64,000 nucleotides of DNA, taken from positions 6,144,001-6,208,000 of the forward strand of contig CM000151.3 of NCBI GenBank assembly GCA_000004695.1. Reading direction: 5' to 3'. Shown here piece after piece: positions 1-64,000 of this stretch; within the stretch, counting starts at the first letter, position 1, and each line of letters begins with the position of its first letter. The stretch is from Dictyostelium discoideum. Taxonomy: Eukaryota. Below the pieces are notes generated by a model. That model searched no databases. It was not told the origin of the DNA and was given only the letters and a program-made list of their open reading frames with translations. The position numbers and the translations under genes are program-made.

Positions 1-350
1 TCACTCATTTATCAAGTGTGAATTGTAAATTCTTTAATGGATATGATAACCAATTCAATTCAACTTATCTTTATTATAATATTCGTAATCAAGTTTCATT
101 AGCTCCAACTGTAAAAGTAATGTGTAATTATTTCGATCAAATGAATTCATTTGATTTTTATCATCATAAAAATATAGTGATTGAAATTTCACCCCATAAT
201 GCATTATTTCAACATGTTCAAAGAACAATTGATACAATTCAAAATTTTCAAAGTAAAAAAAATACTTTTTTCTTTGCTCCATTATCTAAAGGTAAAAATG
301 AAGTTATAAATTTAAAAAAAATGATTTTAAAAATTAATAGTTTAAATTAA
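1..350 (+). CDS. partial CDS: 3' end of a gene that starts upstream of the window; product unknown
   Basis: Frame 3 is open from the first base of the window to the TAA at 348-350. Codon usage is Dictyostelium-like. There is no recognizable domain. The ORF track begins it at a GTG at 18, but the frame stays open back to position 3. Confidence 0.3.
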   Translation, partial: THLSSVNCKFFNGYDNQFNSTYLYYNIRNQVSLAPTVKVMCNYFDQMNSFDFYHHKNIVIEISPHNALFQHVQRTIDTIQNFQSKKNTFFFAPLSKGKNEVINLKKMILKINSLN

Positions 351-622
351 AAAAATATATATATATATATATATGTATCTATTTGTATTTATTAATAAAA
401 AAAAAAATAAAAATAAAATAAAATAAAATATGTTGTTAAATTATTTAAAATTATTTTTTTTTTTTTTTTTATTTTATTTTATTTTTTTCAATTTAAATTG
501 GGCAATTTCTTATTTTTTTTTTTTTAATTCATTTAAATTAATTTTTAAAGAAAAAAATTTCTTAATATTGTAAAATATATTTTTATAAATTATATAAATT
601 ATTTTTATTTATTTTATTTAAT

Positions 623-1430
623 TTAATTATCATCAGCAATATGTGATTGTTTAATATATTCAAATGTTGAAATCATAATAGCACAAGCAGGTGAAACTTT
701 AGCAACACGTGGTACTAAACCTTTTGTTAAACCTTTCCAACCTTCTTGAGAAAGTATTTGTTTGAGATGATAAATTGAACTATTATTTTTCTTTATGAAA
801 TCTAATTGTTGTTGTGGCGTTAAAGAGGGTGATAGAGTTTGTTGTGCTGACATTTGAATTCTAGTTTTAATGACATCAATTGGTGTTGTTAGTACAGCCG
901 CCAATGTACCACTTGTTGCACCAGCAATGAAGTTAATGAAAAATGGTGATTTTGAATTTCTGCTAAAATTTGGATCAATTTGTGATTTCATTAATTTATT
1001 CTTTAAAACTTCATAACCTGCCCAATAGATTGCTGAAAATGGTACATCCCTAACTAAAGTTGGTCCCAATCCTCTCCACAATCCTTTAATTCCAACATTG
1101 TTTACTATATCTCTATATAATTTAAATGAATTAAATCTTTGTTCTGATGATAATGGTATTGTTCCAATTGTAGCTGTTGATGATGATGCTGCCATGGCAA
1201 CTGTATTTTTATATGCATTTTGTAATACTATTCCTTGGGAATTGGTTCTTAATAATTCAAATGGTGATGTTACACTTGCTGAAAAAATTCTTGCCAATGT
1301 ACCTGCCACCAATGGTACAGTATATATATTATATGCTTCTGTATCATTAAATTGATATAAATATTCTTTTAAATATTCATATGATGTGAAATATCTAAAA
1401 TAAAATAAAAATAAAAAGGTTAATATAAAT

Positions 1431-1475
<45 letters not shown>

Positions 1476-1813
1476 CATACATACATTGTTGCACTTGGTA
1501 TTGTCATTAATAATGAAGGAGTTACACCTCTCCAAAAGGTTAAAGGACCTTCATTTTTATAGATCTTTTTAAATGCATCAAGTGTACCCTTGAATACATG
1601 TTTTTGGTTTATATGAGAACCTGTATTTTGAGTTTGAAGTCTAGTTTTAACAACGTCAAGTGGTGTGACAATTAATGATGACATAATACCGCCGAAAATT
1701 GATGCAACCATTAATTTCTTAACATTCTTATGAATATTTGAATCATTATTATTACTATTACTATTATTAATGTTATTATTATTATTATTATTATTAACAC
1801 TATTGCTAAGCAT
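623..1813 (-). CDS. mitochondrial substrate carrier (SLC25 family, Mtm1/SLC25A39-like), 2 exons
   Basis: Exons on the minus strand are 1813..1485 and 1394..623, 1101 nt in total (366 aa). The intron 1395..1484 has a GTATGT donor and a TTTTAG acceptor. Carrier signature motifs are present: PLDVVKTRLQ in exon 1 and PIDVIKTRIQ in exon 2, plus GLWRGLGPTL. Confidence 0.8.
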
Positions 1814-2179
1814 TATGATATTTTTTTTATTTTATTTTATTTTTAATTTTTTTTAATATGGGAGAAGAAATATTATTATTTTTTATTTTTTTTTTTTTTT
1901 TTAATATATATATATATAAAAATATATTAATATAATATGATTTTAACTATTTTAATTAAATTTATTTATTTTCACTCTCCAACTTCAACAGCACAAATAA
2001 AAAAATTAATTTAACCTATTTTTTGATTTCCTCTAATTAGGAATACTCTATTAAATTGGATATATTAAAAAAATATACTCCAATTAATAATAAATAAAAT
2101 GAAAAAAAATGCTAATTGTGTTAAAAAAACAAAAAAAAAAAAAAAAAATAATAAAAAAAAAAAAAAAACTCGACACGAC

Positions 2180-2214
<35 letters not shown>

Positions 2215-2413
2215 AATTTATTTTTATTTTTAAATATTTTCCTTTCAATCCCATCGTAATCAAAACGTTTTTATTTTTATTTTTATTTTTTATTTTTTTT
2301 TTTGACGTGATTGCTAATTCTAGAATTTAGTTTTATTTTTGGTAATATTTTGGGATAATTTAAATATTTAAATATTTTATTTTGTTATTTTGCTGTATTA
2401 ATATTTTTATTTT

Positions 2414-2449
<36 letters not shown>

Positions 2450-2640
2450 TGCATTACCATGTTTCCACGAATTCACCAAAAATAAATAAATAAAAAATAA
2501 TTATTTTTTTATTTTTTTTATTTTCAATTTTTTTTTTTTTTGGGCGCTTTTTTTTTTTTTTTTTTTTTTTTTCACAATTTTCCACAACTTTTATTTATTT
2601 ATTTTTCATATTTGATTAATTTTCTTTTTATTACAATTAA

Positions 2641-2910
2641 ATGCAAAGATTATTAGATACAATCAATAAAAAATTTTCACTTCAAACTGATATAGATCCA
2701 GCAAAACCAAAAAATAAAAAAAATGAAAACGAAGAAAAGAATAAAGTTCCAGGTAGAGATTCTCAATATAGGAAATTAAAAACGTTCATTGACAAAACTG
2801 CAAAGTCTGGTAAAGGAGATTCATTATATATTTGTGGACCACCTGGAACTGGTAAAAGTTTAACATTAACAACATTATCTAAAAATTTATCAACAAAGGT
2901 AATTATTTTT

Positions 2911-2970
<60 letters not shown>

Positions 2971-4346
2971 CATACTAACTAATTTCCTTTATTATTTACA
3001 GAAATATAAACCAATTTACATAAATTGTATGCAGTTTAATCAACCAATAAAAATTTATATAGAAATTTATAGAAAATTAGAGAATTTAGTAAGCACAAAA
3101 AAAGGTGTAAATGAATCATTAGATTTAATAGAATCAAAATATTTTTACGATTTTGATAATAAAGAAGAAGAAGGGATGGAAAAACATTCAGATAAAAATG
3201 AAAATGAAAAAAAAACAATGTGGGTAAAATATAGAGAGTGTATTAATCTCTTTTTTTTTTTTTTATTATTGCTAACACAATTTTTATTTTTTTTTTAAAA
3301 AGAATTTTAATTTTAGATGAAATTGATATTTTAATTGAAAAGTTTAGTAATATATTATATAGGATATTTGAATGGCCAACTAAAGATAGTTCAAAATTAA
3401 TATTATTTGGAATTGCAAATGATTTAGGATTAGTACAGAAATCATTACCAAGATTCGCTAAAATTGGTATGGAGATTGAAGTTTTACATTTTAAACCATA
3501 TACAGAGGAAGAAATTTTAAAGATTTTTCATCACCGTATAGATTTAGTTTTTAAAGAGTATAAATTAAAGGAAGAGGATCAAAAGGAACAATTATTCGAG
3601 CCAGAGACATTGGAAATGATATCAAAACAACTTTCAGTCAATGGTTGTGACATTAGGAAAGCATTTGATGTCATTAGACGTTTAGTCACTTTAAAATTTG
3701 AAAAATATATTGAAAATGCAGATTCAAACGATTCATTGGATGAAGATCCTGATGAGGTCATTGAATTTAAATCACCTGGTGAATATTTCTTTTCAATGGA
3801 TTTAGTACAAGATGTATTGGCTGAATTTTTCGAATGTAAAATAGTTTCAAATATGAAAAGTTTACCACTTCAAGCTCAAATCATTTTATTTTCTTCATTC
3901 CTTCCAGTTTTAAATTATGAAACTGTATGTATTTTTTTTTTTTTTTTTTTTTTATTTTTTAAAATAAAAAAAAAATAAAAATAAAAAAAAATAAAAAAAA
4001 AAATGAAATTTACTAATTTTAAAATTTTTAGTTATATAAATCATATAAAAGTCAATGTTCAATTATTAATTTCCCATTAATGGAAAAGTAAATATATTTA
4101 ATAATAAAAAATAATAATAATAATAATATTTTATTCCTAATTAATTTTTTTTTATTTCTTTTTATTACTTAAAAAAAAAACAGAGCAGATTTTGGTTTAT
4201 CAATTGATTCAATTATTTCAAATGGTTTAATGAAAATAGAAAGTGGTAAAAAAATTGCATTATTATTTTCAAAAGAGCAATTAATTTCTGCATTTAAATC
4301 CTCAATAATATTCGATCCCCTACTAGAAGAATTAAATAATTTATAA
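2641..4346 (+). CDS. Cdc6/Cdc18/Orc1-family AAA+ replication initiator, 5 exons
   Basis: Exons are 2641..2898, 3002..3104, 3302..3924, 4032..4087 and 4184..4346, 1203 nt in total (400 aa). Conserved elements are Walker A GPPGTGKS, Walker B ILILDEIDIL restored by the 3105..3301 intron, sensor-2 GCDIRKAFDVIRR and a winged-helix C-terminus. The 56-nt micro-exon LYKSYKSQCSIINFPLMEK aligns to human CDC6 LYEAYSKVCRKQQ. The ORF-track entries 3029..3298 (+) and 4169..4405 (-) are intron read-through and antisense artefacts of this gene. Confidence 0.8.
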
Positions 4347-4404
4347 CCAAAAAAATAATAATAATAGAAAATTAATAAATAATTCAAATTTTTGTTTAAA
4401 ATCA

Positions 4405-4437
<33 letters not shown>

Positions 4438-4750
4438 GAAAAAAATTATTTTAAGGTTTGATAATTATTCAAAAATAGAAATATTGATTAAAATAAAAAA
4501 AAAAAAAAAATCTAAGCCATTATTATTTATTTCTAATTTTTTATTTTTCAATGAAAACAGCAAATTTCTTTTTCCTGACTTTTTTTGATATTTTTCTTAT
4601 TTATTTCAAAAAATAAAAAAAATAAAAAAAAATAAGAAAAAATCTTTTTTTAGAGTCAGTTGAAAAAAAGATTTTTTTTTTTTGTTTTTTTATGTTTTTT
4701 TTTTTTTTTAGTTTAATATTCTAAAACAACAACAAATAAAATAGAAAGAA

Positions 4751-6499
4751 ATGAGATTAAAGGTTGCATGGAAAGATTTCAAATTTGTTATTCCAACTGG
4801 AAAGTCAAATAAAATTTCAGATTTATTTAAAGAAATTGCCAACAAATTTGCAGCTTACTCAACAGAAGAATTCATTGTTTCAGAATTAAAAACTTCTGAT
4901 GGTTTTGTTATTTCACCACATTATTTAGTCGAAGATGCTTTATTAGAAAATGATATTTTATTAGTTGTAGATTTTGAATCTTGGAAAAATGAACAATTTA
5001 AGTAAGTATTTTTATTTTTATTTTTTATTTTTTATTTTTTATTTTTTTTTAAATTTATTAATTCTTTTTTTTTTTTTTTAATTTTTTTTTTTAATTTTTT
5101 TTTTTTTATATATAGATTATGTACAAAAAGTTTTGTATTATTTGCATTAGAAAATTTCCAAGATGATAATAAATTAAGAGTTAATATTGGTTTAAATACA
5201 TTAAATAAATTATTTGTATCAATTGGATTATATAATAAATTATATAGATTAGAATTATTTGATTCAGCAGATCTTAAAGCATTCCATAAGGAAGGTGAAC
5301 ATCCAGTTACTCATTGGGAAGATGGTAAAGGTAATGATGCAAAAGTAATCTTTGTTGTTCAAGGTGGTATTGTTACTAAAGTTAAAACTGAAATTTCAAC
5401 CGTTTCTTCACCAAAACCATTAATTCAAACCATTGATATCAAATTAAATGGTACAAAGATTGAAGCTGGTGAAATTAAAACCATTCAAGAAGCTTATGAA
5501 CCATACGATAGTGATAGCAGTGTAGTTGTACCAGAGGAAGTTAGAGAAGGTAAATCTTATCAAGATTATGACCAATACGATTATTACACAACCGATGGTG
5601 GTAATGGAAGTGATGCATCTCATCATGCAGTCGTTATAGGTCCATCCGATATTCGTTTCGAACAAGTTGATATCACTCGTTCAGAAATGAGTAATTATGC
5701 CACTAGTAATGGTGGTTTCATGAATAGTTTCTTCACTGATTTCCAAATTACAAATAACAATGCCGATAGAGTCACCCTTTCAAAGATTACTGCAGAGTAT
5801 CAAGACAAACAAGGTAAATGGGTACCATTTACCAATGCTCTCTTTGGTACTAAAAGAAGTAACCAAATCAATGATTACTCTTGGAGAACTGATAACATTT
5901 TAATTCCATTAGAATCAAGAGATACCATTAAACTTTCAACCAATACTCGTGTAGAAATTAAAGGTGTCAATAGTGAACGTCTTCAACGTAGTCATCATTC
6001 ATTACCAAATGAATTACATATTAAAATTTACATTCATGATGACAAACAAAATGTAACCACCATTCCAGTATTTTACAAGAATAAAACTGAGGATCCAGTA
6101 ACAATGACATTGAAAACTCGTCAAGCTCGTGTTGAAAAACCAATCATTTTCTTCCAAACTGTTGATAACTTGGAAACCAATGTTCGTGGTTGGGTTCAAA
6201 TTGTTACCGATAAAAGTGATGGTAAAAATATCTTCAATTTCACATCTATTTGTTCCAATAGCTCTCATTATATCTCTCAAGCTGCTTTACACTCTTTTGT
6301 CTATGATGCAAAGAAAGAAAATCAAAAGAAATACAAAATCAAAAACTATTGTGCTAGTAACTCTGATTTCCAATTAGAAGTCTTTGCAAATGTAAACTTT
6401 GAAACCTCAAAAGTTGATTCCCTTTGTTTCGAATTATCCGATAAAAAAGGTATCTCTAAATCTGTTAAATATTTCCCAATTAAAAAACTAACTGAATAA
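4751..6499 (+). CDS. hypothetical protein (544 aa), no recognizable domain
   Basis: Exons are 4751..5001 and 5116..6499. The intron 5002..5115 has a GTAAGT donor and a TATAG acceptor. The downstream frame is open with no stop from 5117 to 6499. Codon usage is Dictyostelium-like. The in-frame stop at 5003 is explained by the donor site. Confidence 0.55.
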
Positions 6500-6628
6500 T
6501 TTAATTAAATTAAATTATTTTATTTATAAATAAAAATTTTAAATCATTTGTATTAATTATAAAAAAAAAAAAAAAATAAAAAAATAATTATATATTTTAA
6601 TTTTATTATTTTATTTTATTTTTTTATT

Positions 6629-6960
6629 TTAAAATGTTGATGATTTTGGTAATCTATGCATAAATGTAATTTTTGGTACATCTGGTATATTTTCACCATC
6701 TATGTGTGGTAATTCATGTTGACTAAGAATTTCAAAACCATGTTTTAAATAAAATTGTACATTTGCATCATTTGAACATTCAATATAACATCTTTTATGT
6801 TCTTTATCAAACTTTTTAAATAAACGATTTAATAATTTTGATGCTAATCCTTTCTTTCTATGTTCAATATGTGTTGATAATGTTAATAAATAATAAGTTT
6901 CAACTGCTTTATATTGTTCATAATAAATTCCAAAAAAATCTATATTATATTTAAAATTTA

Positions 6961-7007
<47 letters not shown>

Positions 7008-7464
7008 AATTATTATTATTATTTTAAAAAAAAAGTTGTTTAGATAATTTTTATTTTTATTTTTTTTTATTTTATTTTATTTTTTTACCTTCAATTTTTT
7101 GAATTCTATCATTTGTTAATTTATAACCTTTATTTAATAATTTTTCACTTTGATTTTTTTGAAATTTTGACCATTTTACTGAATCCCATTCAACATTTGG
7201 TGGTAATAACATTGCAACACATTTAAATGATGAATCGAATGAAACACATTCATTAAAGTCAATTAATTGTTCCATAAATCCTTCTTCCATTTCATATATA
7301 AAATGATCTTTATCTTCTTTTGAAAGTTCAAAAAATTGATAATTAAAGTATGGATCTTCTTTAAATGAATCTGTATTTATTTTTGAAACTTTCTCCATAT
7401 CCTCTCTTTTTATTATATATAATTCATCTTGATCTATATTATCTACACTATTTGCAAAACTCAT
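6629..7464 (-). CDS. GNAT-family N-acetyltransferase (228 aa), 2 exons
   Basis: Exons on the minus strand are 7464..7089 and 6939..6629. The intron 6940..7088 has a GTAAAA donor and an ATATAG acceptor. Exon 2 carries acetyl-CoA binding motif A (HIEHRKKGLASKLLNRL) and the motif YLKHGFE. Confidence 0.7.
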
Positions 7465-7505
7465 TTTCTATTTTATTATTCTATTATTTTAAAAAAATAT
7501 TTATT

Positions 7506-7553
<48 letters not shown>

Positions 7554-7789
7554 TTATTCTCAAAATATTCGCCAAACGGAAAAAGTTGACGGCAATGTCT
7601 CTAAAACAAAAACAAAAAAAAATTAATTTAAAAAAAAAAAAAAAATTAATTTTAAAAAAAAAAAAAAATCATACCCGATTGTGAAAATAAAAATAGAAAA
7701 AACAATTGAAAAAAAAAAAACAAAAAGAAATCTCTTTAATTTATTACCAAACTTCTTATTTTTTTTTTTTTTTTATTATTTTTTACTAA

Positions 7790-8000
7790 TTAATTTGATA
7801 TCAATATATCCTAATATTTCCATATTTTGGTCATTTATATTTAGAATTTGAAGTGAAGAAAAAGTATAATATTCTTTTATATTTGAAGCCATATATATTT
7901 TTAAATCAATTAATTGAACTAACTTTTTTTAATAATGATAATTGAGATTTTCTTTCAATTGAAAGATATTTAAGACTTTTTGGTAAAACTATATTTTTTC
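7790..8000 (-). pseudogene. FNIP-repeat gene fragment (3'-terminal remnant)
   Basis: About 210 bp match the 3' ends of the FNIP copies at 9366-9800 and 11890-12330 (e.g. taacttttttttaataa[tc]gataattgagattttc.ttcaattgaaag). It has an internal deletion and no ORF. Confidence 0.4.
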
Positions 8001-8048
8001 TACTTTTTTCTAGTTTTTTATTTAACTCTTTTTTTAAAAAATGAAATA

Positions 8049-8083
<35 letters not shown>

Positions 8084-8244
8084 CACCTTCACACGTTTTT
8101 TTTCTATTTACACCAAATCAAATAAAATAGTTTTTTCATTTTTTTTTTTCATTTTATTAATAAATATAAAAATAGAGTACTTAAAAAATAAACGAAATAA
8201 TAAAATATATAAAAAAAATGAATATGACAATTCTCTTTTTTTAA

Positions 8245-8275
<31 letters not shown>

Positions 8276-8384
8276 TCTATTTTTTTTTTTTTTTCATTTT
8301 CATTTTCATTTTCAATAAAACAAAAAAAAAAAAAAAAAAAGAATTAAACTTTTATTATTAAAAAAGAAATTAATTAAAAAATTA

Positions 8385-9237
<853 letters not shown>

Positions 9238-9365
9238 ATTTTAAAAAACTAAAATAAAATAATAATAATAAGTTATTTGTAAATATAATTAAAACTAAAA
9301 ACAACACTATTAAAAAAGATATTTTATTATTTATCTATTGGTTTGTTAAAATTAAAATTTTTATT

Positions 9366-10250
9366 TTTCATCAATAATAGTGGGATCAACATAACAAAAT
9401 GTTTTAATTTGTTTATCATTTACATTTAGATCTTTAAGTGAGTTAAAAATATAACCTTCCTTAACATTTCCAGCCATATATACTTTTAAATAAACTAGTT
9501 GTTTGAGATTGGTTGAAAAATCAATTAAAGATGAAAATCGTTTAGATTTACCAATTTTTAAACTTTTAAAAAATCAATTTCTTTATTGAATTTATTTCCA
9601 ATATAAAGAAATTCAATATTTTTTGGTATTCTAGGAAGTTTATTATTTAATTCTCTTGTGAAGCCCAAATTTTTTATTGTTTTTGGTATTTTTGTATTTG
9701 AACCACATTCTTCAATTGATAAAAATTTAATTGAAGATTTAACTTTTTTTAATAACGATAATTGAGATTTTCATTCAATTGAAAGAAATTCAAGAATATT
9801 GGGTAAAATTAGATTTTCTCCGATTTTAGTATGATGACCTAATCTTAAAATAATTAAATTATTTGGTAATGCATCATTATCAATACATTCTTTGAATCTA
9901 CTACCAAATTTTATTGAGTTGATTGTGTGGTAAATCACCTTTTGATATTATTAGGTTCTGATTAATTAATATTTCTTTAACTGAATATGGAATTATTCCG
10001 AATGGGATAAAAGCTCCCATTACTTTATCATTTATTTTAGTTTCATCATTTGAAATTACCAAAACTGTTAAATAATTTCATAATGGATATTCTCTTAATG
10101 AATTAAAATTATGTTTAGTTTTATTATGTGCAATATTAAATTTCCTTAAATGATAAAATATATATTTATTCCTTAAATTAACATTTTTCAAAACTTTAAA
10201 AAACAATTCATCATTTTCTAATTTAATTTCACTAAATCTATAAATAAATA
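9366..10250 (-). pseudogene. FNIP-repeat gene, 5'-truncated and frame-disrupted copy
   Basis: It is about 85% identical to the copy at 11892-12835. It lacks the start-codon region and has an extra 18-nt insertion near 9520-9540. The ORF track finds no ORF of 60 aa or more. Confidence 0.55.
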
Positions 10251-10976
10251 TTTAAAAATATACACTAATTTTTATCAATATGGTTTATTTAAAATTTTTA
10301 ATCCAAAAAAAAGAATAAAAAAAAAAAAATAATTATCAAATTTATTTTTAACTTAATTTGATTTTTTATAAAAAAAAAATAAAAAAAAAAAAAATTCCAT
10401 AATTGGAAAACAGGATAAAAATAAAAAAAAATTATATTTTTTTTTCTAATTATGGAAATTTATTTTTTCTTTTTAAATTACTTTTTTTATTTTTTTATCA
10501 ACATATCTTTGAAAATATGTCATTCTTTTTTTTATGTCATTTTGTTTATTTTTTGAGTTTTCTATTTATATACTAATCCATATCAAAAATAAATAAAATA
10601 AAATTATTGATAAAAAAAAAATTATTAATATAATTAAAAACAAGTTTTTTTTTATTTTTATTTTTTTTTTATTTTTTTTTTTTTTATTTTTTTATTTTTT
10701 TTTTTTTATTTTTTTATTTCACAAACATCTCAAAATCAAATATGACAATATAAATAATAATAGATATAAATCATTTACACAATAGTGGAAGTTTAATTGC
10801 AACTTTAAGAGGGTATAAATATGTTTTACTTGGGCGCACTGACAGTTTCCAATGATTATGTCATTTGAATTTTGAATTTTATATTCCAATCAATATGATT
10901 CAATAGCATCGTCATTGACTGGTCGGTTAATAATACAATCACTTCAATATCTTTCTAATCAAATACAACCACTATA

Positions 10977-11095
<119 letters not shown>

Positions 11096-11330
11096 GATTC
11101 ATTTGGCGAAAGTAAAGCAAGGAATTTTGATAAATCAAATCATGTGATTTCTTTATCATCAAGCATAATTAATTGTAGTCAAAGTTCAATCAATGCAGGT
11201 AATATTAATGTTTAACAAATAGATTTCGAGATGATTACAGCTCAACCACAATAACAACTACATCAATAACAGTGGTGATTTACGTTTCAAATCAATATTT
11301 AAAATGGTACCATTGAATTGACCAGACAGA

Positions 11331-11500
11331 CACCTCATCTAATAGTTGTTGTATTTGTGTAATGCAAAGTTCCAAACTTTTATTTGGTGAAACCAGATCC
11401 TATTCAAGTAAATGGTTACTTCAATACGATCAGGTTTCCCCAAATCGTAGTTAGGAACTTTATATTACACAAATACAACAACAACCACTACTAATACTCG
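11331..11500. repeat. ~30-bp imperfect inverted repeat (28/30 match) with a ~70-nt spacer, inside an ORF-less island of normal GC content
   Basis: AGTTGTTGTATTTGTGTAATGCAAAGTTCC (11346-11375) pairs with GGAACTTTATATTACACAAATACAACAAC (11456-11484). The island lies between the FNIP copies. Confidence 0.5.
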
Positions 11501-11806
11501 ACAACAAACAAAGAGTTTATCAAGTTTAAATTCAGTTGATGGAAATAGTATTTGTAGTGGTATTAGTTGAAAATAGTAGATAAAGTACTTCATAGTAATA
11601 GTTTAGGTGTTAGAGATAGTATTGGTAGTAGTAGTAGTTCAAGTGGATCAACAATTTTAAATAAAATCACCAGTTAAATTTTATGTAAATTGCCAAAAAT
11701 CAAATTCAATGACATTGTATATGATAATAATAAACTTAAATATTAATATAAATAATATTAATACATAAGTAAAAATTAAATAAAACTAGAATACTTCCCA
11801 AATTAA

Positions 11807-11845
<39 letters not shown>

Positions 11846-11891
11846 AATATTGAAAAGTTATTTAATTTTTAATTTTCTATTTTATTTATCT

Positions 11892-12835
11892 ATTGTTTTA
11901 TCAAAATTTTATTTTTCATTAACAATACTGGGATCAACATAACAAAATATTTTAATATCTTGATCATTTATGTTTAGAATTTTAAGAGAATTAAAAATAT
12001 AACCTTCTTTTACATTTTCAGTCATATATACTCTTAAATAAACTAGTTTTTTGAAAATCGTTTTGATCTACCAATTTTTAAAACTTTTAAATGTGATAAA
12101 TTTAAAAAATCAATTTCTTTATTGAATTTATTTCCAATATAAAGAAATTCAATATTTTTTGGTATTGTAGGAAGTTTATTATGAAACTCTCTAATGAAAG
12201 CCAAATTTTTAATTGTTTTTGGAATTCTAGTATTTGAATTACATTCTTCAATACACAAAAATTGTATTGAAGACGTAACTTGGTCTAATAATGGTAGTTG
12301 AAATTTTCTTTGAATTGTAAGAAATTTAAGATTTTTTGGTATAATTAAATTATTACTGATTTTGGTATTATGACCTAGTCCTATTTTAATTAATTTTTTT
12401 GGTAACATATCATTATCAATATATTCTTTGAATCTTTGATCGAATTTTATTGATTTGATAGAATCTGGTAAATCACCTTTTGAAATTATTAGATTTTGAT
12501 TAATTATTAATGATACTACAGAATTTGGAATTATTTTATTTGGAATAAAAGCACCCATTGCTTCATCATTTATTTTAGTTTCATCATTTGAAATTTTTAA
12601 AAATGTTAAATAATTTCTTAAAGGATATTCTAATAAAGAATCAAAACTATGTTTAGGATTATTATTTGCAATTTTAAATTTCCTTAAATAATAAAATATA
12701 TATTTATTCCTTAAATAAACATTTCTCCATACTTAAAAAAATAATTAATCATTTTCTAGTTTAATTTTACTAAATGTTTCTGTATCGACTATGAATCTTT
12801 TTAAATATTCATTAATTGATTTATCCATTGTTTTT
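11892..12835 (-). pseudogene. FNIP-repeat gene with a frameshift after codon ~27; a 171-aa internal ORF (12043..12558) remains
   Basis: It starts ATGGATAAATCAATTAATGAA at 12835, like the intact copy. There is a premature TAA after ...KLEND, and the C-terminus also runs into a stop. It is otherwise collinear with the intact gene at 13246..14193. Confidence 0.6.
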
Positions 12836-13245
12836 ATTTGGTAATTCAATTAAGAAATATTAAAAAAAAAAAAAAAAATTTTATTTTGAATAAGTTTTTT
12901 TTTACTGAATTTTTTTTATTAAAATAAAATAAAGAAAGAAAAATAAAGAAATAAAAAAAATTACAAATTTGGTAATAAAATCACCTTTTTTTTTTTTTTT
13001 GATCTATAAATCTTTTTTTATTTTTTTATTTTTACTATTTTTTATTAGATTTTATTCAAATAAAATAAATTATAAATTCTTTGGTTAAAAGATGTAATTT
13101 CGAATGACCCCTCATTTTTTTCTATTTAAAAATTTTTAAAAAAAAAGAAAATTAATATAATTGTTTGAAATTATAAAAAAAAAAAAAAAGATTTTTAAAT
13201 GACAGTTTGTGTATTTTTTATTGTTTATATTTATATTTACTTTTT

Positions 13246-14193
13246 TTAAATATAATTTTTAAGGTCCACAAAACCTTCAAAAATTTCTATTAATTGATCA
13301 TTAAAACATAAAATTTGAAGTGATGTAAAATTATAATGATATTCCAATAAATAAAATTCAGAGTATACTTTTAAATAAATTAGTTGTTTTAGTGAAAGAG
13401 CAATGTCAGATAAGGATTTAAATTTTTTCGATCTACCAATTTTTAAAATTTTTAAATGTTTTAAATCTAAAAAATCAATTTCTTTACTGAATTTATTTCC
13501 AATATGAAGGTATTCGATATTTGGTGGTATTATTGGAAGTTTATTATGAAATTTTGAAGTTAAACCTAAACTTTTAATTGTAGTTGGAATTTTTGTATCT
13601 GCATCACATTCATTAATACCTAAATATTCAATTGATGATGTAACTTGATCTAATAATGATAATTGTGATTTTCTTTCAATGGATAATGATTTTATACATT
13701 TTGGTAAAATAAAATCTTCATCAATTTTAGTATGATATCCCAACTTTAATTTAATTACATTTTTTGGTATCATATCATTTGAAATTAATTCTCTGAATCT
13801 TTTACCAAAAGCTAAGGTATGAATTGAATCTGGTAAATCTCCTTTTGATATTAATATATTTTGATTTATTATTAATAATCCAACAGAATTTGGAATTATT
13901 TTATTTGGAATTGTTGATCCAAAATCTATATCATTTTGTAATGTTTCGTCATTTGTAATTTTCAATCCAGTTAAATAATTTCTTAATGGATATTCTCTTA
14001 AACTCTCAAAATTATGTTTTATATTAAAATTTGCAATTTTAAAATTCCTTAAATGATAAAATATACATTTATTTCTTATAAAAACATTTCTCCAAACTTT
14101 AAAAAATAATTCTTCCTTTTCTAATTTAATTTTACTATTTATTTCATAATCAATTTCTAATATTAATGAAAAATTTTTACATAAAACATCCAT
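13246..14193 (-). CDS. FNIP-repeat-containing protein (315 aa), intact single exon
   Basis: Repeated ~22-aa units carry FNIP-type motifs (IPNSV, IPKNVIKL, IPTTIKSL, IPPNIEYL). This matches the Dictyostelium-expanded FNIP repeat family. Confidence 0.8.
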   Translation of the reverse strand: MDVLCKNFSLILEIDYEINSKIKLEKEELFFKVWRNVFIRNKCIFYHLRNFKIANFNIKHNFESLREYPLRNYLTGLKITNDETLQNDIDFGSTIPNKIIPNSVGLLIINQNILISKGDLPDSIHTLAFGKRFRELISNDMIPKNVIKLKLGYHTKIDEDFILPKCIKSLSIERKSQLSLLDQVTSSIEYLGINECDADTKIPTTIKSLGLTSKFHNKLPIIPPNIEYLHIGNKFSKEIDFLDLKHLKILKIGRSKKFKSLSDIALSLKQLIYLKVYSEFYLLEYHYNFTSLQILCFNDQLIEIFEGFVDLKNYI

Positions 14194-14411
14194 TTTTTTT
14201 TTATTATAATAAAATATTTATAAAAAAAAAAGAATAAAATTAAAAATAAAAGGAAAAAAAAAAACAAAAAAAGTAAATTATTAATAAATTAAGTAAAAAA
14301 AAAAAGTAAAAACTTAATTTATTAAAATGACGTTAAAAAAAAAAAAAAAGATCAAACATGGTAAAAAAAATAATCTATAGATCTTTTTTTTTTTTTTTTG
14401 ATTTAAAATTT

Positions 14412-17400
14412 TTAATTTTTTTTAATTTTATTTTTATTAAAATTTAATTTATTATTAGATTCTAATTCAAATAAAATTGATTTTGATCTTTCTAAGACCG
14501 AATTTGGTATACCCGCCATTTTTGCACAAAAAATACCATAAGATTTATTTGACATTCCAGGTACGATTTTATGAGTGAACAAGATTTCATCTTCATCCTC
14601 TTGAATTGCTAAACAATAACATTTTATATGAGGTGTTTCATCTAAATTTTTAGTTAGTTCATGATAATGAGTTGCAAAGAGAGTTCTACATCTGTTAACT
14701 TGATTAAGATATTCCACTACAGATTGAGCAATTGAAATACCATCCAAAGTACTTGTACCACGACCTACTTCATCCATAATTACGAAAGATCTATTAGTAG
14801 CCTTCTTTAGAATTGAAGCTGTTTCAACCATCTCAACCATAAATGTTGATTTATCATTTGAAAGATCATCTGAAGAACCCACTCTACTAAATATAGCATC
14901 AACAATACCGATTTTAGCATAAGAAGCAGGTACGAATGAACCCATTTGAGCCATTAAAATGATTAAAGCATTTTGACGTAAAAATGTACTCTTTCCACCC
15001 ATATTAGGACCTGTAATTAACCAAAGATTTGCATCATCAATACCTTTATTCAATTGTAAATCATTACCAATAAATTCAGTTGTTGAATTTTCAACTGTTG
15101 GATGTCTACCATCTTTAATATCTAAAATTAATCGATCATTATCATTATTATCATTATCAACAACAATATTATTATTATTGTTATTATTATTATTAACTAA
15201 AATTGGTTTAATATATCTTCTTTGTTTTGAAATTTTAGCTAAACTTGTTGAAATATCTAAATTTGCAATTACTGAACTAACTTGTTTAATTTCATTACTA
15301 TATTTACAAACTAAATCAACCAATACATAATAAAGTTGAATTTCATATTCTAAAACCTTTGAAGCCGCTCTATTAATTTCATCTTCTAATATGATTAAAT
15401 CACTTGATTTAAATCTCATTACAGAGAGTAGAGTTTGAATATGAATGAAATTCAAAGGTATTTTATCACGATCAGATGATGAGATTTCAATGTAATAACC
15501 AATGATTGAATTTTTATTTACTTTAAGTTTTGGTATCTTTAATTTGTTTCTATAGGTTTCTCTAAATTCATTGATTAAAGCATCACTATTTCTTGAGATT
15601 AATTTATATCTATCCAATTCTTTCGAATAACCTTCCTTAATGAAACCACCATCATTTACACTAATCGAAGGTGGTGAATCAATCAATGCAGCCGAAAGGT
15701 GGTTCAATAATGGTGTTAAATGGGTTTGTTGAATTTTCAATAATAATTGATTAATCGATTCAGTTTGCTCATTGATTTTCATAGTTAAAAGTTTTGATTG
15801 TAATGATTCTTTTAAATGGAAAATCGATTGTAATGTACTGCCAATGGTATGTAAATCTCTTGGTCCTGATTTATTAATTTTTAAACGTTGAATACATCTT
15901 TCAATATCTGAACCAGCATTTAAAAAACTTCTAACTTCATTTGTCAACTCCATATTATTATAAAAGAATTCCAATTGATTCAATCTTGAATTGATTTCTT
16001 TCAATTCTAAACTTGGTGATTGAATTCTTGAGAATAATAATCTACCACCTTGTGGTGTTATAGTTTTATCAATACTTTCTAATAAACTACCTTTCTTATC
16101 ACCTTGATATGTTTTTGTAATTTCTAATGATTGCATTGTTGAATAATCAATAAACATTGAATTATGTGAATCAATTCTTTTTGGTAAATTTAATGAAAAT
16201 AATGGATTACTACTATTATCATTATTATTGCCAATACCAATATTTGTTTTAATTATATAACTTAAAATTGAACCTGCACTATTTAATTCATCATTTGAAA
16301 ATTCATTTTCAAAATATTCATTATTAATTTCATTATTATTATTATTATTAAATGCTTCATTAAAAATTTTAAAAGTTTTCTTTTTATAATTAAAACTTTT
16401 TAAATCATTTTCCATTGAAACATTATATGGTTTTAATATTTTTGAAATTTGTTGATTATAATTTAATGATGCTGGTATTAATATTTCTTTTGGTTGAATT
16501 CTATTTAATTCTGATGATAGATTTTCTAATGTTGATGAAGATATAAAGAAATCACCTGTACTAATATCTAACCATGATATTGAAAATTGTGAACTTGCTG
16601 AAAATTTTGTATTACTAATATTATTACTAATATTATTATTATTATTACTATTACTATTACTATTATTATTATTACTACTATCATCAGCAACCATTAAATA
16701 ATCATTAAGTTCAAATCCATTAGGTAAGATTGAACATAGATAATTACTATTGGATGTTAAATATCTATCTTCATATAAAGTACCAGGTGTAATGATTCTA
16801 ACGATTTGTCTATTTATAATTCTTCTACCTTCTTTTGCTTCATTAGAATCCTCAACTTGATCACAAATTGCTACTGATTTACCAAGTTTAACTAATTTAG
16901 CAATATGAATCTCTGCTGAATGTGATGGTACTCCACACATTGGTATCTCTCTATTTCTATTTTTACCTTGTTTTCTTGATGTTAACTTTTTTGGATTTTA
17001 ATTGATATATAAATATATGTATTAATAATTAATTTATAAAATCATGTAAATTGATTATTGATAATTATATACATACTGTTATACCTAATAAATTTGAAGC
17101 AATTTTTGCATCTTCATCAAACATTTCATAAAAATCGCCTAATCTAAAGAAAAGTATTTCATTTGGGTATTTCTTTTTAAATCCACTATATTGTTCCATT
17201 ACTTTTGTTGTTCCTTTAGCACTACTTAATCTTTTTCCTATTTTATCTTCTTCTTCTTCTTCCTCATCATCTTCATCCTCTTCTTCTATTGTATTATGAT
17301 TATCATCTTTATATTTTAGTTGTTTTGATGATTTGCTTAAATTTTTCCCAATTTTATCTTCTTTTTCTTCTTTTTCTTTTAATGTATTATTAACAATATT

Positions 17401-17748
17401 TTTACTTTTGATATTTTTAGTTGATGATCTACTTAATCTTTTTCCTATGTTATCTTCCTCTTCTTCTTCTTCTTCTTCTCCCTCTCCTTCTTCTTCCTCC
17501 TCTTCCTCTTCTTTAAATTTATTATTTTTTTGATCAACTGTTGATTTATCTTTATTTACATCAAAAACTTCTATTGGCTCATTTTTTTTTTTATTTATAA
17601 CTTTATATTTTGTGGTGGTTGAAAATGAATTTATATGTTGTGGTGGTTGTTGTCGTGAATATGATGTTAGATAAGTTGTTGATTGATTTATTAAAAAAAT
17701 ATTTCTATTTTTTGTGCAACTTTTACTAAATTTAACTATGCTATTCAT
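14412..17748 (-). CDS. DNA mismatch-repair MutS homolog, bacterial/mitochondrial type (MSH1-like), 1081 aa, 2 exons
   Basis: Exons on the minus strand are 17748..17077 and 16985..14412. The intron 16986..17076 has a GTATGT donor and an AAAAAAG acceptor. Domain I reads FRLGDFYEMFDEDAKIASNLLGIT | LTSRKQGKNRNREIPMCGVPSHSAEIHIAKLVKLGKSVAICDQ and aligns residue-for-residue to E. coli MutS across the splice. Other conserved elements are Walker A GPNMGGKST, DEVGRGTS, FATHYHEL and a C-terminal HTH. The N-terminus looks presequence-like and carries three acidic repeats, which suggests a mitochondrial Msh1. Confidence 0.85.
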
Positions 17749-17961
17749 CGAAGTGCGAGGGGGGTCAAGGCAATGAATTTTTTTTTATTTTTTTTTTATT
17801 TTTTATATTTCTTTAATTTTAATTTTTTTTTTAAAAAAATCAAAAAAAAAAAAAAAAAAATATTAAAGAAATATAAAAAATAATAAAAAATTGCCAATTA
17901 ATTTTAAATCTGGAAAATAATGTTATAAACTAAATTATTGTCAGTTTTTTTAGAATATATT

Positions 17962-17985
17962 GTGGGATTCGAACCAGCGATGTTA
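17962..17985 (-). promoter_or_regulatory. external B box (GGTTCGAATCC) ~35 bp downstream of tRNA-Val
   Basis: The plus strand reads gggattcgaacc; its reverse complement is GGTTCGAATCCC. Dictyostelium tRNA genes commonly carry a downstream extra B box. Confidence 0.45.
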
Positions 17986-18013
17986 TAAATCAAGCACAAA
18001 AAAATGTTAGTTG

Positions 18014-18087
18014 TATTCAGAGCGGGAATCGAACCCACGACCTAATCCGTGTTAAGGATTCGTGATAACCGACTACACCATCCGAAC
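18014..18087 (-). tRNA. tRNA-Val (anticodon AAC)
   Basis: The reverse complement folds as a cloverleaf: acceptor GTTCGGA/TCTGAAT with two G-U pairs, D-arm GTGTAGTCGGTTATCAC, anticodon stem AATCC/GGATT with loop TTAACAC, and T-arm GTGGGTTCGATTCCCGC. Confidence 0.8.
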
Positions 18088-19868
18088 TAATCGATATTTA
18101 TGAAAAATAAATAGCTCCTACCCATTTTTAAATAAAATAAATAAAATGAAAAATAAAATTTCATTCTTCAAAAAAGAATAAGAATTAATAGAATATTATA
18201 TTTTATTTATAAAAAATCAACCTAAATTAAATTGATTTTAATAATATAAAGTAAAAATAACTTCTATTCTATCAAATATAAATTAAACAAAAGTTCCAAA
18301 TAAATAAAAAAAATAAAAAATTGTATTAAGATAAATATTTTTTTTAATTTTTTTATTTTATTTTAGTTTAGTTTATGGTCGGCCCTTTATAATAAATAAG
18401 TTTTTTATTTTGTAATTTTTTAATTCTTTTGCCTATTTTTAATAGTTTACAAAGTTTGGTCTTGTAAAGAAAGTTGTTGAAGTTAAATTAGAAACTGAAT
18501 TACATGAGAAATTAATTGAATTTAAATTAGAATCATTTGAAACTAATGATTTTGATATGACATTTAATGATTTATTTGATAAAGAAATAATTGATTCTAT
18601 AGAAATTAAAAAAAAAAATAATAATAATATTAATAATTAGAAATTTGTTTTTTAAAATTTTTTTTTATTTTTTTTATTTGGGATACTTACTGAATACCCT
18701 TTTTTTTTTAGTTTTTAATTTAATATTATACTAATATTTGAATAACCCATTGATTTTATAATTGATTGAATTAAAAAAAAAAAAAAAATTCTATTTATAC
18801 TTTTTTTTTTAAATTTTATTTTTTTTTTTAATTTCCAACACTAAAATTACCCCTGGTTAACCACTACTTAATTCTTATGAATAAAAGATATTTTTTGTAA
18901 AGTTTATATGTTGACATATAATATTAAAATAAATTTAAACCAAGGTGTATGATATCAACAATTAAAAGATAATGATTTTATTATCTGGTAAAATAAAATA
19001 AAAAAAATTTTTTTTTACTTTTTTTTTTTTTTTTTATAATTTGTATGATTCGAACATTATTGTTTATCACCTCAACAATTAAATTTATCACATTATATCC
19101 TCAATTATTAAATTTTTTGAGAGTATGAAATGTTAAATTTGATTTTTTATGGGTTAAAAATGAAAATTTGTGTCTTTGGAGATCTCCAATAATTAATATT
19201 GAGATTTTATTAAAAAAAACAATAATTATTATTTTTTCATTCACATTTTAAATATAATAAATCACCCAATTCCAAAACAATTTCAATGAGGTTTTAATAT
19301 GATATTTAATATTATTTTTTTTATTCTTTTTAAATGTTAATAATATTAAATTTTTTATTTTTTAAAAAAAAAAACTTAATATTATTAACATTGAAAGAAT
19401 AAAAAAAATAATATAAAATAATATAAACCCTTTTCTAAAATATATTTTGCATTTTAAAATGGAACAACTTTTTATTTAATTAAATGATTGAACTTTCATA
19501 TATTAAAATTTCAATTTATAATTTCAATTTTACCTTGGTATTCTATCGAGTTACTTACTTTTTCTTTTATTAAATCAATTGAATTTGCATAAAGAATATT
19601 ATTTATAAAACTTTTTTTTTAAAAAAAATAAAAAAAAGAAAAAAAGAAAAAATATTATACTATGGTAATTTGTTTTTATTTTATTTATTTTAATATTTTA
19701 TCAAAAGATAAAAACATAAATCTAATATATGCTAATAACATGTACTATTTGATTATTTAAAAGGTAGTGTTTATGTCGACAACATAATTTATAATATCAC
19801 ACATTGTTTATTATAAAAAATAAATTAAATTTAAAAAATTAAAAAATTAAAAAAAAAATAAATAAAAA

Positions 19869-19903
<35 letters not shown>

Positions 19904-20175
19904 TTGTGTTTTGTTTTTTAAAAATTCCATCTAGATTTCTTTTTTTTTTCACACAAATTTTAAAAAAAATTAAAAGAATTTACAATGAAATCATCAATAC
20001 TACTTCCATACATTTAAATAAATTTATTATATAATCTAAAACAATTAGTATAAATAGTTTTTTTTTTTTTAAAAAAATTTCAATTCATTAATCAAAACAC
20101 AAAAAATAAATATAAATACAAAAGCAACAACAATAATAGTATTAAAAATAATATAATATAATATAATTAATTAAA

Positions 20176-20778
20176 ATGGCAACAATCTTTGATATTTTGA
20201 AAACATTAAATAATAATAATAATAATATAAATAATAATAAGATTGAAAGTTGTAAACGACAATACACAGTTAATAAAAGAATTGATATAATACCATCAAT
20301 GGATGTAACCATGACAAATGATAAATTAATCATTGAAACAGAACTACCAGGTGTTTCAAAGAATGATATCGATATTAATATTAAAGATTCAATTCTCATC
20401 ATTCAAGGTGAAAAGAAAAATAACATAATCAAACTACAACAACAACAACAACAACAAAGTGAAAAATCATCTCAATCTACAAACAATAAAGATGATGATG
20501 AACCATCAATTGAAGAATATGAAGATGATACTAAATTAAAGTCAAATTTAAATAAAAATACTGAAAATAAGGATGAAAATAAAACAACAAGTTCAATAAC
20601 CAATAAAAAGTTTATATCAGAAAGATCATTTGGCAATTTTAAGAGATATTTAAATCTTTCAGAAATATTATACCAATTAGATTTAAATTCAATCAATACT
20701 CAATTTGAAAATGGTTTATTAACAATTACAATTAATAAGAAATCTGATAATTTTCAAATAAAATTAAAATCAATATAA
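20176..20778 (+). CDS. small heat-shock protein (alpha-crystallin/HSP20 domain), 200 aa
   Basis: A single exon. The alpha-crystallin core reads [40 protein letters not shown] ... [15 protein letters not shown] ... [10 protein letters not shown] poly-N/Q linker sits between the two parts. Confidence 0.75.
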
Positions 20779-20853
20779 ATTACCTTTTCTCATTACTATT
20801 TAAAAATTTGTAAATAATAAAAATCATTCTATTTTAAAAATATCTTTTTTTTA

Positions 20854-20899
<46 letters not shown>

Positions 20900-21065
20900 A
20901 TTATTTAATAATGAAGATGAGAAATATTATTTTTGATTTCGAAATAAAAATAAATAAAAAAAGAAAATTTAGGGTGGTATGGATAAAATAAAAAAAAGTT
21001 TTTATTTAATTAAATTTATTTGAATTTTTATTGTATTTTTTAATTTAAATTTTAAAAAAGAAAAT

Positions 21066-21251
21066 TTAAAATTTTCTACATGGTGGACGTTGATGACATG
21101 GTGGTGGTGGTGGATGACAAACTGGATTTGGATGGCAACCTCCTTTTCCCCATGTTGTTCTTGGTGGTGGTCCTCCACAGTGACTTATTTGATTATCAGA
21201 GAAATCAGTGCCATTTGATCCTGAATTTGAAATTGAAGAATCATTTGACAT
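21066..21251 (-). CDS. small Cys/Pro/His-rich hypothetical protein (61 aa; the 5' end may extend or be spliced)
   Basis: ORF ...HCGGPPPRTTWGKGGCHPNPVCHPPPPPCHQRPPCRKF uses Dictyostelium-preferred codons (CCA, TGT, GGT). The frame stays open upstream of the ATG. Confidence 0.3.
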   Translation of the reverse strand: MSNDSSISNSGSNGTDFSDNQISHCGGPPPRTTWGKGGCHPNPVCHPPPPPCHQRPPCRKF

Positions 21252-21935
21252 GTTTAAACTATTACCAAACTTTGTAATTGAATCTAGTTGAAGAAAAAAA
21301 AAATATAAAAATATAAAAAAAATAAAAAATTGTTTAATAAATATTATTATAATAATAACTAAGTAAAAAAAATAAAATTTTTTGTTATACCAATAATTGT
21401 CATTTTTTGTTTCTTTAATTTTTTTTAAAAAACTATTTATTTTTTTTACATTTTATATTTCAATAAATTTATGTATTGCATTTTACTTTTTTGTTTTTTT
21501 GAAAAATAATTAAAAAAAAAATAAAAAAATTAATTTAACTATGGAAAACCCATTCCCAACTTATTTTGAAAAAAATAAATGTATTAAATTTATTTGAATT
21601 AAAACACCAATTTTTAATTAAGAATTATATTATAAAACTCAATTTCTATAAGAGTTGTTATCTTTTTTTTTTTTTTTTTTTTTTTTTTTTATTTAATCTA
21701 AACTGAACCACATTCTTAACAATATTTAAATTTTGGTTCTATTCAATTTAGTTTTAGTGTAATTAAAAAAATTTTAAAAAAACATATTTGAATACTTGGA
21801 TATATTTTAAAAGAGTTTGCCAATCAATTTATTTACAATTTTTTTTTTTTTTTAAAGATGCCAAACCCATAACCGAGTTACAGGTATGGAAATTGGACAA
21901 CTTTATTCGCGAACTTTATTATGATTTTTTTTTTT

Positions 21936-27999
<6,064 letters not shown>

Positions 28000-28801
28000 T
28001 GTGATTTTTTTATTTTTTTAATATAAATATTGCTTGGCTTTAGTTTTTGATTTAATTATTTATTTTTTTTTATTTTTTTTTTAAAATAAATATTTTTTTT
28101 TATTTATTTTTATTTATTTATTTTTTTTTTTTTATTATTATTATATTAATATATTATTACTATTTTATTATTTATAAATTGTATGATGGTTTGGCTAATT
28201 GTTTGAATTAGTTTGAAAAATTTTTACTATTATTACAAAAAGGTTTTTATGGTTTTTTTTGGTTTTTTGGTTTTTTTTTGGTTTTTTTTTTTTTAAATAT
28301 AATAATAAAAAAAAAAAAAGTACAAAAAAAAAATTAACTTTTATTAATGTAATTGATTCTTTCTTAGTTTATCTGTTGTTTCATAGTTTGATGAATTGTG
28401 TTATTGTTTTTTTTTTGTTTAACTTTTTTTTTAAAAAAAAAATAAAAAATAAAAATAAAAAAAAATAAAAAAATATAAAAAAAAAATAAAATTAGTTTTG
28501 GGTGGTGGAAAACGTGATTATAAAAAAAAAAAAAAATTGAAAAAAAAAAGTTAAAATCCACATAAAAAATCTGTAAAAAAATCGAGATACAAAATTTTTA
28601 GCACCGAAAAAAATAAATAATATTATTTTAATTAAAATATAAAAAAAAAAAGAAAAAATAAAAAAAATGGAAAAATAAAAAAAATAAAACATAAAAAAAA
28701 AAACAAATAAAAAAAAAAACTATTAAGATAAAAAAAAGAGTGATATAAGGCCATACATACTTATATGCAAAGAATCCAAACTTTAAAATGAACACAAATT
28801 C

Positions 28802-28837
<36 letters not shown>

Positions 28838-29230
28838 AAAAACAAAATAGAAAAAAAAAAAAAAAAAAAAAATAGAAAAAAAAAAAAAAAAAAAAAATAA
28901 AATCTAATGGGGTTTGTCCAATGAACGACAAATCACAAAAAATTAAAAATTAAAAAAAAAAAAAAAATTTTGATTTATTGTTTTGAATCACAATAATAAA
29001 ACGTTTTATTTATAAATTTTTTCTTTATGTTATGTTTTTTTTTTAATCTTTTTTTTTTTTTATTTAATATAATTTTAATCATATTTTGATTACTGTTTTT
29101 TTTATTTTTTTTTTGCGAAAATAATATTACTTACACACAATTTTTTTTATCGCGTAAGCCTTTTTTAAAACAAAAGATTTTTATTTTTTTTATTTTTTAT
29201 TTTTTATTTTTTATTATTTTTCAAATTTCC

Positions 29231-29285
<55 letters not shown>

Positions 29286-29341
29286 AAAAAAAAAAAAATT
29301 TTTAATCAAAACAAAACACCACAAACTACAAATTGTCATTG

Positions 29342-30300
29342 CTCCTTCAATATGTCCTTTTTTAGCAAACTTTCCAAAAGTAAAGTGTAGAATTGTTTTA
29401 ATTTTTTAATTTTTTTCTTTGTTTAAAAATCCAAATAATTAATAAACTTATAAAAAAAAAAAAAAAAAAAAACGAGTAGAGTCATTAATATTTTAAACAA
29501 TAAAAAATAAAAAAAAAAAAAAAAATAATAAAAAAAGTGTTTAACCCATTTGGGGGTGCTATTGATTATAAAGAAGTTGTATTATTTTCATTTAGACAAC
29601 AACAAAAATTAGATAAATGGAGAATAGTTACAGATCAAGAAGTTGGTGGATTCACAACAGCAGCATTTAAATTTAATCCATCAGATCAATTTGCAGAGTT
29701 TTCAGGTATCATATCAAAGAAATTACCAACAAATAATAGTAGAATTAAATCAACTGGTTATGCTGGTGTATTTGGTGTATGTATCTTCATTTTTTATTTT
29801 TCACCCCCCTCCCCCCTATTCAATAATTAAAAAATAAAAATAATTCATTGACTAACCACACACATTTTTTATTTTTTATATTTTTTTTATTTTATTTTTA
29901 GAAAATTGATCTTTCAGATTATGATTTAAATACATTTAATAGAATTTCAGTTAGAGTAAAATCAGATAAAAGAACTTATTCAATAGCATTATTAAAGAGT
30001 TGTGAAAAACAAACAATGTATAAATCAATATTTGCAACAACACCAAACCAATGGGAAACTGTTGAAGTACCTTTGAATGAATTTTTCAAAGTTCATAAAG
30101 GTGTTGTTGAAATGGATTTATCTAAAATAGAAACCAAAGGTATTGATTCAATTGGTTTCGTTCAAACTGATAAAGCAGAAGGTGAATTTAATTTAAAAAT
30201 TGAATATATTAAATTAATACAATCACAATCAACTTTAAATTCTTTAGATTCTAGAATGATTTCTTCAACTGGTCGTATAATTTATCCACCATCAGTTTAA
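29342..30300 (+). CDS. CIA30/NDUFAF1-family protein (complex I intermediate-associated protein 30-like), 221 aa, 3 exons
   Basis: Exons are 29342..29369 (MSFFSKLSK), 29538..29776 and 29902..30300. Introns have GTAAAG...AG and GTATGT...TTTTTAG boundaries. Exon 2 carries the CIA30 signature W-R-I-V-T-D-Q-E-V-G-G. Confidence 0.75.
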
Positions 30301-30683
30301 AAAAAAACAAATAAAATAAAATATAAATTTTTTCTTAGATTTTGAATTTTTGGATTTTTTTTTAAAATTTTTCTGGTTAAAAAAAAAAAAAAAAATAAAA
30401 TAAAATAAAAATAAAATTTTTAATAATGGAAAAAAAAAAAAATTAATAAAGTTGGTGGTAGTATGACTGGAGTTAATTAAATATACTTACATTTGTAATA
30501 AAAGATAATCATTAGATTTAGTGAACCACACCTTTTAACCGACATTCACCAAATTTGTATTTTTTTTTTAAATTCACATATTTTATAAAATTAATAAAAA
30601 CAAAACAAAAAAAAAAAAAGAAAAAAAAATAAAATAAAAATAAAAATAAAAAAATAATTAAAAAAAAAATGATCAAAAATTTT

Positions 30684-30719
<36 letters not shown>

Positions 30720-31094
30720 AAAAAAAAACCCCCCACACTAAATTTTAAATTTAATTTGGCCCCCCTTAAAAAAAAATTTAAAAAAAAAAAAACATTAAAT
30801 AAATAAATAAAATTTTTAAAATTATTATTAAATCCCTTTTTTTTTTTTTTTTTTTTTTTTTGGGGAAAAAAAAATTTTGGGGGTTGGGGATTATAAAAAA
30901 AATTTCCAAAATAATTGGTTCCCTTTTAAATTTTTAAAAGGGGTTTTCTTTTTTTCTTTTTTTTTTTTTTTTTTTCTTAATATATATTTAATATATTATG
31001 TTTAACTGCTAAATTCACCATTAAAACTACCATTTACTTTTTATTTTTTGTTATCCAAAAAAATAAAAGAAAAAAAAAAAAAAAAAAAAAAAAA

Positions 31095-31125
<31 letters not shown>

Positions 31126-31232
31126 TAAAAAAAACATATAAAAAAAAAAAAAAAATAAAAAGATAATAAAAACATTTTAATAAAAAAAATAATAAAAAAA
31201 TAGAAAAATTGTTATAGAAAATCACAGGTAAA

Positions 31233-31342
31233 ATGAGTACCGTGACACCAACAACTATACCAACGACAACAACGACAACAACAAGATCAACATCACCATC
31301 TACAACAGGAGGGACGGGAGCAGTATCAAACTCTACACCAAC

Positions 31343-31376
<34 letters not shown>

Positions 31377-32771
31377 ACACCCTCGGTTGGAACACAAAAA
31401 TCTAATTTATCATCATCACTGAAAGGAGTTCCAATTTCACCTACTCCAACATCGCCATTACCAACACAAATTTTATCACCATCATCTCTATCATCATCTT
31501 CATCATCGACATTTTCATCATCATCATCATCAAAATGTACCAAAATATTTGTTGGAGGCATATCATGGAAGGTAACTAATTTTTTTTTTTTTTTTTTTTT
31601 CCCAATTAATTATTCCATTTTTTTTTTTTTTTTTTTTTTAATTTTGGTAGGTTTAATTAAAAAAAAAAAAAAAAAGTGCTAATTTCTTTTTTTTTTTTTT
31701 TTTTAAATAAATAAATAAAAAAATATAGGCAGATGAGAATACATTAAAAACTTATTTTTTACAATTTGGAAATGTTTTAGAATGTAAAATTATAATGGAC
31801 TATAATACAAATAAATCAAAAGGATATGGTTTCATCACTTTTGAGAATGAAGATTCAATTGAAAAAGTTAGGACTTCAAATCTACTATTCATGGGTAAAA
31901 ATGTAAAATTTCTTTTTAATAGAAACTTTTATTATTTTTTTAAATTTCCTAATTTTTTGGGAAATAATATTATTTTACTAATTTTCCACTTTTTTTTTTT
32001 TTTTTCTTTTTTTTTTAATAAAGATGAATATCGGAGATCCAGTTAGAAAACATAATGGTAGTATTGGTTCAAATAATTTATTTAATGGTGTTTCAATGAG
32101 TAATGGTTATATTGGTAATGGTGGTATTATGAATGGAAATAATGGTATTAATTATAATGGTCATCAACAAAAGTTACATCATCATCATCCACATGGTCAA
32201 ATTATTTATGATCCACAACAATCACCATCACAAACACAACAACAACAACTTCACCACCTTCATCATCATGGACCTAATAGTGGTGGTAATTCACCGATTT
32301 CCACATCTCTTCCATCTTCGACATCTTCAACTCCAAATATAATTTCTGCTCATCATTATGGAAATTCAAATGGAAATTTAAATAAAGTAATGTCATCATT
32401 TAGTTCATTTAATATTAGTGATAATTCTTCAATAAATAACAATAATAATAATAATGGTAATGGTAATGAAAGACAAAGTGCAAATAATACTACTATTGGT
32501 GGTGGTGGTGGAAATAATCACAATGGTGTGAATAGTGAAAATGGTAGAATACTTTCAAGAAATAACCATAACCATAATAATAGCAATCATATTAGTCATA
32601 GTCATAATAATCATAACCATAATCATACTCATCATAATCATAGCAATGTTGGGATTGGTGGTGGTGGTAGTGGTAGTGTTAGTGGGAACATTCACAATCC
32701 AAATTTATTAATTGAACAGCAACAGCAACAACAACAACATCTACAGTTACAGCAACAACAGCAACAACAGC

Positions 32772-32811
<40 letters not shown>

Positions 32812-33208
32812 TCCATATACTCAACAACATATGATGAATGGTGGTATTCAATATTATTATCCTAGTCCATATGGTGAGCCATTTTATCAAACTCATCCTC
32901 ATCACCCATCTTATCAAATTTCATACCAAAATGGGCCCCCAATGAATACTCATCATCCTCATATCCCACATCACCCACACCATCCTCATCAACTTCCACA
33001 ACATCCATCACATCAGCATATGCATCATCCACAACACCCACATCATCCATCACATCATAATGGTAATGATATAATTAATGGAGTTGGTGGTGGTGGAGTT
33101 TCAACCAATGTTGGATTAAGTGGTAGTGGTGGAATTGATAATGAAATTGACTTAATTCAACAACAACAGCAACAACAACAACATCAACAACATCAACAAT
33201 CACATCAG

Positions 33209-33239
<31 letters not shown>

Positions 33240-33610
33240 CAATACTTCAACATTCAACTTATTTTAATACATCACCACAACCATATATCGGAGGACATCA
33301 TCAATATTATTCTTCAATGTCTCAAGCACCACCATCAATTCCACCACCACATTCATTATCTGGTCAAAATAATCAACCTCAAATTGGCTTTGATTCTTAT
33401 TCTCACCATCATCATCATCATCATTATCAACCATCATCACTAGCTAAAGAAAATGTTAAAACTAACAACAATAGTAGTAGTGGTGGTAGTAGTAGTGGTA
33501 ACAACACCAATAATAACAATAGTAATGCTGGTGGTGTCACAAGTAGTAACAGCAATAGTAATACTAAAAACAACCTAAGCAACAGTGGGAATCAAATTTA
33601 CTTTCGTTAA
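31233..33610 (+). CDS. single-RRM RNA-binding protein (hnRNP/Musashi/DAZ-like RRM) with a long His/Gln/Asn-rich tail, 699 aa, 3 exons
   Basis: Exons are 31233..31571, 31729..31902 and 32024..33610. The RRM spans introns 1 and 2: RNP2 KIFVGGISWK | ADENTLKTYFLQFGNVLECKIIMDYNTNKSKGYGFITFENEDSIEKV (RNP1 KGYGFITF) ...LLFMGKN | MNIGDPVRKHN. The last segment resembles the DAZ/Boule post-RRM motif GKKLKLGPAIRKQ. The N-terminus is poly-Thr/Ser. Confidence 0.75.
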
Positions 33611-33868
33611 TAACACATGTTTGTGAATCTAAAAACTCTGATAAACGAGGTCGTATCTATTTAATTTTAATTTTTTTTTTTTTTTTTAGAAAAAAAAAAA
33701 ATAAAAAAAATAAAAAAAAAAAAAAATAAAAAAAAAAACTTGTGTAATATAAAAAAAAAAAAAAAAAAAAATAATCACAAAAAAAAATAAATAAAAAAAT
33801 TAATACAAAAAAAAAATAAATAAAAAAATTAATACAAAAACAAAATAATATGGACGTATGATTCGTTT

Positions 33869-33902
<34 letters not shown>

Positions 33903-34435
33903 GGGAAATTGAAAAAAATTATGATATTTTGGGAATCTAGATTTTTTACCACCAAAAAAAAAAAAACATTCCATAGAGTATTTTTTTAAAATTTTTACCC
34001 ACCCGCGATGTTTTAATTCCACCAGAAAATAACTTTTCTATTTTTTTTTTTTTTTTCAATTTTTCAATTTTTTTTTTTTTTTTATTTTTTGCATTCAAAA
34101 AAAAAAAAAAAAAAAAATATCAGAAGTCACATCATCAAATTTTTTATTTCCTATTTATTAAATTATTTATATTATATTAATTTGTTTAAATTTTAATTGG
34201 ACCTGTTTTTTTTTATTTTAAATTTTTAAATTTTAAATTTTTTTTTTTTTGTATCAATAGGATAAAATTCAAAAAAAAAAAAAAAAAAAAACAAAAACAC
34301 AAAGAAAGAAAGAAAAATAAAAATAAAAAAAAAATAATATTAAGAAAATAACAATAAATAAAAACGAAAAAAAAAAAAAAATAATAAATAAAAGAAATAA
34401 AATTATATGATGTTGATTGTAATAGATATAATAAT

Positions 34436-34764
34436 ATGAGTTATCAACAATCAAAAGACCAACAACAACCCCAACAACAACAAAAATATTTAATACCAGT
34501 AAAATGTGTACTTATTGGTCCAACTTTTTCAGGTAAAACAAGTTTAGTAGTTAGACTTGTGCGTGAAACTTTTAGTAAAGAATCACAACCAACTGTAGGA
34601 GCAATGTTTTTAAATAAAACTTTTCAATTCTCAACTCATTTTATTAAATTAGAGGTAATTAATTTTATTCCCTTTTTTTTTTTTTTATTTTTATTTTTTT
34701 TTTTTTTTTAAATCATTTCCAATTAATTTATTATTTGATACTAATATTATTTGATTATACATTA

Positions 34765-34797
<33 letters not shown>

Positions 34798-35252
34798 AAA
34801 TCCGTTGGTCAGGTGTGGGATACTGCAGGACAAGAGAAATTTAATTCATTGGCTCCAATGTATTTTAAAAAAAGTAAAGTAGCAATTATTGTATTCGATT
34901 TATCAGATAGACAATCATTTGTTAAGGCTAAAATGTGGAATAATGAAGTAATGTATCTTTTTTTTTTTTTTTTATTATTGTTTCAAAAATTAATAATTAA
35001 TAATAATGTACTAATTAAATAATAATAGTTTAAAACACATGCAACAGAACCAGCAATAATGATATTAATAGGAAATAAATGCGATTTAAATAAAACAGTT
35101 TTACAATCTGATATTGATGATTTTATTAGAGAAGAAAAAGAAAATTCAATTGATTTCACTTATTTTGAAGCTTCTGCTAAAGAAAATACAAATGTAAATA
35201 ATATATTTGAAACAATTGGTATGTGTTATTATTTTATCATTTCGATTATTTG

Positions 35253-35293
<41 letters not shown>

Positions 35294-35411
35294 TAATAAC
35301 AACATAAAATAATTAGCGGGTAAGATACCATGGAAAGAGGAAATTAGAGAAAGAACAGAAGCACTTCAAGTTTCACCAGTAATAAATAAAAAAAAGAAAT
35401 GTTGTAAATAA
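34436..35411 (+). CDS. Rab-family small GTPase (Rab5/Rab21-like), 212 aa, 4 exons, C-terminal CCK prenylation motif
   Basis: Exons are 34436..34654, 34813..34947, 35029..35218 and 35317..35411. Motifs: G1 LIGPTFSGKTS, a TVGAMF effector region, G3 WDTAGQEKFNSLAPMYF, G4 GNKCDL, G5 EASAK. The protein ends KKKKCCK. Introns have GTAATT, GTAATG or GTATGT donors. Confidence 0.8.
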
Positions 35412-35451
<40 letters not shown>

Positions 35452-35942
35452 ATTAAAAAAAAAATTAAAAAATAAATAAAAATAATCCGAATTGGTTTGA
35501 ATATTCACTGTTATCCACATTTATGATTTTTTTATTATTTCTTATTTTTATTATTAAAATTTTTATTTTCAGACTAATTTTTTAAATCTTAATAGTTTGA
35601 TTTCTAATCACTTTTTTTTTTTTTTCTTTTTTGGTTTGTAATTAAAAAATCTTATATTGATAAAAAAACAAAATAAAATGAAATAAAATAAAATAAAATA
35701 AAATAAAATTGACACCTTCTTTGAAATCATTTTTTATTTTTTGTGATTTCATATGATAATATTCTATGAAATTTTTTTTTTTGTGTCTTCCTAAAATTTT
35801 TTTTTTTTTTTTTTAAAAAAGTTTTTTTTTTTATTACAATTCAATTGAACAATTGTTATATTCTTTTTTATGAATATATGTAAATAAATATATAAATTTT
35901 TACCAAACTTTTTTTTTTTTTCCCTTTTTTTTTTCAATAAAT

Positions 35943-36801
<859 letters not shown>

Positions 36802-36824
36802 TAAATATATTTTTTTTTTATTAT

Positions 36825-36865
<41 letters not shown>

Positions 36866-37125
36866 TTTTATAAAAAGAAATTAAAATTACAACCAAACAT
36901 TTATTTACTTTATTATTTTATAACTTTTTTTTTTTTTAAAATAAAACAACAATTGGTATTGATTATTTTTTGTAGTTATAAAACCTTATAAAAAAAAAAA
37001 AAAAAAAAATTTGATGGTTATATTTTTTGAACTTTTGAAGACAAGTGTTTGCAAGTTAGAAATTAAAAAAAAAAAAAAAATTTAAATACTGTTTTTATTT
37101 TTTAATATTAATAAAAAATTATAAA

Positions 37126-37165
<40 letters not shown>

Positions 37166-37980
37166 CTTAAATCCATCAAAATATACAAGATCTGTCAGCA
37201 TATCCAAAATCAAGTAAGTAAAAATAATAATAATTTTATAATTATAAATAAAAAATAAAAAATAATAAATAATAAAATATAATAAATAGAATAGATTTGG
37301 ATGTCATTTTTTTTTGATACTATATATTGATTGTTGATAAATAATACTAAATATTTAAATGGTAGATATAACAATGTCATTTTCACAATATTAAAATATA
37401 ATTGTTTTAAATATTCTTCTTCAAATTACTCATTAAATTTACAAGTTACGAATAAAGAGAAGAAGAAGAAGAAGAGGAGGATGAATAAAAATAAAAAATA
37501 ATAATAAGAAGAAGAAGCAGAATAAGAGGATATGACACTTGGGAAATTTCGAATATATTATCCAATAGTTGCAATTATTATATTATTAGATAATTTATTC
37601 TATATTACTCAATTGTTCTATCTTCCTATACTCATCCTTCTTCTTATTATTATTTTTATTTTTCATCATCTTCTTTTTTTCTTTTTCATTTTCTTGTCCA
37701 CTTGGAAATTTGAAGAGAAAAGAAGAATATTTATAAACAGTTCCGATTTTTCTCACTTAAATTGTCTAATATTGTTACTGGTTTTAGTGAATCTATTAAA
37801 GAATGTGTTATTGGAAGTTATCAAAACACCAGAATCATTTAGTATTATGAAAAACAAATCATTTAATCTTCACAATGAATGTTATTGTTACAATAGTAAT
37901 TCAAAGTCAATGTTTGCTTGTGAAAAAAGTAAAAATAATATCCAATAGTATTTTTTTTAATTGTTCATTTTCTATTATTA

Positions 37981-38054
<74 letters not shown>

Positions 38055-38223
38055 ATTATTATTATTTTTAAAAATTACATAACAATTTTTATTATTTATT
38101 TAAAATTTACTTATTGAATATTTGTACAACAAAAATGGTAAAAGATCATCAATCCCAGTTTCCTTCAATTCATCAAAATTGAACTATGTAATATATGGTG
38201 AATATAGGTATTAAAATTGAAGA

Positions 38224-38479
38224 TGTAATAAAGTTACTCTATAAAATTAATAGATATTAAATATGCATATTACATTACTAATTATAGTTGACACACATTT
38301 AAATAATATAATAATAATACTGTCAACTCATTATAAATAATATAAATACTAAAGAATAATTTTATTAACAATATTGAATATCATAAATATAAACTAATAT
38401 TAAATAAAGATAACAAAGTATTATTCAATTATATAATTATTAATTATATATATTTATAAAGCTAACAAGCTTTATTACA
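38224..38479 (+). repeat. 5' LTR (256 bp) of a tRNA-targeted Ty3/gypsy-type element (DGLT-A-like)
   Basis: It begins TGTAATAAAG and ends CTTTATTACA, forming terminal inverted repeats. It is about 99% identical to 40576..40813 plus 43282..43299. A putative primer-binding site TTTGGCGACATCG follows it. Confidence 0.8.
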
Positions 38480-38623
38480 TTTGGCGACATCGTCTTTCAA
38501 AAAAAAAAAAAAAAAAAAAAAATATATTATAAATATAAAGTTATCAAATTATTCAATCAATTAAAATTTTACATTAGATTAAATTTAATTTAATAAAATC
38601 TTAAAAAAAAAAAAAAAAAAAAA

Positions 38624-38668
<45 letters not shown>

Positions 38669-38671
<3 letters not shown>

Positions 38672-39946
38672 AGTAATAATGAAAACGTAATTTTTTCGGG
38701 TGATGGAAAAGGTTTATCATTTCGTAAATTCAAACACTTACTCTTATTAATTCATGGCGAGGAAATATCGAAAGCTGATATTATTAGAAAACTAAGAAAC
38801 AATGCATTGGAATATGCCGCAACATTGGATACAGACTTAACAGCAATGGAGATAATTGAAGATCTTAAAGATGCTTTTGGTATTGGTGATAGTGATGATT
38901 TAACAGAATTAACAAAGTTGGGAGAATATAAATACAATACATTAGATATATTAATTGGTAAATTTCTATCAAAATGTTCAGCAGTTGATATTTCAGAAAA
39001 GTTTAAAATACAATTGTTTTATTCAGCTGTTGGTACTGAATTGGGTATTGAAATTACAAAATGTGCACCAAAATCATTAAAAAGAGCAATAGATATTGCA
39101 AAGTCTTGTGAAGATGGTTCAATTCGTATCAAAGGTAGATCAATGTACACTGGTCAATTAGTTGCAAAGACGTTGCAAGAATTTGGTAATCAAAGATATC
39201 TAGGTTCGGGTTCTGGTTATTCTGCAACATCCCCTCAATATGTTACATCTCAAAACGAACAACAATCAATTGAATCTGAAGAAATTTCAACACCAATTTT
39301 TAAAAATCAATATTATAATCGATCACCACAAATGTCACCACAATCATCCCCTTATAAAGCACCACAAAATCAAGTAAATTCAATCACAAAATTTTGTAAA
39401 TATTGCAAAAAGAAAGGTCATGTAATTCAAGAGTGTTGGTCAAAAGATAAAAATAATAATAACAATTACAATAATAGAACTAATTCAATTACAATGGTCA
39501 ATAATAGTACAATTAATTCAATTGGAATAGATAGTATGAATGCAGCTTTATTAATAAATAATAAAAATGTTAGAGGTTTGATTGATACTGGTTCATCACT
39601 TACTATTGTTTGGGAAAGTATTGCTAAAAAGTTAAAATTAAAGATTGAAAATAAACAATATTCTGTTAAATCAGCATCAAATAATGAAATCAAAATCATT
39701 GGAATAAGTAACACAACAATTAAATTAGGTAAAGCATTGGCTAGAGTTAAAGTTAATGTTGTTAAAGATAATGATACATCAATTGATTGTATATTTGGCA
39801 TTGATACAATAATTGGATTAAATTTAGTCATTGATTTTAAAGAAATGATCATTAAGAATCTTGAATTCAATGTTGGTACCAAATTAATATCTAAAGAAAC
39901 CCAACCATGTATACAAACTATATTTAAAACAGTATCTGATTATTCA

Positions 39947-39977
<31 letters not shown>

Positions 39978-40438
39978 CATCAAAATCAGAATTATTAACA
40001 GATACTGATCATTTAATTGAAAATTTTAATTCTCATCATATACTATCAATCAAATCGTGTCCAACTATTGAAGAACAACTACCAATAGATTACGATATTC
40101 CAGAATTCTTATTCCAAGAACCAATAGATTCACCAATAACATCAAATTTACCATTAAAATCAATATCATTAAATCAAACAGAGAATTCAATAATTAAATC
40201 ACAAATAACCTCAATTCAACCATTAATAAGAAATCCATGTACAAATTTATCAAGATTAGATTTTGCTCATAATTTCGCCCAAATTGTAAATAATAACCTC
40301 AAACGTCCTTGTCTCATTAAGGATAATCTTGGTAAAGACCAATTATCACAAATTAATAAAAAAAGTTTCTCGTTCAAATATTCAAGTAGGAGATTATGTC
40401 TATTTACAATCCACTGTTGGTCCAGTAAAGCTCAATAA
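38669..40438 (+). CDS. retroelement Gag-protease polyprotein (589 aa); reverse transcriptase and RNase H are absent
   Basis: A CCHC zinc knuckle reads CKYCKKKGHVIQEC. A retropepsin active site reads LIDTGSSLTIV. No RT or RNase H motifs are found downstream. Confidence 0.7.
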
Positions 40439-40580
40439 ATCTTGGGAAGGTCTTTTCAAAGTACATGAGAGAGTTAGCGATTTAAAATTCAAATTAGTAT
40501 TGGATAATATTAAAAATCATGATGTGTTTTATATTAAAAGATTGAAAAATTTTTTTCAACTAAAAGGGGGGGATATGTAA
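40329..40580 (+). CDS. integrase C-terminal (SH3-like/GPY-F) fragment in a different frame, a remnant of the pol 3' end
   Basis: VGDYVYLQSTVGPVKLNKSWEGLFKVHERVSDLKFKLVLDNIKNHDVFYIKRLK fits the gypsy integrase C-terminal pattern (VGD.V.L...KL...W.GPF.V...V...AY.L.LP...H.VFHVS.LK). The deletion junction lies around 40280-40340. Confidence 0.55.
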   Translation: MVKTNYHKLIKKVSRSNIQVGDYVYLQSTVGPVKLNKSWEGLFKVHERVSDLKFKLVLDNIKNHDVFYIKRLKNFFQLKGGDM

Positions 40581-40813
40581 TAAAGTTACTCTATAAAATT
40601 AATAGATATTAAATATGCATATTACATTACTAATTATAGTTGACACACATTTAAATAATATAATAATAATACTGTCAACTCATTATAAATAATATAAATA
40701 CTAAAGAATAATTTTATTAACAATATTGAATATCATAAATATAAACTAATATTAAATAAAGATAACAAAGTATTATTCAATTATATAATTATTAATTATA
40801 TATATTTATAAAG

Positions 40814-41145
40814 TTTTTTTTTTTTTTTTTGAATTGGATAACGCAATTATTATTTGCTTCTCCTTGAGATGCTAGATCTCATTTTATTTTTTTTTTTTTT
40901 TTACAGGGTCTTTTTGATTAAAACATCTTTTTTGTCCAAACTTTTTTCTAAATCTTTTTTTATTTTATCGTCTGGTTCGTGATTGATGTTTATGACGTAT
41001 TTGAATTGTTTTTTTTTTTTTAATTGAGTTTTATCCACAATTTCGCTTATTTTTTGTAGGCATTTGTGTTGCTTAATATTTGTGGTGTTGTTTGTGATTT
41101 TCATTTTATTTTCTTTCTATCTTTTTTATTTTTCTGATTAACTTG

Positions 41146-41217
<72 letters not shown>

Positions 41218-42940
41218 TATTAAGAAAAAGTAACTGAAGTGAATTATTGTATTTTTTTGAGATGTTTTAGGAAAGTTTCTAATTGCGGGGTGTTGAATGA
41301 ATGATTTTGTGACAACCCCTTGTCTTGTTTTTATCAATTGGTGCGTGGTGTGTTATTTTGTTTTTATATTGTTGATTTATTGAGTAAATTTTATTTGTTT
41401 TTATATTTGTTTCAGTTAGAAGTGCTGCGTCCAAGCTTGTTGTTGTCTAAAACGGTGTTTATTATGCTGGCAGATTGGATGGTGTTGGATCCTTGGACGT
41501 TCCAAACACATATTCTTATTGTGTTTTTCTTTATAGTTTTATTTGGGGTAGATTTTTATCTACCTTTTGAAGTTTCTGGTTTATTTTGTCTTCTAACTGA
41601 TCTTTACTTTGTTCGTTGTGTTGTTGGTCTTGTGTGTTTGTGGGGTTTTTTGATTTATTGATTTGTTTTAGAATTTCCTTGTTGAAGTTGTCTATATCTT
41701 CATCCATTTTTGTTTTTATGCTTTTTTGTCCATATTCACCCAATTTTGGTTTGACTGGTGTTTTGTTGGTCTTGTTTGTTTTGTCTTGTTGTTTCTTTTT
41801 TGGTGTGTTTAACAATTTACTTGGTGAATCGATAATTTTCGATGGTGTACCATAGGTTGGGCTGAAACTCATGATATGTTTTATTGGAGAGGAGAAGAAC
41901 CATTGATTTGAAGGGATTGAAAGTGGGAATTCTATTTTTCTTATTGCATCAGTGTTTGGGCTGGTGAAGTCGAAGATATCATTTACCTCTCTAAGTTTTT
42001 CTTCCGTTGTTAGTCTCTTTGTTTCGCCGTGTTGTTTTATTGGTGTATTGTATGGAGATGGTGGTTCAATAGGTTTTTCTGATTTTGTTTTAATTTCTTG
42101 ATTTTTTATCGATTGGGTATTGATCTCATTCTCTATTCTTGTTAGTTCATCTACGTTTTCTAGTGATGCATCTATTACCTTTTGAGCTGTATCATCTAGG
42201 GCCATAAATGTTTTATCATTAGATGAGGAGGTGATTGGTGGGATAATGATTGTTCTTTTTCCTTGTTTTGGTATTTGTTCTGATGTAGATTTTGGTTGTT
42301 GTTCATCTGATTGTTTTTTATTTTTGTTTTCTTCTTGATTTTCTGGTAATGAGGTTTGATCTCTCCATCCTTTGTTGGAGTGACCAATTAATGTTAGATT
42401 GTCTAGTTCAATGATAGTGTCAAATTCTTCTACGACTCTTTTCACTGTTTTGATAATTAGAGTTTCGCCTTTAATTTCTGATTTAATTAGTTTACATCCT
42501 TCATTTTCTATTACCCATTCTATTTCTGTGAGTGATTTATACCAATCAAAATCTGTATACATATTTTTTGGTCTTATAGTGGTTATAAATTGTCCTTTTA
42601 ATTCTGCATCAAACATATTTACAAAATAGATTACTGTACTAATACTGTCTGTGAGAATTTTGAATGTATTATTACTTTTGATTAAAACATCTTTTTTGTC
42701 CAAACTTTTTTCTAAATCTTTTTTTATTTTATCGTCTGGTTCGTGATTGATGTTTATGACGTATTTGAATTGTTTTTTTTTTAATTGAGTTTTATCCACA
42801 ATTTCGCTTATTTTTTGTAGGCATTTGTGTTGCTTAATATTTGTGGTGTTGTTTGTGATTTTCATTTTATTTTCTTTCTATTTTTTATATTTTTCTTTAA
42901 AAAGTTAAAAATCTGGAAATTTTCTGATTAACTTGGTTCC

Positions 42941-42996
<56 letters not shown>

Positions 42997-43266
42997 TCTT
43001 TTTTATATGAAAAATGAAATAATCAAAAAAAGAGATTGTTGTTGTTGTTTGTTTTTTTTCGATCTGATTATTTTTTGCTTTTTTTTGAAAATTTTGCTAC
43101 GCAAAATTCTCAAAACGAAACAAATAATAAATTACAATAAAGTAAAAAGATGGCTTTTTAAGATAGTTTATTTATTTATTTATTTGTTTTTTAAGTCTTT
43201 TTTATATGAAAAATGAAATAATCAAAAAAAGAGATTGTTGTTGTTGTTTGTTTTTTTTCGATCTCC
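40814..43266 (-). mobile_element. TRE5-A-like non-LTR retrotransposon of short TRE5-A.2 type: ORF1 retained, ORF2 absent, ~2.45 kb, inserted into the 3' LTR of the LTR element
   Basis: A 15-bp target-site duplication TATATATTTATAAAG lies at 40799-40813 and 43267-43281. The minus-strand 3' end is oligo(A) (plus T17 at 40814-40830). The 5' end carries two copies of an A-module-like ~200-bp unit (42995-43194, 43195-43266). The junction is 47 bp upstream of tRNA-Arg, the distance characteristic of TRE5. Confidence 0.7.
41531..42865 (-). CDS. TRE5-A ORF1-like protein (444 aa)
   Basis: A long minus-strand ORF inside the element. Its first 65 codons are duplicated at 40901..41104. It has no catalytic motifs, which is expected for ORF1. 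Confidence 0.6.
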   Translation of the reverse strand: MKITNNTTNIKQHKCLQKISEIVDKTQLKKKQFKYVININHEPDDKIKKDLEKSLDKKDVLIKSNNTFKILTDSISTVIYFVNMFDAELKGQFITTIRPKNMYTDFDWYKSLTEIEWVIENEGCKLIKSEIKGETLIIKTVKRVVEEFDTIIELDNLTLIGHSNKGWRDQTSLPENQEENKNKKQSDEQQPKSTSEQIPKQGKRTIIIPPITSSSNDKTFMALDDTAQKVIDASLENVDELTRIENEINTQSIKNQEIKTKSEKPIEPPSPYNTPIKQHGETKRLTTEEKLREVNDIFDFTSPNTDAIRKIEFPLSIPSNQWFFSSPIKHIMSFSPTYGTPSKIIDSPSKLLNTPKKKQQDKTNKTNKTPVKPKLGEYGQKSIKTKMDEDIDNFNKEILKQINKSKNPTNTQDQQHNEQSKDQLEDKINQKLQKVDKNLPQIKL

Positions 43267-43313
43267 TATATATTTATAAAGCTAACAAGCTTTATTACAA
43301 AGAATTCATCAAA

Positions 43314-43386
43314 GCCCGTTTAGCAAAGTTGGAATTGCGGCAGCCTTCTAAGCTGCAGGTCGTGGGATCGAGACCCACAATGGGTG
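43314..43386 (+). tRNA. tRNA-Arg (anticodon UCU)
   Basis: Cloverleaf: acceptor GCCCGTT/AATGGGT, D-arm GCAA-AGTTGGAA-TTGC, anticodon stem GCAGC/GCTGC with loop CTTCTAA, and T-arm GTGGGATCGAGACCCAC. There is no intron. Confidence 0.8.
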
Positions 43387-43415
43387 AATTTTTATGGGGA
43401 GAAAAGCAAAATCGT

Positions 43416-43469
43416 AGGTTCGATTCCTAGTAAAAAAAATATAAAAAAAATATAAAAAAGGTTCGATTC
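43416..43469 (+). promoter_or_regulatory. two tandem external B boxes (GGTTCGATTCC) 30 and 70 bp downstream of tRNA-Arg
   Basis: ggttcgattcctag occurs at 43416-43429 and again at 43456-43469. Each is preceded by aaaatataaaaaa. Confidence 0.5.
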
Positions 43470-43950
43470 CTAGTCCTCTAATTCCAACAATTACACCACC
43501 AATTAATTATTAATTACCTAATCTAAAATAACATACCATTTTAAATTCTCAAAAAGTAAAAAACCTAAAATAAATAAATAAAAATAACATACTAATTGTA
43601 TACTACAATAGTTTATTTATAAAAAAAAAAAAATCCTAGTCTTCTAAAATGAAATTGAAAAAAAACAAATGATTAAGAAATTAACTTGAAAAGTATATTA
43701 TTCCAGAATCAATACTTACAAATAGTTTCTCCTTTGTAATTTATTAATTGAATTGGTGGAACTGATTTATTTTTTTAATTTATTTATAAACAAAAATAAA
43801 AGCCACACTTTATTTTTAAATTAAAATTCCTTATTTGAAAATTAAAATTAAAAGGAATAACTTCTTTACATTTTAAAATTCTCACCTTTAAAAAAAAAAA
43901 ATAATAAACAATAAAAAAAATATATCTTATAAATTATTTTATTTTAAATA

Positions 43951-46250
43951 TTAGTTATTTGGGTTTGTGCAATTTGTTAAAGGACAATTATAATATTGTG
44001 GTTTTCCTTTAAAGTCAATATTTTTTTCTAAAACATAAGAAGTGTATAAAAGTAAATCTTCTTGCCACCACTTTGCCATAATTTGAAAACCAATTGGTAA
44101 GTTTTTATCTTTTGTTAGACCCACTGGAACAGTTATGCCAGGGATACCAGTAATATTTCCAATAAAAACATATTTCATTAATTCACCTACTGATCCAAAA
44201 TTTGATTCTCCCATAGACAAAACACTTTTTTCAATTTCAGGTGCAGCTATTGCATTAGTTGGTGTTACAATTAAATCAACTCCTTTAAAAATTTCAGTAA
44301 ATTGTTCAATACAAAAAGTTCTAACTTTATTTGCTTGAAGATAATCTGAAGTTGGTAATATATTACCAATTGATAATGAAATTCTACTATCATATTGTAA
44401 TTCATTACTATAATTTTTAAACTATTTTTTTAAATGTAAAAAAAAAAAAAAAAAAAAAATTATATTAATAAAATTTAATTAAATTAATAAAAAATAATTA
44501 AATAAATTAAATAATTACTCTTTTCATAGATGAATTCATTTCTGATAAAATAATTGCGCCTTGTGATAATCTAGTTACTAATAAATTTGAAATTTCTATT
44601 TCTATAATTTCAGCTCCTTGTTCTTTTAAAATTTCAATACATTCTAATAATTAATCAAAGTAATGAATTATTAATATTATTATTAATTTTTAATTGTTTT
44701 TTTTTTTTTTTTTTTTTACTTACTATAAGTTGAATCTTTAAATTCTATATTACAATCATTAATCCAATCATAAAAAACACCAATTTTTAAACCTTTTAAT
44801 GGTTGAATTAATGGAATTTCAGTAAACATTGGAACGGTTGGTTTACCGCCATATTGTTCAGCTAAAACAGATTGATGATCGGCAGAGTCAGAACCAGCAA
44901 TACAAGCATAACCAATTGCAGTATCAATTACTGACGAACCAATTGGACCAACATGACCAACTGACCAACATAAATCAAAAATACCACCATGAGAAACTCT
45001 TGCAAAAGTTGGTTTTAAACCAACGACACCACATAATGAAGCAGGTACTCTAATTGAACCACCACCATCACAACCAATACTTAATGGATTTAAACCAGCC
45101 GATACTGAAGAAGCACTTCCTGAAGAACTACCACCTGGATAATGATTGAGATTATATGGATTTCTAGTGAACCCAAAATGAGTATTATAACCAAGTGTTG
45201 AGATACCAATTTCGTGCATATTATTCTTTCCAACTAAAATTGCACCTTGTTGACGTAACATTTTGGCTACACCAGAATCTTCAGTTTTAACATTTGGAAA
45301 TACTTTCTCCAAAAAGGTTGTACCACAAGTGGTATGATATCCAATTTGGTCTATTTCATCTTTTAATGAGATTGGTACACCATCAATCAATGACAAAGGT
45401 GAACCGGATTTCCAACGTTCAGCACTTGCCATTGCTTGAGATTTAATATCATCCTCCAATATCTTTATAAATGCTTTCAATGGTGGTGATTGTTCATCAG
45501 AGTGATTTTTACATTCAATAAAAAAATTTGCAATTTCATTTGGTGTTATCTTTCCAGTCATATATAAATTATAATAATTTATAATTGAATTCTCTGGTAT
45601 ATTATTAATTAATGATTGATTATTTGATGATGATGATGATGATGATTGACTATTTATTTCTAAATTTTTACTTTGAAGATATTTAATTAAATCTTTATCA
45701 TGCAACATATCAGTTGCTAAATATTTTTTAAATGTAAATTCAGATTTATTTTGTTGTTGTTGTTGATGATTTGAAATATCAACAATTGGATAAAAGGTTG
45801 GTGATAAATTTAAATTAAATTGTGAAATTAATGGCATTTTATTTTTTGTATATAATGACGATAAAAATGAATTCCTTTTTTTATAAAATTAGAATTTAAA
45901 AAAAAAAAAAAAAAAAGATTAGATTACAATTAATCGAAAATAATTGAGTGTGTGACTGTGTGAAAGTGACAAGACAATTGGTTTTTTTTTTATTTTTTTT
46001 TTTTTTATAATTATTTAAAAAATCAAAAAACTAACCACACATATAAAAAAAAAAAAAAAATAATAAAAAATAAAAATACTTACTTTAAATAATGGTTTTC
46101 GCATAAAAATAAAGTTGATCTTAATAAAAGTCCTTGTAATCTTGGAACTTCTAATGATATTAAATCATAAATTTTCTTTTCACCTTTTTCTTCATTCTTG
46201 CTACTTGTACTACTTGTACTACTACTTTTACTTAATGAAGAAGATGTCAT
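43951..46250 (-). CDS. amidase-signature family enzyme (FAAH-like), 637 aa, 4 exons
   Basis: Exons on the minus strand are 46250..46084, 45874..44724, 44643..44519 and 44421..43951. The phase is consistent throughout. Motifs include GGSSSGSASSVSAGL (the GGSS[GS]G amidase signature) and a catalytic Ser-cisSer-Lys context. The upstream exon encodes a Ser/Thr-rich N-terminus. Confidence 0.8.
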
Positions 46251-46446
46251 TTCCTATTGATAGAGAAAAAAAAATAAAGGAAGTTTTTAATTATTAAAAA
46301 AAAAAATAATAATAAATTATTTAACCTAAAATGGAAAGAAAAAAAAAAAAAAAAAAAAAAAAAAGGGTTTTTTTTTAAGAATTATTTTTGTGTGTGGGCT
46401 AATTTAATTAAATATTTAAAATGCATACAAGTAAACTTGGGAAGAT

Positions 46447-46478
<32 letters not shown>

Positions 46479-47113
46479 AAATAAAAATTTAAAAATTAAA
46501 AATTAAAAAAATTAAAAATAAAATAAAAAAAAAAATAAAAAATAAATTAAATTTTAAAAATTAAAAAAAAAAAAAAAAAAAAAACACATAAATCAAGATT
46601 TATGTGTTTAAATTCAAAACCAAACATTTTTAATAATAATAAAAAAAAAAAATAATAAAAAAATGACGATAAAAATTATAGATGTGAAAATTTTGGTTCG
46701 AATGTGTGGTGGTAAAAATTGGGAGGTTTGAAAAAATTGGAAAATTATTATTAATCTTTGCCCTAAAAAAAAAAAAATAATAAAAATAAAAAAACTATTT
46801 ATTTCCTTTTTAATTAATGTTGTCAAAAAATATAAAATTGTTATTTATTTTGGAAGAAATTTGTGTTTAATTAATTTCAAAAAATAAAGTTTTTTTGAAA
46901 GGTTTATTTTATTTAGATCTATCATTTTTATTTTATTTTATGGTTTTTTTTTTTTTCCTTCAATTATTAATCTATTTTAATAAAAATAACATTTTAACTT
47001 TTTTTTAAAAATATTGATTAATTAATATGTTAAGTAATAGAGAATGTTTTAGTAATTTTAAGAAAAAAAAAAAAAATTTGGAAAAAAAAAAAAAAATAAA
47101 AAGGTTGGTAGTT

Positions 47114-47150
<37 letters not shown>

Positions 47151-47274
47151 CTATATATATACACAATAAAATAATGATTATTATTTTTGAAATTTTTTAA
47201 TTTTTTAGAGTTATTTGGATTTGTTGTTTTGTTTGTTTCTTGTTCTCTACTTGTTTTTTTTTTTTTTTTTCATT

Positions 47275-49613
47275 TTACATAATTTGACAATCCATTGAAT
47301 TATTTGAACCAGCTCTGGCAACATCAGCTTGTTTTAATATTTTTTTAACATTTTTATGAGCGACATCTAAAGGACATAAACCATCACGAGCTCTAGCTTT
47401 TATATCGGCATTATGATTGAGCAAACATTCGACAACACTGACATGACCTTCGGAGGAAGCTTTATGAAGTGGAGTTGAACCATTTCTATCGGTGACTTGA
47501 GTGTTTGCTTTGTATTTGAGTAATAATTCAACGATATCAACATGACCTCTATGACAAGCTGTATAGAGTGGAGTTGCACCACATCTCATACCCGATCTAA
47601 TTTTCGCTTCGACATTTGCACGATTCTCCAATAAAAGATTGACGATTTCAGTGTAACCCTCTTGTGCTGATATATAGAGTGGTGTTGCACCATGGTTCTT
47701 TGTGGTACCTTCAATATTTGCCTTGTACTCTAATAAACACTCTACCACTTTATAATGACCTCTATGGGCTGCTGAATAGAGTGGAGTGATACCATTCTTA
47801 TTGATAGCTTCCATGTTGGCATTATGTTCCAATAGACAACGTACCACCTCTGTATGACCATTGTGAGCCGCTGAATTCAATGGAGTAACGCCATTGATAT
47901 TGGTTGCCTCAATGTTTGCACCATGAGTAATCAATAGCTCCACCACTCTAACATGACCTTTTTGTGCGGCCGTATGTAAAGGTGTTGAACCATTCTTATT
48001 TTTACATTCAATCTTTGCATTTGCCAATATCAAAGATTCGGCTGCTTCAACATGACCTTTTCCGCATGCCATATGTAATGCTGTGAAGCCTGAACGTGTA
48101 TTGGTTTCAATGTCTGCACCATTTCTTAACAAACATTCAATCACTGAACGATGTCCTTTATATGATGCTTTTAATAAAAATTTATTTCTCTTTTTTAATG
48201 ATATACCATTTGATTCACTAATTATTGGTGATGATGTATTACCAACATCAATATCTTCCATTTCTAAATCAACTTCATTATTATTATCATTATTATTATT
48301 ATTATTATTACGACGTTGTTGTTGATGATGATGATGATGGTGGTGATGATGATGATTATTTTGTTGTTCTTGTTCTTGTTCTTGCTCTTGTTGTTCATTA
48401 TTATTGTTATTATTTTCATCTTCCTCTTCTTCTTCACTATCTTCTTCATTTTCTTCATTGTTATTAATATTTACATTTTGTTGTGGTTGTGGTGGTGGTT
48501 GTTGTGGTTGTTGTGGGTAGTCATCTAAAACTTGATTTATTTGAATTATTGGAACATTTATATTAATATTTGTATTATTATTAGTATTATTAACATTATT
48601 TAAATGTAATAATGCTGGTGAAACAACATTTGATCTTTTGCTGTCAAATGATCTTTGTAAAATTTGGTCGTGACCATTTTCACATGCCCATAGTAATTTT
48701 AAATCTGAATCTTTTTCTCCAAATTCTCTTAATTTTAATAAATTTTTTATAACTGTTCCTTTCCAAAACTAAAAATAATAAATAAATAAAAAAAATATAT
48801 TAATATTTTCATTTTCAAAAAAGGTGCTTTTATAAATAATAATAATAATATAATATTTACAATTTCATTTTTTGCACTTTCACCAAAAATAGATTTATTT
48901 AAATTATTCCAAAGTTGTTCATCATCAACCATAGATTTCCAATATTTAGAGACTGTACATGTTTTTGAAAGGTCTACTGCGTCTGAAAATGATAAAATGT
49001 GCATTCTAATTTCAATTGGTAAATCAAAAAAGTTAAAACCACTATCATTATTATTGTTGTTGTTATTATTATTAATATTATTATTGTTACTTATATATTC
49101 TTCATCTCCGCTATCTGTATTATTAATATTATTACTATTATTATTATTTGAATATCCATCATAACAATCATCATATTCTTCACTTATGCTACTATCCTCA
49201 TTATCTGCAATACAAAGTTTCTCTATATTTAAAATATTATTATCATCTCCATTACTATTATTAAGACTACTACTTAAAATATTACCAGAACTATTGTTGT
49301 TATTATTGTTATTATTACTATTATTACTACTACTGCTATTCTTTTTTATACTAAGAAAATTTGAAAATTTTGATGTAAAATTTGAAAAAGTTGGTGATGT
49401 TGGAGAGCTAGTTGATTTCTTTTTACTATTTGAAAAATTATTACTTGTTAAACGAGAATAAAGACGATTACTACTACTATTATTATTATTATTATTGTTA
49501 TTACTATTTGTATTGCTTAGGCCAATTCTAGGTGGAGTAGCTAAAATTTCAACTGGAATGGATGGTGATGATGGTGATGAAGAAGATGAAGGTGGGCTTA
49601 TCGAATCTCTCAT
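47275..49613 (-). CDS. F-box and ankyrin-repeat protein, 748 aa, 2 exons
   Basis: Exons on the minus strand are 49613..48861 and 48768..47275. The intron 48769..48860 has a GTAAAT donor and a TTTTTAG acceptor. The F-box reads DLPIEIRMHILSFSDAVDLSKTCTVSKYWKSMV. There are at least eight ANK repeats (G.TPLH.AA..GH..VV..LL) and an internal His10 run. Confidence 0.75.
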
Positions 49614-51011
49614 AATTGTTTTCCTTTTTCTTTCTTTATTAACTTCCCTTTTTTTCTCTTTATCTTTTTTTTTTATTATTATTATTATTTCTTTTTTTTT
49701 TTTTTTTATGTGGGTTTTTTTTTTTTTCTTTTTTTTTATAAAAAAAAAAAAAAAATGTTCTGAATTAATAAATTAATTGAAAAAAAAAGGTATTAAAAAA
49801 AAAAAAAATAAAAAAAAGCAAAAAAAAAAAAGGAATTGGTTATTTTATTTATTAATTATTATTTATTATTTATTAATTATTTATTTTTTATTATTTATAA
49901 TTTATTATTTATTATTTAACACCTTAATTTAGCTTTTTTTTTTTTTTTGAAAAAAAAAAAAAATAAAATAAAAAAAGAAATTAAAAAAAAAAAAAAATTA
50001 AAAAAAAAATAAAAAATTAATGTACAAAATGATTGAAACAATATTAAAAAAAATATTTATTATTAAAGTGGTAGTCTATTTATTATTATTATTAATTTTA
50101 TTTGTTTTCAATAATTTACTTTATTTATACATATATATTTGGAAAGAGGTTAAAAAAAAAAAAAAACCCACATGTACGCACACGTTTTTTTGTTTCTTTT
50201 TTTTTATTATTTTTTTATTATTTTTTTTATTTTATTTTTTTTATTTTTTTATTTTTTTTTAATTACATACACAAACAATAAGAAGTTTAATAACAATGGG
50301 TGAATGTGGGGTATTTGAGATTTAAATTTTTTTTTTTTTTTTTTTTTTTTTTAAATAATAATATATTTCTTTTTATAAAAAAAAAATAAAAAAAAATAAC
50401 TTATAATACTATTTTATTTTATTGTTTTTTTAATAAATAAATAAATAAATAAAAATTTTTTACGAATAAACCTTTTTTTTTTTTTTTTTTTTATGTTTTT
50501 TTGTGAAAAATAAAAAAAATAAAAATTAAAAAAAAAAAAAAATTTAAATTAAAAAAAAATAAAATAAAAATGTACTGGTCAAAATTTTTGGATTGTAATT
50601 TTTATTTTTTAATTTTATTTTTAGGTTTCGGTTTTTAGTGTACAATCGCTCAAGCAGTGACCAACACACGCAATAGCCCACATCACAAATGTAACAGTTC
50701 CCACCCACCCTCCCATTAATTTGATGTATGAAAAAAATAACCTTCCATTTAATAACAGTTTTCATACACACTTAAAAGGTACCTATGAGACAATATATTA
50801 CTATTAATAATAATAATAATCAATGATACACTAAATACAATCCTTTCGAATCAATCAAACCCAATCAAGATAATAAAAAAAATAATAATAATAAAAATAA
50901 CTTTGATAATAACAATTAGAGGTTGTAATAATGTTAGTAAAGATAATATAATTCAGATTTAAAAGAAAATTTTAAAAAACCAATCATATCATTTTTTGGA
51001 TACTGGTAGCG

Positions 51012-51057
<46 letters not shown>

Positions 51058-51165
51058 AAAAAGTGTCAATCTGTCAAAAATAAAATTAAATAATAAAATA
51101 ACCCAGAGAAATAGAAAATAAAAAAAATAAAACATTTGTAAATAAAAAATATTATCAATTTAATA

Positions 51166-51228
<63 letters not shown>

Positions 51229-51574
51229 ATAATTGTGATCGATTACAAGATAGAGTTAAAAACAAGATTTAAATTCATTTTAAGATTTGAATAAATAAGT
51301 TTATGTTTTTTTAAGTGTTTTATTTATACTAAAATTAATTTTTGGGACAAAATTTAATGAAAATTTATTCTCAATCTTAAAATTATTTTGATTGACAATT
51401 AAAAAACAGACTGTTTCTCCCTATATTATCTCTTTTTCAATTAATTTTTTTTGTTTTGTTTTGGTGGTGTGGTGAAACAAAATTTATTATTGTTATTTTT
51501 TTTTTCATAATAATTATTATTACAATTCGATTATATCAGAAATTTTATTTATTTGTTTATTTAGTTATTTATTA

Positions 51575-51711
51575 TTATAAAAGATTTTTTTCACTTAATG
51601 ATTGATTAATAATTTGATGATAAATATCAGATATTGGTTCATTTAATACTAAATTTGAAATATATCTTGAACATTCATTTCTTATTTCATTTATCATATA
51701 TTGATCCTAGG

Positions 51712-51772
<61 letters not shown>

Positions 51773-52912
51773 ATTTTAATTTTATAATTAAAATTAATTT
51801 TTAAATAATATATATATATATACATACAGAAATTAATAATAATTCTAAAATATTTAAATCATCAAAAATTAAATTACCAGTATAAAGGAATTGAATTATT
51901 GCAAGGAAACAATTATAAGAACAATTATTAATTTTTATAATATCTAAAGTACTTTCAATCATTCCATTTGTAATTAATGCTCTAAATCCTTCATTCCTTG
52001 AAACTAATATACATTTATGGGCATTAATAATTCTATTTTCAACTAAAAATTTAATATCTGAAAATGATGTCCTATTTTCAAATAATTGATTAAAAATTGA
52101 ATTATTATTAATATTATTATTATTTTGAGTTAATTGATAATAAAATAAATCATTTTCATTATAATCAGATTGACCACCAAAAATGTAAAAACTATTTGAG
52201 TAAATGAAACAAGTTGAATATTGACGTGGTGAAGGTCTATCTACTAATTTAATTTCTCTCCATGTAAGAGTTGAAGGATTGAATTCATGTAATGAATTAC
52301 TGACAACTTTATTCCTACCGCCAAAAAGGTAGATTTTGTTATCGAATACTGCACTTGTGCCACACCTGACGATTACATGATTTCCATTATTATTATTACA
52401 TGGCACTATACTCCATAGATTGGTAATTAAATCAAATTCAAACATATCAGTTGGACAAACTGCACCGTCGTAGCCGCCCAATACATATAGTTTATCATTT
52501 ATAATTGAACATGTGTGATATTGTCTACCACGTGGTACTTGTGATGGTATTGTATTCTTTACTGTAACACGTGACCATAGTTTACTCTTAAAATTATAGA
52601 ATAAAATAGTTGGATAAAATGTAATCGATTGACCCATACCTCCAAATATCACCATATTATCATTATAGACAACTGCCGAATGTCCCCATCTTTTCTCTGG
52701 TACAAATGTTGATTCTCTAGGTGGACTTATTAATTTCCATTCATCTGTACAAGTATTGTATTCATATAAATCATTAAAAACATTTGGTTCACTTTCATTT
52801 AACCCAATACCAATTCCACCAAATATATAAATACATTCACCATATGCTACCATACTATATGAATGTCTTGCTGTTATTATATTTTTTTTATCATCAATTG
52901 ATGATGAATACA

Positions 52913-52987
<75 letters not shown>

Positions 52988-53240
52988 GAAATTTTTTCTT
53001 TTCATTTTTTAAAATTCTAAACCATTGGTTTAATTTAAGATCAAATCTAAAGAAATCATCTAAATGAGTACCCTTTACACCATATCCACCATACATAAAG
53101 AGTGAATCACCAATTACTACTGATGAATGAGCATGACGTGGTGCTGGAACTCTACCACATGCATACGCTTTATTCCAATAATTTTTTAAATCATTTGAAT
53201 TACATATTATTTGATCTTTAACATTAATTATTTCATCCAT
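51575..53240 (-). CDS. Kelch-repeat/BTB-domain protein, 514 aa, 2 exons
   Basis: Exons on the minus strand are 53240..51828 and 51706..51575. The intron has a GTATGT donor and a CCTAG acceptor. Kelch blades carry GG doublets (YGGYG, FGGIG, FGGMG, LGGYDG, FGGRN, FGGQSD). The BTB C-terminal part spans the intron (...NILELLLIS | DQYMINEIRNEC...). An (ATC/ATG)n array at 52905-52990 encodes a poly-Ser run. Confidence 0.75.
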
Positions 53241-53620
53241 TTGCGCATGTGTATGTATATTTATGAAAAAAAAAAAAAATAAAAAAAAAAATATGAAAAT
53301 AGGTTTGATGGGTATAGTAGTTTTTTTTTAAACCACCAAAATAAAAATATCTTTTATTTTTTTTTGAATTTTATTTTTTGATTTTTTTTTTTTGAATTTT
53401 TTTTTTTTTTTTTTTTTTTTTTTGGTTAAGGGTTAAACCTTTCCAAAAATTGATAGGTTTTGGTTAAATTATAATGATCAATATCAAATAAAAAAAATAA
53501 AATAAAAATTATCTAAACATTTTTTTAAAATATTTAATAAAACAAGTTTTTTTTATTTATTTATTTTTTTTTTTATTTTTTTTTTTTTTTATATATTTTT
53601 TTTTTTTTTTTTTTAATGAT

Positions 53621-56600
53621 TTAAATTACAAAATCAAGTTCATATCTTTGATATTTATTATCATTTTCATCTAAAGTTCTTGGATAACATGGTGTTAAAG
53701 CATCTTGAGAACTAATATAAAGCATATTATAAAGTTTCCAATAAATATTTCTAACTTTACGAGATGGATGGAATAAACCTTGAAGGGTATATTGAAGAAT
53801 AGTATTTGGACCTAAAGCAAAACGTAAACCTTCAACGGCCTCTAAGAAAGCGTTGATAACATGTGGAGAAGTTTCGAAAACATTTGGCCAAACGTAATTG
53901 AGTAAATGAGTGAGTGAATCTTCACAACCTAAACCCATTACACCCAATGAAATATGTTTAATTGCAGAGCAAGCGGTTTGACGATGTACAGCATCTCTAT
54001 CCATGAGTGCATCTTCGAGTAGGGTAGTTACGGCGTAAATATAGTCTTTACCCATTTCGCCAATATATTCAAAGAGGAAAGATAAAGATTTCAAAACACC
54101 ATTTTGAACATTCAACTCTGGAATACGATATTCATTGATTAGACCTGGTAAAACGGTATAAGGTGCACAAGTTTCCGCAACAATGGCAATGGCAACGGTT
54201 GTACAAACTCTGTTTTGACGATCTTGAACTTTCAAATTGTTTAATAGGGTTGCCAATACCTCTTGAGGACCAATAGCTTTTGCAATGTAACCAAATGTAT
54301 TTACAGCGGCACGACGAATACCTTTTTTATGAGCTTTCAACATATCTAAAAGTTCGAAACAAATACGCATACCCTCTCTGTCTGAAACGAAATCAGAACC
54401 ACGATCGGCAATACGACCCACCAAATCGATACAATTCTCTTGAACTTTCTCATGACGATTCTTTAAAATTGGTGTTAAACGTGGTAAAAGATCTTTGATG
54501 GGTGGTGTCATCTTAGTCATACCAATTACATTTACAATGGCCTTCAATGCACCTAGGATTGAACCCAATACCTCTGGATACTCTTCACCTAAATATTCAT
54601 AAAGAATTTGACCCAAATGTGACAAGAGTTGCTCTTCACCACAATTCATCATAACCACAGCAATACGTGAGATTAAATCGGCTGCTTGTTGTCTAACCTT
54701 TGCAGATTTATTATTGAGTCTCCATTTAATGGTACCAGCGATTTGTTGAAGATAAGGTTGAATACGAGTATTCAAAGCCAATACAACAGTACCAAAACCT
54801 TGTAACATAATTGAAGTTTCATCGGTGGTTTGTTCTTGGAATGCATAGAGAATACCATCGATTAATCTCTCCTCCAATGTTGGACTAATATCCGATGCAC
54901 CCAATGTTGAAACTATCTTTTCAATTGCCTCCATTACCATTCTTCTATAGGCTTCGGATTCATCTTTAAGATCATCAACAATTCTTTCAATAATTTCACC
55001 ACCACCAACTTTATTTGCAATTTCAAGTGTTGTTTCAACCAATAGTTTATAGTTTCTCTTATCCAATGCCATTCTTCTAACCCAAAATTGTTTGAAAAAC
55101 TCTGGAATAATCTCTTCACGAACATAGGATGATTCAACACCCTCGGTGGCAACACATTGTTTGACAACTTTTAATACGATTTTCTTCATTTCATCTTCAT
55201 TGGTTTTAAATTCACGAACTAAAATAGTCATAACCTCTTTGGTGTAATAGCTTGCATATGAAGATTCCATCAATGGGATGATATAACCAATTGCTTTTAA
55301 AAATGCTGCTAAACCTTTTTCACGATATTGACGAATACCATACCAAAGTGGTTTCAAAACACTATCAAATGACTCTATACCATAGGGGGTTGCTGCCTCT
55401 GCCAATGCAGAGATTGCCAATGCTGTTATGGTACGTACCTTTGGTTGTTCATCGGTTAAACCATGTTCAACAATGACTACAAGATTCTTTAAATGTGGTA
55501 AAATGGCACAACCCATTAGAATGGCAATTTGTTGAACAATCTTTATACCAGTGTGACGTGCTTGCCATGATTTTTTACTCTTACATACCGCCTTGAGGAA
55601 TGGCATCAATGATGGAATACCCAATGCAGATGCAACCACAGCAAATGCCCTTGCGGTTGTATTACGAATATCTTCCTCTGGACTATCGATATCAGGTCTC
55701 ATTGTTGATGTCATACTTGCCAAACCAGCGGCTTTTGAAAGATTTGATATGATTTCTCTTGCCTCAACACGAGCATAATAATTCTGATCAATTAAAAATG
55801 GTTCAATAACTGATAGAATCTTTCTAACATATGGTCTGACCAAGTCATCCAATTTGTAGAGAATACGATCGATCACCTTTACCAATAAATGTCTCTCTTG
55901 GTCCTCCAATGAGGTGGAGGTGAATAATGGTAATATCTGATTGAACAATGGTGCCGGTCCAAATTCTCTTGCTTTATCAGTCAATTGTCTTAAAGCTTGT
56001 TTACGCATTGGTGGTGTACCATTCTTAATTCTTAATAATAGTTTCATAATTCTTCTCTCCTTTTGCTCCTCTGGTGAGAGATGTTCATCATTATCACCAC
56101 CCTCTTGTAAAATCTTTTCAAAGTAAACCTTATCCTCTGGTTTAATTGTGATACCATCGGGTGCATCAATGATACCAAAATCTTGACCCCTACTTTGCTC
56201 CTCCTGTATGAAAAATCCACCACTTGTACCTGCAGCACCAATTGGTGTGCTTGCTGTAAGTTTTTTACTTGCTATAACTGGTTGATAATTTGCTGGTGGT
56301 TGTAAAATTTCGTATCCTTCCGATGGTAATATATTATCCAATTCCTCATCTGTCCATGGTCTATTTCTTTCGTCAATCTCTTTTTGTAATTGTGCTTGAT
56401 ATGGATCTGGTGTTTGCATTAATATATTTTTATTATTATTACTACCACCATTGCTATTGCTGTTGTTGTTATTATTACTATTATATACTGGTGTAACACC
56501 ACCATCCATCATATTATTAAAAATTGGTGTTACACCACCATTACTCATTGCATTATAATTTGGTGTAACTCCACCACTCAATCCTCCACTATTTATATTT

Positions 56601-56752
56601 ATTGGTGTTTCATCCCATCTTGATCTTCTTTTTGGTGTTTCCTCTACACCTGTACTTGGTTTACTTACTGGTGTTTCATCCCACCTATTTCTTCTTGGTG
56701 TTGCTTCAACAACTTTTGCTTTATTTAATGTTGTGTCATCCCATTCTGACAT
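53621..56752 (-). CDS. sf3b1: splicing factor 3B subunit 1 (SF3B1/SAP155), 1043 aa in the main exon
   Basis: It is collinear with human SF3B1, with more than 70% identity across the HEAT-repeat region (e.g. [37 protein letters not shown] is identical). N-terminal RWDETP repeats are present. A 5' micro-exon may exist at 56885..56891 (see findings). Confidence 0.9.
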
Positions 56753-57275
56753 TGTTTGATCTTGTTGATCTATTTATTATTATAATTATTATTATTATTT
56801 TATTTTTAATAATTATAAAATAAATGAAAATGTTTAGTATCTTTATTAATAAATTATAAATGAATTTAAGTTGTTTTTACTTACCTGACATTCTGTATGT
56901 GTGTGTGTGTGTGTATCTATATTTTGTTTTTGTTTTTTTTTTTTTTATATTATATTATATTAAATTTTATCTCTATAATTTCTTTTTATTTGTTGGAATT
57001 GCGGAAATTTATTTTAAAATAAAAAAAATCTGTGAAATATTCTACAATCGAACATGTAATGATAATTTAAAAAAAAAAAATAAAAAATTTATAAAAAAAA
57101 AATTTTTTTTTATTTTTATTTTTTTTTTTTTTTTTATTTTTTTTTTATTTTTTTTTAATTTTTATTTTTTTTAATTTTTTTTTTTTTTTAATTATTATTT
57201 TTTTTTTAATTTTTTTTTTCTCGTTTAAACACAAAAAAAAAAAAAAAAAAAAAAAAGTAAAAAAAAAAGAAAATT

Positions 57276-58401
57276 ATGAAATTAAATAGTAATATTAATA
57301 ATAATATAAATAATAGTAGTAATAGTAATAATAACTTTGATGCAAAGAATATAATAGTTGATACAATAACACCACCTGACCCATCGGTTGAATTTGAAAG
57401 GAAATTAGCGAAATCTATATTTTGTTTAGTTCATTTTATAGTTTATTGCGTTATTATATTTAGAAAAGGTACAATTTTAGATCAAGCATTCAAAGATAAG
57501 GATTATTTTTATTTAATTTGGACACATTGTGTTTTCTTTTTTGCAATTGGAACTTATTTCTTAATTTCAAGTAAAAGACCTGGTTTTGTTTCATTATCAA
57601 ATCAAAATTTAAATAATAATAATAATAATAATGGTAGTAGCAATAAATTTATATTAGAAGATTCAATGGGTTGTATCCCTCAATTAAATATTAATCCAAC
57701 ACCAAATTATAGTAAAATAAGTAATATTAAGAGAAAATTAAAAAATAGTAGTGGTGATATTACTAAAAATCAAGAAAATGAAGATTTAGTGCCATTGATG
57801 GAAATCTCAAAGAATATTGATGAAGATAGCATAAATGACGATACTATAACTACAACCACTACCACTACCACCACCACCAGTACCTCAACAATACCAGAAA
57901 TATCAAATGATGATGATGATAATAATAATGAAAACAATAACGATAATGTAAATAATAGAAATAATAATAATAGTAATGGTGAAAAAGAAGATAATGATAT
58001 TGATAAATTAAAGAATCATTATTTTTGTAAGAAATGTTTAGTTGATATACCATTAAGAACTAAACATTGTGTAAAATGTAATAGATGTGTTTTAAAGTAT
58101 GATCACCATTGCGTATTTATAGGTGGTTGTGTTGGTTTAAATAATCATAAGAATTTTCTATTATTTTTATTGGCGGAATCATTATTACTACTTTTAGGTT
58201 TAAGAATCATTGTCACTGGTTTTGTTAGAGAAAATTCAATTAAAGAATGGATCTTTTCAAATATTGCAATTATTCCACCAACTTTATTAATTTTTGGTGG
58301 TTTATGTATGCCTTTTGCTTTATTCTGTTTTCATAGTTTTTTAATTTTAACAAACCAATCTTCATGGTATGTGCTTATGAATAGATTTTTTTTTAAAATT
58401 G

Positions 58402-58436
<35 letters not shown>

Positions 58437-58685
58437 AATTTAATTAAATTTAATAATAGGGAATTTAATAAGTATCAAAGAATTACATATTTAAAACCAT
58501 TTTCTAAAAGAGGTATTAATCCATTTAATAAAGGTCCATGGAATAATTTAAAAAAGTTTTTAAAAGGTGATGAGAATCCTTCCGATTGGATATTATTATC
58601 AAAATATGAAGTTGACCAAATGAAGAAAAAAGAAGAAAACACTTTTAATATTTGGAATAATAAATATTATTCTTGTTGTGGTTAA
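57276..58685 (+). CDS. DHHC-type protein S-acyltransferase (palmitoyltransferase), 438 aa, 2 exons
   Basis: Exons are 57276..58366 and 58460..58685. The DHHC-CRD reads CKKCLVDIPLRTKHCVKCNRCVLKYDHHCVFIGGCVGLNNHKNF, and transmembrane segments flank it. The 93-nt intron 58367..58459 (GTATGT...AATAATAG) is in-frame and stop-free, so the ORF track reads straight through it. Confidence 0.8.
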
Positions 58686-59909
58686 AATAATAATAATAAT
58701 AATAATAAATAAAACTGTATATATTTATTTATTTTTTAAAATTTTATTTTATTTTTTTTTATTTTTAGTGCACACTTTCACCAAAAATTTTAAATTTTAA
58801 ACAAATGTAAAAAGGAAAAAAAATAAAATAAAATAAAAAATAAAATAAAATAAAAAATAAAATAAAATAATCGTAAATTTCTATAAACACTATAGTCCAT
58901 AATTAAATTTCTATTTTATGGAATTGCTGGTCAATTTTGTACAAAATTCGATTAAAACGTCTTTACACAAAGTCTTTTAGGCCAAAATTAAAAAAAAATA
59001 AAAAAATTATTTTATTTTTAATTATTTTTTTTTTTTTTGAAAAGATTTTTTTTTAATTTTTTTTTTTTTTTTTTAATTTTTTTTTTTTGTTTTTTTTTTT
59101 TTTTTTTTTTAAAAAGTTTTAATGTTGTGGTTTGAGTTTGAAACCTATCATCGATATTTAGATCTTATATAAAATAAAAAAAAAAAAAAATTAAAAAATT
59201 AAAAAATAAAAAAAAAAAAAATAAAGAATAAAGGTGTTTTCTCACCCACCCAATAAAAAAAAAAAATCAAAAAATCTATACAGAGTAAAAAAGTAAAAAA
59301 AAATAAATAAATAAATATAAAACGAACTTATCATTGTGTGTGTGTGGGGTAAACTTATACTCTCACTCACTCGCTCACTCACCACATATATATCTTTTTA
59401 TCCTTATATAGATTTTATATTATTTACATACATTTAATTATATCTTAAAATAATCAAAGTGGGGGTTTATTAACACTTTTTTTTTTACAATTTCATTACT
59501 TTAAAATAGATCATTTTTTTTTTTTTTTTAAAGAGTGAAGGAAATTTAAATTATAGATTATAATGAAAAAGGTAATTTTATTTTATTTATATTATATTAT
59601 TATAATACGAATTTAATTTAATTGTAAAGGGATATGATTTGTATACATAAATCACTTTTTTTTTTTATTATTTCAAAATTTACACTATTATTTTTTTATG
59701 CTTGTAAATTCACAATATAAATAAAAACTAGTTTTTACATTTTTTATTTTTATATCCAGTTTATGTAAATTTATGTAATCATTTTTCAAATTATTAATAT
59801 AATTTTTATTTTTATAACCCAATTAAAAAAAAACAAAAAAAAAAAAAAACAAAAAAAAAAAAAAAAAAAACTACAAATAAATATTTAAAATTTAAAATAT
59901 CAAATAAAT

Positions 59910-60063
59910 ATGATCATTATAGGTGTAAAAAGAAATATAAATAATAGTAATAATAGTAATAGTAATAATAATAGTAATAAAAAAAAAGATAAAATTATGA
60001 GTCATAATAATAATAATACCATCACTGGCAAAAATACAAATGAAATAATGAATAATAATAATA

Positions 60064-60127
<64 letters not shown>

Positions 60128-63100
60128 AGAAGTAAAATGAACAGAACCAATACAACAAATATTAAAAAGATTAAATAGTAAGAATAAAATTGAAGTTGGT
60201 GCAACACCAAATGATATACCAACATCAATACCAAGTGTAAAAAATTTAGGAAAGAAATATGATTCAAAAGCAGAAACTCATTTATTAAATCAAAAAGTTT
60301 TATCTTCACCATCAAAAGAAGTTAATAGTTTAAAAAAAAGTACTAATGGTACTAATACTATACCATCATCAAGTATACCATCATCACCACCATCATCACC
60401 ACCATCATCATCGTCATTATCATCTGATCGTACATCTCAAGATATTCCAAAGTCTGTAAATGGTTTAACTGCCTCTATAGTTGCTAAATTTTCAAAAAAT
60501 ATTGATAATAACACCACAAATAATAATAGTAATAATAATAATAATTCATCGTTATCTACACCAATACAATCACCAAGAGATTCATTAGAGACCAATCCAA
60601 TTAAAGATGAAGAATCTGAGGAATCTGAAGAATCTGAAGAATCTAAAGAAGAAGAAGAGGAATTAAAAATGGGTATTAAAACAACAAAGACAACTAGTGA
60701 AACTATAGAGTCATCATATTCAACCTCTCAACTATTAAAAAATGATTTAATTCAAGAGAAGGGAGATGATAATAATAATATTCAAGAACCACAACAACCA
60801 AAATATCCAACACAAACATCATTCATAACAGATAAAAGTAAAAGATTATCAACACCACCAATTAATGGAACTTCTATTAGTATTGGAAATAACAATAATA
60901 ATAATAATAATTATATTAATGGTAATAGTGGAATTAATACAATACCAAGAAATTTTCAATCTCATAGAGTTGCAGGTGATTGGAAAGATAGAAAATTGAA
61001 TACACTTTTTACACAAGGTACAGTTGGTGGTAATGGTCAAAATGGTACAGTTAGAAAGAATTTAATTGGCACTAGAGAATTATCAACTTCAAGTGGTATT
61101 TTACAATGTAAGGATGATTCATCTTCAAAAGATCAAGATTTTGAATTTAACAATAGTGCTGGTAGTAGTGGGAATTCAAGTGCATCAAATAGTAATAGAA
61201 ATAGTATAGCATTTTCATCATCCAATCATTTTTCATCAGAATCTTCACAATCTGCTCCAACTTTACCAATTTATAATCCATCACAATATACATCACCATC
61301 AACACCACAGTCACCATCACCATCACCATCACCACCACTCATTTCATCGAAATCAATTTATATTAATAAACCACCACCACCACATTTTAATCAACAAACC
61401 AATTTTTCAGTTTCACCAACAAAATCACCATCGAATGAAAAACAACAACAAGAAGATGAAGATGTTAAACATTTAGTAAGAGCATTTACAAATAGAAAAT
61501 TAAATGTTCATCATGCAGAGAGAAAATCAAAGATATCAGTCCAAGATGCTGAATGGATAGTTAAAAAGTTTTTTCATGATACTGATCGTCAATCTAAATT
61601 TGTTCTTAGTGAAAATAGAACAAAGGATTTAAATCAACCATCATCACAGTTTTCACCATCAACTTCACCATCAACAAATTCAATTCCTACAAATTTATTA
61701 CTTAGTAATAAAAGATTATCAACATCATTACCAAATATTAATACTAATATTAATAATAGTAGTAATAATACATCATCATCATCATCATCTTCATCAACAA
61801 CAAGTTCACCATCACCATTGACAACGTCATCATCAACTTCAGTACTACCACCACCATTATCATCATCATCGTCATCACAATTAACTGAAAGTTTAAAAAC
61901 TAGAATTGAAGAAAATAACAACAACAACAATAATAAAAACATTAATAATAACAATAATAATAATAATAATAATGGTCGTAATTCAATACATGATAGTCAA
62001 GAAATGACAGAATTAGAGGATCCACATTCATCACCATCATATAGACATTTAGAAGAAGTAGGTAAAAAGAAATATGTTTCAGCCGAGCCAAGTAGAAGAC
62101 CTGGTATTAAAACACCACTATTCTTAAATGTACCAACATTGGCAATGCCAACTCAATTTCATCAAATACCACCAGAAAGAGTCTCTTCAAATTTATTCTC
62201 TGTCTCTGTTGAAGAGAATTCTTATCCTGACAATCCATTACTTTTTAATCAACAAATTATAAATAGAGTTGCAAATGATAAAGATTTATCTTATTTATTC
62301 TTCCCAGTTTTAAAATCTTCAACAAAAATTACTTCTTCAACTTTAAATAATATTATTCCAATAAATAAATTAAATAATCAAATTCATAATAATAATAATA
62401 ATAATGTTATTATTAGTAATAATACTGGTAATAATAATAATAATAATAATAGCTCTAAAAATAATAACACAGTTAAAGGTAATAAGAAACAACAAAATAA
62501 ATCATCATCATCATCACAAAATAATTCACCACCAAGTGATTTCTCATTATCAGTTTCACCATCGCCATGTTCTTCACTTACTCCATCACCATCACCATCA
62601 CCTTCATCACCATTAATTGAATCGTCAATGTTTACAAAAGATTTATCACCACCACCACCTGCAGCAGCAGCGATAGTATTACAACAACCAGTTGCTACAA
62701 CTAATAATAAATCAACTGATAAAGATTCAAGAAAATCACTTTGGAGTTCAATGAAATCATCAAAACCTCCAATTTCAACATCACAACCATCAACTATACA
62801 AGATACAATTTCAACTTCACCACCATCAACATCAACTTCACCAACTTCAAATTCACCACCAACCTCAATTTCACCACCACCACCATCAATTACAACAGGT
62901 TCATCACCACCATCAACTGCAGGTACATCACCACCAAATGATAATGGCAATAATAATAATAATAGTAATAAAGAATTAACAATATCAATACCAATAACAA
63001 ATGTAAATGTTCATGAAAGTAATATAGTTGTTGCATCAACACCAAGAAGTGGAAGAGATTTAGCAACCATTGTAGCAGAGGAATTTAAGGATAGAACTGA

Positions 63101-64000
63101 TATTGTATTTTGTACTCAACATTTATCAATGAATAGAATTAAAGTTAGATCAGCATCTTTGGATGCAATGATTGATCTTTTAACAAATCATAGATTAAGT
63201 CAACCTGATCTTGTTGAATCTTTCCTTTTAACTTATAAAACTTTTACTTCACCATTAGCTGTTTTAACAAAATTAATTGAAAGATATGAAGAAACTGATA
63301 ATATTAATAATAATAATAATAATAACAATGATGATTTAATAATATCAACAAGAACAACAGCAACAATTACAAATGAAGATGAAGATAATTCAAATTCAAA
63401 TTCAAATTCAAATAAAACAAATAAAAATTCAAGTAGAACAATTAAATTAGGAGTATTAAGTATAATTAAATGTTGGGTAGATAGACATCATTATGATTTT
63501 GAAAGAAATAAAGCATTGTTAAGTGCAATTGTTGCATTTTTAGAAGGACCAGTTATTGATGATGGTATGGAGAAAGTTTCAAATATCATTTTAAAGATTA
63601 TAGATAGAAAAGCCAATGAAGCCGAAGCAAGAAGAACAGGTACAGCATTGGTAATGCATACATCAACTAGTCATTGTAAATTTCCACCATCAATTCCACC
63701 ATCATTATCTAAACCCGACCAAATACCAACACTTCAAAACTTTGATGACCTCGAGATCGCTCGTCAATTGACATTGATAGAACATGAAGCTTACTCTATG
63801 GTTAAACCAAATGAATGTATTAATTTGGCATTCTCAAAATCGGATAAAGAAATTCGTGCACCAAATATCATAAACATTATAAAGAGATCAAATCTCTTAC
63901 CACTTTGGGTCGCTACTGAAATCGTACAAGAGGAGAGACTAACAAAACGTGCCAACATCATAAAGAAATTCATTTCAATAGCTGATCAATGTAAAAATTT
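59910..64000 (+). CDS. Ras guanine-nucleotide exchange factor (RasGEF-N/REM and CDC25-homology domains), 5' part, continuing beyond the window end
   Basis: Frame 0 is open from 60141 to 64000 (more than 1280 codons). The REM domain reads LDAMIDLLTNHRLSQPDLVESFLLTYKTFTSPLAVLTKLIERYEE. The CDC25-homology start reads FDDLEIARQLTLIEHEAYSMVKPNECINLAF...NLLPLWVATEIVQEERLTKRANIIKKFISIADQC. The true start is uncertain: the 59910..60140 ORF is in the same frame but is separated by a single TGA, and the first ATG in the long ORF is at ~60668. Confidence 0.7.

Follow-up and report, generated by a model that had tools for sequence, protein, structure and literature searches.

Successive tRNA-guided retrotransposon insertions as the probable history of the DNA upstream of ArgUCU-3 in Dictyostelium discoideum

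How did an LTR element interrupted by a second, T-rich element come to lie immediately upstream of a tRNA gene of D. discoideum, and in what order did its parts arrive? The window analysed here, a 64-kb stretch of AX4 chromosome 2, contains a tRNA-Arg(TCT) gene detected by ARAGORN and by Rfam (tRNA, 59.2 bits; Table 1). Both ORFs described below match AX4 chromosome 2 proteins exactly. The coordinates given for ArgUCU-3 and ValAAC-10 in Table S2 of PMC5391098 fit those of the tRNA genes in the window, and the same table records de novo TRE5-A^bsr integrations at ArgUCU-3, with counts of 13, 0 and 65 in three libraries. External B boxes have been described in social amoebae (PMC5911963), and the two copies of GGTTCGATTCC downstream of ArgUCU-3, a motif with four matches in the 64-kb window against none expected, are predicted to bind TFIIIC in the targeted Pol III unit. 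A first-pass annotation had read the upstream DNA as the product of two integrations, a DGLT-A element and then a TRE5-A element inserted into its LTR. Very probably, the locus is a record of successive retrotransposon integrations guided by the Pol III transcription complex on ArgUCU-3; this judgement covers the whole explanation, that is, DGLT-A, then TRE5-A.2, then TRE5-A.1, together with a probable collapse of the last two in the reference sequence.

Table 1. Features of the ArgUCU-3 locus (positions in the window)
Feature	Position	Strand	Remarks
DGLT-A target-site duplication, left copy, AAGA	38220..38223	+	4 bp
DGLT-A 5' LTR	38224..38479	+	256 bp; TGTAATAAAG...CTTTATTACA; 10-bp terminal inverted repeat
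Primer-binding site TGGCGACATCGTCTTTC	38482..38498	+	begins 2 bp past left LTR
gag-protease ORF, DDB_G0276009	38669..40438	+	589 aa; exact look-up, XP_643380.1
Integrase C-terminal remnant, SH3-like	40329..40580	+	GPY/F-type motif WEGLFKV; reading frame differs from gag-protease
Polypurine tract AAAAGGGGGGGA	40562..40573	+	ends 2 bp before 3' LTR
3' LTR, left piece	40576..40813	+	LTR positions 1-238
TRE5-A target-site duplication, distal copy, TATATATTTATAAAG	40799..40813	+	last 15 bp of 3' LTR left piece
Oligo(A) tail	40814..40830	-	17 T on + strand; marks first-strand nick AAAG^CTAA
C-module remnant	40831..40911	-	3'-terminal part only, as in TRE5-A.2
3' B-module	40912..41229	-	duplicate of 5' B-module, with long A run
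Stretch at ORF2-deletion junction (41288/41287)	41207..41332	-	~125 bp; private single-base doublings
ORF1, DDB_G0276011	41531..42865	-	444 aa; exact look-up, XP_643381.1
5' B-module	42655..42993	-	holds ORF1 start codon; from repeats, BLAST and PMC3159450
A-module, plus-strand promoter	42994..43264	-	~1.36 copies; full 199-bp unit 43066-43264, partial 42994-43065
Nested-element 5' end, GG	43265..43266	-	before AGATCG
TRE5-A target-site duplication, tRNA-proximal copy, TATATATTTATAAAG	43267..43281	+	LTR positions 224-238
3' LTR, right piece	43282..43299	+	last 18 bp, ...CTTTATTACA
DGLT-A target-site duplication, right copy, AAGA	43300..43303	+	within 14-bp spacer 43300-43313
tRNA-Arg(UCU), ArgUCU-3 (target gene)	43314..43386	+	AX4 chromosome 2, 6187314-6187386
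External B boxes (two), GGTTCGATTCC	43417-43427 and 43460-43470	+	downstream of ArgUCU-3

The LTR element, internally deleted and 2,608 bp (2.6 kb) long, reaches to 14 bp upstream of the tRNA gene, the distance from which the first-pass annotation had suggested DGLT-A. That identification is supported by the combination of primer-binding site, polypurine tract, zinc knuckle, protease, an integrase remnant without a chromodomain, and the 14-bp distance itself, the published insertion window of DGLT-A being 13-33 bp from the tRNA (PMC5006619). The primer-binding site is an exact and unique match to the published one, in the published position (PMC5006619), and also occurs in two other elements (L001 and L017); the polypurine tract, listed among the features of DGLT-A (PMC5006619), has an identical context in the same two elements. 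In the gag-protease ORF, where the CX2CX4HX4C knuckle CKYCKKKGHVIQEC is also directly visible, Pfam detects Asp_protease_2 (6.6e-11) and gag-asp_proteas along with a weak zinc-knuckle match; it detects no match to reverse transcriptase, RNase H or the integrase core (rve) in the DGLT-A element of the window. A +1 A frameshift at 40358 truncates this ORF relative to those of 636 aa (L017) and 642 aa (L001). The integrase remnant matches SH3_Tf2-1 (E = 3.7e-5, under the Pfam gathering score), aligns weakly with the integrase C-terminus of another element (L021) and is followed by no chromodomain. The 5' LTR shares 94% identity with the LTRs (268 bp) of the DGLT-A copy in L001, which is flanked by a 4-bp duplication of its own, ACGG, and the 2.6-kb deleted form is found at other tRNA genes too. 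Two wild isolates of the D. discoideum clade (L018 and L022) carry empty sites that read ...aaaattgAAGAttacatcaaa directly before the tRNA, with AAGA present once, which confirms the 4-bp duplication in the window; in D. citrinum (L019), the orthologous tRNA gene has no upstream element, and its flank is too diverged to be read as an empty site.

The 3' LTR of this element is split at 40813/43267, as the first-pass annotation had proposed with coordinates that are all correct to the base. Aligned with the 5' LTR (38224-38479), the two pieces (40576-40813 and 43282-43299) reconstitute it at 100% identity without gaps, and the pieces overlap by 15 bp. The overlap is the perfect duplication TATATATTTATAAAG, which occurs three times in the 64 kb against none expected in 100 shuffles: once on either side of the insert and once, as the uninterrupted target, in the intact 5' LTR (38447-38461). 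The duplication extends no further in either direction, the next bases being t versus c on both sides. The 15 bp that were duplicated belong to the LTR and are contiguous in its intact 5' copy. DGLT-A is therefore the older element, and an order in which TRE5-A entered its LTR second is supported; we found no evidence to the contrary.

The nested element, 2,453 bp long, is on the - strand, which accounts for the T-richness of the + strand; it lies head-to-head with the tRNA gene and has the layout AB-ORF1-BC followed by oligo(A), without ORF2. Its 5' end at 43266 is 47 bp (43267-43313) upstream of the tRNA gene, as first annotated. Published data put the TRE5-A optimum at 47 +/- 3 bp, the 5' end pointing to the tRNA (PMC5391098), and at all seven other loci (7/7) members of the family lie head-to-head with the tRNA gene, 42-50 bp away. 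Relative to A.1 copies, the element lacks ~3.1 kb of ORF2 and, between its positions 2355 and 2356, ~70 bp separating B from C, and is otherwise collinear with them; loss of ORF2 and the B-C deletion define A.2, the latter described as a 72-bp BC deletion (PMC3159450). These features support assignment to the TRE5-A.2 type. The B-modules are direct repeats (40912-41018 and 42676-42782, 100%; 41009-41135 and 42770-42896, 98%), and the 3' one matches A.1 B-modules in BLAST searches. A further direct repeat, 42968-43065 and 43167-43264, with a spacing of 199 bp, lies in the A-module region, and the 199-bp unit is reiterated at other loci. Other A.1 copies begin GAGATCG; thus, the GG at the 5' end of the nested element probably includes one or two additional non-templated G, extra nucleotides having been reported at TRE5-A 5' junctions (PMC5391098). 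By exact look-up, AX4 is the sole source of the ORF1 protein. For Rep-109, a published primer in TRE5-A ORF1, there is an exact match at 42393-42421; the printed primer Rep-108 has no match at up to three mismatches and, read directly, differs from the window by the absence of one A, apparently a misprint.

We compared the window with the orthologous locus (L016 and L020) of a near-identical strain whose genome was assembled de novo from long (nanopore) reads and polished with short reads. There are no substitutions in 2,591 bp of DGLT-A, 20 kb of flanking sequence is near-identical, and the junction between oligo(A) and LTR is the same in L020. The comparison locus carries two TRE5-A elements, A.2 (2,385 bp, T17 tail) and then A.1 (5,642 bp, T12 tail). 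The 15-bp duplication is present there in triplicate, and the middle junction reads ...gtttgtttttttcc, TATATATTTATAAAG, tttttttttttt. Thus, at least three events took place at ArgUCU-3 in this strain, and TRE5-A.1 re-inserted at the very same nucleotides. The first-pass count of two integration events captures the preferences of both DGLT-A and TRE5-A but falls short of the number recorded there. Re-use of a single site is also seen elsewhere, with GATTAATCACCAAT present three times in L003 and GTTTTGTAATT(T/A)AA five times in L004. The comparison strain is not AX4 and, judging from PMC12745789, is probably AX2-214. As laboratory lines, AX2-214 and AX3/AX4 split decades ago. An assembly of this kind could in principle homogenise repeats, but copy-specific variants and the distinction between A.1 and A.2 are retained in it.

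Does the single TRE5-A of the reference represent one physical element? The comparison of assembled sequences suggests that it probably does not, and that it is most likely a collapse of an A.2/A.1 tandem in the Sanger assembly, because it is a patchwork of A.1 and A.2, contains ~125 bp that look poorly sequenced and has a tandem as its counterpart in the near-identical strain. The element has the 5' junction of A.1 with the 3' junction and the deletion junctions of A.2; it is A.1-like at positions 1-385 and 884-1282, and A.2-like at 656-844, 1472-1816 and most informative sites of the 3' part, so that ORF1 alternates between diagnostic bases of the two types. In the long-read assembly, nine A.2 and three A.1 copies are free of such mixing at diagnostic sites; the sole exception is position 385, where the A.2 copy of L003 has the base typical of A.1. 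In alignments with four A.2 copies and A.1, the stretch at the ORF2-deletion junction differs from every other copy by many doubled-base indels and looks like low-quality reference sequence. Thus, the first-pass view of the insert as TRE5-A-like holds for its A.2-type layout, but the reference copy mixes A.1 and A.2 and is likely a collapsed tandem.

Alternatively, the reference may be accurate and AX4 may contain a hybrid TRE5-A formed by unequal recombination between A.1 and A.2 within their shared 5' 2 kb, an event that would remove both ORF2 and the middle junction, with patchy heteroduplex repair producing the alternating blocks. This is the main rival, though an unlikely one: an A.1 5' junction joined to an A.2 3' junction is what a direct-repeat crossover predicts, ORF1 is intact at 444 aa and the two strains would have had separate laboratory histories; however, one crossover gives one switch, while at least three are observed (A1, A2, A1, A2), none of the 12 other copies is a mosaic, the doubled-base indels of 41207-41332 and two more private differences resemble sequencing error, and the adjoining DGLT-A has no substitutions between the strains. 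Quite improbable is a complete history of two events, in which the window holds one faithful TRE5-A.2 and the TRE5-A.1 of the comparison strain is later and strain-specific. TRE5-A is active in laboratory strains, ArgUCU-3 is a recorded TRE5-A^bsr target (PMC5391098) and tandems form readily, but the window should then equal the distal A.2 of the comparison strain, whereas more than 20 substitution sites differ, nearly all toward A.1, and its 5' end reads ...cgatctcc, as in A.1, not ...tttttttcc, as in A.2. That the T-rich segment and the repeated 15-mer arose by chance or rearrangement, in a very AT-rich genome where short AT-rich repeats are frequent and a window with many low-complexity families, is refuted by the exact rebuilding of the 256-bp 5' LTR with the 15-mer as overlap, by the confinement of a 15-mer expected nowhere to three places, and by the insert being a complete element, typical of its family and bearing an oligo(A) tail.

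The preferred history of three insertions would have unfolded as follows. First, a non-autonomous 2.6-kb DGLT-A derivative inserted 14 bp upstream of the tRNA gene, duplicating AAGA, as the flanking copies attest. Because the derivative lacks reverse transcriptase, RNase H and the integrase core, its cDNA would have been made and inserted by proteins of an autonomous DGLT-A, whose targeting is attributed to binding of the TFIIIC subunit Tfc4 by the RNase H and integrase N-terminal domains (PMC6101501). TRE5-A.2, the insertion of which is evident from the split LTR, then entered by target-primed reverse transcription: a + strand nick at AAAG^CTAA, 32 bp upstream of the tRNA gene, provided a 3' OH to prime cDNA synthesis on the oligo(A) tail, and a cut in the second strand 15 bp farther upstream, at -47, gave both the 15-bp duplication and the head-to-head orientation. 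With LTR already occupying -15 to -270, this insertion was bound to split the 3' LTR. In the literature, TRE5-A targeting is ascribed to binding of TFIIIB by the ORF1 protein, the ORF2 protein being supplied in trans by TRE5-A.1. Finally, a full-length TRE5-A.1 would have used the same two nick positions, as the near-identical strain documents and as presumably happened in AX4, giving the order LTR, duplication, A.2, duplication, A.1, duplication, LTR end, tRNA.

Both families are well known. TRE5-A.2 (formerly DRE) is a non-autonomous, L1-like non-LTR retrotransposon of D. discoideum, and the nested element shares its AB-ORF1-BC layout, oligo(A), 444-aa ORF1, loss of ORF2 and ~70 bp of B-C, head-to-head orientation, 5' end at 47 bp and 15-bp duplication (14-15 bp in other copies). 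It differs from the other A.2 copies examined in mixing A.1 and A.2 bases and in its A.1-type 5' end, probably because of assembly collapse, and from those in native upstream DNA in having the LTR of another retroelement as its target. DGLT-A is a Ty3/gypsy LTR retrotransposon of D. discoideum, whose solo LTRs were formerly called H3R. The window's copy has its primer-binding site and position, polypurine tract, TG...CA LTRs, CX2CX4HX4C knuckle, protease and absence of a chromodomain, but measures 2,608 bp instead of the consensus 5,054 bp, because deletion has removed reverse transcriptase, RNase H and the integrase core, carries the +1 frameshift at 40358 and has an LTR of 256 bp rather than 265 bp (consensus) or 268 bp (L001). 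As in TRE-TRE tandems (Spaller et al. 2017, PMC5391098), the later TRE5-A of the comparison strain lies between the tRNA gene and the earlier TRE, which it left uninterrupted; unlike in those tandems, the nearest earlier occupant is an LTR element covering -47, so that the first TRE5-A could only land within it. Each round here re-created exactly the same 15-bp duplication, a point on which we found no statement in the literature cited. Ty3 of Saccharomyces cerevisiae is likewise a Ty3/gypsy element guided by Pol III transcription factors to within a few bp of where Pol III starts, which is ~15 bp ahead of the mature tRNA, but its integrase binds TFIIIB, in contrast to the Tfc4 of TFIIIC that DGLT-A reportedly binds through its RNase H and integrase N-terminal domains (PMC6101501); since the host lineages differ, the likeness is one of convergent evolution. 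In any event, the integration preference of each family has already been published, as have multiple insertions at a single tRNA gene and tandems of TREs, and the arrangement at ArgUCU-3 is the expected, textbook behaviour of both families in D. discoideum.

The 5' LTR of the outer element (38224-38479, 256 bp) is rebuilt, with no mismatch and no gap, by joining 40576-40813 to 43282-43299, two pieces that overlap by TATATATTTATAAAG; the split 3' LTR proposed in the first-pass annotation is therefore real, and all of the coordinates proposed there hold. The LTR ends 14 bp before tRNA-Arg(UCU), as had been read from the sequence. DGLT-A is known to integrate 13-33 bp upstream of the mature tRNA coding sequence (PMC5006619), and we find 28 bp for a copy at a tRNA-Val gene (comparison locus L001) and 13 bp for an LTR fragment (L007). 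The assignment to DGLT-A agrees with the features that define the family. The primer-binding site published as TGGCGACATCGTCTTTC, located 2 bp past the left LTR (Spaller et al. 2016, PMC5006619), has a single exact match at 38482-38498, 2 bp past the LTR end at 38479. The LTRs of DGLT-A are direct repeats of about 265 bp with TG...CA ends; those of the window copy are 256 bp long, 100% identical to each other and of the form TGTAAT...ATTACA, with a 10-bp inverted repeat (start TGTAATAAAG, end CTTTATTACA), and share 94% identity with the 268-bp LTRs of the L001 copy. A polypurine tract precedes the right LTR (see table), and a 589-aa ORF encodes, in the same frame, a CX2CX4HX4C zinc knuckle (CKYCKKKGHVIQEC) and a retroviral-type aspartyl protease. 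The ORF at 38669-40438 (+) matches exactly the AX4 record XP_643380.1 (DDB_G0276009), annotated as 'hypothetical protein'.

Positions of the tRNA genes, external B boxes and polypurine tract in the window
Feature	Position	Strand	Remark
tRNA-Arg(UCU), ArgUCU-3	43314-43386	+	
tRNA-Val(AAC), ValAAC-10	18013-18087	-	
External B boxes GGTTCGANTCC behind tRNA-Arg	43417-43427, 43460-43470	+	both within the duplicated 15-mer ggttcgattcctagt
External B box GGTTCGANTCC behind tRNA-Val	17965-17975	-	38 bp behind the gene
Polypurine tract AAAAGGGGGGGA	40562-40573	+	2 bp before the right LTR

The window copy of DGLT-A measures 2,608 bp, as against 5,054 bp for the consensus. The complete gag-PR-RT-RNH-IN coding capacity of the consensus, on which autonomy depends, is absent from it: Pfam detects an SH3-like integrase C-terminus in an 83-aa ORF in a different frame, directly next to the LTR, and searches of the DGLT-A ORFs gave no RVT/RT, RNase H, rve (integrase core) or chromodomain match. 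A missing chromodomain behind the integrase is in itself a trait of DGLT-A. Because none of the approximately 20 copies in D. discoideum is full length (PMC5006619), we regard the element as an internally deleted, non-autonomous member of the family and not as a non-member. The deletion breakpoint falls upstream of about 40244, the start of an integrase-like 'FAHN' region. A second assembly has the same 2.6-kb form at other tRNA genes (L001, 7565-10192; L017, 7583-10172), with an intact gag-PR-integrase-tail ORF of 636-642 aa in both copies. The L001 copy has an identical LTR pair and its own 4-bp duplication, ACGG; the L017 copy lacks the start of the left LTR. In the window, an extra A at 40358 cuts the ORF short, and since the sister strain described below has it too, this base is real. 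The presence of the 2.6-kb derivative at three or more different tRNA genes leads us to conclude that it forms a non-autonomous DGLT-A subfamily mobilised in trans. No autonomous DGLT-A copy is known in the reference.

To find orthologous loci, we anchored a protein search on the full neighbouring amidase gene and took the orthologous region from five other assemblies; a 373-aa amidase exon used as anchor gave matches in 1.2-kb read contigs only, and the flanking ORFs at 32024-33610 and 47275-48261 returned no database record on look-up. Two wild isolates of the D. discoideum clade (L018 and L022) have the same tRNA-Arg with an element-free upstream region. The former reads ...ataggtattaaaattgAAGAttacatcaaa|tRNA where the window reads ...ataggtattaaaattgAAGA[DGLT-A]AAGAattcatcaaa|tRNA, a comparison that gives a target-site duplication of 4 bp for DGLT-A. 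The empty sites thus prove both the insertion of DGLT-A and its duplication. The upstream region of D. citrinum (L019) is element-free too, in a flank too diverged for base-by-base comparison. A long (ATT)n microsatellite at 37975-38065, some 160 bp ahead of DGLT-A, is the probable reason why BLAST did not align the upstream flank with the empty sites in the wild isolates. In D. cf. discoideum (L021, 12960-18993; GCA_054859235.1) a different Ty3/gypsy element lies 11 bp upstream of the orthologous tRNA-Arg; it measures 6,034 bp, its 300-bp LTRs show 100% identity to each other, and its two ORFs (1,116 and 391 aa) cover gag, PR, RT, RNase H and integrase. It represents a separate hit on this tRNA gene, by a possibly active element. 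We considered this element as a full-length progenitor of DGLT-A and rejected it, as its gag-PR is 25% identical, its LTR is another one and it sits at -11 instead of -14.

The inner element occupies 40814-43266 (2,453 bp) on the minus strand and ends in 17 A (T17 on the plus strand); the insert looks T-rich for the sole reason that it lies on the minus strand. Its 5' end is 47 bp before the tRNA, the distance that the first-pass annotation had given as characteristic of TRE5-A, and with the element on the minus and the tRNA on the plus strand the two are head-to-head. The published optimum for TRE5-A is 47 +/- 3 bp from the tRNA, in strict orientation (PMC5391098), and all seven other loci of the family that we inspected are head-to-head with a tRNA gene, 42-50 bp away. 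Read on its own strand, the element opens with 1.36 copies of the 199-bp A-module; a B-module, the 444-aa ORF1 and another B-module follow, and what is left of the C-module, a short piece, precedes the oligo(A). This is the modular order of TRE5-A (A, B, ORF1, B, C, oligo(A)), and the element is collinear with 12 other copies at 96-98%. The ORF, at 41531-42865 (-), matches exactly XP_643381.1 (DDB_G0276011) of AX4, also annotated as 'hypothetical protein'. Since Pfam gave no family match for the ORF1 protein, the identity of the element rests on these family copies and on the published qRT-PCR primer 'TRE5-A ORF1 Rep-109', which matches exactly at 42393-42421. A second primer, Rep-108, had no match in the window at up to 3 mismatches; as printed (PMC4559204), it is one A short of the genomic B-module GTCATAAACATCAATCACGAACCAGAC, read directly at 40962-40988 and 42726-42752. 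We treat the discrepancy as a misprint that does not speak against TRE5-A. Rep-108 has two binding sites per element, one in each copy of the duplicated B-module.

Relative to the full-length TRE5-A.1 copies with a 1,047-aa, RT-containing ORF2 (L003, L004 and L020), the inner element has two deletions, one of about 3.1 kb that takes out ORF2 (element positions 1979/1980) and one of about 70 bp that falls between B and C (2355/2356). TRE5-A.2 is defined by the absence of ORF2 and by the loss of about 72 bp in the BC region, after which nothing but the 3' part of the C-module remains (Siol et al. 2011, PMC3159450), and the inner element is of this type. At its 5' end a GG stands ahead of AGATCG, probably as extra, non-templated nucleotides. 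Some long-read TRE5-A.2 copies have the A-module (199 bp; plus-strand promoter) as a tandem array at their 5' ends, with about 8 units in L002 (5225-6710) and L008 (5214-6706) and about 20 in L007 (2627-6706), compared with 1.36 in the window; these arrays may be an assembly effect.

The 15-bp target-site duplication reported earlier, TATATATTTATAAAG, is perfect, with one copy on each side of the insert, and cannot be extended by one base. The 15-mer occurs three times in the 64 kb, in the intact 5' LTR and on both sides of the insert, where none is expected by chance. It corresponds to LTR positions 224-238, and because these bases are contiguous in the 5' LTR, DGLT-A was in place first and TRE5-A came second, which bears out the order put forward in the first-pass annotation. 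As positions -15 to -270 were already LTR, a TRE5-A aimed at -47 could go nowhere but into the LTR. The junctions fit target-primed reverse transcription, whose hallmarks are a target-site duplication and added nucleotides at the 5' junction. The plus strand was nicked at AAAG^CTAA, 32 bp from the tRNA, and then extended on the oligo(A) tail; the second nick, at -47, lay another 15 bp away from the gene. For the protein contacts that would set the two distances we rely on the literature, in which the TRE5-A ORF1 protein binds TFIIIB (PMC5911963) and the RNase H and integrase N-terminal domains of DGLT-A bind Tfc4 of TFIIIC (PMC6101501). Neither element has enzymes of its own, so that both were presumably mobilised in trans.

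A de novo Nanopore and Illumina assembly (GCA_054883475.1, project PRJNA1300491) of a sister strain, probably AX2-214, provided two further comparison loci, L016 and L020. They show 0 substitutions relative to the window in 2,591 bp of DGLT-A, and flanks of about 20 kb that differ almost wholly in run lengths; both represent this same locus in an almost identical genome. In place of window positions 40799-43299 (L020 being in the reverse strand), they contain a tandem. Its distal part reads LTR, TATATATTTATAAAG and T17-TRE5-A.2 (2,385 bp); a second TATATATTTATAAAG follows, and then the proximal part, T12-TRE5-A.1 (5,642 bp, with ORF2), TATATATTTATAAAG, the last 18 bp of the LTR, 14 bp and the tRNA. 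The middle junction is ...gtttgtttttttcc-TATATATTTATAAAG-T(12)-gaattgg. Three copies of the same 15 bp around an A.2 and an A.1 element mean that the full-length A.1 was a second insertion at the identical two nick positions. The TRE5-A.1 of the sister strain is therefore the third targeted event at the same nucleotides of this tRNA gene.

Re-use of exactly the same site appears to be the general pattern in TRE5-A tandems, with one duplication repeated at all junctions of each tandem. Identical duplication copies number three at the sister-strain locus, three in L003 (6395-14900; GATTAATCACCAAT x3, A.2 then A.1) and five in L004 (759-10170; GTTTTGTAATT(T/A)AA x5 around four elements). We advance only tentatively the broader proposition that successive TRE5-A insertions at one tRNA gene re-use the same first- and second-strand nicks, even where a foreign LTR lies at -47.

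The comparison of the nested element with TRE5-A.1 and A.2 upheld its family and its A.2 structure; A.2 diagnostic bases are not found throughout, however, and blocks of the two types alternate. The 5' junction is A.1-like (...cgatctcc), whereas the 3' junction (T17) and the deletion junctions are A.2-like; by element position, diagnostic sites are of A.1 type at 1-385, of A.2 type at 656-844, of A.1 type at 884-1282 and of A.2 type from 1472. Such mixing is found in the window copy only, when compared with nine A.2 and three A.1 copies from the long-read assembly, the sole exception among these being one A.1-type base at position 385 in the A.2 copy of L003. We read the alternation as either a defect of the reference or a recombinant, which touches the subtype purity of the element and not its family membership. 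Around the A.2-specific junction, window positions 41207-41332 carry many single-base doublings relative to each of the 13 further TRE5-A copies compared (GGTTG in place of GGTG, AATTAGAAACTTTCC in place of AATAGAACTTCC and others), and this segment resembles the end of a bad Sanger read, or low-quality sequence, fixed in the AX4 reference. The window ORF1 protein is found in AX4 records only. Most likely, the AX4 reference merged reads from both members of the tandem. Each would be represented wherever the two are alike; where A.2 alone can contribute, coverage would be sparse and poor. The main rival, genuine unequal recombination in the AX3/AX4 line with patchy repair, is less likely. A simple history, in which AX4 would have A.2 alone and the sister strain would have gained A.1 afterwards, conflicts with the 5' junction and with the A.1-type blocks. 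With collapse as the preferred reading, the TRE5-A copy at chr2:~6.1848-6.1873 Mb of the AX4 reference is apparently two tandem elements merged into one. The gene models DDB_G0276011 and its neighbours, TE copy counts, and the mapping of TE-derived reads or integration junctions at loci of this kind therefore need a long-read check.

Rfam detects two tRNAs and no further RNA family in the 64-kb window; they are 25.3 kb apart, which is the spacing of ValAAC-10 and ArgUCU-3 (Table S2, PMC5391098) and puts the window at chr2:6,144,001-6,208,000. Because de novo TRE5-A^bsr integrations have been mapped experimentally to ArgUCU-3 (13, 0 and 65 counts in three libraries; PMC5391098), the gene is still a functional target. 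No second TRE5-A or DGLT-A sequence was found in the window. The flanks of ValAAC-10 have neither element nearby, in a search confined to these two families; this gene nonetheless took de novo TRE5-A^bsr hits (0, 23 and 1 counts; PMC5391098).

The DGLT-A and TRE families were reportedly first described by Glöckner et al. in 2001; the family definitions used here come from later papers of the same groups. Several tRNA-targeted elements may accumulate at one gene (PMC5006619, PMC5911963, PMC5391098), and 'TRE-TRE tandems' form 'without integrating into each other' (PMC5391098). A TRE5-A within a DGLT-A LTR is the expected outcome if the LTR element came first. Since the integration preferences are published and the locus is part of the reference genome of a model organism, we rate it as already known; as biology, it adds nothing to the publications of the Winckler and Glöckner laboratories. 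It is a textbook example: at one tRNA gene, two targeting systems that arose by convergent evolution have left their elements at the typical distances and in a readable order. Its practical value is the caveat on the reference copy. The points that may be useful are this composite copy and the regeneration of an identical duplication on repeated insertion. We did not find the latter stated in the papers compared, which postdate the founding ones. If re-use of the nicks is true, a corollary would be that TRE arrays are systematically under-represented in the AX4 reference through collapse. If it is general, arrays with identical duplications in long-read assemblies would be a record of insertion order and a molecular ruler, and the cleavage positions would be set to the nucleotide by the TFIIIB/TFIIIC-tDNA geometry at each gene, not by local sequence. 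Nucleotide-exact re-use is a small but quantifiable observation, which could be of use in models of TRE5-A endonuclease positioning by the Pol III complex.

What the first reader, a model, noticed from the sequence alone, without database searches (positions are those of the whole stretch)
38480..40575. LTR retroelement with a gag-protease ORF joined directly to an integrase C-terminus (RT and RNase H deleted)
The internal region is only ~2.1 kb. The CCHC knuckle and the DTGS protease are intact in a 589-aa ORF. A second frame then encodes the integrase SH3-like/GPY-F module and runs into the polypurine tract and 3' LTR. The element is a non-autonomous deletion derivative that kept both LTRs, the PBS and the PPT. 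It may still be mobilisable in trans.
Basis: partly seen in the sequence, partly recalled or inferred. Interest (0 to 1): 0.55.

Follow-up and report, generated by a model that had tools for sequence, protein, structure and literature searches.

The report
Short, RT-less DGLT-A retrotransposon copy
This is a known Dictyostelium tRNA-gene-targeting LTR retrotransposon (DGLT-A) that has lost its reverse transcriptase, RNase H and integrase core. It is one of at least six copies of the same short form, which must have been copied by enzymes borrowed from full-length elements: real but ordinary transposon biology.

Summary
The window is D. discoideum AX4 chromosome 2. The 589-aa ORF is exactly DDB_G0276009. 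The element is DGLT-A: identical 256-bp LTRs, the published DGLT-A primer-binding site 2 bp after the 5' LTR, a polypurine tract, a 4-bp target duplication, and insertion 14 bp upstream of tRNA-Arg(UCU).

Against a full-length DGLT-A (5,055 bp, 1,455 aa) it keeps Gag, protease, about 50 aa of the RNase H-integrase linker, and the last ~114 aa of integrase. Two deletions removed RT plus RNase H and the integrase zinc finger plus DDE core. The junctions lie at 40018-40075 and ~40229, not 40280-40340.

The "second frame" is a copy-specific +1 A in an A-run (40358-40364). Paralogues carry one uninterrupted 632-642-aa Gag-PR-IN-tail ORF. The 3' LTR is split 18 bp from its end by a later TRE5-A.2-type insertion (40814-43266).

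The same 2.6-kb architecture sits at five other loci. Each has its own 4-bp target duplication and lies 12-28 bp from a different tRNA gene. The short form was therefore mobilised in trans repeatedly. Published work says AX4 has no complete DGLT-A, so this copy is probably immobile today. Known family, low interest.

The parts
38220..38223 (+). Left copy of the 4-bp target-site duplication (AAGA)
   Evidence: AAGA lies immediately before the 5' LTR and again at 43300-43303, after the true end of the 3' LTR.
38224..38479 (+). 5' LTR, 256 bp (TGTAATAAAG...CTTTATTACA)
   Evidence: It is 100% identical to the two pieces of the 3' LTR. It is 99.6% identical to the LTRs of paralogue L001.
38482..38498 (+). 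Primer-binding site TGGCGACATCGTCTTTC, 2 bp after the LTR
   Evidence: One search gives the position. The sequence and spacing are identical to the DGLT-A PBS described in PMC5006619.
38669..40438 (+). ORF1, 589 aa: Gag with CCHC knuckle (39395-39436), aspartic protease (Pfam match 39551-39805, DTGS 39584-39595), then linker remnants and the start of the IN tail. It is the AX4 gene DDB_G0276009.
   Evidence: tblastn aligns aa 1-397 of full-length DGLT-A to 38669-39874 at 79% identity.
39915..40017 (+). Diverged remnant of the leader just before the RT domain (full-length aa ~420-454)
   Evidence: 62% nucleotide identity to L006 4258-4360; blastp colinear to aa 454 of the 1,455-aa polyprotein.
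40018..40075 (+). Junction 1. About 1.27 kb of the full-length element (the RT and RNase H domains) is missing here.
   Evidence: homology jumps from L006 ~4360 to ~5628 (polyprotein aa 454 to 876).
40076..40228 (+). Remnant of the RNase H-integrase linker ('PIDYDIPE...IQP')
   Evidence: 40076-40104 and 40121-40153 match L006 5628-5656 and 5682-5714 at 79-83%; aa 470-519 match full-length aa 876-939 (E=2e-4).
40229..40230 (+). Junction 2. About 1.16 kb (the integrase H2C2 zinc finger and DDE core) is missing here.
   Evidence: homology jumps from L006 ~5852 to 7013 (polyprotein aa 939 to 1341).
40241..40556 (+). Integrase C-terminal (SH3-like, GPY/F region) remnant. It is read in ORF1's frame up to ~40342 and in the next frame from 40329. 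The GPY/F motif is degenerate (GLF).
   Evidence: aa 1309-1343 and 1345-1422 of 1423, E=3e-19. (SH3_Tf2-1, below cut-off). One search gives the reference motif RGPFKV.
40358..40364 (+). A7 homopolymer carrying the +1 frameshift that splits the fused ORF in this copy
   Evidence: paralogue L001 has A6 and one continuous 636-aa ORF; the same A7 is present at the orthologous locus in an independent assembly (L007).
40329..40580 (+). ORF2 as listed (83 aa): the frame-shifted tail. It ends at a stop codon that overlaps the first bases of the 3' LTR.
40562..40573 (+). Polypurine tract AAAAGGGGGGGA
   Evidence: It is conserved in L001 and L002.
40576..40813 (+). 3' LTR, first 238 bp
   Evidence: 100% identical to the 5' LTR.
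40814..43266 (-). Later insertion into the 3' LTR: a 2,453-bp TRE5-A.2-type non-LTR retrotransposon. It carries a 444-aa ORF1 (DDB_G0276011), no ORF2, an A17 tail and internal module duplications. Its 15-bp target duplication TATATATTTATAAAG lies at 40799-40813 and 43267-43281.
   Evidence: The TRE5-A.2 structure and TRE5 target preference come from PMC5633606 and PMC5911963.
43282..43299 (+). 3' LTR, last 18 bp (CTAACAAGCTTTATTACA)
   Evidence: exact; 0.01 matches expected by chance.
43300..43303 (+). Right copy of the 4-bp target-site duplication (AAGA)
43314..43386 (+). Target tRNA-Arg(UCU) gene. It starts 14 bp after the end of the 3' LTR.

Best explanation
The element is a copy of DGLT-A, the Ty3/gypsy-type retrotransposon of Dictyostelium discoideum that targets tRNA genes. 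It belongs to a 2.6-kb short form of that family.

What the short form keeps: both LTRs, the PBS, the PPT, and one ORF for Gag, protease, a linker remnant and the last ~110 aa of integrase.

What it lacks: two internal segments of about 2.4 kb in total, which encode RT, RNase H, the integrase zinc finger and the DDE core.

How it moves (inferred): it cannot reverse-transcribe or integrate itself. Its RNA must be packaged, copied and inserted by RT, RNase H and IN supplied by full-length DGLT-A elements. Published two-hybrid work assigns tRNA-gene targeting to RNase H and the IN N-terminal domain, which contact the TFIIIC subunit Tfc4. The short form lacks both, so the helper proteins also account for where it lands.

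History of this copy:
(1) It integrated 14 bp upstream of tRNA-Arg(UCU).
(2) A TRE5-A.2-type element later inserted 47-48 bp upstream of the same tRNA gene, which is inside the 3' LTR.
(3) It acquired a +1 A frameshift that cuts off the integrase tail.

Status of the claims. Shown: the anatomy, the family assignment, the deletions, the multiple independent insertions of the short form, and the order of the nested insertions. Inferred: trans-complementation by full-length elements, and present inactivity in AX4.
For: Family assignment. The PBS and its 2-bp offset are identical to published DGLT-A. ORF1 is exactly DDB_G0276009. Its Gag is 99% identical to the published DGLT-A polyprotein Q9GQ51. 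The insertion lies 14 bp upstream of a tRNA gene with a 4-bp TSD.

Deletions. A full-length element L006 (5,055 bp) and an intact 1,455-aa ORF P0179 exist in D. cf. discoideum. Only aa 1-454, 876-939 and 1341-1454 of that polyprotein have counterparts here.

Mobilisation after the deletion. The same architecture occurs at L001, L002, L003, L004 and L008. Their TSDs are TTTC, CTAA, TCCG, CATA and ACGG. They lie 12-28 bp from tRNA-Ile, Leu(UAA), Leu(CAA), Leu(AAG) and Val genes, in either orientation. Their LTR pairs are 98.5-100% identical.

Coding capacity. Five of the six copies carry one uninterrupted ORF of 632-642 aa. NG86 dN/dS is 0.18-0.23 for Gag, 0.08-0.30 for knuckle-PR, about 1.3 for the linker and about 0.5 for the IN tail.

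Contact with full-length elements. The IN tail of L002 is 100% identical to the full-length consensus, whereas the rest of L002 is short-form.

Nested insertion. The TRE5-type element has a 15-bp TSD made of LTR sequence.
Against: No retrotransposition assay exists for the short form, so trans-mobilisation is inferred from genomic footprints only.

Published surveys say that AX4 has no complete DGLT-A. The one AX4 integrase fragment I saw (DDB_G0286503) has a disrupted core. This copy therefore probably cannot move now, even though its LTRs are identical.

The purifying-selection signal in Gag-PR could be partly imported by recombination with full-length elements. Divergence is mosaic: between L001 and L002, dS is 0.14 in Gag, 0.02-0.03 in PR and linker, and 0.60 in the IN tail.

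The two short subfamilies (window type and L003 type) have slightly different junction 1 positions. Each is closer in Gag to a different full-length lineage. A single origin is therefore not proven.
Confidence: 0.9

Rival explanations
1. One-off relic. A full-length DGLT-A inserted here and then lost its RT-RNH-IN region in place by deletion, so the short structure never transposed.
For: The literature treats incomplete D. discoideum DGLT-A copies as remnants of a population that may no longer amplify. This particular copy also carries a frameshift and a nested insertion.
Against: Five other loci carry the same two deletions, the same linker remnants and their own distinct 4-bp TSDs next to different tRNA genes. 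The LTRs here are 100% identical, which leaves little time for two large in-place deletions.
Confidence: 0.03
2. Recurrent deletion rather than one propagating lineage. The window-type and L003-type short forms arose independently from two different full-length lineages, by template switching at the same short homologies.
For: In Gag, the window type is 84-88% identical to full-length P0179 and the L003 type is 86% identical to full-length P0204, yet the two short types are only 75% identical to each other. Junction 1 differs: L006 4360 to 5628 in the window type, 4400 to ~5814 in the L003 type. The L003 linker resembles the T-rich linker of P0204. The sequence 'SN|S' occurs on both sides of junction 2 and could act as microhomology.
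Against: The right edge of junction 2 coincides within a few residues in both types ('..N|SL(R/S)LDF'). P0180 is intermediate in form: it keeps RT residues up to 'DKEF' joined to '..YEIPENLF', which bridges the two versions of junction 1. Recombination with full-length elements is demonstrably present (L002 IN tail) and could by itself produce the mosaic similarities.
Confidence: 0.25
3. Domesticated gene. The Gag-PR(-IN tail) ORF is a host-co-opted protein, for example a Gag-derived restriction factor, rather than part of a mobile element.
For: The ORF is kept open in five of six copies. Gag-PR dN/dS is 0.08-0.30. The indels in the IN tail of L001 relative to L002 are 3, 6, 3 and 15 nt, all in frame. 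UniProt lists the products as 'Peptidase A2 domain-containing protein'.
Against: Every copy still has LTRs, PBS, PPT and a TSD and sits at a different tRNA gene. Copy number and position vary. L003 and L004 are identical copies at two loci, which indicates recent transposition. The window copy is frameshifted in two assemblies with no sign of repair. Selection on Gag-PR is expected for an element that must package its own RNA.
Confidence: 0.05
4. The element is a deleted Skipper (chromovirus) rather than DGLT-A.
Against: According to PMC5006619, Skipper has 390-bp LTRs, a polypyrimidine tract in place of a PBS, a chromodomain, and a centromeric location (Skipper-1) or a position downstream of tRNA genes (Skipper-2). 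Here the LTR is 256 bp, the DGLT-A PBS is exact, Pfam finds no chromodomain, and the site is 14 bp upstream of a tRNA gene.
Confidence: 0.01

Closest known systems
[quoted passage not shown] Consensus 5,054 bp, LTR 265 bp, single 1,437-aa Gag-PR-RT-RNH-IN ORF (Q9GQ51). Sources: PMC5006619, PMC6101501.
   Same: The PBS sequence and its 2-bp offset match. The PPT lies next to the 3' LTR. The LTRs end in TG...CA and are about 260 bp long. The TSD is 4 bp. The insertion is 14 bp upstream of a tRNA gene, and the short copies sit in either orientation. Gag is 99% identical, and the IN tail is homologous.
   Different: The element is 2,608 bp instead of ~5,055 bp. RT, RNase H, the IN zinc finger and the DDE core are deleted. 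The remaining ORF is 636 aa when intact, and 589 + 83 aa here. The papers I could read describe the D. discoideum copies only as 'not full-length'. They do not describe a recurrent short form.
TRE5-A.2, the ORF2-less non-autonomous form of the D. discoideum non-LTR retrotransposon TRE5-A. It is mobilised in trans by TRE5-A.1 ORF2p (PMC5633606, citing Beck et al. 2002).
   Same: The logic is the same in the same genome. An internally deleted element keeps its first (nucleic-acid-binding or structural) ORF and its cis signals, loses the enzymatic ORF, and still lands at the family's characteristic distance from tRNA genes. A copy of this type sits inside the DGLT-A 3' LTR in this window.
   Different: It is a non-LTR element that uses target-primed reverse transcription. 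It is unrelated in sequence. Its trans-mobilisation was shown experimentally, whereas that of short DGLT-A is only inferred.
Mouse IAP I-delta-1 elements (from my own knowledge, not checked here): internally deleted IAP retroelements whose 1.9-kb deletion fuses gag to pol. They are non-autonomous yet are the main source of new insertions.
   Same: An in-frame internal deletion produces a fused Gag-Pol-remnant ORF. LTRs, PBS and PPT are retained. Amplification depends on full-length relatives.
   Different: They belong to a different superfamily and host, and they retain part of RT. The resemblance is functional only.
TRIM and LARD non-autonomous LTR retrotransposons of plants (from my own knowledge)
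   Same: They are LTR-PBS-PPT shells that depend on autonomous partners.
   Different: TRIM and LARD have no coding capacity. The short DGLT-A keeps an intact Gag-protease ORF with dN/dS well below 1.

Membership tests
DGLT-A (Ty3/gypsy, D. discoideum) | [quoted passage not shown] | tested here: met
   There is an exact match at 38482-38498. The LTR ends at 38479.
DGLT-A (Ty3/gypsy, D. discoideum) | [quoted passage not shown] | tested here: met
   The LTRs are 256 bp and 100% identical. The PPT is at 40562-40573 and ends 2 nt before the LTR.
DGLT-A (Ty3/gypsy, D. discoideum) | [quoted passage not shown] | tested here: met
   The LTR ends at 43299 and tRNA-Arg(UCU) starts at 43314, leaving 14 bp between them. 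The TSD is AAGA.
DGLT-A (Ty3/gypsy, D. discoideum) | Protein homology to the DGLT-A polyprotein (Q9GQ51, or full-length P0179/P0033) | tested here: met
   Gag is 99% identical to Q9GQ51. tblastn with full-length P0033 aligns aa 1-397 at 79% identity and aa 1309-1422 at E=3e-19.
DGLT-A (Ty3/gypsy, D. discoideum) | Single ORF encoding Gag-PR-RT-RNH-IN (1,437 aa) | tested here: not met
   RT, RNase H, the IN zinc finger and the DDE core are absent. The element is therefore a deletion derivative of the family, not a complete member.
DGLT-A (Ty3/gypsy, D. discoideum) | No chromodomain after the integrase | tested here: met
   The ORF ends at the PPT and LTR. Pfam finds no chromodomain.
Non-autonomous LTR retrotransposon mobilised in trans | Retains LTRs, PBS and PPT but lacks RT and IN catalytic domains | tested here: met
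Non-autonomous LTR retrotransposon mobilised in trans | Multiple copies of the deleted form at independent sites, each with its own target-site duplication | tested here: met
   There are six loci with TSDs AAGA, TTTC, CTAA, TCCG, CATA and ACGG, next to six different tRNA genes.
Non-autonomous LTR retrotransposon mobilised in trans | An autonomous partner with matching LTR, PBS and Gag exists | tested here: inconclusive
   An intact 1,455-aa ORF (P0179) and a full-length element (L006) exist in D. cf. discoideum. The literature says none is complete in D. discoideum AX4. I made no genome-wide census of the new D. discoideum assemblies.
Non-autonomous LTR retrotransposon mobilised in trans | Experimental transposition that depends on helper-encoded RT and IN | not testable with these tools
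   This needs a marked-element retrotransposition assay.
Skipper (chromovirus) | Chromodomain, polypyrimidine tract in place of a PBS, 390-bp LTR, and a location that is centromeric or downstream of tRNA genes | tested here: not met
   None of these features is present.
TRIM/LARD-type non-coding LTR elements | No protein-coding capacity in the internal region | tested here: not met
   A 589-aa Gag-PR ORF is intact here, and paralogues carry 632-642-aa ORFs.

The most novel reading that the evidence does not exclude
The 2.6-kb form may not be debris. It may be a distinct, long-lived non-autonomous DGLT-A lineage that the literature available to me does not describe.

On this reading the lineage keeps its own Gag-protease under purifying selection and keeps the integrase tail in frame while that tail's sequence drifts. 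The tail is 40-54% identical among short forms and to full-length elements, whereas full-length lineages are 91-95% identical to one another. The lineage borrows RT, RNase H and IN, and with them tRNA-gene targeting, from full-length elements. It recombines with those elements. It accounts for at least four of the nine LTR-flanked DGLT-A copies reported in AX4, where no complete helper survives.

A further, weaker speculation (about 0.1): the Gag-PR-tail protein interferes with helper particles and contributed to the loss of autonomous DGLT-A in D. discoideum.
Probability: 0.4. Interest if true: 0.4.

Novelty: already known. Interest (0 to 1): 0.22.

Why it matters
For genome annotation, DDB_G0276009 and DDB_G0276011 are retrotransposon ORFs, not host genes. 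The locus is a textbook nested insertion of two non-autonomous retroelements at one tRNA gene. DGLT-A inserted at -14 bp and TRE5-A.2 then inserted at -47/-48 bp, inside the DGLT-A LTR.

For DGLT-A biology, the modest added value is this. The incomplete D. discoideum copies include a recurrent short form that transposed repeatedly after losing RNase H and the IN N-terminal domain. Those are the domains reported to contact TFIIIC. Precise targeting can therefore be supplied entirely in trans. A marked short element would be a natural substrate for a DGLT-A retrotransposition assay.

The published consensus polyprotein (Q9GQ51) also appears to take its N-terminal ~260 aa from these short copies.

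Tried and rejected
- Exact-sequence contig look-up of ORF1 found nothing, although the cluster look-up later showed it is DDB_G0276009.
- A word-indexed homology search with the RT start of P0004 returned only distant metagenomic RTs and not even P0004 itself, so it was uninformative.
- I could not open Glöckner et al. 2001 (Genome Res 11:585), the original DGLT-A description. I therefore cannot exclude that the short form is mentioned there.
- I looked in the window for a sequence complementary to the PBS, as a test of self-priming or of a tRNA primer. Only the PBS itself was found.
- I considered that the second frame might reflect programmed frameshifting or the deletion junction. I rejected both because paralogue L001 has A6 and a continuous ORF.
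- I considered that the 3' LTR was truncated. I rejected this when its last 18 bp were found 2.45 kb downstream.
- A weak LTR-like hit at 36012-36166 (71% identity) lies in AT-rich tandem repeats. I treated it as low-complexity similarity.
- Pfam on the 39875-40435 translation gave nothing. The linker homology was detectable only against a full-length DGLT-A.
Full report
**Source of the window.** The window is very AT-rich. The 589-aa ORF at 38669-40438 is residue-for-residue the AX4 protein DDB_G0276009 (Q552K2, 'Peptidase A2 domain-containing protein'). The neighbouring 444-aa minus-strand ORF at 41531-42865 is exactly DDB_G0276011. Both lie on the 8.48-Mb chromosome 2 record of Dictyostelium discoideum AX4.

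**Checking the observation.**
- Direct repeats at 38223-38461 and 40575-40813 are 100% identical.
- Reading the sequence shows the 5' LTR runs 38224-38479 (256 bp, TGTAATAAAG...CTTTATTACA). The 3' copy stops 18 bp short, at 40813.
- The missing 18 bp (CTAACAAGCTTTATTACA) occur exactly once more, at 43282-43299, where 0.01 matches are expected by chance. The 3' LTR is therefore split, not truncated. The two LTRs are 100% identical over all 256 bp.
Its CX2CX4HX4C knuckle is at aa 243-256 and DTGS at aa 306-309.
- Pfam gives Asp_protease_2 at 43.2 bits, above its cut-off. The knuckle profile scores below its cut-off, although the motif is exact.
- The 83-aa ORF in the next frame (40329-40580) hits the Tf2-type integrase SH3 profile only below threshold, at 24.2 bits against 30.
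- The purine run AAAAGGGGGGGA ends 2 nt before the 3' LTR.

[quoted passage not shown] It gives a 5,054-bp consensus with 265-bp LTRs and insertion 13-33 bp upstream of tRNA genes. It counts 20 insertions in AX4, none of them full-length. Here that PBS is exact at 38482-38498. The true 3' LTR end (43299) lies 14 bp before tRNA-Arg(UCU) at 43314-43386. AAGA flanks both ends as a 4-bp target duplication. The element is DGLT-A, not Skipper.

**What interrupts the 3' LTR.** Positions 40814-43266 (2,453 bp, minus strand) begin, on their own strand, at 43266 and end in A17 at 40814-40830. They carry the 444-aa ORF1 and no ORF2. They contain internal duplications at 40912-41229 versus 42676-43014 and at 42968-43065 versus 43167-43264. 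They are flanked by a 15-bp duplication of LTR sequence, TATATATTTATAAAG, at 40799-40813 and 43267-43281. The insertion point is 47-48 bp upstream of the tRNA gene. This fits the TRE5 preference of 40-54 bp. It also fits the ORF2-less, trans-mobilised TRE5-A.2 form. The order of events is clear: DGLT-A inserted first, and the TRE5 element then inserted into its LTR.

**What was deleted.**
- A profile search recovered full-length DGLT-A polyproteins from 'Dictyostelium cf. discoideum': P0033 (1,423 aa) and P0179 (1,455 aa, intact ORF).
- Pfam on P0033 shows PR 290-375, RVT_1 475-632, RNase H 695-818, IN H2C2 1062-1121, rve 1138-1234, and the SH3/C-terminal region 1362-1420.
- The published D. 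discoideum consensus protein Q9GQ51 (1,437 aa) was also recovered.
- tblastn of P0033 against the whole 64-kb window finds only aa 1-397 (38669-39874, 79% identity), aa 1309-1343 (40241-40342) and aa 1345-1422 (40329-40556, next frame).
- No [YF]xDD motif exists in any frame of the internal region. Pfam finds nothing in 39875-40435.
- I fetched the full-length element itself: L006, LTRs at about 2605-2881 and 7383-7659, 5,055 bp.
- Against the polyprotein reconstructed from L006, with its single frameshift bridged (1,455 aa, the same length as P0179), the frame-corrected window protein aligns at aa 1-451 to 1-454, aa 470-519 to 876-939 (E=2e-4) and aa 525-629 to 1341-1454.
- At DNA level, 39915-40017 matches L006 4258-4360. 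40076-40104 and 40121-40153 match 5628-5714. 40231-40310 matches 7013-7092.
- There are therefore two deletions. Junction 1 lies within 40018-40075 and removes about 1.27 kb (RT and RNase H). Junction 2 lies at about 40229-40230 and removes about 1.16 kb (IN zinc finger and DDE core). A ~50-aa piece of the RNase H-IN linker ('PIDYDIPE...') survives between them.

**The second frame.** Paralogue L001 (DDB_G0279931) is 98.7% identical over the whole element and has one uninterrupted 636-aa ORF. The alignment shows the window has A7 where L001 has A6, at 40358-40364. The same A7 is present at the orthologous locus of an independent assembly (L007, GCA_054883475.1), so it is not a sequencing error. 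The frame change is a copy-specific +1 frameshift. It is neither the deletion junction nor a designed feature. In this copy the GPY/F motif reads GLF, whereas the consensus reads RGPFKV.

**The short form is a family.**

| Locus | Element | Identity to window | ORF | TSD | Nearest tRNA gene | Distance |
|---|---|---|---|---|---|---|
| Window | 38224-43299 (2,608 bp without the TRE5 insert) | - | 589 + 83 aa | AAGA | Arg(UCU) | 14 bp |
| L001 | 5569-8162 | 98.7% | 636 aa | TTTC | Ile(AAU) | 14 bp |
| L008 (DDB_G0271456) | 2565-5192 | 97% | 642 aa | ACGG | Val(AAC) | 28 bp |
| L002 | 5562-8179 | 91.5% | 632 aa | CTAA | Leu(UAA) | 14 bp |
| L003 | 5509-8179 | ~76% | 633 aa | TCCG | Leu(CAA) | 12 bp |
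| L004 | 5513-8179 | ~76% | 633 aa (identical to L003) | CATA | Leu(AAG) | 14 bp |

- The five other loci share the 2.6-kb architecture. A fourth AX4 copy, DDB_G0287455, is partial.
- Each TSD is perfect and different, and the elements sit in either orientation relative to the tRNA gene.
- LTR pairs are 98.5-100% identical.
- These are independent integrations of an element that already lacked RT, RNase H and the IN core.
- Kling et al. report that DGLT-A RNase H and the IN N-terminal domain contact the TFIIIC subunit Tfc4 (abstract). The short form encodes neither. Its precise placement therefore argues that helper proteins did the work. This is an inference.

**Selection and recombination.**
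- Nei-Gojobori estimates between short copies give dN/dS of 0.18-0.23 for Gag, 0.08-0.30 for knuckle-PR, about 1.3 for the linker and about 0.46-0.50 for the IN tail.
- Full-length lineages are 91-95% identical to each other in the IN tail. The window/L001 tail is only 50-54% identical to the full-length tails, and the L003-type tail 53-55%. The two short types are 40% identical to each other. Constraint on the tail therefore looks relaxed in the short forms.
- Even so, the tail stays open in five of six copies. The indels of L001 relative to L002 are 3, 6, 3 and 15 nt, all in frame.
- The IN tail of L002 is 100% identical to the D. discoideum full-length consensus, while its linker is short-form. 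Between L001 and L002, dS is 0.02-0.03 in PR and linker but 0.60 in the tail. That indicates recombination with a full-length element.
- Because of this mosaicism, part of the purifying-selection signal may be imported rather than generated within the short lineage.
- The same mosaicism leaves open whether the window-type and L003-type short forms share one origin. The right edges of junction 2 coincide and P0180 is an intermediate form, but junction 1 differs and each type is nearest in Gag to a different full-length lineage.

**Mechanism and current status.** The best reading is a non-autonomous DGLT-A derivative. Its RNA carries LTR-derived ends, the PBS and the PPT, and encodes its own Gag and protease. 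It was packaged, reverse-transcribed and integrated by Pol proteins of full-length DGLT-A. In AX4, published surveys find no complete DGLT-A. The AX4 integrase fragment DDB_G0286503 has a disrupted core. This copy is therefore probably not mobile now, despite its identical LTRs. Whether the TRE5 insertion 18 bp from the LTR end would affect its transcript depends on the unmapped polyadenylation site.

**Novelty.** The element, its family, its target preference and the incompleteness of D. discoideum copies are all in the literature and in the AX4 annotation. I did not find the following described in the papers available to me: that the incomplete copies include a recurrent, ORF-preserving short form which transposed at least six times. 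I could not open the original 2001 description. This is ordinary transposon biology in a well-studied genome, so interest is low.

Noticed in passing
window 40814-43266 (minus strand); TSD at 40799-40813 and 43267-43281: A 2,453-bp TRE5-A.2-type non-LTR retrotransposon sits inside the DGLT-A 3' LTR, 47-48 bp upstream of tRNA-Arg(UCU). It has a 444-aa ORF1 (DDB_G0276011), no ORF2, an A17 tail and duplicated 5' modules. Its 15-bp target duplication consists of LTR sequence. Two different non-autonomous retroelements are thus nested at one tRNA gene.
   Followed up: partly
L007 9529-11912 (orthologue of window ~43258 onward, assembly GCA_054883475.1): In this independent D. discoideum assembly, a second TRE5 element follows the first in tandem, after the same 15-bp target TATATATTTATAAAG. 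A 1,047-aa RVT_1 ORF lies downstream of it. The site seems to have been hit twice and differs from the AX4 reference.
   Followed up: partly
L002 7552-7896 compared with window 40241-40556: The integrase tail of the short copy L002 is 100% identical to the full-length D. discoideum consensus (Q9GQ51). The tail of the otherwise very similar L001 and window copies is only ~53% identical to that consensus. Between L001 and L002, dS is 0.60 in the tail and 0.02-0.03 in the adjacent linker. This points to recombination between short and full-length DGLT-A.
   Followed up: partly
P0203 (Q9GQ51) compared with window 38669-39400: The published 1,437-aa DGLT-A consensus polyprotein is 99% identical to the short copies in Gag, up to about aa 260. 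In the protease region it falls to 77% identity and there resembles full-length-type copies. The consensus may therefore be a chimera whose 5' part came from the short form.
   Followed up: partly
L002 6001-7916; L003 and L004 6001-7919; L007 5001-6912; L006 3001-7370: Gene models in the new assemblies place short introns inside DGLT-A ORFs. L002, L003 and L004 in fact contain uninterrupted ORFs of 632-633 aa. In L007 and L006 the 'intron' merely bridges a frameshift. The deposited proteins (617, 612, 625 and 1,423 aa) are therefore not the natural products.
   Followed up: yes
window 38482-38498: The DGLT-A PBS has no complementary sequence elsewhere in the window. PMC5006619 reports that no complementary tRNA or other genomic sequence exists in D. 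discoideum. The primer for minus-strand synthesis remains unexplained.
   Followed up: no
L006 2406-2606: The full-length DGLT-A in D. cf. discoideum abuts an inverted partial DGLT-A LTR (83-85% identity). ARAGORN finds no tRNA gene within 2.6 kb on either side. It may be a nested or atypical insertion.
   Followed up: no
P0180 and P0037 (D. cf. discoideum ACTFIY): Further short-form variants exist in a sister taxon. P0180 retains RT residues up to '...YPSDKEF' joined to the linker '...YEIPENLF', and it has lost the protease. This looks like an intermediate junction state between the window-type and L003-type short forms.
   Followed up: no

Follow-up and report, generated by a model that had tools for sequence, protein, structure and literature searches.

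The 64-kb stretch of Dictyostelium discoideum DNA analysed here (the window) holds, on its minus strand between 40814 and 43266, a TRE5-like element in which one block of sequence, including the start of a reading frame, appears twice. Does such a repeat record two insertions lying side by side, a rearrangement of one element, or the way in which this family of elements is built? Our analysis points to the last of these, and we put at roughly 0.96 the probability that 40814-43266 is one complete TRE5-A.2 copy, inserted once. TRE5-A is a non-LTR retrotransposon of D. discoideum, formerly named DRE, and TRE5-A.2 is its non-autonomous deletion derivative. The window comes from D. discoideum AX4, and its ORF1 is exactly DDB_G0276011 (XP_643381.1). 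The TRE5-A.2 element is already annotated in the AX4 reference and is an ordinary copy, and the B-module repeat as such is already known.

Layout of the element

From 5' to 3' the element runs as follows.

43265-43266, minus strand: two extra G at the extreme 5' end
43194-43264, minus strand: partial A unit, consisting of the final 71 nt (3' end) of an A-module (71/72 positions match 42995-43066)
42995-43193, minus strand: complete A-module unit, 199-nt period
42945-42993, minus strand: A49 run between A- and B-modules
42648-42944, minus strand: 5' B-module with the ORF1 ATG, 297 nt (79 nt of 5'UTR followed by codons 1-72 of ORF1), matching the 5' B-modules of loci L003, L004, L007 and L008 at 100%
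41531-42865, minus strand: intact ORF1, 444 aa, exact match to DDB_G0276011
41291-41533, minus strand: ORF2 5' remnant, first ~80 codons, with the N-terminus of the APE endonuclease (...IRICVWNVQG...)
41213-41290, minus strand: ORF2 3' remnant, last ~25 codons, fused to the preceding remnant (aligns to L003 7081-7145 and L002 8216-8260)
41148-41212, minus strand: A65 run preceding the 3' B-module
40912-41147, minus strand: 3' B-module in its A.2 version, a second copy of the ORF1 start, the module being shortened by 29 nt near its beginning and by ~21 nt at its end
40831-40911, minus strand: C-module remnant, the 81 nt of its 3' end, with an inner boundary ambiguous by about 2 nt
40814-40830, minus strand: oligo(A) tail, 17 nt (T17 on the plus strand), directly after the C-module end ...CCAATTC, as in L003

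The published architecture of TRE5-A is AB-ORF1/ORF2-BC with a ~290-bp B-module at both ends (Siol 2011, PMC3159450), while TRE5-A.2 is AB-ORF1-BC, with a large ORF2 deletion and, in the BC region, a loss of 72 bp after which 87 bp of the C-module remain (PMC3159450). Module order, ORF1 identity and the ORF2 and BC deletions in the window copy all bear out the original prediction of a TRE5 element of the A.2 type. The module sizes lie beside published values of 200 bp for the A-module, which has promoter activity and is the plus-strand promoter, and 290 bp for the B-module (PMC3159450).

The ORF1 protein is 98-99% identical to other AX4 TRE5-A ORF1 proteins, and a Pfam search found no domain in it, as expected. 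The TRE5-A ORF1 protein is specific to TRE5-A, without similarity to ORF1 of other TREs. What follows ORF1 had been described as a C-module-like segment (41215-41530), a description that we must replace: the segment is homologous to both ends of ORF2, no similarity between it and the C remnant was found, and the true C remnant lies at 40831-40911. In tblastn the ORF2 of L001, from D. cf. discoideum, gave 88% and 65% identity over residues 1-80 of the 5' remnant; L001 is limited as a reference because of an ORF1 with no more than 65% identity and a GC-rich 5' region, and because neither an A-module nor a 3' B repeat is detectable in it. The 5' remnant is also collinear with L003 3708-3936, and the counterparts of the 3' remnant in L003 and L002 lie just upstream of the 3' B-module. 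At the deletion junction ...CATCAACACC is joined to CGCAATAG, identically in L009, and ~3.1 kb of ORF2 is absent relative to L002 and L003. Compared with other A.2 copies, the window copy has 13 extra single homopolymer bases at 41233-41332 and one more at 41434; these 14 may be base-calling errors of the reference or decay. The A-runs of the window copy, at 49 and 65 nt, exceed the 26-41 nt of other copies.

In the autonomous (A.1) copy at L003, the final 87 nt of the C-module align with the C remnant, whose 81 nt differ from those 87 in the lengths of A-runs, and the BC deletion appears as a 70-nt gap against the same copy. The C-module 3' stem-loops (stems I and III) are required for retrotransposition, as probed by mutation of residues C38, A35, C26 and T15 (PMC3159450). 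Counting the 3' end at 40831 as position 1, all four residues match, and all lie in the two stems of a predicted fold (-11.3 kcal/mol, z = -3.1); on this folding model the remnant includes the 3' stem-loops needed for retrotransposition.

At the other end, the predicted repetition of the A unit holds, the full unit (42995-43193) lying in tandem beside the partial one (43194-43264). Tandem A units are normal in TRE5-A, as seen in a survey of 20 copies. A 5' terminus of G or GG followed by AGATCG, or AAAAAAAAC just after AGATCG, recurs in tRNA-proximal copies, and the extra 5' GG is also found in L002, L004, L008 and L010.

Single insertion at tRNA-Arg(TCT) inside a DGLT-A LTR

The surroundings of the element contain the following features.

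38224-38479, plus strand: DGLT-A left LTR, the empty-site reference
40576-40813, plus strand: proximal part of the DGLT-A right LTR, interrupted by TRE5-A.2 (its distal 18 nt are 43282-43299)
40799-40813: target-site duplication (TSD) beyond the 3' end of the element, TATATATTTATAAAG, identical in all 15 nt to 43267-43281
43267-43281: TSD on the element's 5' side
43314-43386, plus strand: tRNA-Arg(TCT), the target gene (ARAGORN)

When 40575-40813 is joined to 43282-43299, the product is 100% identical (257 nt) to 38223-38479. Removal of the element and one TSD copy thus restores exactly the sequence of the left LTR, and therefore a single insertion into the right LTR took place: the window copy entered the right LTR of a DGLT-A already resident there, in one event that created a 15-bp TSD. 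In the uninterrupted left LTR the 15-nt TSD sequence occurs once only, at 38447. Hallmarks of target-primed reverse transcription are a 3' oligo(A), a TSD of variable length and extra non-templated 5' nucleotides, and the window copy has the A17 tail, the 15-bp TSD, a verified empty site and the extra 5' GG. [quoted passage not shown]

The host element has the traits published for DGLT-A, namely LTRs, a primer-binding site TGGCGACATCGTCTTTC that follows the left LTR after 2 bp, a polypurine tract before the right LTR, and insertion upstream of a tRNA gene at a distance of ~15 bp (13-33) (PMC5006619, PMC5633606). Here the two LTRs agree at every position over 256-257 nt, an exact primer-binding site occupies 38482-38498, separated from the left LTR by 2 bp, AAAAGGGGGGG provides the polypurine tract at about 40562-40572, and 14 nt lie between the end of the right LTR and the tRNA. 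The internal region is deleted, and the sole Pfam domain of a 589-aa ORF (38669-40438) is an aspartyl protease. TRE5-A.2 thus sits within the LTR of a DGLT-A that had targeted the same tRNA gene, and the second LTR preserves the sequence from before the insertion. The locus gives proof of one event at base-pair level, with the TRE5-A site set by distance to the tRNA gene regardless of local sequence.

How could such a copy move? According to published work on the family, the A-module promoter would give rise to plus-strand RNA, the ORF1 protein would contact TFIIIB bound at the tRNA gene, and the ORF2 protein, supplied in trans by TRE5-A.1, would recognise the C-module stem-loops, nick the DNA upstream of the tRNA gene, at a distance of about 47 bp, and reverse-transcribe the RNA in place. 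The B-module is copied within a single RNA at every retrotransposition. Mobilisation of TRE5-A.2 in trans by the TRE5-A.1 ORF2 protein has been published for the subtype (PMC3159450); for the window copy it has indirect support in that the TSD, ORF1 and the C remnant are all intact.

Origin of the repeated block

The direct repeats, on the element's minus strand, are 40912-41212 and 42676-42993. The near-identity originally reported for 40905-41210 and 42668-42995 is real at almost those coordinates: BLAST pairs 40912-41229 with 42676-43014 (E = 2e-119), and a repeat search returned one match of 107 nt at 100% and one of 127 nt at 98%. The aligned core has 4 substitutions in 234 columns (98.3% identity), a 29-nt segment (~42900-42928) and six further nucleotides (CCTGGG) are found in the 5' copy only, and the 3' copy has 3 extra A. 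Both copies contain the ORF1 ATG and ~65 codons, and each block also has the long plus-strand T-run that had been claimed for it (41148-41212, 65 nt; 42945-42993, 49 nt). The non-homopolymer core has no further occurrence in the 64-kb window, where only T-runs give many chance matches, and so the repeat is not due to chance. A self-BLAST of the window returned no further TRE5-A copy, only the internal repeats and hundreds of poly-T chance matches.

What this repeat is not is a tandemly duplicated unit, as had been proposed. The two B copies are spaced by 1764 bp, with ORF1 and the ORF2 remnants between them, and are therefore dispersed direct repeats; only the A units are tandem. Nor does it stem from the A.2-type rearrangement suggested earlier, since full-length A.1 elements also have B at both ends (PMC3159450), as do the A.1 copies lying whole in L002-L004, L007 and L008. 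The duplicated block is the B-module; it belongs to the inherited architecture of the family and is not peculiar to the window copy.

We compared the window copy with nine A.2 copies at other tRNA genes (loci L003 and L009-L015) in an independent assembly (GCA_054883475.1). All nine have the module order and the three deletions of the window copy. Their 3' B-modules align only over B positions 49-269, with an A-run whose length varies (34-41 nt in L009-L013) at the equivalent place before the 3' B-module. The nine copies agree exactly in the ORF2 junction, in the 29 nt missing from the 3' B-module and in the BC deletion, which means that these deletions have a single ancestral origin and spread by retrotransposition; such transmission of the A.2 deletions has been published (PMC3159450). 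L009 also lies at a tRNA-Arg(TCT) gene, and we considered it as an orthologue of the window locus; its flank differs and we rejected it.

Could the block nonetheless be repeated because two TRE5-A elements inserted side by side, an older, 5'-truncated B-C piece (40814-41147) and a newer A-B-ORF1 element whose tail is the run at 41148-41212? TRE-TRE tandems at one tRNA gene are common (PMC5391098), and we see them in L003, L007, L014 and L015; moreover, the long A-run lies exactly where such a tail is expected. Yet a search for the internal TSD that this scenario brings to mind, as proposed earlier, showed that neither sub-part is flanked by one: CCCAAGTTAATCAG just beyond the A-run is unrelated to the 15-mer at 43267, and the only pair brackets the whole unit, with the left LTR as its exact single empty site. 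The same succession of ORF2 end, A-run and B-module is found in the A.1 copies and in the nine A.2 copies at other tRNA genes. The earlier suggestion of two adjacent or recombined copies is thereby refuted, and we regard two insertions as exceedingly improbable.

Only marginally less improbable is that the deleted form was made in place after insertion, for example by unequal recombination or deletion in a full-length TRE5-A.1. B-modules do recombine, as the (B-ORF1-ORF2)n arrays in L005 and L006 indicate, and the concerted evolution that the B copies may display (see below) would fit such exchange; but nine A.2 copies at unrelated loci have exactly the same junction between ...CATCAACACC and CGCAATAG, the same loss of 29 nt from the 3' B-module and the same BC deletion. 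We give an equally minute chance as for two insertions to an assembly artefact in which reads from repeats were mis-joined. The 13 single-base overcalls beside a 65-nt homopolymer are typical of poor reads, but the same architecture is present in the independent assembly GCA_054883475.1 and in the diverged lineage of L002, and cloned, experimentally mobilised elements in the literature agree with it (PMC3159450). What best accounts for the locus is thus a complete TRE5-A.2 copy that came in once, with its B-modules already at both ends; no observation speaks against it, and the ways in which the window copy departs from other copies are minor.

Relatives of the element and possible homogenisation of its modules

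Among known elements the window copy is closest to other TRE5-A.2 copies, with which it shares the AB-ORF1-BC order, the ORF2 junction, ~87 nt of C-module, the 29-nt deletion in the 3' B-module, an intact ORF1, the oligo(A) tail, the TSD and the location upstream of a tRNA gene, at 47 nt and head to head with it. It differs only in its longer A-runs, the 14 extra bases in the ORF2 remnants and its site in a DGLT-A LTR. With the autonomous TRE5-A.1 (about 5.6-5.8 kb) it has in common the A-, B- and C-modules, ORF1, the B-module at both ends, the target preference, and a 5' terminus made of a partial A unit and at least one full A unit, whereas TRE5-A.1 retains an undeleted ORF2 (APE-RT-zinc finger), which adds about 3.1 kb, as well as an entire 3' B-module of 290 nt and the full C-module of 134-137 nt. 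TRE5-B and TRE5-C are related non-LTR elements that target tRNA genes at the same upstream position, and TRE5-C also ends in a C-module. Neither has a 3' B-module (Siol 2011, PMC3159450), and the repeat seen here therefore distinguishes TRE5-A. LTRs such as those of DGLT-A are likewise direct repeats near both ends of a retroelement, with copies nearly identical within an element; the TRE5-A B-modules differ from them in being internal (A on one side, C on the other) and in not being regenerated by strand transfer, and TRE5-A differs from LTR elements in its poly(A) tail, variable-length TSD and APE-type ORF2, all hallmarks of target-primed reverse transcription.

Judging from aligned sequences, we raise as a tentative idea, and rather a doubtful one, that the two B-modules of a TRE5-A element, and likewise its partial and full A units, do not diverge independently. 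We compared the AX4-type lineage (the window and L003) with L002, the lineage of another isolate, which is about 87% identical. At 27 interior B sites the two copies within an element agree with each other and differ from the other lineage, and in the same comparison no interior B site differs by position between the 5' and 3' copies; position-specific differences remain at the module edges only. We found no description of concerted evolution of TRE5-A B-modules in the accessible literature. If the idea is true, master elements would undergo repeated homogenisation, via gene conversion of the repeats at DNA level or template switching from one B copy to the other during reverse transcription, and crossovers in that process would account for the (B-ORF1-ORF2)n arrays of L005 and L006. 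The lead is a small one. If it holds, the "functionless" 3' B-module would have an evolutionary behaviour that can be measured.

Repeated modules and the insertion site

The element at 40814-43266, on the minus strand, is a TRE5-A.2 copy, the type named in one of the two explanations that the original prediction offered. Full-length TRE5-A.1 has the structure AB-ORF1/ORF2-BC, in which a 200-bp A-module is the plus-strand promoter and a C-module of 134-137 bp forms the element end, while TRE5-A.2 (AB-ORF1-BC) has lost a large part of ORF2 (Siol et al. 2011, PMC3159450); its BC region has a 72-bp deletion and keeps the 3'-terminal 87 bp of C (PMC3159450). The window is very AT-rich, and the parts of the locus are as follows.

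38224-43299: whole DGLT-A span, internally deleted, its two LTRs identical
38224-38479: DGLT-A left LTR
40576-40813 and 43282-43299: DGLT-A right LTR, with TRE5-A.2 inserted within
40831-40911: C-module remnant, by alignment to the TRE5-A.1 copy L003
41148-41212: T65 run (plus-strand reading)
42865-41531, minus strand: ORF1, intact, 444 aa
42648-42944: 5' B-module, 297 nt, with the A49 run ahead of it
42945-42993: T49 run (plus-strand reading)
42995-43193: A unit, 199 nt, truly tandem with the neighbouring partial unit
43194-43264: partial second A unit, 71 nt, identical to the full unit at 71/72 positions
43314-43386, plus strand: tRNA-Arg(TCT) (ARAGORN)

The repeated block is real and near-identical: BLAST pairs 40912-41229 with 42676-43014 (E = 2e-119), a repeat search finds one stretch of 107 nt that is 100% identical and another of 127 nt that is 98% identical, and the aligned core has 4 substitutions in 234 columns. 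Segments of 29 nt and 6 nt occur only in the 42.9-kb copy, and the other copy has three extra A. Since the two B copies are 1764 bp apart, they are not the tandem duplication that had been claimed; the tandem repetition proposed for the A-type unit does hold.

Such repetition could reflect two adjacent or recombined TRE5 copies. However, a single exact 15-nt direct repeat, TATATATTTATAAAG, brackets the whole unit (40799-40813 and 43267-43281), and no sub-part is flanked by a duplication of its own, the internal target-site duplication by which separate events were to be recognized. Taking out the element together with one copy of the repeat brings 40575-40813 up against 43282-43299, and the resulting sequence equals 38223-38479 (100% over 257 nt), where the 15-mer is present once; the same window thus contains an empty-site control for the insertion. 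The left LTR is followed, after exactly 2 bp, by the published primer-binding site of DGLT-A, TGGCGACATCGTCTTTC (38482-38498), a polypurine tract stands ahead of the right LTR, and the right LTR ends 14 nt from tRNA-Arg, which is the published DGLT-A distance (PMC5006619, PMC5633606). From the reconstructed empty site and the identification of the LTRs it follows that DGLT-A came first and that TRE5-A.2 later inserted once, whole, into its right LTR. Element and tRNA gene are head to head, with 47 nt between 43266 and the first tRNA base, and the insertion sits at the canonical -47 position, in line with the published TRE5-A preference for 47 +/- 3 bp upstream of tRNA genes (PMC5391098).

DGLT-A may itself be flanked by a 4-bp repeat, AAGA (38220-38223 and 43300-43303), and its 589-aa ORF (38669-40438) retains only the aspartyl-protease domain. 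Beside the second tRNA gene in the window, tRNA-Val(AAC) at 18013-18087 on the minus strand, there is no TRE5-A sequence.

The B-module across TRE5-A copies

We compared fourteen loci, found via ORF2 homologues and cluster members. L003-L008 carry AX4-type TRE5-A.1 copies, L002 a TRE5-A.1 copy of another isolate (about 87% identical) and L009-L015 TRE5-A.2 copies, with one additional TRE5-A.2 in L003. Because L014 and L015 overlap on one contig and contain the same two copies, 14 distinct copies remain, of which five are whole TRE5-A.1 (L002, L003, L004, L007, L008) and nine are TRE5-A.2, eight from six loci of L009-L015 plus the one in L003. All complete A.1 copies have B at both ends and a full C, so that the repeat is an ancestral B-module rather than the A.2-type rearrangement that had been suggested. 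The nine A.2 copies, all elsewhere in the genome, match the window element in their order of modules, at the ORF2 junction, and in both the 29-nt deletion of the 3' B and the BC deletion; the composite thus transposes as a unit.

The B-modules compared were 3308-3602 and 8305-8603 in L002, 2297-2593 and 7187-7485 in L003, and 42648-42944 and 40912-41147 in the window. The L002 and L003 lineages differ at 27 interior B sites, and at 27/27 of these the B copies inside one element agree; no interior site distinguishes 5' from 3' copies, such differences being confined to the edges of the module. The same holds for partial and full A units. Judged from these alignments, the 5' and 3' B-modules appear to evolve in concert, and the within-element agreement of B copies and A units is the pattern that gene conversion or template switching would leave.

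L005 and L006 (GCA_054883475.1, CM142511.1, about 3.018-3.034 Mb) contain (B-ORF1-ORF2)n tandem arrays that have neither A- nor C-modules at their internal joints: each ORF2 end is connected to the following ORF1 by one complete B-module. Such arrays are consistent with B-B recombination, and probably arose when a 5' and a 3' B-module recombined or served in template switching.

Unlike the window element, TRE5-B and TRE5-C are without a 3' B-module (Siol et al. 2011, PMC3159450). A related element in Dictyostelium cf. discoideum (L001, 7262-12260, GCA_054859235.1; ORF1 65% identical; ORF2 85%, measured against the L002 copy) also has none: its ORF2 stop is followed by A16, ~12 nt resembling the B start (CCTGGCAATCTG) and a C-like stretch. 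At its 5' end the element is GC-rich and does not resemble the A- and B-modules, and the nearest 7 kb contain no tRNA gene.

Open reading frames and the C-module remnant

ORF1 shares 98-99% identity with a group of proteins from Dictyostelium discoideum AX4 and exactly equals DDB_G0276011 / XP_643381.1; this copy is therefore already annotated in the reference genome, and the element structure is likewise already known. ORF2 has lost about 3.1 kb. With ORF2 of L001 as tblastn query, 41534-41291 corresponds to residues 1-80, the APE N-terminus (...IRICVWNVQG...), and 41290-41213 aligns, in the full-length copies L002 and L003, to the final ~70 nt of this ORF; the deletion junction reads ...CATCAACACC before the break and CGCAATAG after it. 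Since both ends of ORF2 are matched, the segment 41215-41530, first read as C-module-like, consists of ORF2 remnants.

Against L003, 70 nt spanning the B end and C start are absent, and the remaining C corresponds to 87 nt of L003, figures that agree with the 72 and 87 bp of the literature once variation in A-run length is allowed for. The four residues that Siol et al. mutated (C38, A35, C26 and T15, from the 3' end) all match, with 40831 as position 1, and fall in two predicted stems of a 54-nt C-module RNA (predicted fold -11.3 kcal/mol, z = -3.1).

Alignment to L009 and other TRE5-A.2 copies shows 13 single bases in excess in the window element, all of them within 41233-41332, adjoining the 65-nt homopolymer, and each making a homopolymer or doublet one base longer; a further extra base at 41434 breaks the ORF2 frame. 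Outside A-runs, indels are almost absent from the remainder of the element. These extra bases are probably base-calling errors in the reference rather than biology.

A-unit number and 5' starts

A repeated A unit is the family norm: with a period of 199 nt, whole copies contain between about 1.3 and 7.5 units.

A units per copy
L003, L008, L009-L013: 1.33-1.36
Second element in L003: 2.0
L014, L015: 2.36 and 2.5
L004: 3.33
L007: 7.46

The tRNA-proximal copies begin 47-50 nt from the tRNA, within a 6-nt interval 66-72 nt ahead of the A-unit end, at AGATCG or the following AAAAAAAAC, often with 1-2 extra G before it. This suggests a fixed transcription start within the A unit, about 70 nt before its end, and the extra 5' G would fit a non-templated or cap-derived addition at that start.

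In L007, an extremely 5'-truncated TRE5-A insertion (681-784), containing only a C-module remnant and A11 and flanked by the direct repeat TCGCAATTTTAA, lies between tRNA-Val and the 7.5-A TRE5-A.1, and exemplifies tandem formation at an already occupied tRNA gene.
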